Assembly: GCA_036574205.1 (NCBI GenBank)
Contig: JAINCQ010000035.1
Coordinates: 1 to 23,764 of the forward strand
Length of the DNA: 23,764 bases
Reading direction: 5' to 3'
From: Elusimicrobiota bacterium
GTDB taxonomy: Bacteria > Elusimicrobiota > Elusimicrobia > Elusimicrobiales > UBA9959
Shown one piece after another: positions 1 to 23,764 of this stretch. The translations under genes were made by a program, and so were the position numbers. Position 1 is the first letter of the stretch. Every line of letters begins with the position of its first letter. A model generated the notes under the pieces. The model saw only the letters and a list, made by a program, of their open reading frames with translations, had not been told where the DNA came from and searched no databases.

Positions 1-407
1 TCACGACCACGAACTAAATAGCCTTTCAGATACGGCGCTTCTTTATATATCCACTGGTATATGCTTTCGTGGCTTATTACACACTTGCCTCCGTTAAGCA
101 TTTTAAGACGACCAGATATAATTTCTGACGACCAACCTTTCATAAGCATATTCTCAACATCTAATCTTAAGGCATAGGTTTTGAGCCTTTTCTTCTTGTG
201 GCTTTCCTTAAACCTCTTTTCCGCTTTCTCTTGTGCTTTGTGCGGTAAGTAATGGGCTTTGCGTGAACTTATTTATTTTAAGCTTATAAGATATTGTGCT
301 TAGACTGCGATGTTCAGAATTTTTGCTATTTCTCTGAATTTTAAGCCGATTATTAGTAAAACCAACAGTTTGTTGCGCTTGTGCTTGTTTAAGTGCTTGT
401 ATTTCAA
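1..407 (-). pseudogene. IS30-family transposase, N-terminal part, frameshifted; runs off the left edge
   Basis: Manual minus-strand translation from TTG at 407 gives LKYKHLNKHKRNKLLVLLIIGLKFREIAKIL, then after a shift HRSLSTISYKLKIN, then after a second shift HYLPHKAQEKAEKR...KGWSSEIISGRL...ISHESIYQWIY. This matches the IS30 HTH (YKHL..ER...REIA..L.RS.STIS.EL..N) and the W(S)PEQI / ISHE(T)IY.WIY motifs. Two compensating 1-nt indels lie near 312 and 272. Confidence 0.85.
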
Positions 408-441
408 ATCTAGCTCTTATTATACGGCAGATATGTTCTTT

Positions 442-465
442 TGTTGCACTAGCGTTTTGAACTCG
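442..465. mobile_element. Probable left terminal inverted repeat of the IS30 element
   Basis: TGTTGCACTAGCGTTTTGAACTCG lies ~35 bp upstream of the transposase start and resembles the GTTGCAC...TTGAA ends I recall for IS30-family elements. The partner IR is outside the window. Confidence 0.55.
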
Positions 466-482
466 TGATATCATACAATTTA

Positions 483-511
483 TTGACTATTTAAGTAAAA
501 ACTTGTATTAT
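483..511 (+). promoter_or_regulatory. Sigma70-type promoter for infC
   Basis: TTGACT(483-488)-N17-TATTAT(506-511), with an alternative TATAAT at 509-514. Strong SD TAAGGAGG at 605-612. Confidence 0.6.
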
Positions 512-617
512 AATTATATGGCAGAATTATCAACTCAAAAATATTCCATTTAATTATGCGCTTTTTGTTTCTCAATTTTAAAAATCAAAAAATTATTTAA
601 GATATAAGGAGGAAACT

Positions 618-1136
618 TTGGCATTTGACAAAAGATATAGAGTTAATAATCAAATAAGAGTTCCGCAGGTAAGAGTTATATCTGCCGACGGAAATATGAT
701 AGGCATTAAATCCACATATGAAGCAATAAATTTAGCAAGAGCCGCCGGACTTGATCTTGTTGAGATATCCCCTAATTCAAATCCCCCGGTATGCAAGATA
801 ATAGACTATCACAAATTTTTATATGAGGAAGAAAAAAAAGAAAAAGAAAACAGAAAAAAGCAAAAAGAAAATATATTAAAAGAAATAAGGGTAAATCCAA
901 GAATAGCGCAGCATGATCTTGAGACAAAAATAAGGCATATGGAAGAATTCCTTAAAAAAAATCATAGAGTAAGAGTGGCTTTAATGTTTCATGGCAGGGA
1001 ATTGCAACATAAAGAAATAGGAGAAAATCTTCTAAATCAAATACAGGAAAAACTTTCAAATGTTGGAGAAATAGACGGTAAAGTAAATGATACAGGAAAT
1101 AAAATAATAATAACATTAAAGCCAAAAAAAGCTTAG
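618..1136 (+). CDS. infC: Translation initiation factor IF-3
   Basis: RVNNQIRVPQVRVI, GLDLVEISPNSNPPVCKIIDY, KEIR..P.I..HDL.TK and F.GRE motifs. TTG start 5 nt after AAGGAGG. Confidence 0.97.
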   Translation: MAFDKRYRVNNQIRVPQVRVISADGNMIGIKSTYEAINLARAAGLDLVEISPNSNPPVCKIIDYHKFLYEEEKKEKENRKKQKENILKEIRVNPRIAQHDLETKIRHMEEFLKKNHRVRVALMFHGRELQHKEIGENLLNQIQEKLSNVGEIDGKVNDTGNKIIITLKPKKA

Positions 1137-1197
1137 CTTTAAACAATTTTTAGTATATTAGAATTTTAATCAGGGGGACAAATTTGAGTTTTTTATA

Positions 1198-1791
1198 TTA
1201 TCCTTTCAAAAAATTTTTAATTCCGCTTAAAATCATTTGAACTGAAATTGTAATTAAAACCATACCCATAAGCCTTTCAACTGCACTCATCCCTTTCTCA
1301 CCCAAAAAGCTTGCTATTTTTGAGGAAAAAGAAAGCAATAAAACATTTATTAACCATGAAATTATTATTATAAGAAACCATAATAGAATATTACCGGGGT
1401 CTTTCATATTATAAATTAATACCATACTCAAAACCGATGGTCCTGCAACCAATGGAATTGCAAGAGGAACAATAAAAGGCTCTTCTTTTGTATCAATAAT
1501 AGAGTTTTCTTTTGAGGGGAATATCATAGACAGCGCTATTAAAAATAATACTATTCCACCAGAAATAGATAGAGAGATCATATCCATTGAAAAAAATTTC
1601 ACAATCCACTTTCCAAAAAAAAGAAAAAAAAGCATTAGAGCAAGAGCTATTAAAAGCTCCCTGATTATTATTTTTTTTCTTTTGCTTTCTTCTACATTTT
1701 TAAGGACTGATATAAAAAGTGGAATATTCCCTAACGGGTCCATAACGAGTGTTAGGGTGACTATAGCAGATATAACTTCGCTGAAACTCAT
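1198..1791 (-). CDS. MarC/YhgN-family inner membrane protein
   Basis: [30 protein letters not shown] and ERLMG motifs, several hydrophobic helices. ATGA overlap with the gyrA stop. Confidence 0.93.
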
Positions 1792-4259
1792 TTAGAATTT
1801 TCTTCTTTTGCAACCGGCTCAACACTTGAAACCTTATCCCCCTCTTCAAGCTTAACCAATCTCACACCCTGAGTATTTCTACTAACAACCCTTATATCCT
1901 TACAATGTATTCTTATTATCTTGCCTTTTTCCGTAATTATCATCAAATCATCATCATCGTCTACAAGTTGTATTCCAATACTATTACCATTTCTCTCGCT
2001 TGTTTTAATTGTTATTATACCCCCGCCGCCTCTATGCTGATTTCTATATTCGCTTAATTCTGTTCTTTTACCATATCCATTTTCACATACTGTCAAAAGG
2101 TCTTTTTTAGAGTTTTGCGAAGCAACCTCCATTCCAACAACCATATCTTCTTTAGCAAGTCTTATTCCTCTAACTCCTCTTGCATTTCGTCCCATATCCC
2201 TCACTTCTTTCTCATTAAACCTTATAGACATTCCGTCTTTTGTTCCAATAATAACATCATAACTTCCATCAGTCAATGCTACCCCGGTAAGTATATCCCC
2301 GTCTTCAAGGGTTATGGCATTTATTCCACTTTTTCTTATGTTGGCAAATTCCGATATTGGAGTTTTCTTAACATATCCTTTTCTTGTCGCCATAAAAAGA
2401 TATGATTGCTGTTTCTTTTTTTCCTCAAAAGACTCTATTGAGATTATCGAAGTTATTTTTTCATCTTTTATAGGCAAAAGATTAACTATCGCTTTTCCTC
2501 TGGCAGACCTTGGAGCCTCAGGTATTTCATATCCTTTTAAAGCATAAACCTTTCCCCTTGTGGTAAACATAAGAATTGTGGAATGAGTTGAAGTAGTAAA
2601 TAAATGATCCACAAAATCTTCTTCTTTCAAATCCGAGCCAATTACCCCTTTACCACCCCTTCCCTGAGATTTATAGGCATCACAGGGTATTCTTTTTATA
2701 TAGCCGCTATGAGTTATTGTTATTACAACATCCTCTTTTTGAATAAGGTCTTCTATGTCTAGTTCACTAGCCTCTGAAGATATCTCTGTTCTTCTTTTAT
2801 CACCATACTTTTCTTTAAGCTCTTTAAGTTCATCAATTATTATTTTTAGTATTTTTGCTGGATTTTTCAATATTGAGCGAAGCTCATCTATTAATTTTAA
2901 AAGCCCCTTGTATTCCTCTTCTATTTCTCCAACCTCAAGTTTTGTCAACTGATGCAGTCTCATATCAAGTATAGCCTGAGATTGGATTTCAGTCAAAGCA
3001 AATCTTTTCATTAATTTATCCTTTGCCTCAGCAGGATCTTTGGATTTTTTTATTATTTCAACCACCTCATCTATATTTTTAAGAGCTATAAGATAACCTT
3101 CAAGTATATGAGCGCGGGCAAGAGCTTTGTTTAAGTCATATTTTGTTCTATTATAAATTATCTGTTTTCTGTGTCTTATATACTGCTCTATAATCTCTTT
3201 GATGTTTAAAACTTTTGGCTTTCCATCAACAATCGCAAGCATTATGACACCAAAACTTGTCTCAAGTTGGGTATGTTTGAAAAGTTGATTTAAAACAACC
3301 TGCGCATTACCATCCCTTTTAACCTCAATAACTATTCTCATCCCCCTTCTATCAGATTCATCCCTTATATCCGAGATATCGGTTATTTTCTTATCCCTGA
3401 CAAGATTTGCTATTGTTTCTATAAGCATAGCCTTATTCACCTGATAAGGAAGTTCAGTTACTATTATAGCTTCTCTATTGCCTTTTATTTCTTCTATTTC
3501 AGTTCTTGCCTGAATTTTAACTGATCCACGTCCTGTTTCAAAATAATTTTTTATTCCACTTCTTCCTCTTATTATTCCAGCAGTTGGAAAATCAGGACCT
3601 TTTATATATTTCATTAAATCTTTTATTGAAATCTCAGGATTTTCAATAACAGCTATTATACCGTCACAAACCTCATTTAGATTATGTGTTGGGATATTGG
3701 TCGCCATGCCAACTGCTATTCCATTAGAGCCATTTATTAAAAGGTTTGGAAGTTTAGCAGGAAGAACAGAAGGTTCTGTTAACGAACCATCATAATTCGG
3801 GACAAATTTAACTGTATCTTTATCTATATCGCCAAGCATCTCTTCACTTATAGCCGCAAGTCTTGCTTCAGTATAACGCATCGCAGCTGGCGGATCTCCA
3901 TCAATTGAACCAAAATTTCCCTGGCCGTCTACAAGCGGATTTCTAAGTGAAAAATCCTGAGCCATTCTTACAAGGGTATCATATATAGCTGCATCTCCAT
4001 GAGGATGATATTTACCCATAACATCACCAACTATACGCGCTGATTTTTTATACGGTTTATTATACCTCAATCCCATGTCATACATGGTATAAAGCACTCT
4101 TCTATGAACAGGTTTAAGACCATCTCTTACATCTGGAAGAGCTCTTCCGATAATAACACTCATAGAATAATCAATATATGAAGACCTCATCTCCTCAGAA
4201 ATATCTCGTTCTATAATATTTGTTTCTACATCTAAATTTTTTTCATCTTTCTCTGCCAT
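1788..4259 (-). CDS. gyrA: DNA gyrase subunit A
   Basis: [22 protein letters not shown], catalytic AAMRYTE, GyrA-box QGRGGKG, beta-pinwheel repeats. Confidence 0.99.
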
Positions 4260-4287
4260 AATATAACTCCTTTATTAAATCATGATT

Positions 4288-6786
<2,499 letters not shown>

Positions 6787-7056
6787 TTAAATAAATTTAA
6801 TATCTTTTATAAATTTAGATTTAAAGAAAGAATTTATCTCTTTTATTATAAAATCTTTTTTCATATATAAATCGTTTTTAAGAACGGGATTTTTAACTTT
6901 CAAAATAAGTGTTTTTTTTTCTATAGAATATATATCACAAAAAGAAGAGTATTTTTTTAAATCTTCTTTCCATATATGATTTAAAATCATTAATTTTTCA
7001 ACACTAACCCCGCCAAAAATCTTATACGAAGCCAATATTTCTTTAATACTATTCAT
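6787..7056 (-). CDS. DUF721 / DciA-like protein (putative helicase loader)
   Basis: 89 aa in the canonical dnaN-gyrB slot, with the pattern W......C.I..I....L.L.V.NP.....L......II..IN......IKDIKF typical of the DUF721 KH-like domain. Confidence 0.7.
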   Translation of the reverse strand: MNSIKEILASYKIFGGVSVEKLMILNHIWKEDLKKYSSFCDIYSIEKKTLILKVKNPVLKNDLYMKKDFIIKEINSFFKSKFIKDIKFI

Positions 7057-7057
7057 A

Positions 7058-8185
7058 TTAGTAAGATTTAAGCGGCATTACCATATATATCAGATTTGGA
7101 TTTTTATCTATTTTCATCATAGTAGGAGTTGTCGCTCCTGTAAAATTAAACTCAATATTTTTAGAATCTACATTTTTTAATATATCTATAATAAACCTTG
7201 GATTATAAACAACAGTAAACTCTTTAGAATCTCCAGAAAACTCACAATCTATTTCATCTTCAAAATAGACTGATTGAGAAGATGATGTTATAATTAAAAC
7301 ATCTTTTTTAAAAATATACTTAACAAAACCAGTTTTTAAATCCCCTTCGCAAATAACTGCTCTTTTGGTTGAAGCAAGAAGTTTTTCAATATTTATTTTA
7401 GCAGAAGATTCAAAACTTTTTGGTATTATAGTCTCATAAGAAGGAAAATTTCCATCAATAAACCTTGAAATAAATTCCGTATCTTTTATTTTAAAACCTA
7501 TTTGATTTGTTGATATATCAACAAGAATATCATCTTTTTCCTCACAGTTTGCTTTTATAAAATGGGATATATCTTCGAGTATTCTTGATGGAATAACTAC
7601 CTTAAAATCTTTCTTAATACCTTCCTTTATATCCTTTGATATAACGGCAAGCCTTCTACCATCTGTTGCCGCAATAGTAAAGTTATTTTTTTCTTTTTTC
7701 CATAAAAGACCATTTAAAACAGTGTTTTTATCATCTGTTGAAACTGAAAAAATAGTCTTTTCTATCATATCAAGAATACTGAAACTATTTATTCTAAAAG
7801 ATTCTTTCTCGTTTATCGTGGGAATTGCTGGATAATCAGATACAGGAAGTCCAGTTATTTTAACCTTCATCTTTCCAGATTGAACTAAAACCTTATCATC
7901 TTCAGTTGAAATAGTTATTTCACTATCTTTATCAATGCTTAAGATTATGTCATAAAGCTTTTTAAAAGGTATTGTTATCCCCCCTTCTGTTATTATTTTA
8001 AAATCCCCTCTATAAGTATGCTTTATGGCTATTTCAAGGTCGGTAGCGACAAATTTTATAAAGTCTTTTTTTGCTTCTATAAGAAAATTTTGCAAAATAG
8101 GTAAAGAACCAGTTTTAGATTGAACAGCGGTTTGAATTTTGCTTAAACATGTTATAAGATTATTCTGTGATAATAATATTTTCAT
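7058..8185 (-). CDS. dnaN: DNA polymerase III beta sliding clamp
   Basis: LPILQNFLI, ATDLE, ATDGRRLA, G.FP.YE.IIP, YMVMPL; 375 aa; SD GAGGAGG upstream. Confidence 0.97.
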   Translation of the reverse strand: MKILLSQNNLITCLSKIQTAVQSKTGSLPILQNFLIEAKKDFIKFVATDLEIAIKHTYRGDFKIITEGGITIPFKKLYDIILSIDKDSEITISTEDDKVLVQSGKMKVKITGLPVSDYPAIPTINEKESFRINSFSILDMIEKTIFSVSTDDKNTVLNGLLWKKEKNNFTIAATDGRRLAVISKDIKEGIKKDFKVVIPSRILEDISHFIKANCEEKDDILVDISTNQIGFKIKDTEFISRFIDGNFPSYETIIPKSFESSAKINIEKLLASTKRAVICEGDLKTGFVKYIFKKDVLIITSSSQSVYFEDEIDCEFSGDSKEFTVVYNPRFIIDILKNVDSKNIEFNFTGATTPTMMKIDKNPNLIYMVMPLKSY

Positions 8186-8195
8186 TAATCCTCCT

Positions 8196-8335
8196 CATAA
8201 TAAATAAAGTTAAGTGTTTATATGTTGATAAGTCTTTTTTTTTGAGTTTATGTTATTTAGTTTTTTTATAAACATTTTTTTCACATCTTTTTCACATTTT
8301 TTAAACATTGTCTACATAAATTCTTTTTTTAAACA
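8196..8335. promoter_or_regulatory. oriC sub-region between dnaA and dnaN (degenerate DnaA boxes plus AT-rich tract)
   Basis: TTATAAACA 8266-74, TTTTTCACA 8277-85, TTTTTCACA 8288-96, TTTTAAACA 8299-8307, TTGTCTACA 8308-16, TTTTAAACA 8327-35. Opposite-orientation TTATCAACA (8231-8223) abuts TATAAACA, followed by an AT-rich stretch before the dnaN SD. Confidence 0.75.
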
Positions 8336-9676
8336 TTAATTAACATTTTTATTTTTAATTTTGTTTATAAGATTATTTATTTTTTCAGCAAAAAAAGGTT
8401 CACTATTTAATAGTTGCTTTATTTTATCCCTTGCGTATATAACAGTTGAATGATCTTTATCAAAAGCTTTTCCTATATCTGGTAAAGATATGTTGGTTAT
8501 TTCACAGGCTATATACATTGCTATTTGCCGCGGAATTGCAAATCTTTCTGATCTTTGTTTTGATTTTATCTCTTCAACTGTTATTCCATACTCCTCAGCT
8601 ATGATTTTTTGAATATCATCTATACTTATCTGATTTGAATAATTTGTATTGTTTACTGATAAATAGTCTTTTATCCATTCTTTAGTTCTATCTATAGTCG
8701 GGTACTCATTAGAGTAAACTGAGTAATGATAAACCATTGATAGACAACCTTTAAGGCTCCTTATACTGTCTTTTACATTTTGAGCTATAAAATCTATAAC
8801 ATCCTGTGGTATTTTGTAATTTTGCTTTTCGTTTTCCTTATTAAGTATAGCCATTCTTGCTTCATAATCTGGAGTTTTTATATCTGCAACAAGCCCGCTT
8901 TTAAACCTTGAGATAAGTCTTTCATTTATTTGTATATCATTTGGCGGTCTATCTGAGGCTACCACTATCTGTTTTTTATACTCAAACAGAGCATTAAATG
9001 TAAAAAAGAATTCTTCCTCGCTTCTTTCTTTTGCAACAATAAATTGTATATCATCTATCAAAAAACAGTCCAGATTTCTATATTTATTTCTGAAAACATC
9101 TATATTTTTATGATTAATTGAATTTATATATTCATTCACAAAATCTTCGGCTGTTATATATAGTATTTTTGAAAGTGGTCTTGTTTTTAGTATTTCATTT
9201 CCTATTGCCTGAAGCATATGGGTTTTTCCAAGTCCTGGCTTGCTATATATAAAAAGTGGAAGCTTTCCCATTTCATTAACAACATTTTTTGAAAAACCAG
9301 CTGCAAGCTGGTTAAAATTATGTACAATTAATTCTTCAAAAGTATAAGCTGGATTTAAATTACTTTTTAATGGATTTGGAATATATTCCTTTGTTTTTGG
9401 ATAGAGATCTTTTGGCTCTACTTCATTTTTTTGATTAACTGAATATTTTATATTTATATCCTTGCCTGTAATAATTTTAATTCGTTCTTTTATAATATTT
9501 TCTTTCTTTGATATATTTTCTATATAAAGGGTATTTGGAACCTCTATTTCCAGAGTTTCGTTATTTAAAATAACATTATTTATAGACGAAAACCATATAT
9601 CGAGATTGTCTTTTTTTATTTCTTCGGCAATCTCTTCTTTTATTTTATTCCATATATCGTTTTTTAAGTTATCCAC
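8336..9676 (-). CDS. dnaA: Chromosomal replication initiator DnaA
   Basis: LNP.YTFE, GLGKTH, IDDIQF, SDRPP, RL.SRF..GL, PRQIAMY, DHSTV. GTG start. Confidence 0.98.
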   Translation of the reverse strand: MDNLKNDIWNKIKEEIAEEIKKDNLDIWFSSINNVILNNETLEIEVPNTLYIENISKKENIIKERIKIITGKDINIKYSVNQKNEVEPKDLYPKTKEYIPNPLKSNLNPAYTFEELIVHNFNQLAAGFSKNVVNEMGKLPLFIYSKPGLGKTHMLQAIGNEILKTRPLSKILYITAEDFVNEYINSINHKNIDVFRNKYRNLDCFLIDDIQFIVAKERSEEEFFFTFNALFEYKKQIVVASDRPPNDIQINERLISRFKSGLVADIKTPDYEARMAILNKENEKQNYKIPQDVIDFIAQNVKDSIRSLKGCLSMVYHYSVYSNEYPTIDRTKEWIKDYLSVNNTNYSNQISIDDIQKIIAEEYGITVEEIKSKQRSERFAIPRQIAMYIACEITNISLPDIGKAFDKDHSTVIYARDKIKQLLNSEPFFAEKINNLINKIKNKNVN

Positions 9677-9699
9677 AGTTTATCCACATATGTTAATAA
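9669..9699. promoter_or_regulatory. Tandem perfect DnaA boxes at the dnaA start (oriC / autoregulation site)
   Basis: TTATCCACA at 9669-9677 and 9680-9688, plus an inverted degenerate box TGTTAATAA at 9691-9699. Confidence 0.9.
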
Positions 9700-9854
9700 A
9701 ATATTGATATTACAAAAAAATACTTATTTTTAAAGCAATTTTTGTGTTAATAATCATATTACAAAAATATTAAATCAACAATTTTAGTTGTTTTATAAAC
9801 ATAAAATTCTAAAAATAATAACAGAGAGATCTTATATAATATTTCCTAAATAAT

Positions 9855-9884
9855 ATATTATCATAAATTGTGGAATATAGTCAA
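9855..9884 (-). promoter_or_regulatory. Candidate dnaA promoter
   Basis: Minus strand TTGACT(9884-9879)-N18-TAATAT(9860-9855) with a TGn extension. The spacer contains the box-like TATTCCACA. Confidence 0.4.
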
Positions 9885-9903
9885 TAAAAAAATCAAAAGA
9901 TTT

Positions 9904-9912
9904 TGTTATAAT
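9904..9912 (+). promoter_or_regulatory. Extended -10 promoter, probably giving a leaderless mRNA
   Basis: TGTTATAAT (TGn + perfect TATAAT) ends 6 nt before ATG 9919. No SD in front of that ATG. Confidence 0.6.
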
Positions 9913-9918
9913 AATTTT

Positions 9919-11112
9919 ATGAGAATTGAAAATTTTAATTCTATTTTTGGAAAGATAAGTAGTGCTAAAGTCTGGGAATTAAAAGAAAAAATAGAAAGAA
10001 TGAAAATAAATCTTGGTGATATAGAGGAAAAGTTTGTAAAAGGTGGTGGAAAGGGTGGTCAGAAGATAAATAAAACCAACAATGCTGTTGTTCTTAAATA
10101 TAAACCGCTTGCCATCGTGGTGCGATGCCAAAAAGACAGATCTTTGAGTGTTAATAGGTTTTTGGCTCTCAGAGAGCTTATTTCAAAAATAGAAAAAGTT
10201 ATTTTTGAGAATGTGTCAGTTGTAAAAAGTCAAAAAAAGAGAGGTATTTATATGGAAGGGAAAACACTTGCAGAAAAAATTAACCAGGATACCAAGAAAA
10301 TGTCTGAAGAATTTTATAATAGAACTAAAAGAAAACCATTTATTGCTATAATAAATTACTTTGAAGACTCTCCTTCATCTTATTATATGAACCTTAAAAT
10401 CAAAAAATGTAATACCCTTGGTATTGATACCAGGGTTTATATGCCTGAGGATAAGAAAGATAAAAAGGGATTTATTTCTCTGATTAAATCTCTTGGAAAC
10501 GATAGAAATGTTGATGCTATAATGGTTGAAAAACCCCTTCCAGACGGTTTTGATGACGTTGAATTTTGGGATACATTAAATCCCAAAAAGGACGTTGATG
10601 CTCTTTCTTCGGTTAATATGGGAAGGCTTTTTATAACGAGAAATTTTTTGGAAATAGAAAAAGAATATTTTTTTGTTCCTCAAACCGCATATGCCGTTAT
10701 CAAGCTTATGAAATATCACAATATAGAAATATCAGGTAAGAAAGTGGTTGTCTGTGGTAGATCTTCTATTGTTGGAAAGCCAGTGGCTCATATGTTGACT
10801 CTTCTTGACGCAACAGTAACTATTTGTCATTCCAAAACAAGAAATTTAACTGATTACCTTAAATCCGCTGATATAATAGTTTCAGCTATAGGAAAAGCAA
10901 GATTTATCAAGGCTGATATGGTAGGTGAGGGTCAGGTTATAATAGATGTGGGGACAAATATAGATGAAAACGGAAAAATCTGCGGAGATGTCGATTTTGA
11001 AAATGTAAAAAATAAAACATCTTTTATTACCCCCGTTCCGGGAGGAGTGGGTCCTGTTACTCTTGCCTGTTTACTGAATGCTACTGTAAAAGCAGCTCAA
11101 AACCTGCTATAA
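9919..11112 (+). CDS. folD: Fusion of an N-terminal GGQ peptidyl-tRNA hydrolase (RF-1 domain, ArfB/C12orf65-like) and a C-terminal FolD methylene-THF dehydrogenase/cyclohydrolase
   Basis: IEEKFVKGGGKGGQKINKTNNAVVLKY.P..IVV.CQ..RS...NR..A, then in the same frame with no stop EGK.LA, YxxxK, KDVD, GRS.IVGKP, TVTICHSKT, IDVG and TPVPGGVGP.T. ATG 9919 is preferred over TTG 9868. Possible internal start at ATG 10252. Confidence 0.9.
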   Translation: MRIENFNSIFGKISSAKVWELKEKIERMKINLGDIEEKFVKGGGKGGQKINKTNNAVVLKYKPLAIVVRCQKDRSLSVNRFLALRELISKIEKVIFENVSVVKSQKKRGIYMEGKTLAEKINQDTKKMSEEFYNRTKRKPFIAIINYFEDSPSSYYMNLKIKKCNTLGIDTRVYMPEDKKDKKGFISLIKSLGNDRNVDAIMVEKPLPDGFDDVEFWDTLNPKKDVDALSSVNMGRLFITRNFLEIEKEYFFVPQTAYAVIKLMKYHNIEISGKKVVVCGRSSIVGKPVAHMLTLLDATVTICHSKTRNLTDYLKSADIIVSAIGKARFIKADMVGEGQVIIDVGTNIDENGKICGDVDFENVKNKTSFITPVPGGVGPVTLACLLNATVKAAQNLL

Positions 11113-11132
11113 TTTAATATGAGGTGGTTATT

Positions 11133-11552
11133 ATGAAAAAGACAATAATGTTTTTCATCTCTTGCCTTTTATCTACCATCTTTCTTTTTTCTCAAGTTGA
11201 TTTAAGCCATCTGGCAGATGATAAATCAAAGGAAAAGAAATCAGAGATCAAAGAAGAAAAAACTGTTGTTAAAAAATCTACTGACACAAAAAAAATAAAT
11301 AATAAAAAAAATCTCCCAAGCAAAAAGAATAAACCTGTTAAAAAACAAACAAAAAAGAAAAGTAGCAAAAAGGAAAAATATGTTTTTCAGAAAAAAAGCG
11401 GGGAGATTTACAAATTTGATGAAAAAGGAAATCCTGTTCTGCCAAAAGCAAAAGTTTCAAAGTCCACAGAGCCAAAAAAAAGCGTTTCCACAGATTTAAT
11501 GATAGGGGTTGAAAATAAAGAGGTAAATCTCAATTCAAAGGATGGTAAATAA
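11133..11552 (+). CDS. Hypothetical Lys-rich exported protein
   Basis: SD GAGGT then MKK plus a hydrophobic stretch (signal peptide), followed by a low-complexity K/S-rich body. Its stop overlaps the next ATG (TAATG). Confidence 0.75.
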   Translation: MKKTIMFFISCLLSTIFLFSQVDLSHLADDKSKEKKSEIKEEKTVVKKSTDTKKINNKKNLPSKKNKPVKKQTKKKSSKKEKYVFQKKSGEIYKFDEKGNPVLPKAKVSKSTEPKKSVSTDLMIGVENKEVNLNSKDGK

Positions 11553-12016
11553 TGGATTTACTTGTTAAACTTTATGATGTAATAAATATAAACGAAACCT
11601 CTTTTTTAAAAGACAATAGTATTGTTATTAAAAGAGCAATTGGTCCAGAAAAAAAAATTGTTGTTGAGTGGGTTGAAAAAAATTTTTCTAAAGGCTGGGC
11701 TAGTGAATGCGATGTGAGTTTTTCTCCACTTCCTCCAAGATGTTTTATCGCTATAAAAAATTCTCAGATTATTGGTTTTGCTTGTTATGATGCAACAGCC
11801 AGAGGTTTTTTTGGACCAATAGGTGTTAGAGAATCTGAAAGAAAAACTGGAGTTGGAAAGGTCCTTCTGATTAAATCATTAAAACAGATGTATTATGATG
11901 GTTATGCCTATGCTATAATAGGATGGGTTGGACCGATTGATTTTTTCAAAAAAACTGTTGGAGCGATAGAAATTCCTGATTCTGATATGTCTATCTACAA
12001 AAATATGGTTAAATAA
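11552..12016 (+). CDS. GNAT-family N-acetyltransferase
   Basis: GFACYD...GFFGPIGV.E.ER..GVGK.LL (acetyl-CoA motif A), GYAYAIIG, DFF. Confidence 0.88.
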   Translation: MDLLVKLYDVININETSFLKDNSIVIKRAIGPEKKIVVEWVEKNFSKGWASECDVSFSPLPPRCFIAIKNSQIIGFACYDATARGFFGPIGVRESERKTGVGKVLLIKSLKQMYYDGYAYAIIGWVGPIDFFKKTVGAIEIPDSDMSIYKNMVK

Positions 12017-12050
12017 TTTTGATAGACAAAATAATAGTTTTGGAGTTTAA

Positions 12051-13124
12051 ATGGAAATTGGCATTGTTGGTTTACCTAATGTTGGAAAATCGACCCTTTT
12101 TAATGCCTTGACTAATGCCGGAGCTCAAAGCTCTAATTATCCTTTTACAACAATAGAGCCAAATGTTGGAGTAGTTGGAGTGCCGGACAAAAGGTTGGAT
12201 ATCTTGTATGATATATTTAAACCGCCAAAGAAGACTTATTCATATATAAAATTTGTTGATATAGCGGGTCTGGTAAAGGGAGCTTCTAAGGGTGAAGGGT
12301 TGGGAAATAAATTTTTAGCCAATATAAGAGAGGTTGATGCTATAATTCATGTTGTAAGGTGTTTTAAAGACAGCGATGTTGTTCATGTGCTTGGAGAGGT
12401 TGATCCTGTTAGAGATATAGAAGTAATAGAGATTGAGCTTATACTTTCTGATCTTGAAAGTGTAAATAGAATGATAGATAAAAATTCAGGGGCTGCGCGA
12501 ACAGGTGATAAGGATGCAAAATCAAAAATAGAGAAACTTGAGATTATTAAAAAAACACTTACAGAAGGAAGACTTGCAAAAGAAAGTGGCTTGAAGTTTG
12601 AAGAAATTAAGGAATTTAATCTTCTTACCTCAAAACCAGTCTTATATATTGCAAATACAAATGAAAATCCAGATGAGGATATGTTTAAAAAAATACAGGA
12701 TTATGCTTTGAAAAAAGGCGCGGATGTTATAAAAATTTCGGCTAAGATAGAGTCTGAGATTGTTAAATTAAAGGAAGAAGAAAGGAAAGAGTTTTTAAAA
12801 GAGATTGGAGAGGAATATTCAGGTCTTGAAAAGGTGATAATGGGGGGAAGAAAACTACTTGAGCTTATTTCTTTTTTTACTGTTGGAAGCACAGATGAGG
12901 TTAGAGCATGGAGTATAAAAAGAGGCACAAAAGCCCCACAGGCTGCTGGAAAAATTCATTCTGATTTTGAAAAAGGCTTTATAAAAGCCGAGGTTTATTC
13001 TTTTGATGATATAGCTAAATATAGAGATGAGAAAATTTTAAAAGAGAAAGGTTTGATAAGACTTGAGGGTAAGGATTATGAGGTAAAAGACGGGGATATC
13101 TGTTTTTTTAGATTCAATGTCTAA
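12051..13124 (+). CDS. ychF: Ribosome-binding ATPase YchF (Obg family)
   Basis: [50 protein letters not shown] domain [13 protein letters not shown]...EGKDY.VKDGD..FRFNV. Confidence 0.98.
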
Positions 13125-14006
13125 ATTTTCAAAATTTCTCTTATTTATTTTTATAGAATTTTTACCATTTTTCCTTTTTTCACTTGAGTATGAAATTCAA
13201 CTTGATCCTTATTATAGCGATTTTGGTATTTATGAGGAATTAAGGGGCGAGATACCTCATCTTGGTAAAAAAAGCGAAACAGAAATATACTCATATCTTC
13301 TAAAAAATCTGTATAAACCTAAGACTTTAGTTTTTGAGATAAGTTTTAATCCAATGCCTTATCTTGGTACGTGCATAAAAAGAAGTTATTATGATTTTTA
13401 TTCAAAAGCAAAGATAACTGAAAATTTTAACCTTATAAATGCTTTAACAACTGGTTTTGAAGAGCCATGGGCATTCTCTATTTTTTTAGGAAATGTAGTT
13501 GAGTTTGATTCTATAAAAAAAAGTATTTTGGCAAGCGTAAAGGATACTCCGGTTTTTTGCTTGATTTTGGGGATTATCACATAAGGGACAACGTTCTTAT
13601 TTACGATAAATGGATACAAACAGAGATTAAATTGAAAGGTGAGCAGATAATATAGGAAAGATCTCTTATATGGAGTTTTAGAATTGGAGCCAAGTTTCAC
13701 AGCAGATCTTATATAAAGGATTCTTTTTTTATAGGGATTAAAAGAAGCAGGACTGATTATAAACCTGCTGGTTTCTGGTATGAGAACTCAGGGGTTGAAT
13801 TTATATCCTATTTTTCTCAAAGTAGTTTTCAACCTATAAGACATTATTTTTTAATAAGCAAGAAATTTCCCTTCAAGACCAAAAGAATGGCATTTTCGCT
13901 TGGAGTTGGTTTCGTCTGGGATTCTAATAAAAAATACTCTGATATTAAAACAACTGAAAATACAAACACATTCCAATTTATAATAAGACCAAATATTGAA
14001 TTCTAA
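13117..14006 (+). pseudogene. Interrupted putative outer-membrane (beta-barrel-like) protein: frameshift at an A8 tract plus an in-frame TAG
   Basis: Signal-peptide-like N-terminus. After A8 (13515-13522) the -1 frame reads KYFGKRKGYSGFLLDFGDYHI...EIKLKGEQII*ERSLIWSFRIG...FQFIIRPNIEF* (TAG 13653-55, TAA 14004-06), with aromatic-rich alternating strands and a terminal Phe. Confidence 0.75.
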
Positions 14007-14240
14007 TTTTTTGTCTGGATTAAAAAATGTAGGTATTTATCATAATTATAAATCTTGTTTCCTGTTGAAAAAAAGATTAAAAACAAAATTATATTAATGA
14101 ATATGAAAATTTTATATACTAAAAATAGGCATGCAAAATATCAGAAACATATTGGATAGTTTTAAGGTCATCCAGCCGTAAAATGATGTTTATAAATCTA
14201 TTGAAAAGTTGTAATAAAAAGATAGATATATCTCCAATAG

Positions 14241-14265
14241 CGGACTGACCGGGGCGGTCAGTCCG
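14241..14265. repeat. Perfect 11-bp GC-rich hairpin
   Basis: CGGACTGACCG-GGG-CGGTCAGTCCG. Confidence 0.9.
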
Positions 14266-14277
14266 GCGCTCACTTTC

Positions 14278-14296
14278 GGGATGGTTAAACCGTCCC
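14278..14296. repeat. REP-like palindrome
   Basis: GGGATGGTT-A-AACCGTCCC (one G:T pair). Confidence 0.7.
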
Positions 14297-14310
14297 TTCC
14301 CCCTTAAATC

Positions 14311-14595
14311 TCCTCACCCTAACCCTCTCCAAAAAAGGAGAGGGGATATATTAAAATGGTGAGAGGCCAAATATAAAATATGAAAACAGTTAAACCCTCT
14401 CGGAAAGTTAATATTCATGCCTTGCTGACGCTTATTTTCCTCTCCCTTCAATGGGAGAGGATTAAGGTGAGGGTGAAAAAAAAGAGAGGGGAATTTGTGT
14501 AGCAGGAAGATAGAAGCTCTTTAAAATAGAAAATGGCATAAATGAGTGTTAAAATCCCTTCCCCCTTGATGGGGGAAGGTGAAGGATGAGGGTGA
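14311..14595. repeat. Three copies of a ~37-40 bp BoxC-like hairpin-plus-tail repeat
   Basis: Copy 1 (+) 14311-14346 TCCTCACCCTAACCCTCTCC-AAAAAA-GGAGAGGGGA. Copy 2 (-) 14438-14476 TCCTCTCCC-TTCAAT-GGGAGAGGATTAAGGTGAGGGTGA. Copy 3 (-) 14557-14595 CCTTCCCCC-TTGAT-GGGGGAAGGTGAAGGATGAGGGTGA. Confidence 0.85.
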
Positions 14596-14698
14596 AAAAA
14601 GGAGATATAGTATTAAAAAACGCCATAAATAATTAAATCGCAAAAACGCCAATAAATTGGTTTTTAGATGAACAATTTAAAAATTATAAAAGGTTCAG

Positions 14699-14758
14699 CC
14701 TGCCTGTGTGGGTCTGCCTGACTGCGAGTGTCGTCGCTCAGGCAGGCACGCAGACAGG
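14699..14758. repeat. Nested CCTGCCTG...CAGGCAGG-type palindromic element
   Basis: Outer arms CCTGCCTGTGTG / CACGCAGACAGG, inner arms TCTGCCTGA / TCAGGCAGG, core GCGA-N6-TCGC. Confidence 0.8.
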
Positions 14759-14781
14759 TATGTATAGATACTTACAAGGCA

Positions 14782-14809
14782 TTGAAAAATCTAATTATTT
14801 ATGTATAAT
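14782..14809 (+). promoter_or_regulatory. Sigma70-type promoter for the FlgO/TPR gene
   Basis: TTGAAA-N16-TATAAT; SD GGAGG at 14843-47. Confidence 0.55.
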
Positions 14810-14853
14810 TTTTTTAAGAAAATAAACAATACAAAAATTTTTGGAGGTAGATT

Positions 14854-15999
14854 ATGAGAAATGCTTTAATTTATTCAATTTTTTTTATTTTATCAGGCTC
14901 TATATTATATGCTAAAAATATTTACGATGATATTGCAAAGACCATAATATCAGATTTAAAGCTTCAGGAAGTAAAAAATGTTGCAATACCACCCATTGAA
15001 TATTTAGGTCATGAAAAATCCCGTGGATCTAAAGTTATTTCAGAAAGATTAATTGCTTCTTTTGCCAGAGAAGATAAAATTAAAGTAGTGGAAAGAAGTC
15101 TTCTTGAAAGGATTTTAGAAGAACTTAAATTAGAGCATCTTGGAATAACTGATTTTAAAACAATTAAAAAAACCGGTAAATTATCCAATGTTGATATTAT
15201 CATAAGTGGAACAATGTTTGATACTGGCATAGAGGAGGTTGAATTAAATTTAAGGGCTATTGATTTAGAAAAAGGAGTTGTCTTAGCGGTTTTAAATAGA
15301 AAGATAAAATAGGATTGGGTTGAAGTTATTCCTCAAAACAACTGGGATAAGAAGGCAAATGAAGAGGATGGGTCATTATATTGTAAATTAGCTGTAGAAG
15401 AAACTGATAAAGCTGATTATGAAAAAGCTATCTGGCTTTTTACACAGGCTATAAAGGTAAATATTACAGGTGAGTGTGGAACAAATAAAAAAGGTTTTGC
15501 TTATTTAGAAAGAGCAAAGGGTTATATTCAGAGATTTAAATTTAATGAAGCAATGAAAGATTTGGATTTTTATGCAAAATTAAACCCAAAAGATGCTGAA
15601 GTATATTATTATCGTGGAATTATTAATATTTTGTTAAATGGAGATTTTGATACCGAAGAGTTTAATAAAGCAATTGAATTGAATCCTAAATTTGCTGAGG
15701 CATATTTTTACCGCGGTCATGTTTATAGATATTTACGCAAAGTTGATAAAGCAATAGATGATTTTAGTAAGGCAATTGAATTAAATCCAAAATTTGTTCA
15801 AGCATATTTTATGCGTGGTAATGCTTATAACGATACTGGTGAATATGATAAAGCAATATCAGATTATAATAAAGCAATAGAATTAGATCCAGGATATGCC
15901 GATGCCTACAATAGTCGTGGGGTTGTTTATTATAATAAAGGTGAATATGATAAGGCAAAAGAAGATTTTCAGAAAAGCGAAATATGGAAAAGCAATTGA
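14854..15999 (+). pseudogene. Exported FlgO/CsgG-like domain plus TPR-repeat protein, one reading frame interrupted by a single TAG (15310-15312)
   Basis: Signal peptide; VAI.P..Y, ISERL, VVERSLLE.ILEELKL...G, D.II.G...LNLR.ID...G.VL. The frame continues past TAG (DWVEVIPQ...YCK...GECG..) with no further stop into the 15553 TPR ORF (offset 699 = 233 codons). KAIEL(N/D)P recurs every 102 bp. Confidence 0.85.
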
Positions 16000-16048
16000 A
16001 AAAACATATCTAAATGCCAGAACCCGAAAATGTTTTGGTTTTAAAACA

Positions 16049-16498
16049 TCAATGGAAGTGTTTAGCGGTTTTGTTGCGCTTACTAGTTGAATCTCCTGCT
16101 GCGCCTGCAACTGTAAGATAAGCGTTTCTTATTCCTTTAACACTCTTTAAAACATTAAATAATTCTTCTATGTTCTTAGCTTCACCTTTTACAATAACTA
16201 TTTCAAAACAATTATCATGATCTAAATGTACATGTTGTGATGAGATAATTATGTTATGATATTTGTGTTGTATGTCAGTTAAAGTCTCTGAAATCATTCT
16301 TTTGCGATGATCATAAACAAGGGAAATTGCTGCAGCTAGAATTCCTCCTCTTATCTTTGATTTTTTAAGAAGATAAGTATTTATTAAATCAGATATAGCT
16401 TTTGAGCGGGTAGAATATTTTTCTTTGCTTATCTGGTTGTCAAATTTTAAAAGCAAATCTTCATCAAGAGAAACTCCAAATCTCCTTAATTTTCCCAT
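16049..16498 (-). CDS. nikR: Nickel-responsive regulator NikR
   Basis: RHH domain RFGVSL...LL..FD......Y..RS.AI.DLI; metal domain VYDH, QH, SSQHVHLDHDNCFE (His-x-His...Cys Ni site). Confidence 0.95.
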   Translation of the reverse strand: MGKLRRFGVSLDEDLLLKFDNQISKEKYSTRSKAISDLINTYLLKKSKIRGGILAAAISLVYDHRKRMISETLTDIQHKYHNIIISSQHVHLDHDNCFEIVIVKGEAKNIEELFNVLKSVKGIRNAYLTVAGAAGDSTSKRNKTAKHFH

Positions 16499-16574
16499 AA
16501 GAATTATTATACAAAATACAATTGATTTTAAAACTGCATTTTTTAAGTATTTTTCTTATAGAGAGGAGAAATTT

Positions 16575-17276
16575 TCATATATTATCATTTATCTCAAACC
16601 TTACTGACAAAATCCCTTTAGATTTTACGGCAATTCCATTTACAAAAGCAGGATAAAAGGTAACCTTTTTTAATTCTTCTTCAACAGATTTTTCAAATTC
16701 TTTTCCAGTGCTTTCAACTATTGAAAAAGATAATAACTTTCCATTTTCATCTATAAAAACTTCCATTTTTACTTTTCCGCTTTTTTTCATTTTTCTCGCA
16801 GAAAGTGGGTACTTTGGATAAAACTTTCCAATTATTTTAGGTCCCTGCGAAAGTGTATAGAAATTTTCTCCTTTGGTACTGTTTTCTTTATTAGTTCCTC
16901 CATTTGTTCCATAAAAGGGTTCTGTACTTATAGAATTAATTTTGCTATCAGGCAAAAAGTTATAGAAATTTTCTTCTTTGCTTTTATCTTCTTTATAAGT
17001 TAAATTAGACTTTTCGTCTGTCTCATGGAAAGGTTCTGTATTTACGGAAGTAGTTCTGCTATCAGTTAGAGATTTATGTTTTGTGTTATAATTGAAACTA
17101 TTTAATCCAGTAAGTTCTTTTCTTGAATCATTAAAATTCCCTATAAAGGAAATTTCAAAAATTTTTTGTTCTTTTTCCCTGCTATTTATCAAAAAAAAGA
17201 ATAAAAAAAACAATAAATGGATTAAAATTGACCCAAAAAGAGGAATAAAAAAACTATTTTCTATTTTCCCATACAT
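16575..17276 (-). CDS. tonB: Energy transducer TonB
   Basis: N-terminal TM helix with S...H (GSILIH); C-terminal P.YP..AR.....G.V.....IDE.G......V.S, F.PA..NG..V, VRF. Confidence 0.9.
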   Translation of the reverse strand: MYGKIENSFFIPLFGSILIHLLFFLFFFLINSREKEQKIFEISFIGNFNDSRKELTGLNSFNYNTKHKSLTDSRTTSVNTEPFHETDEKSNLTYKEDKSKEENFYNFLPDSKINSISTEPFYGTNGGTNKENSTKGENFYTLSQGPKIIGKFYPKYPLSARKMKKSGKVKMEVFIDENGKLLSFSIVESTGKEFEKSVEEELKKVTFYPAFVNGIAVKSKGILSVRFEINDNI

Positions 17277-17848
17277 TCAATACAAACCATTCCTTTCTTT
17301 GTCTTTTTTAATCTGGTTTCCATTACCATTTCCTGGCATATATCGCATTTTATTGATTTAAATATCCTTGCCCTGGGAGGAAGCGGTTTTTTGACCCTTT
17401 TTATTGAAAAGATTTCATTATCCTTTTTTATCAATAGATTTCTCTCTCTTTCTTTTTTTATTTTATTAAAAAGTTTTTTTTCTTCCTCAGATGCCGTTCC
17501 TTCGAGAACTTTGTTCATTAAGGTCGGGAATTCCTTATGTGAATCTGCATAGATTTCACTTCTAAAATAAACCCTAACTCCTTCTCCGTTTTTTCTATTT
17601 AGCAAAGACATCGCCATCTTGCCATAATCTTTGAATATGAGATTTCCTTTTCCAAAAGTGCATCCGGTGATTACACTAACTGCGTCCACAAAACAAGAAC
17701 TATTTTCAACTATTGCTACCAACTCTTCATCTTTAGAAAAATTCGACTTTATAAATCTCATAGCAGCTTTAGCCGCTCTGTATCCAATGAGCAATCCCCC
17801 ACACATATGCCCATGATATGAGACACATTTTTTTAAATCATTTTTCAT
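17261..17848 (-). CDS. FmdE-family protein with C-terminal Cys4 zinc finger
   Basis: YHGHMCGGL..G.R, EN.SC..DA....TGCTFGKGNL, C-terminal CDIC.E.V.E...........CIEC. Confidence 0.92.
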   Translation of the reverse strand: MKNDLKKCVSYHGHMCGGLLIGYRAAKAAMRFIKSNFSKDEELVAIVENSSCFVDAVSVITGCTFGKGNLIFKDYGKMAMSLLNRKNGEGVRVYFRSEIYADSHKEFPTLMNKVLEGTASEEEKKLFNKIKKERERNLLIKKDNEIFSIKRVKKPLPPRARIFKSIKCDICQEMVMETRLKKTKKGMVCIECMGK

Positions 17849-17860
17849 ATTTCCTCCGTT

Positions 17861-18610
17861 TCAATATAGCGCGCATACTTTTTCCCCTTTCTTTATAATT
17901 TCGCATTCAATAGAAAATACAGAGTTTATTATTGAGGAATTAAGTTCATCGGTTTTGCCTGAAAAACATATTGACCCATTTTTAAGGAAAATTATTTTAT
18001 CACAAAACTTTATAGCCATATTTAAATCATGAAGCACTGCAATGATAGTCATTTTCCTCTTCAATGTCATTTCATGGAGAAGTCTCATGATATTGTGCTG
18101 GTTTTTGATGTCAAGATTATTCAAAGGTTCATCTAAAAAAAGTATCTCAGGCTCTTTTGAAATAGCCTGAGCTATAATAGTTTTTTGTAGCTCGCCCCCG
18201 CTTATCTCATTTATATTTTTAAAGCTTATATCAGAAAGCCCCATCTCTTTAATTAAATCAGAAGCAATTTTTTTGTCTATGTCTTTTTCCATATAAGTCA
18301 TGAACGGTATTCTTCCAAATAAAACGCTCTCATACACTGTCAAAGAAGGCAAGTTAAATATTTTTTGAGGGACATAAGCTGAAATTCTTGAAAAATCTCT
18401 CAAAGAATAATTGGCTAAATTCTTGTTTTTTATTTCTATTAAACCCTTTTGTGGCTTTAAGATGCCCGACATATTTTTTAGAAGAGTGGTTTTTCCACTG
18501 CCATTTGGCCCCATGATAGCGGTAAAAATACCATTTTCAAAATCACAGGAAATATTGTCAAGAATCACTCTTTTGCCATATTTGAATGTCAGATTTTTTA
18601 TTTTTATCAT
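17861..18610 (-). CDS. Metal-chelate ABC transporter ATPase (FecE/BtuD-like)
   Basis: GPNGSGKTT, YVPQ, ISGGELQK, LDEP.NNLD, VLHDLN.A. Confidence 0.95.
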   Translation of the reverse strand: MIKIKNLTFKYGKRVILDNISCDFENGIFTAIMGPNGSGKTTLLKNMSGILKPQKGLIEIKNKNLANYSLRDFSRISAYVPQKIFNLPSLTVYESVLFGRIPFMTYMEKDIDKKIASDLIKEMGLSDISFKNINEISGGELQKTIIAQAISKEPEILFLDEPLNNLDIKNQHNIMRLLHEMTLKRKMTIIAVLHDLNMAIKFCDKIIFLKNGSICFSGKTDELNSSIINSVFSIECEIIKKGEKVCALY

Positions 18611-19653
18611 TATTCCTTCTTAATCAGAAGATATATAAGAACGATAACTCCCCACATTGAAGTTATTATCCCCACTGGGACAATGGCTGGAGCGAGAATA
18701 ATTCTTGAAAGGATATCTGAAAAATTCAAAACAAGAGATCCAAAAATGATTGAAAGAGGAATGAAATATCTGTTGTCATGTCCCACTGTTATTTTTGCGA
18801 GATGTGGCGCTATAAGCCCCACAAAACCTATAACGCCAAGAATAGATGTTATTGCGGCAGATAATGCTGAAACCAGAAATATTGAGATAACTGCCATCTT
18901 TTTGGCTTTAACGCCAAGGCTGAACGCAATTTCTCGTCCCCATAAGAGAGCGTTTAGTTTTAAAGCTGAAAAAAGAAAATAAGCGGTTATTGGAATAAAG
19001 AGAAATGTTATCGCAAATAGTGAAGAATAAGAGGCTTTTGATATATCCCCAAAAGTCCAGAAAAGAGTTGCTGCAGCTTTTATTTCGTCTGTAAAATACT
19101 GTATGAACATAGTCATCGACTGGAAAAAAGCTCCACATGCTATTCCAGAAAGAATAACAGTTTGGGGCTCTCCATTCTTAATGTATGCGACGAAAAAAAC
19201 AAAGGCGCTACAAATCAAGGCTGAAATAAACGCAGAGATAATGGTTAAGGAGAAATATTTAGCTCCTAAATATCCAGTATAAATTGAACTGGATTCGGGA
19301 TTTAAGAATATTATTGAGAAAGATGCGCCAAAAGCCGCTGCCTGAGATATGCCAAGGGTAAAAGGGGAGGCCATAGGATTTTTTAGAACATTTTGCATTA
19401 TCGCCCCACAAAGCGCAAGGCCTCCTCCAGCTACAATAGCTGTTAAAGCTCTGAGAAGTCTGATGTTTACAAAAATATATTTCTCATTTTCAGACAAATT
19501 ACCTGAAAGCAAATGCCATATAGGTATTTTGAATGTTCCATTATAGCAAGATAAAAAAATGGAAATTAAAGCAATACCACCAAATATTGCAATCAAGAGA
19601 AATTTGAAGGCATTTTTTTTAGTTAATGATTTATCACTCAAAGCGTATTCCAT
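18610..19653 (-). CDS. FecCD/BtuC-family ABC permease
   Basis: NIRL.R, G..LA..GA.MQ.VL.NP.ASP.TLG, G.IGFVGLIAPH, P.GI.T. Start ATG 19653 or TTG 19659. Confidence 0.95.
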   Translation of the reverse strand: MEYALSDKSLTKKNAFKFLLIAIFGGIALISIFLSCYNGTFKIPIWHLLSGNLSENEKYIFVNIRLLRALTAIVAGGGLALCGAIMQNVLKNPMASPFTLGISQAAAFGASFSIIFLNPESSSIYTGYLGAKYFSLTIISAFISALICSAFVFFVAYIKNGEPQTVILSGIACGAFFQSMTMFIQYFTDEIKAAATLFWTFGDISKASYSSLFAITFLFIPITAYFLFSALKLNALLWGREIAFSLGVKAKKMAVISIFLVSALSAAITSILGVIGFVGLIAPHLAKITVGHDNRYFIPLSIIFGSLVLNFSDILSRIILAPAIVPVGIITSMWGVIVLIYLLIKKE

Positions 19654-20704
19654 TTTCAAAGTTTATCCTTTTATACCCTCTTTTTCCTCTGTTGAGCTCA
19701 TCATATACATCTTTTTTAATAAAATCTTTAATTATACTTCTAGCTTTTTTATCCATATCTATATCTTTGAATTTCTCAGGGAAAAGCGTCTTGCCTATAA
19801 AGTAAGCGTTGATAAACACAACTTCCACATTGGTAGTATAGTAATTGTATGCCATCAAAGTATAAACATTTTTTTTCTTAAAAGCGCTCAAAATAGAATA
19901 GTATTCTTTGTTTCTTGTATAATCCTCAATAAAAATATCCAGACCGCCTAAATCTATGAATATATAGTCAGGATTTAGAGAAAGAAGTTTTTCTTTGTCT
20001 ATGAATATATGAGCCGGCAGAATTTCTTGTGTGTCAATAACGCTTTTTAATCCAAGAAGAGAAAAAGGTTCATACGCATACTGTGTGCTGACAATGCCAT
20101 GCGCTCCCTTAAAGCCCAGTCCGCCAACATATATTCCTGGATTTTTTACCCCAATTGAACGTTTCTTTAAGTCAGAAGAATAAAAATTTATTTTTTCTAT
20201 CAATGAATTAACCTCTTTTTCAGCTCCAAGAACAAATGCAAGAGTTTTTATATTCCTTTTAAATTTATCAACATCAAAAGTGCCCAAATTTCCATAATCA
20301 GTCATAAAAACAGGTATCTTTGTTTTGTAATTTATAGTCCTGGCAACTTCTCTGTCAAGAGAGCATGTTATTATAATATCTGGATTTAGAGCAATTATTT
20401 TTTCGTAATCTGGCAGTTTATCGGGTCCACCTTCTGAAACTATAGGTAGTTTGGAAAATTTGTCTTTATAGGCCAGAGAGTATGCTCTACCTTGAGGATA
20501 TTTTATTTCTATATTCTCCACCCCAACAAGCATGTCAATTTTGCCGAGATATGATACAAGTCTGGCGGCTCCTGGTCCAAGAGCTATTATTCTTTGAGGT
20601 TTTTTGTTTAATTCAATTTTATTGCCCAAAGCATCTACATATATTTCAGCGCTTGAAAAATTTACAAAAAAGAAAATAACTAAAATTAATTTGATGGCTT
20701 CCAT
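19634..20704 (-). CDS. FecB/BtuF-like periplasmic binding protein
   Basis: Signal peptide, D.LG..I.....PQRIIALGPG, E.IIALNPD.II, E.LL.LNPDYIF, A.K..NVY. Confidence 0.92.
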   Translation of the reverse strand: MEAIKLILVIFFFVNFSSAEIYVDALGNKIELNKKPQRIIALGPGAARLVSYLGKIDMLVGVENIEIKYPQGRAYSLAYKDKFSKLPIVSEGGPDKLPDYEKIIALNPDIIITCSLDREVARTINYKTKIPVFMTDYGNLGTFDVDKFKRNIKTLAFVLGAEKEVNSLIEKINFYSSDLKKRSIGVKNPGIYVGGLGFKGAHGIVSTQYAYEPFSLLGLKSVIDTQEILPAHIFIDKEKLLSLNPDYIFIDLGGLDIFIEDYTRNKEYYSILSAFKKKNVYTLMAYNYYTTNVEVVFINAYFIGKTLFPEKFKDIDMDKKARSIIKDFIKKDVYDELNRGKRGYKRINFENGIRFE

Positions 20705-21447
20705 ATTAAAAGACCTTGAGAGGCTAGAGTTCTCATTTTTATATTTCCAGAAGGGAATTCATCTTTAAGTATGGATATTATTTTTTCTCTGTTTGGCTCA
20801 ATATCTTCCATTCTTATTCTAGCTGAAAAATCTTCTATTGCTTCATCCATTGTTCCGGTCCAGTCCCATGATGACTCAAAACTGTATTCCTTAAATTCAA
20901 TATTTCTCTCTTTTAGAATATCCTTTACTTCAAGAAAACCTTTTGGATGGTAAGGTTTTATTCCATGAGCTTTTATAATTCTGTCTGCCACTTTATTTTC
21001 TCTCTTTCCAGCCCAGCCGATAAAAACGCAAAATTCTTTACAAATATATTCCATTTTAAGCACTTCTTCTTTAGTTTTTATAGCGGGCGTCATTGAGGCA
21101 AAACTTATGTCAAAATATTTTTCTTTGCTTCTGGCGTCAAAATCTTCAAAAGAGGACAATTCCACTGAAATATTTTTTATCCCATTTAATGAAGCATCTT
21201 TTTTAAGAATTTTAAGCATTTCAGGTGAAAAATCAAGGCAAAAAACTTCACTTGCTTTTTGGGCAAGAACAAGAGAATAATTTCCTGTTCCACATCCAAT
21301 ATCTGCTATCTTCTTTCTTTCAAAACTGACACCAAGCTCTTCTATCTTTTTAATCAAATCAAGAGAATCTTTATAATTTTTTTGATCAAAAGCTCTTGGA
21401 TATTTTTTGGCTTTTATGTTCCAAAAATCTTTTTTCATAAACTTCAA
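20686..21447 (-). CDS. Class I SAM-dependent methyltransferase
   Basis: FW...A..Y, IADIGCGTG (motif I), LDFS.EML, FD...AS. Start TTG 21447 or ATG 21438. Confidence 0.92.
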   Translation of the reverse strand: MKFMKKDFWNIKAKKYPRAFDQKNYKDSLDLIKKIEELGVSFERKKIADIGCGTGNYSLVLAQKASEVFCLDFSPEMLKILKKDASLNGIKNISVELSSFEDFDARSKEKYFDISFASMTPAIKTKEEVLKMEYICKEFCVFIGWAGKRENKVADRIIKAHGIKPYHPKGFLEVKDILKERNIEFKEYSFESSWDWTGTMDEAIEDFSARIRMEDIEPNREKIISILKDEFPSGNIKMRTLASQGLLIWKPSN

Positions 21448-21455
21448 TACACGCG

Positions 21456-23549
21456 CTAAAAATATGCTTTGACAGTTATTCCCGCTATTCTTCCTGTCAT
21501 AGGGTAGCCGTATTTTTCAGAATAACTTTCATTAAATATGTTCTCGCAATAAGCAGAAAATTCCAAAGCCTCATTGTACTTTAATTTATACTCCAATGCA
21601 AAAGTGGAATATGCAGAAAGAGTAACCTTTTTATAGTTGTAAGTAGGATAAACGTAGTAACTATAAACCACATTTTGATTGTCGACGAATTTCCAAGATG
21701 CTTCAAGAGAAGAGTTTGGAGTAAAAGAATACTTTGTTCCTACATTGGATTTAACTTTTGGCATATAGTCCAATCCATCTAAAACGCCATTGTCATACAT
21801 GTCATATCCTTTCTTCGATTTTTGTAATGTCAGGTTGGCATAGTAATCTAGTGTATCCCCTTTTTTTCCTCTATAATCTATAGAGGCTCCATATATACGC
21901 ACATTATCTATGTTATAAACACCTCTTCCAGAACCAGCGTTTATATCAAATCTGAACATTATATAATCATCTATATTGTAATTGTAAGCTGAAATTGTGA
22001 GGAAATCTTTATCAAAAAATCTATGAGAGGCAGAAATCTCCACAGCATGATTTCTTTCAGACTTTAGATTATTAGTCCCCCCAGTAATCCCATTTGACCA
22101 CCAATACACCTCTGGCATGCCAGGTGTTCTAGATTTTATGTAAGCATTAAAGGAAATATTATCTCTTTCTGAAATTTTACAAGAAAGTCCAACCGATAGG
22201 CTTATGGCGGTATCATTCAATTTTTTTACAATAGACCCATTGAGCGGATCAACCTTATAATCATCATATCTTATTCCTACATGCGCCGATAATTTGTCGG
22301 AGAAAGAAATTCTATCCTTAGCATAATAAGCCCATATCTTTCCTTCTTGACTGGCAGGCCCTCCGGTATAGGTGAAATTATTGTTGTATGTTTTGTCATA
22401 CCAATACACATTTATATCTCCATAGCCAAGATATTTATACTCCGCTCCTATTTCCCATGAGTTTTTGTTTTTTTCTCCAGATATAGAGAAAGAAGTCCCC
22501 CAGGATCTATCTGATTCCACTTTTCTATTTAGAACTAGCAATCCGTCTGGATAGCCCGGTTTTATCAAAGAAGAAGAATAATTCTTTTCAAATCTGTTTT
22601 CTATATTTTTATAAATCTTAAATTCAGAAAATAAATCACCCAATGGTTGCTTGTATCCAAGATCAAGATAAGTCTTTTCTTTATCCCAAAATGAACCAGG
22701 GGCAGGCTTGAAAATGTTTTGATTTCCTGTCCCGGGAGCTATAAAATCTCCAAAAGCAAGCGGATAATCCTCATTATATTTTGAATAAAATAGGGGATTT
22801 GAAGGATTGTTTGATTTTCTGTTGTTTATAATAAAACCTCTTTTGATCTTTGTGTATTGTGTTCCAATTTCAAGTTTCCCATCATAGGGCATGTCAAGGA
22901 AAAATGTTCCGCCAATATTTTTCGCTTCATAATCATTGTTCCAGAAAAATTCATCTGACTTAGAATAACTACCGCTTACAGAGTATCCAAACAATCCTTT
23001 TTTGAAAGAATTATAAACCCTATAGTTCTGTATATAATCTATATCTTTTGCCAGAGAATAAGATCCAAAGAAACCATAATGCATTTTTTCTTCTGGTTCT
23101 TTGGTTTTTATATTTATAACACCGCCAAGAGCATTGTTTCCATATTTAACATCCGATCCGCCTTTTATTAGTTGTATTTTATCTATATTGTCCAGAGGTA
23201 AAGTTGACCAGTCTATATAGTGCCCTCCCACCACGCCAGCGGCATTGAGACTTCTGCCGTTTAGATTTAAAAGCAAGCGATTTGAAGAAAGACCTCTTAT
23301 TGACAGCATATCGCCATTGTCGCTTACTACGGCTCTTCTTCTTAAGTCAACTTCAGGTTCATTTTTAAGTATATCTGGCAAATAAATATTCTTCCCCTTT
23401 TCAATCGCCTTAGTTGAAAAATTTGATTTTTCCGCTTCTTTTATAGAGCTTTCATAAACAACTATTTCATCCATAGTCCCATCATAATATTCCCCTGCTA
23501 TAAGATGAGCGCAAGAAAAAAATATCAAAAAGTATTTCAAAGTTGACAT
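21456..23549 (-). CDS. TonB-dependent outer-membrane receptor
   Basis: Signal peptide, TonB-box-like DEIVV, plug motifs IRGL, I..IKG.....YG.NALGGVINI.TK, ENIFN..Y, terminal Phe. Start moved to ATG 23549 because GGAGG (23559-55) lies 5 nt upstream. Confidence 0.96.
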   Translation of the reverse strand: MSTLKYFLIFFSCAHLIAGEYYDGTMDEIVVYESSIKEAEKSNFSTKAIEKGKNIYLPDILKNEPEVDLRRRAVVSDNGDMLSIRGLSSNRLLLNLNGRSLNAAGVVGGHYIDWSTLPLDNIDKIQLIKGGSDVKYGNNALGGVINIKTKEPEEKMHYGFFGSYSLAKDIDYIQNYRVYNSFKKGLFGYSVSGSYSKSDEFFWNNDYEAKNIGGTFFLDMPYDGKLEIGTQYTKIKRGFIINNRKSNNPSNPLFYSKYNEDYPLAFGDFIAPGTGNQNIFKPAPGSFWDKEKTYLDLGYKQPLGDLFSEFKIYKNIENRFEKNYSSSLIKPGYPDGLLVLNRKVESDRSWGTSFSISGEKNKNSWEIGAEYKYLGYGDINVYWYDKTYNNNFTYTGGPASQEGKIWAYYAKDRISFSDKLSAHVGIRYDDYKVDPLNGSIVKKLNDTAISLSVGLSCKISERDNISFNAYIKSRTPGMPEVYWWSNGITGGTNNLKSERNHAVEISASHRFFDKDFLTISAYNYNIDDYIMFRFDINAGSGRGVYNIDNVRIYGASIDYRGKKGDTLDYYANLTLQKSKKGYDMYDNGVLDGLDYMPKVKSNVGTKYSFTPNSSLEASWKFVDNQNVVYSYYVYPTYNYKKVTLSAYSTFALEYKLKYNEALEFSAYCENIFNESYSEKYGYPMTGRIAGITVKAYF

Positions 23550-23565
23550 AGAATCCTCCATTATC

Positions 23566-23611
23566 GTGTTACATTTATAAAAATTGTAACAAAAATGAAA
23601 TAGTATGTCAA
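23566..23611 (-). promoter_or_regulatory. Operon promoter with overlapping NikR-type operator
   Basis: Minus strand TTGACA(23611-06)-N17-TACAAT(23588-83) with TGn. Palindrome GTGTTAC-N13-GTAACAA (perfect TGTTACA-N11-TGTAACA, 23567-23591) overlaps the -10 and the start site. Confidence 0.82.
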
Positions 23612-23764
23612 GAAATTGTATGAGTTAGGTAATGTCGATAATTTTGTGTAATTTCATAAAAAAGGGTATCCTCCATTATATTCAAATTATTGCCATATTT
23701 TTTATTCATTCTATAAAATATCGCATATATTATCCTTTCTAAACTATCCCTATTTTGAAAACAA

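Follow-up and report, generated by a model that had tools for sequence, protein, structure and literature searches.

An open reading frame joining a C12orf65/MTRFR-like mini release factor to FolD in a small clade of Elusimicrobiota: a candidate nested two-product gene

Introduction

The window analyzed here, that is, the whole stretch of 23,764 nucleotides of an Elusimicrobiota contig, contains a frame in which a GGQ-type release factor domain runs directly into the folate enzyme FolD. This locus raises the question of whether such a join is a genuine gene and, if so, which proteins are made from it and what a folate enzyme may have to do with the hydrolysis of peptidyl-tRNA. The original prediction for this DNA proposed that FolD replaces the free basic tail of a mini release factor (mini-RF), and that ribosome rescue or the quality control of initiation could in this way be coupled to one-carbon status.

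Results and Discussion

Domain organization and neighborhood of the fusion

A single frame is open without interruption on the forward strand from 9868, or from the ATG at 9919 that is the start common to the relatives, to 11112 (Table 1). One frame with an RF-1 domain, an intact GGQ motif and a full FolD had been predicted, and the Pfam scores bear this out: RF-1 (PF00472) reaches 60.3 bits against a cut-off of 35, from residue 24 (62.1 bits for the N-terminal part alone), THF_DHG_CYH (PF00763) reaches 79.1 bits at residues 112-227, and THF_DHG_CYH_C (PF02882) reaches 203.8 bits at residues 232-395. Models of RF1 and RF2 match only in the part covering their GGQ domain (positions ~202-295), in agreement with the predicted absence of the codon-recognition domains. 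The AlphaFold2 model of the 397-residue fusion (mean pLDDT 91.2, pTM 0.72) consists of two confident domains and a low-confidence linker, with pLDDT below 50 at residues 100-107; the linker ends in ...SVVKSQKKRGIY directly before M112.

Table 1. Features of the fusion locus and its neighborhood, in positions of the window
Feature	Positions	Strand	Remarks
Extended -10-like element TGTTATAAT (candidate)	9904..9912	+	ends 6 nt before ATG 9919; no Shine-Dalgarno
Long ORF, mini release factor + linker + FolD	9919..11112	+	397 aa plus stop
GGQ peptidyl-hydrolase domain, C12orf65/MTRFR-like ('classical ArfB')	9919..10203	+	aa 1-95; PF00472
GGQ catalytic motif G46 G47 Q48	10054..10062	+	codons ggt ggt cag
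Linker	10204..10251	+	aa 96-111, 16 aa; varies in length and sequence
A_AAA_AAG heptamer, possible -1 slippery site	10233..10239	+	zero-frame register; -1 frame stop 14 codons on
Shine-Dalgarno-like GAGAGGT inside the ORF	10239..10245	+	6 nt before folD ATG 10252
folD proper	10252..11112	+	aa 112-397 plus stop; PF00763 + PF02882
Small Lys-rich protein, hydrophobic N-terminus	11133..11552	+	no family match
GNAT acetyltransferase-like gene	11552..12016	+	PF00583 25.8 bits vs cut-off 20.7
ychF, redox-regulated ATPase YchF	12051..13124	+	TIGR00092 463.8 vs 279.2 bits; 34 nt after GNAT gene

Downstream of folD, the order of folD, small protein and a ~155-aa gene (GNAT) is common to non-fusion relatives, and relatives, whether they have the fusion or not, carry a similar small gene after folD. 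The gene ychF lies downstream in the window genome (G000) and in two fusion relatives (G001 and G002), and not in a third (G010). It had been placed in the same apparent transcription unit, which is plausible, as the genes share one strand and are separated by gaps of at most 34 nt.

Distribution of the fusion

Full-length, stop-free matches to the fusion were found in 4 of 41 related genomes and 4 of the 80 genomes of the family, the join recurring at 58-70% identity without stops in G001, G002 and G010, and more fusions were found in eight further protein clusters and one metagenome contig (L129). In all, the search across genomes for RF-1 with both FolD domains, as suggested with the original prediction, found the architecture in 12 distinct sequences. 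These come from independent assemblies and are all open, so that the fusion is genuine and no assembly slip. Moreover, the FolD parts of 10 fusions form one clade among 30 rows (SH-aLRT 98). On a wider scale, in 1.84 billion representatives, RF-1 together with FolD was seen in a single cluster among the best 150 of 20447 matches, and no RF-1 domain was found in 11 N-terminally extended FolDs picked by length from the best 150 representatives.

The remaining genomes of the family mostly encode the two proteins apart. A separate FolD is present in 75 of the 76 other genomes and a separate mini-RF in 64 of them, while the fusion is the sole mini-RF match in the fusion genomes. Two genes in close relatives, together with a stop or indel in reads at the junction, had been named as evidence against the fusion; the genes are indeed separate in other genera of the family, but the nearest relatives keep the fusion. 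In the relatives without the fusion, the mini-RF is a stand-alone gene of ~120 aa (111-132 aa) with a polybasic tail, and relA/spoT lies directly upstream of it in 12 of 20 loci. The window genome retains the ABC transporter followed by rsh, with no mini-RF after rsh. Outside the family, RSH precedes a stand-alone mini-RF in 4 of 79 non-fusion metagenome loci, whose 118 flanking ORFs, when clustered, revealed no general partner (largest cluster 5).

Two sets of candidates were set aside. Apparent RelA/SpoT-mini-RF fusions in one genus (g4; frames of 362-910 aa) have as their upstream part off-frame junk across a high-G+C rsh. FolD matches that extend back to query residues 78-94 in three genomes (G017, G018 and G094) contain stops and were treated as alignment overhang; no mini-RF remnant was found upstream of folD in G017 (L010).

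Multi-domain proteins of both kinds are already known. FolD occurs with other N-terminal partners (5-FTHF cyclo-ligase, PurD, Lgt and DUF7678), none of which is RF-1, and C12orf65-like domains fused to MJ1316 are described in the available text of PMC6514570 and are seen here in P0011. RF-1 and FolD are combined in none of these known forms. The architecture had been thought undescribed, and no description of it was found in the accessible portions of the literature on FolD/GGQ and on C12orf65/ArfB, although the supplementary lists of PMC6514570 might still contain one.

The N-terminal domain is closest to C12orf65/MTRFR

The best solved relatives of the N-terminal domain are chains of C12orf65 (2rsm_A, 7.9e-15; 7a5h_C, 2.1e-14), whereas ArfB is matched at ~8e-5 only. 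In the AlphaFold2 model, strands at residues 35-40, 56-61 and 66-70 are followed by a helix at 76-97, and the strands 56-61 and 66-70 are joined by a four-residue turn, which leaves no alpha-i helix; the absence of a helix from this place, where the final two strands of the domain are connected, is the class criterion taken from the accessible text of Burroughs and Aravind (2019, PMC6514570). As far as that text goes, C12orf65/MTRFR (mtRF-R) and the bacterial 'classical ArfB' proteins resemble the fusion in having a codon-independent GGQ domain without the alpha-i insert. In addition, the NCBIfam equivalog for ArfB (NF006718) scores 38.9 bits against a cut-off of 100, over residues 26-62 and profile positions 8-44 of 140. 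The N-terminal domain is thus closest to C12orf65/MTRFR and not to the E. coli-type ArfB. A codon-independent GGQ domain of ArfB/C12orf65 type had been predicted, and this holds, with the refinement that the domain is nearer to C12orf65. It shares with ArfB/YaeJ and ICT1 ('ArfB class 1') the plan of a GGQ rescue hydrolase domain that stands alone and is followed by a basic C-terminal extension, but differs from ArfB in lacking the alpha-i helix. Bacterial proteins of the C12orf65/MTRFR-like kind are widespread, with more than 500 metagenome stretches confirmed; a characterized bacterial member is not described in the accessible part of the literature on the group.

Three genes with an RF-1 domain were found in the window genome, of the size of RF1, of the size of RF2, and the fusion. 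The substitution pattern indicates that the N-terminal domain is under purifying selection, with pN/pS of 0.30-0.50, compared to 0.26-0.38 for FolD and 0.38-1.2 for the linker. GGQ is the same in all 11 fusions and all 20 stand-alone homologues, and 24 of the 40 columns that are at least 90% conserved in the 20 stand-alone proteins are kept in at least 90% of the 11 fusions, including the GGQ, KxNKT and NRFxALR motifs. Mean identity is similar in the two groups (0.65 among fusions, 0.67 among stand-alone proteins). Nevertheless, some positions that are invariant in the stand-alone proteins have changed in the fusions, namely R76, which is Leu in 11 of 11, P62 and the SPxTS tail motif, both lost, and the activity or the partners of the domain may differ for this reason.

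With respect to partners, mtRF-R works with MTRES1, and no small S4-domain protein resembling MTRES1, Hsp15 or RqcP was found in the window genome, where S4 matches occur only in frames of 203, 253, 304 and 394 aa. As no NFACT_N/RqcH match was found there either, the partner needed by mtRF-R is not evident.

The linker and the basic tail

The stand-alone relatives in the family match the plan of C12orf65/MTRFR, a GGQ domain followed by a positively charged helical tail. Their tails are 23-44 residues long and contain 6-17 Lys+Arg, those of L024 and L042 having 23 aa. The fusion has a whole FolD in place of the distal polybasic tail and free C-terminus, and so lacks a positively charged C-terminal extension with a free end. 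Following the last helix of the N-terminal domain, 14-24 residues are kept in the fusions, with 3-8 Lys+Arg, and run into FolD. Some stand-alone proteins have an entire tail no longer than this, and the distal polybasic stretch alone has been lost; aligned to the stand-alone tails, the linker is what is left of the ancestral tail's proximal part. The claim that FolD replaced the tail needs to be narrowed accordingly: the distal polybasic part is gone, but 14-24 proximal residues remain. Amino-acid identity of the linker between fusions is 0-47%.

An internal start for folD and a promoter-like element upstream

The linker had been described as short and basic. At the protein level, its KKRG is basic, but in the DNA the same place is a Shine-Dalgarno (SD) site, GAGAGGT, before the folD ATG (Table 1). 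All 12 fusions retain the methionine at the FolD start. It aligns with the first residue of the relatives' separate FolDs and, in each of four fusion genes, is the only in-frame internal ATG (1 of 10-12) with an SD-like 4-mer, against a background of such 4-mers at 4.4-5.7% of positions. An SD-like site of at least 5 nt lies 4-8 nt before the folD ATG in all five fusion genes with DNA, L129 included; these sites are consensus matches that predict initiation, and the five genes, being related, do not count as independent cases. The sequence of the SD varies from lineage to lineage (GAGAGG, GGGAGGAG and AGGAGG) in a linker that is otherwise unconserved. SD sites are in use in the window genome, and the polybasic tails of the stand-alone proteins are not rich in them (1.27 four-mers per 100 nt; 5/6-mers in 4 of 20). 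Such a site before the retained ATG in 5 of 5 genes suggests that FolD is probably also made alone, as a 286-aa product from 10252. A product of FolD size alone had been proposed as evidence against the fusion; from these signals, FolD is expected on its own beside the predicted fusion.

The start of the mini-RF looks different. The -10-like element before 9919 is a candidate for the promoter geometry of a leaderless mRNA, and it is missing from a generic promoter scan list because it has no -35 match. The mini-RF ATG follows, at 6-8 nt, a TATAAT in G000, G001 and L129 and a TAAGAT in G002, and G010 has no such element (4 of 5). SD-like 4-mers precede this ATG in none of the five fusions, and the stand-alone mini-RF homologues are mostly without SD too. 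Of 14 separate folD genes, which represent the ancestral state, one has an SD-like 4-mer and 12 have a TAnnnT hexamer that ends 6-8 nt upstream of the ATG; in the fusions, this TAnnnT geometry is found before the ATG of the mini-RF (4 of 5) and never before that of folD (0 of 5).

The bacterial genes infB and clpB have in-frame internal starts that give two isoforms. The fusion gene resembles them in being one ORF with an upstream start and with an internal SD and ATG predicted to give a shorter C-terminal isoform, but differs in that its parts are two unrelated former genes and that the short isoform is the complete ancestral enzyme.

The FolD part

Compared to an ordinary FolD, the fusion has the same Pfam domains and the same fold, and adds an N-terminal extension of 111 aa. 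Foldseek gave target-normalised TM-scores of 0.84-0.95 to FolD/MTHFD chains among the matches listed, with 0.88-0.95 for the bacterial FolD chains in the top six (3p2o_A: E 4.7e-30, TM-score 0.94). It is the only FolD-type match in the window genome. The active site of FolD includes the Lys of YxxxKxK and the Gln of VQLPLP. YYMNLKIKK is present in the fusion, and the position of the Gln is Glu (VEKPLP) in all family FolDs compared, fused or not; VE(K/R)PLP is found throughout the family, in contrast to VQLPLP in the outgroup FolDs compared. The fusion clade has PQTAYA in place of PCT. Scores against the NCBIfam FolD equivalogs are below the cut-offs (best NF010787, 272.7 vs 423), these models being narrow and lineage-trained.

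Proposed explanation

Altogether, we favor with moderate confidence a nested two-product gene of single origin, in which the mini-RF has moved in front of folD, the long isoform is the hydrolase, and FolD is its passenger or scaffold and not a sensor. The fusion would have arisen a single time, in the ancestor shared by two genera with small genomes. Judging from synteny, the mini-RF would have moved from behind relA/spoT to a place between folD's leaderless-type promoter and its ATG, a move that may have cost it the stop codon and the distal polybasic tail. Transcription would probably start on the ATG of the mini-RF at 9919 or close beside it, and ribosomes starting there would make the 397-aa mini-RF-FolD as a minor long isoform. 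An SD that evolved inside the linker would direct initiation to the old ATG at 10252, giving the 286-aa FolD as probably the major product. The long isoform, the only mini-RF of the clade, presumably still hydrolyses peptidyl-tRNA in the peptidyl-transferase center, as its homology suggests.

As to where it would act, the C-terminal helix of ArfB senses the empty mRNA tunnel (PMC7641280, available portion). The free helix enters this tunnel, which would hardly be possible when capped by FolD, and a 31-kDa domain 14-24 residues behind the GGQ domain makes an ArfB-style insertion into the mRNA channel of the small subunit implausible. In the accessible text of PMC8786322, mtRF-R, together with MTRES1, acts on split large subunits with peptidyl-tRNA, and was found inactive on 70S or 55S ribosomes. 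By analogy, action on large subunits carrying peptidyl-tRNA would fit the long isoform better.

Alternative explanations

That FolD is a passenger does not explain why the in-frame join is kept across 58-70% identity, which could mean that the join itself is selected. The long isoform would then be a bacterial rescue factor of a new kind, in which FolD replaces both the polybasic tail and the missing S4-type adaptor. It would bring its GGQ domain to peptidyl-tRNA on large subunits, possibly as a heterodimer with free FolD, and its activity or abundance would report the one-carbon or NADP(H) status in starvation. FolD is a dimer in solved structures. We consider this extension unlikely, yet deserving of mention, since, if it were true, the passage from a relA/spoT operon to a leaderless folD-ychF operon would be the rewiring of a starvation-linked rescue pathway and no accident.

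A functional coupling as originally proposed, in which FolD senses or regulates so that hydrolysis of peptidyl- or fMet-tRNA is tied to 10-formyl-THF/NADP(H), or in which FolD dimerisation controls the hydrolase, appears rather improbable. It would agree with a join kept in 12 of 12 sequences although one stop codon would part the genes, with YchF in the same operon, and with fixed changes such as R76L (11/11), which could be adaptation to the new context; links between one-carbon metabolism and translation are also known, e.g., formylation and GGQ methylation (PMC7949028 and PMC7264889, in the parts available). However, the linker is short, poorly conserved and predicted to be disordered, and the model gives no predicted signal of packing between the domains (pTM 0.72). 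Moreover, most FolD would be unfused if it has its own internal start, the architecture is limited to a single small clade, with 4 of the 80 family genomes and 1 of the best 150 representatives having it, and the mini-RF of the relatives is linked to relA/spoT and not to folate genes.

It is also conceivable, at a slim chance, that the GGQ domain is a handle that places some FolD at the ribosome, e.g., near initiator-tRNA formylation, with hydrolysis secondary or lost. The changed positions (R76L, P62 and SPxTS), the loss of the distal tail and the lack of an S4-type partner found in the window genome would be in line with such tethering. Nevertheless, the invariance of GGQ and of all flanking residues of the catalytic loop in 11 of 11 fusions would be unexpected in a mere handle. 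It is also the sole mini-RF of these genomes, although almost all of their relatives have retained one.

The heptamer A_AAA_AAG is a bacterial slippery site, known from dnaX. Programmed -1 frameshifting on it at 10233-10239 would lead to a stop 7-14 codons on and free a mini-RF of ~112-121 aa beside the fusion and FolD, a size matching that of the stand-alone homologues (111-132 aa). G000, G001 and G002 have the heptamer in the zero-frame register and G010 has A_AAA_AAC; all four meet a stop in the -1 frame within 7-14 codons. We nevertheless hold this to be very unlikely, as L129 is without the heptamer and 4 of 11 fusion proteins (P0002, P0006, P0007 and P0009) have no Lys-Lys next to the junction, the last three having none anywhere in the linker. 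In addition, the genome is A-rich and the heptamer occurs in it often, at 0.80 per 1000 codons and in 327 of 1265 long open frames. At 33% G+C, a stop in another frame should come up within ~10 codons. Neither an upstream SD-like stimulator nor a significant downstream structure is present, the junction RNA (10190-10300) folding no better than shuffles (z = 0.31). In the genus of the window (g1), the heptamer overlaps the Shine-Dalgarno run, and it is most likely a by-product of this A-rich context.

Finally, an accident without function, with the N-terminal part an assembly or annotation artefact or an untranslated, decaying remnant and FolD alone mattering, is scarcely credible: NCBI names P0003 only as FolD and the upstream ATG has no SD, but the stand-alone homologues mostly have none as well, the 12 distinct sequences from independent assemblies are all open, 111 stop-free codons in every lineage are not expected by chance at 33% G+C, and pN/pS is 0.30-0.50 with invariant catalytic motifs.

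Conclusions

The available text of PMC9757039 states that the factor freeing nascent chains from bacterial 50S-peptidyl-tRNA complexes in species lacking RqcH is unknown. The fusion offers a natural experiment in this respect, since the distal basic tail has been swapped for a 31-kDa enzyme while the catalytic core is still selected, which argues that the distal tail is dispensable or replaceable; it is also a concrete construct for comparing 70S and 50S substrates. At least one member, P0003, carries from its source (NCBI) the name FolD alone; with labels of this kind, an ArfB-type factor would be recorded as absent from the clade. The locus further illustrates how the insertion of a gene after a leaderless promoter can oblige the gene that follows to acquire an SD within the new ORF. 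Moreover, the association of the mini-RF with relA/spoT, seen in 12 of 20 loci, parallels the role of mtRF-R in stalling caused by aminoacyl-tRNA starvation (PMC8786322, as far as its accessible text goes), and points to a testable starvation-rescue module in this family.

The fusion gene and its surroundings

The mini release factor (mini-RF)-FolD gene is a single open frame whose product carries three Pfam domains, which confirms the in-frame fusion of an RF-1 domain to FolD that was first read from the sequence. RF1 and RF2 models align to the protein solely via its GGQ-domain part; the codon-recognition domains are thus absent, as the original prediction held. Three genes follow on the same strand with intergenic gaps of 34 nt or less, in agreement with the proposal that ychF lies in the same apparent transcription unit.

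Features of the fusion gene, its neighbourhood and related loci (nucleotide positions refer to the window unless a locus is named)
Feature	Position	Strand	Evidence or remark
mini-RF-FolD fusion gene	9919-11112	+	single open frame, 397 codons
RF-1 (PF00472) in fusion protein			Pfam, 60.3 bits, cut-off 35
THF_DHG_CYH (PF00763) in fusion protein	aa 112-227		Pfam, 79.1 bits
THF_DHG_CYH_C (PF02882) in fusion protein	aa 232-395		Pfam, 203.8 bits
GGQ catalytic motif of fusion gene	10054-10062	+	read from sequence
Promoter-like element before mini-RF ATG	9904-9912	+	TGTTATAAT
Small Lys-rich protein gene	11133-11552	+	downstream of fusion
GNAT-like gene	11552-12016	+	downstream of fusion
ychF	12051-13124	+	TIGR00092, 463.8 bits vs 279.2
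dnaA	8336-9676	-	upstream of fusion gene, opposite strand; TIGR00362, 439.2 bits
dnaN	7058-8185	-	upstream of fusion gene, opposite strand; TIGR00663, 253.2 bits
folD starts with TAnnnT hexamer in relatives	L010, L012-L020, L022, L023
RelA/SpoT-mini-RF linkage in relatives	L024, L026, L028-L030, L034, L036, L039-L043
RelA/SpoT homologue gene (rsh) of the window's own genome	L116:802-2238

Genes dnaA and dnaN adjoin the fusion gene divergently in the window's own genome (G000) and in G001, which puts the locus near the presumed origin of replication; the other two genomes with the fusion, G002 and G010, have different upstream neighbours (UvrD-like helicase, DUF72 protein). The small Lys-rich protein has a hydrophobic N-terminus and is found 3' of folD across the family (e.g., L011:2415-2831 and L012:1010-1489), and no Pfam or NCBIfam family matches it above cut-off.

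Distribution and origin of the fusion

Of the three genes with an RF-1 domain in the G000 assembly (1.85 Mb, 43 contigs, 95% complete), one is the fusion and the others are the size of RF1/RF2. Full-length, stop-free matches to the fusion were found in 4 of 41 related genomes, namely G000 itself, its congeners G001 and G002 (69-70% identity) and, from a second genus, G010 (59%), and the count was still four for the family's full set of 80 species genomes. A separate FolD is present in 75 of the 76 family genomes without the fusion, the exception (G019) being just 60% complete, and a separate mini-RF match in 64 of the 76.

A word-indexed search of 5.8 billion clusters with the N-domain as query and lengths set to 218-695 aa gave 11 proteins at E <= 1e-8; nine of them (392-402 aa) have the full set of three Pfam domains, the window's own included. 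Searched exhaustively with HMMER, 1.84 billion representatives gave 20447 hits; of the best 150, one spans residues 1-397 and the remaining 149 match in the FolD part only. Moreover, 72 loci from GTDB species genomes yielded one fusion, identical to that of G001 (L044), and JGI metagenomes at least one (L129, 403 aa) among 80 of 509 confirmed loci. Each of these wider searches adds little outside the fusion clade. Overall, the architecture RF-1 + THF_DHG_CYH + THF_DHG_CYH_C, for which the original prediction had proposed a search, proved recurrent, with 12 distinct sequences in total; DNA is in hand for five, and one sequence is a 98% copy of another (392/401). Phylogenetic analysis of the FolD domain (30 rows) groups the 10 fusion rows into a single clade (SH-aLRT 98); the tree omits L009 (missed by the pattern), L129, and two sequences, P0003 and P0004, that are duplicates or near-duplicates of G002 and G001. 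The simplest reading of these sequences is that the fusion arose once. The fusion is real, conserved and confined to one small clade.

A classical, C12orf65-like mini-RF domain under selection

By sequence, the closest solved relatives of the N-domain are C12orf65/MTRFR structures (2rsm_A, 7.9e-15; 7a5h_C, 2.1e-14), while RF1/RF2 structures match at about 1e-8 and ArfB/YaeJ chains at just about 8e-5. NCBI's ArfB equivalog model gives the domain 38.9 bits, below the cut-off of 100, so by this model the fusion is no ArfB. In the AlphaFold2 model of the fusion (mean pLDDT 91.2), strands 35-40, 56-61 and 66-70 and helix 76-97 are predicted; the last two strands are split by a mere turn, so the domain lacks an alpha-i helix. 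Burroughs and Aravind use this feature to tell 'ArfB class 1' (ICT1, E. coli ArfB) apart from 'classical ArfB', the group in which C12orf65 falls (PMC6514570). The N-domain belongs to this classical, C12orf65-like group.

Since synonymous sites are saturated (pS 0.60-0.82), pN/pS ratios are upper bounds: 0.30-0.50 for the N-domain, 0.26-0.38 for FolD and 0.38-1.2 for the linker. Among 20 stand-alone homologues, 40 columns are at least 90% conserved, and 24 of these are retained by 90% or more of 11 fusions, including G42, G44, GGQ, KxNKT, V57, L59, R74 and NRFxALRxL; mean identity is 0.65 among fusions and 0.67 among stand-alones. Fixed differences also exist, as R76 is replaced by Leu in 11/11 fusions and P62 is lost. 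Altogether, selection, retained columns and fixed differences indicate that the N-domain, the only mini-RF copy in the fusion genomes, is maintained with some remodelling.

The AlphaFold2 model consists of two confident domains, with low confidence in the GGQ loop, as is usual for this loop. With a pTM of 0.72 and a linker whose pLDDT drops under 50 at aa 100-107, the fusion is modelled as beads on a short string, fixed inter-domain packing not being predicted. The C-terminal part matches solved FolD/MTHFD chains (e.g., 3p2o_A, E 4.7e-30, target-normalised TM-score 0.94) and is FolD by domain content and fold. Family-wide, FolD has Glu (VEKPLP, window 10525-10542) for the Gln of VQLPLP in the outgroup FolDs shown, a residue that matters for cyclohydrolase activity, and the fusion clade has PQTAYA (window ~10678-10695) for the relatives' PCTALA; enzyme activity may be altered.

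Probable relocation of the mini-RF and gain of an internal start

After the same GGQ domain, the stand-alone homologue of other genera (111-132 aa) continues with the conserved stretch ISPETSxRLKEIExLRKRK and terminates in a polybasic run; its tail comprises 23-44 residues with 6-17 Lys+Arg. One copy (L030, G015:C224) turns into unrelated sequence past '...EIELRIS', its genome match containing two TAA stops, and is possibly frameshifted or decaying. At 12 of the 20 loci from related genera, a ~480-aa RelA/SpoT homologue (HD_4, RelA_SpoT, TGS) lies directly upstream on the same strand, which suggests a starvation-linked rescue module; outside the family such linkage is rare (4/79 metagenome loci). 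In G000 the order ABC transporter then rsh is kept, yet no mini-RF stands behind rsh. Moreover, the order folD, small Lys-rich protein, ~155-aa gene is common to relatives with and without the fusion, so it was the mini-RF that moved to folD, not the reverse.

Fusions keep 14-24 residues past the last N-domain helix, about equal to the shortest whole stand-alone tails (23 aa; L024, L042), but compared with stand-alone tails they have lost SPxTS and the polybasic run at the distal end. A Met at the FolD start is conserved in 12/12 fusions; in the alignment it falls on the initiator of separate FolDs, whose N-terminus reads M(K/L)LLEGK. Immediately N-terminal to this Met, KKRG, KRRG or GRRE is encoded by GAGAGG, GGGAGGAG or AGGAGG, giving a Shine-Dalgarno (SD)-like run that ends 4-8 nt 5' of the folD ATG in 5/5 fusion DNA sequences. 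In each of four genes tested, this ATG is the sole one of 10-12 in-frame internal ATGs to follow an SD-like 4-mer (background, 4.4-5.7% of positions). G000 uses SD sites, present at most ORF starts in the window. Stand-alone polybasic tails hold 1.27 SD-like four-mers per 100 nt, with 5/6-mers in 4/20 tails; they are not SD-rich, so basic codons do not account for the internal SD. Among relatives' separate folD genes, 1/14 has an SD. Together, these four observations argue for a real ribosome-binding site.

In 12 of the 14 separate folD genes a TAnnnT hexamer, five times with a TGn extension, ends 6-8 nt before the ATG, a placing that is the geometry of putative leaderless mRNAs. The same geometry precedes the mini-RF ATG in 4/5 fusion genes (TATAAT in G000, G001 and L129) and the folD ATG in 0/5. 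The simplest history would be that the mini-RF coding region landed between the leaderless promoter of folD and the folD ATG, and that folD afterwards gained an SD inside the new ORF.

Elsewhere in the window (16499-16523), TGTATAAT stands 7 nt before the ATG of ORF 16049..16498 (- strand), with no SD, making it a second leaderless candidate in G000. The ychF gene shares its apparent operon with a gene having a leaderless-type start; the title of one paper describes YchF as a regulator of leaderless mRNA translation that responds to stress (PMC8138138).

Possible working of the fusion

From these sequence features, we consider a nested two-product gene, with FolD as passenger or scaffold, to be the probable arrangement. 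Translation would start at 9919 for the long isoform and at 10252 for plain FolD, the latter probably being the major product because its start alone has an SD. The long isoform would still put GGQ into the peptidyl-transferase centre. ArfB is described as inserting its free C-terminal helix into the mRNA tunnel when this is empty (PMC7641280); that is hardly feasible for a 14-24-residue tail with a 286-aa enzyme attached. Together with the S4-domain protein MTRES1, mtRF-R is reported to act on split large subunits with peptidyl-tRNA, a substrate arising on aminoacyl-tRNA starvation, mtRF-R being inactive on 70S and 55S ribosomes (PMC8786322). Similar action on large subunits, where the subunit interface is open, would be sterically easier for the fusion, and the linkage to relA/spoT in relatives is in keeping with a starvation context. 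Nevertheless, G000 has neither an RqcH-type (NFACT_N) match nor a small S4-domain protein, which counts against simple transfer of the mitochondrial model; SmpB is present.

Functional coupling of the fusion to one-carbon status would agree with the persistence of the in-frame join across fusions, but is improbable given that the linker is unconserved and predicted to be disordered and that folD evolved a putative internal start. Even less likely is that the GGQ domain serves as a ribosome handle for FolD, as its catalytic loop is invariant. A -1 frameshift at A_AAA_AAG (10233-10239), yielding a free ~121-aa mini-RF, is very doubtful: the heptamer is in register in three of five DNA sequences, variant in one and absent from L129, Lys-Lys is missing from the entire linker in 3/11 proteins, the heptamer occurs genome-wide at 0.80 per 1000 codons, and a search for a stimulatory structure found none. 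Twelve open sequences under selection leave hardly any room for an artefact or untranslated remnant.

The fusion compares best with C12orf65/MTRFR-type factors, to which it is homologous and by analogy would work alike, although it lacks the free, positively charged C-terminal extension that is one of their defining features. A C12orf65-like domain fused to MJ1316 is already in print (PMC6514570); P0011 (466 aa), with MJ1316 (PF04457) and a C-terminal C12orf65-like RF-1 domain, is this fusion of Burroughs and Aravind, and P0010 (263 aa) has an RF-1 domain preceded by a long N-terminal extension. Other N-terminal FolD partners among the best 150 representatives (P0079, P0092, P0108, P0150) are 5-formyl-THF cyclo-ligase, PurD (GARS), Lgt and DUF7678. 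The RF-1 + FolD combination was not found in the passages covered by the literature searches, and within that scope the claim of a previously undescribed architecture stands. The main value of the fusion lies in offering a natural construct with which to study the working of MTRFR-like factors in bacteria.
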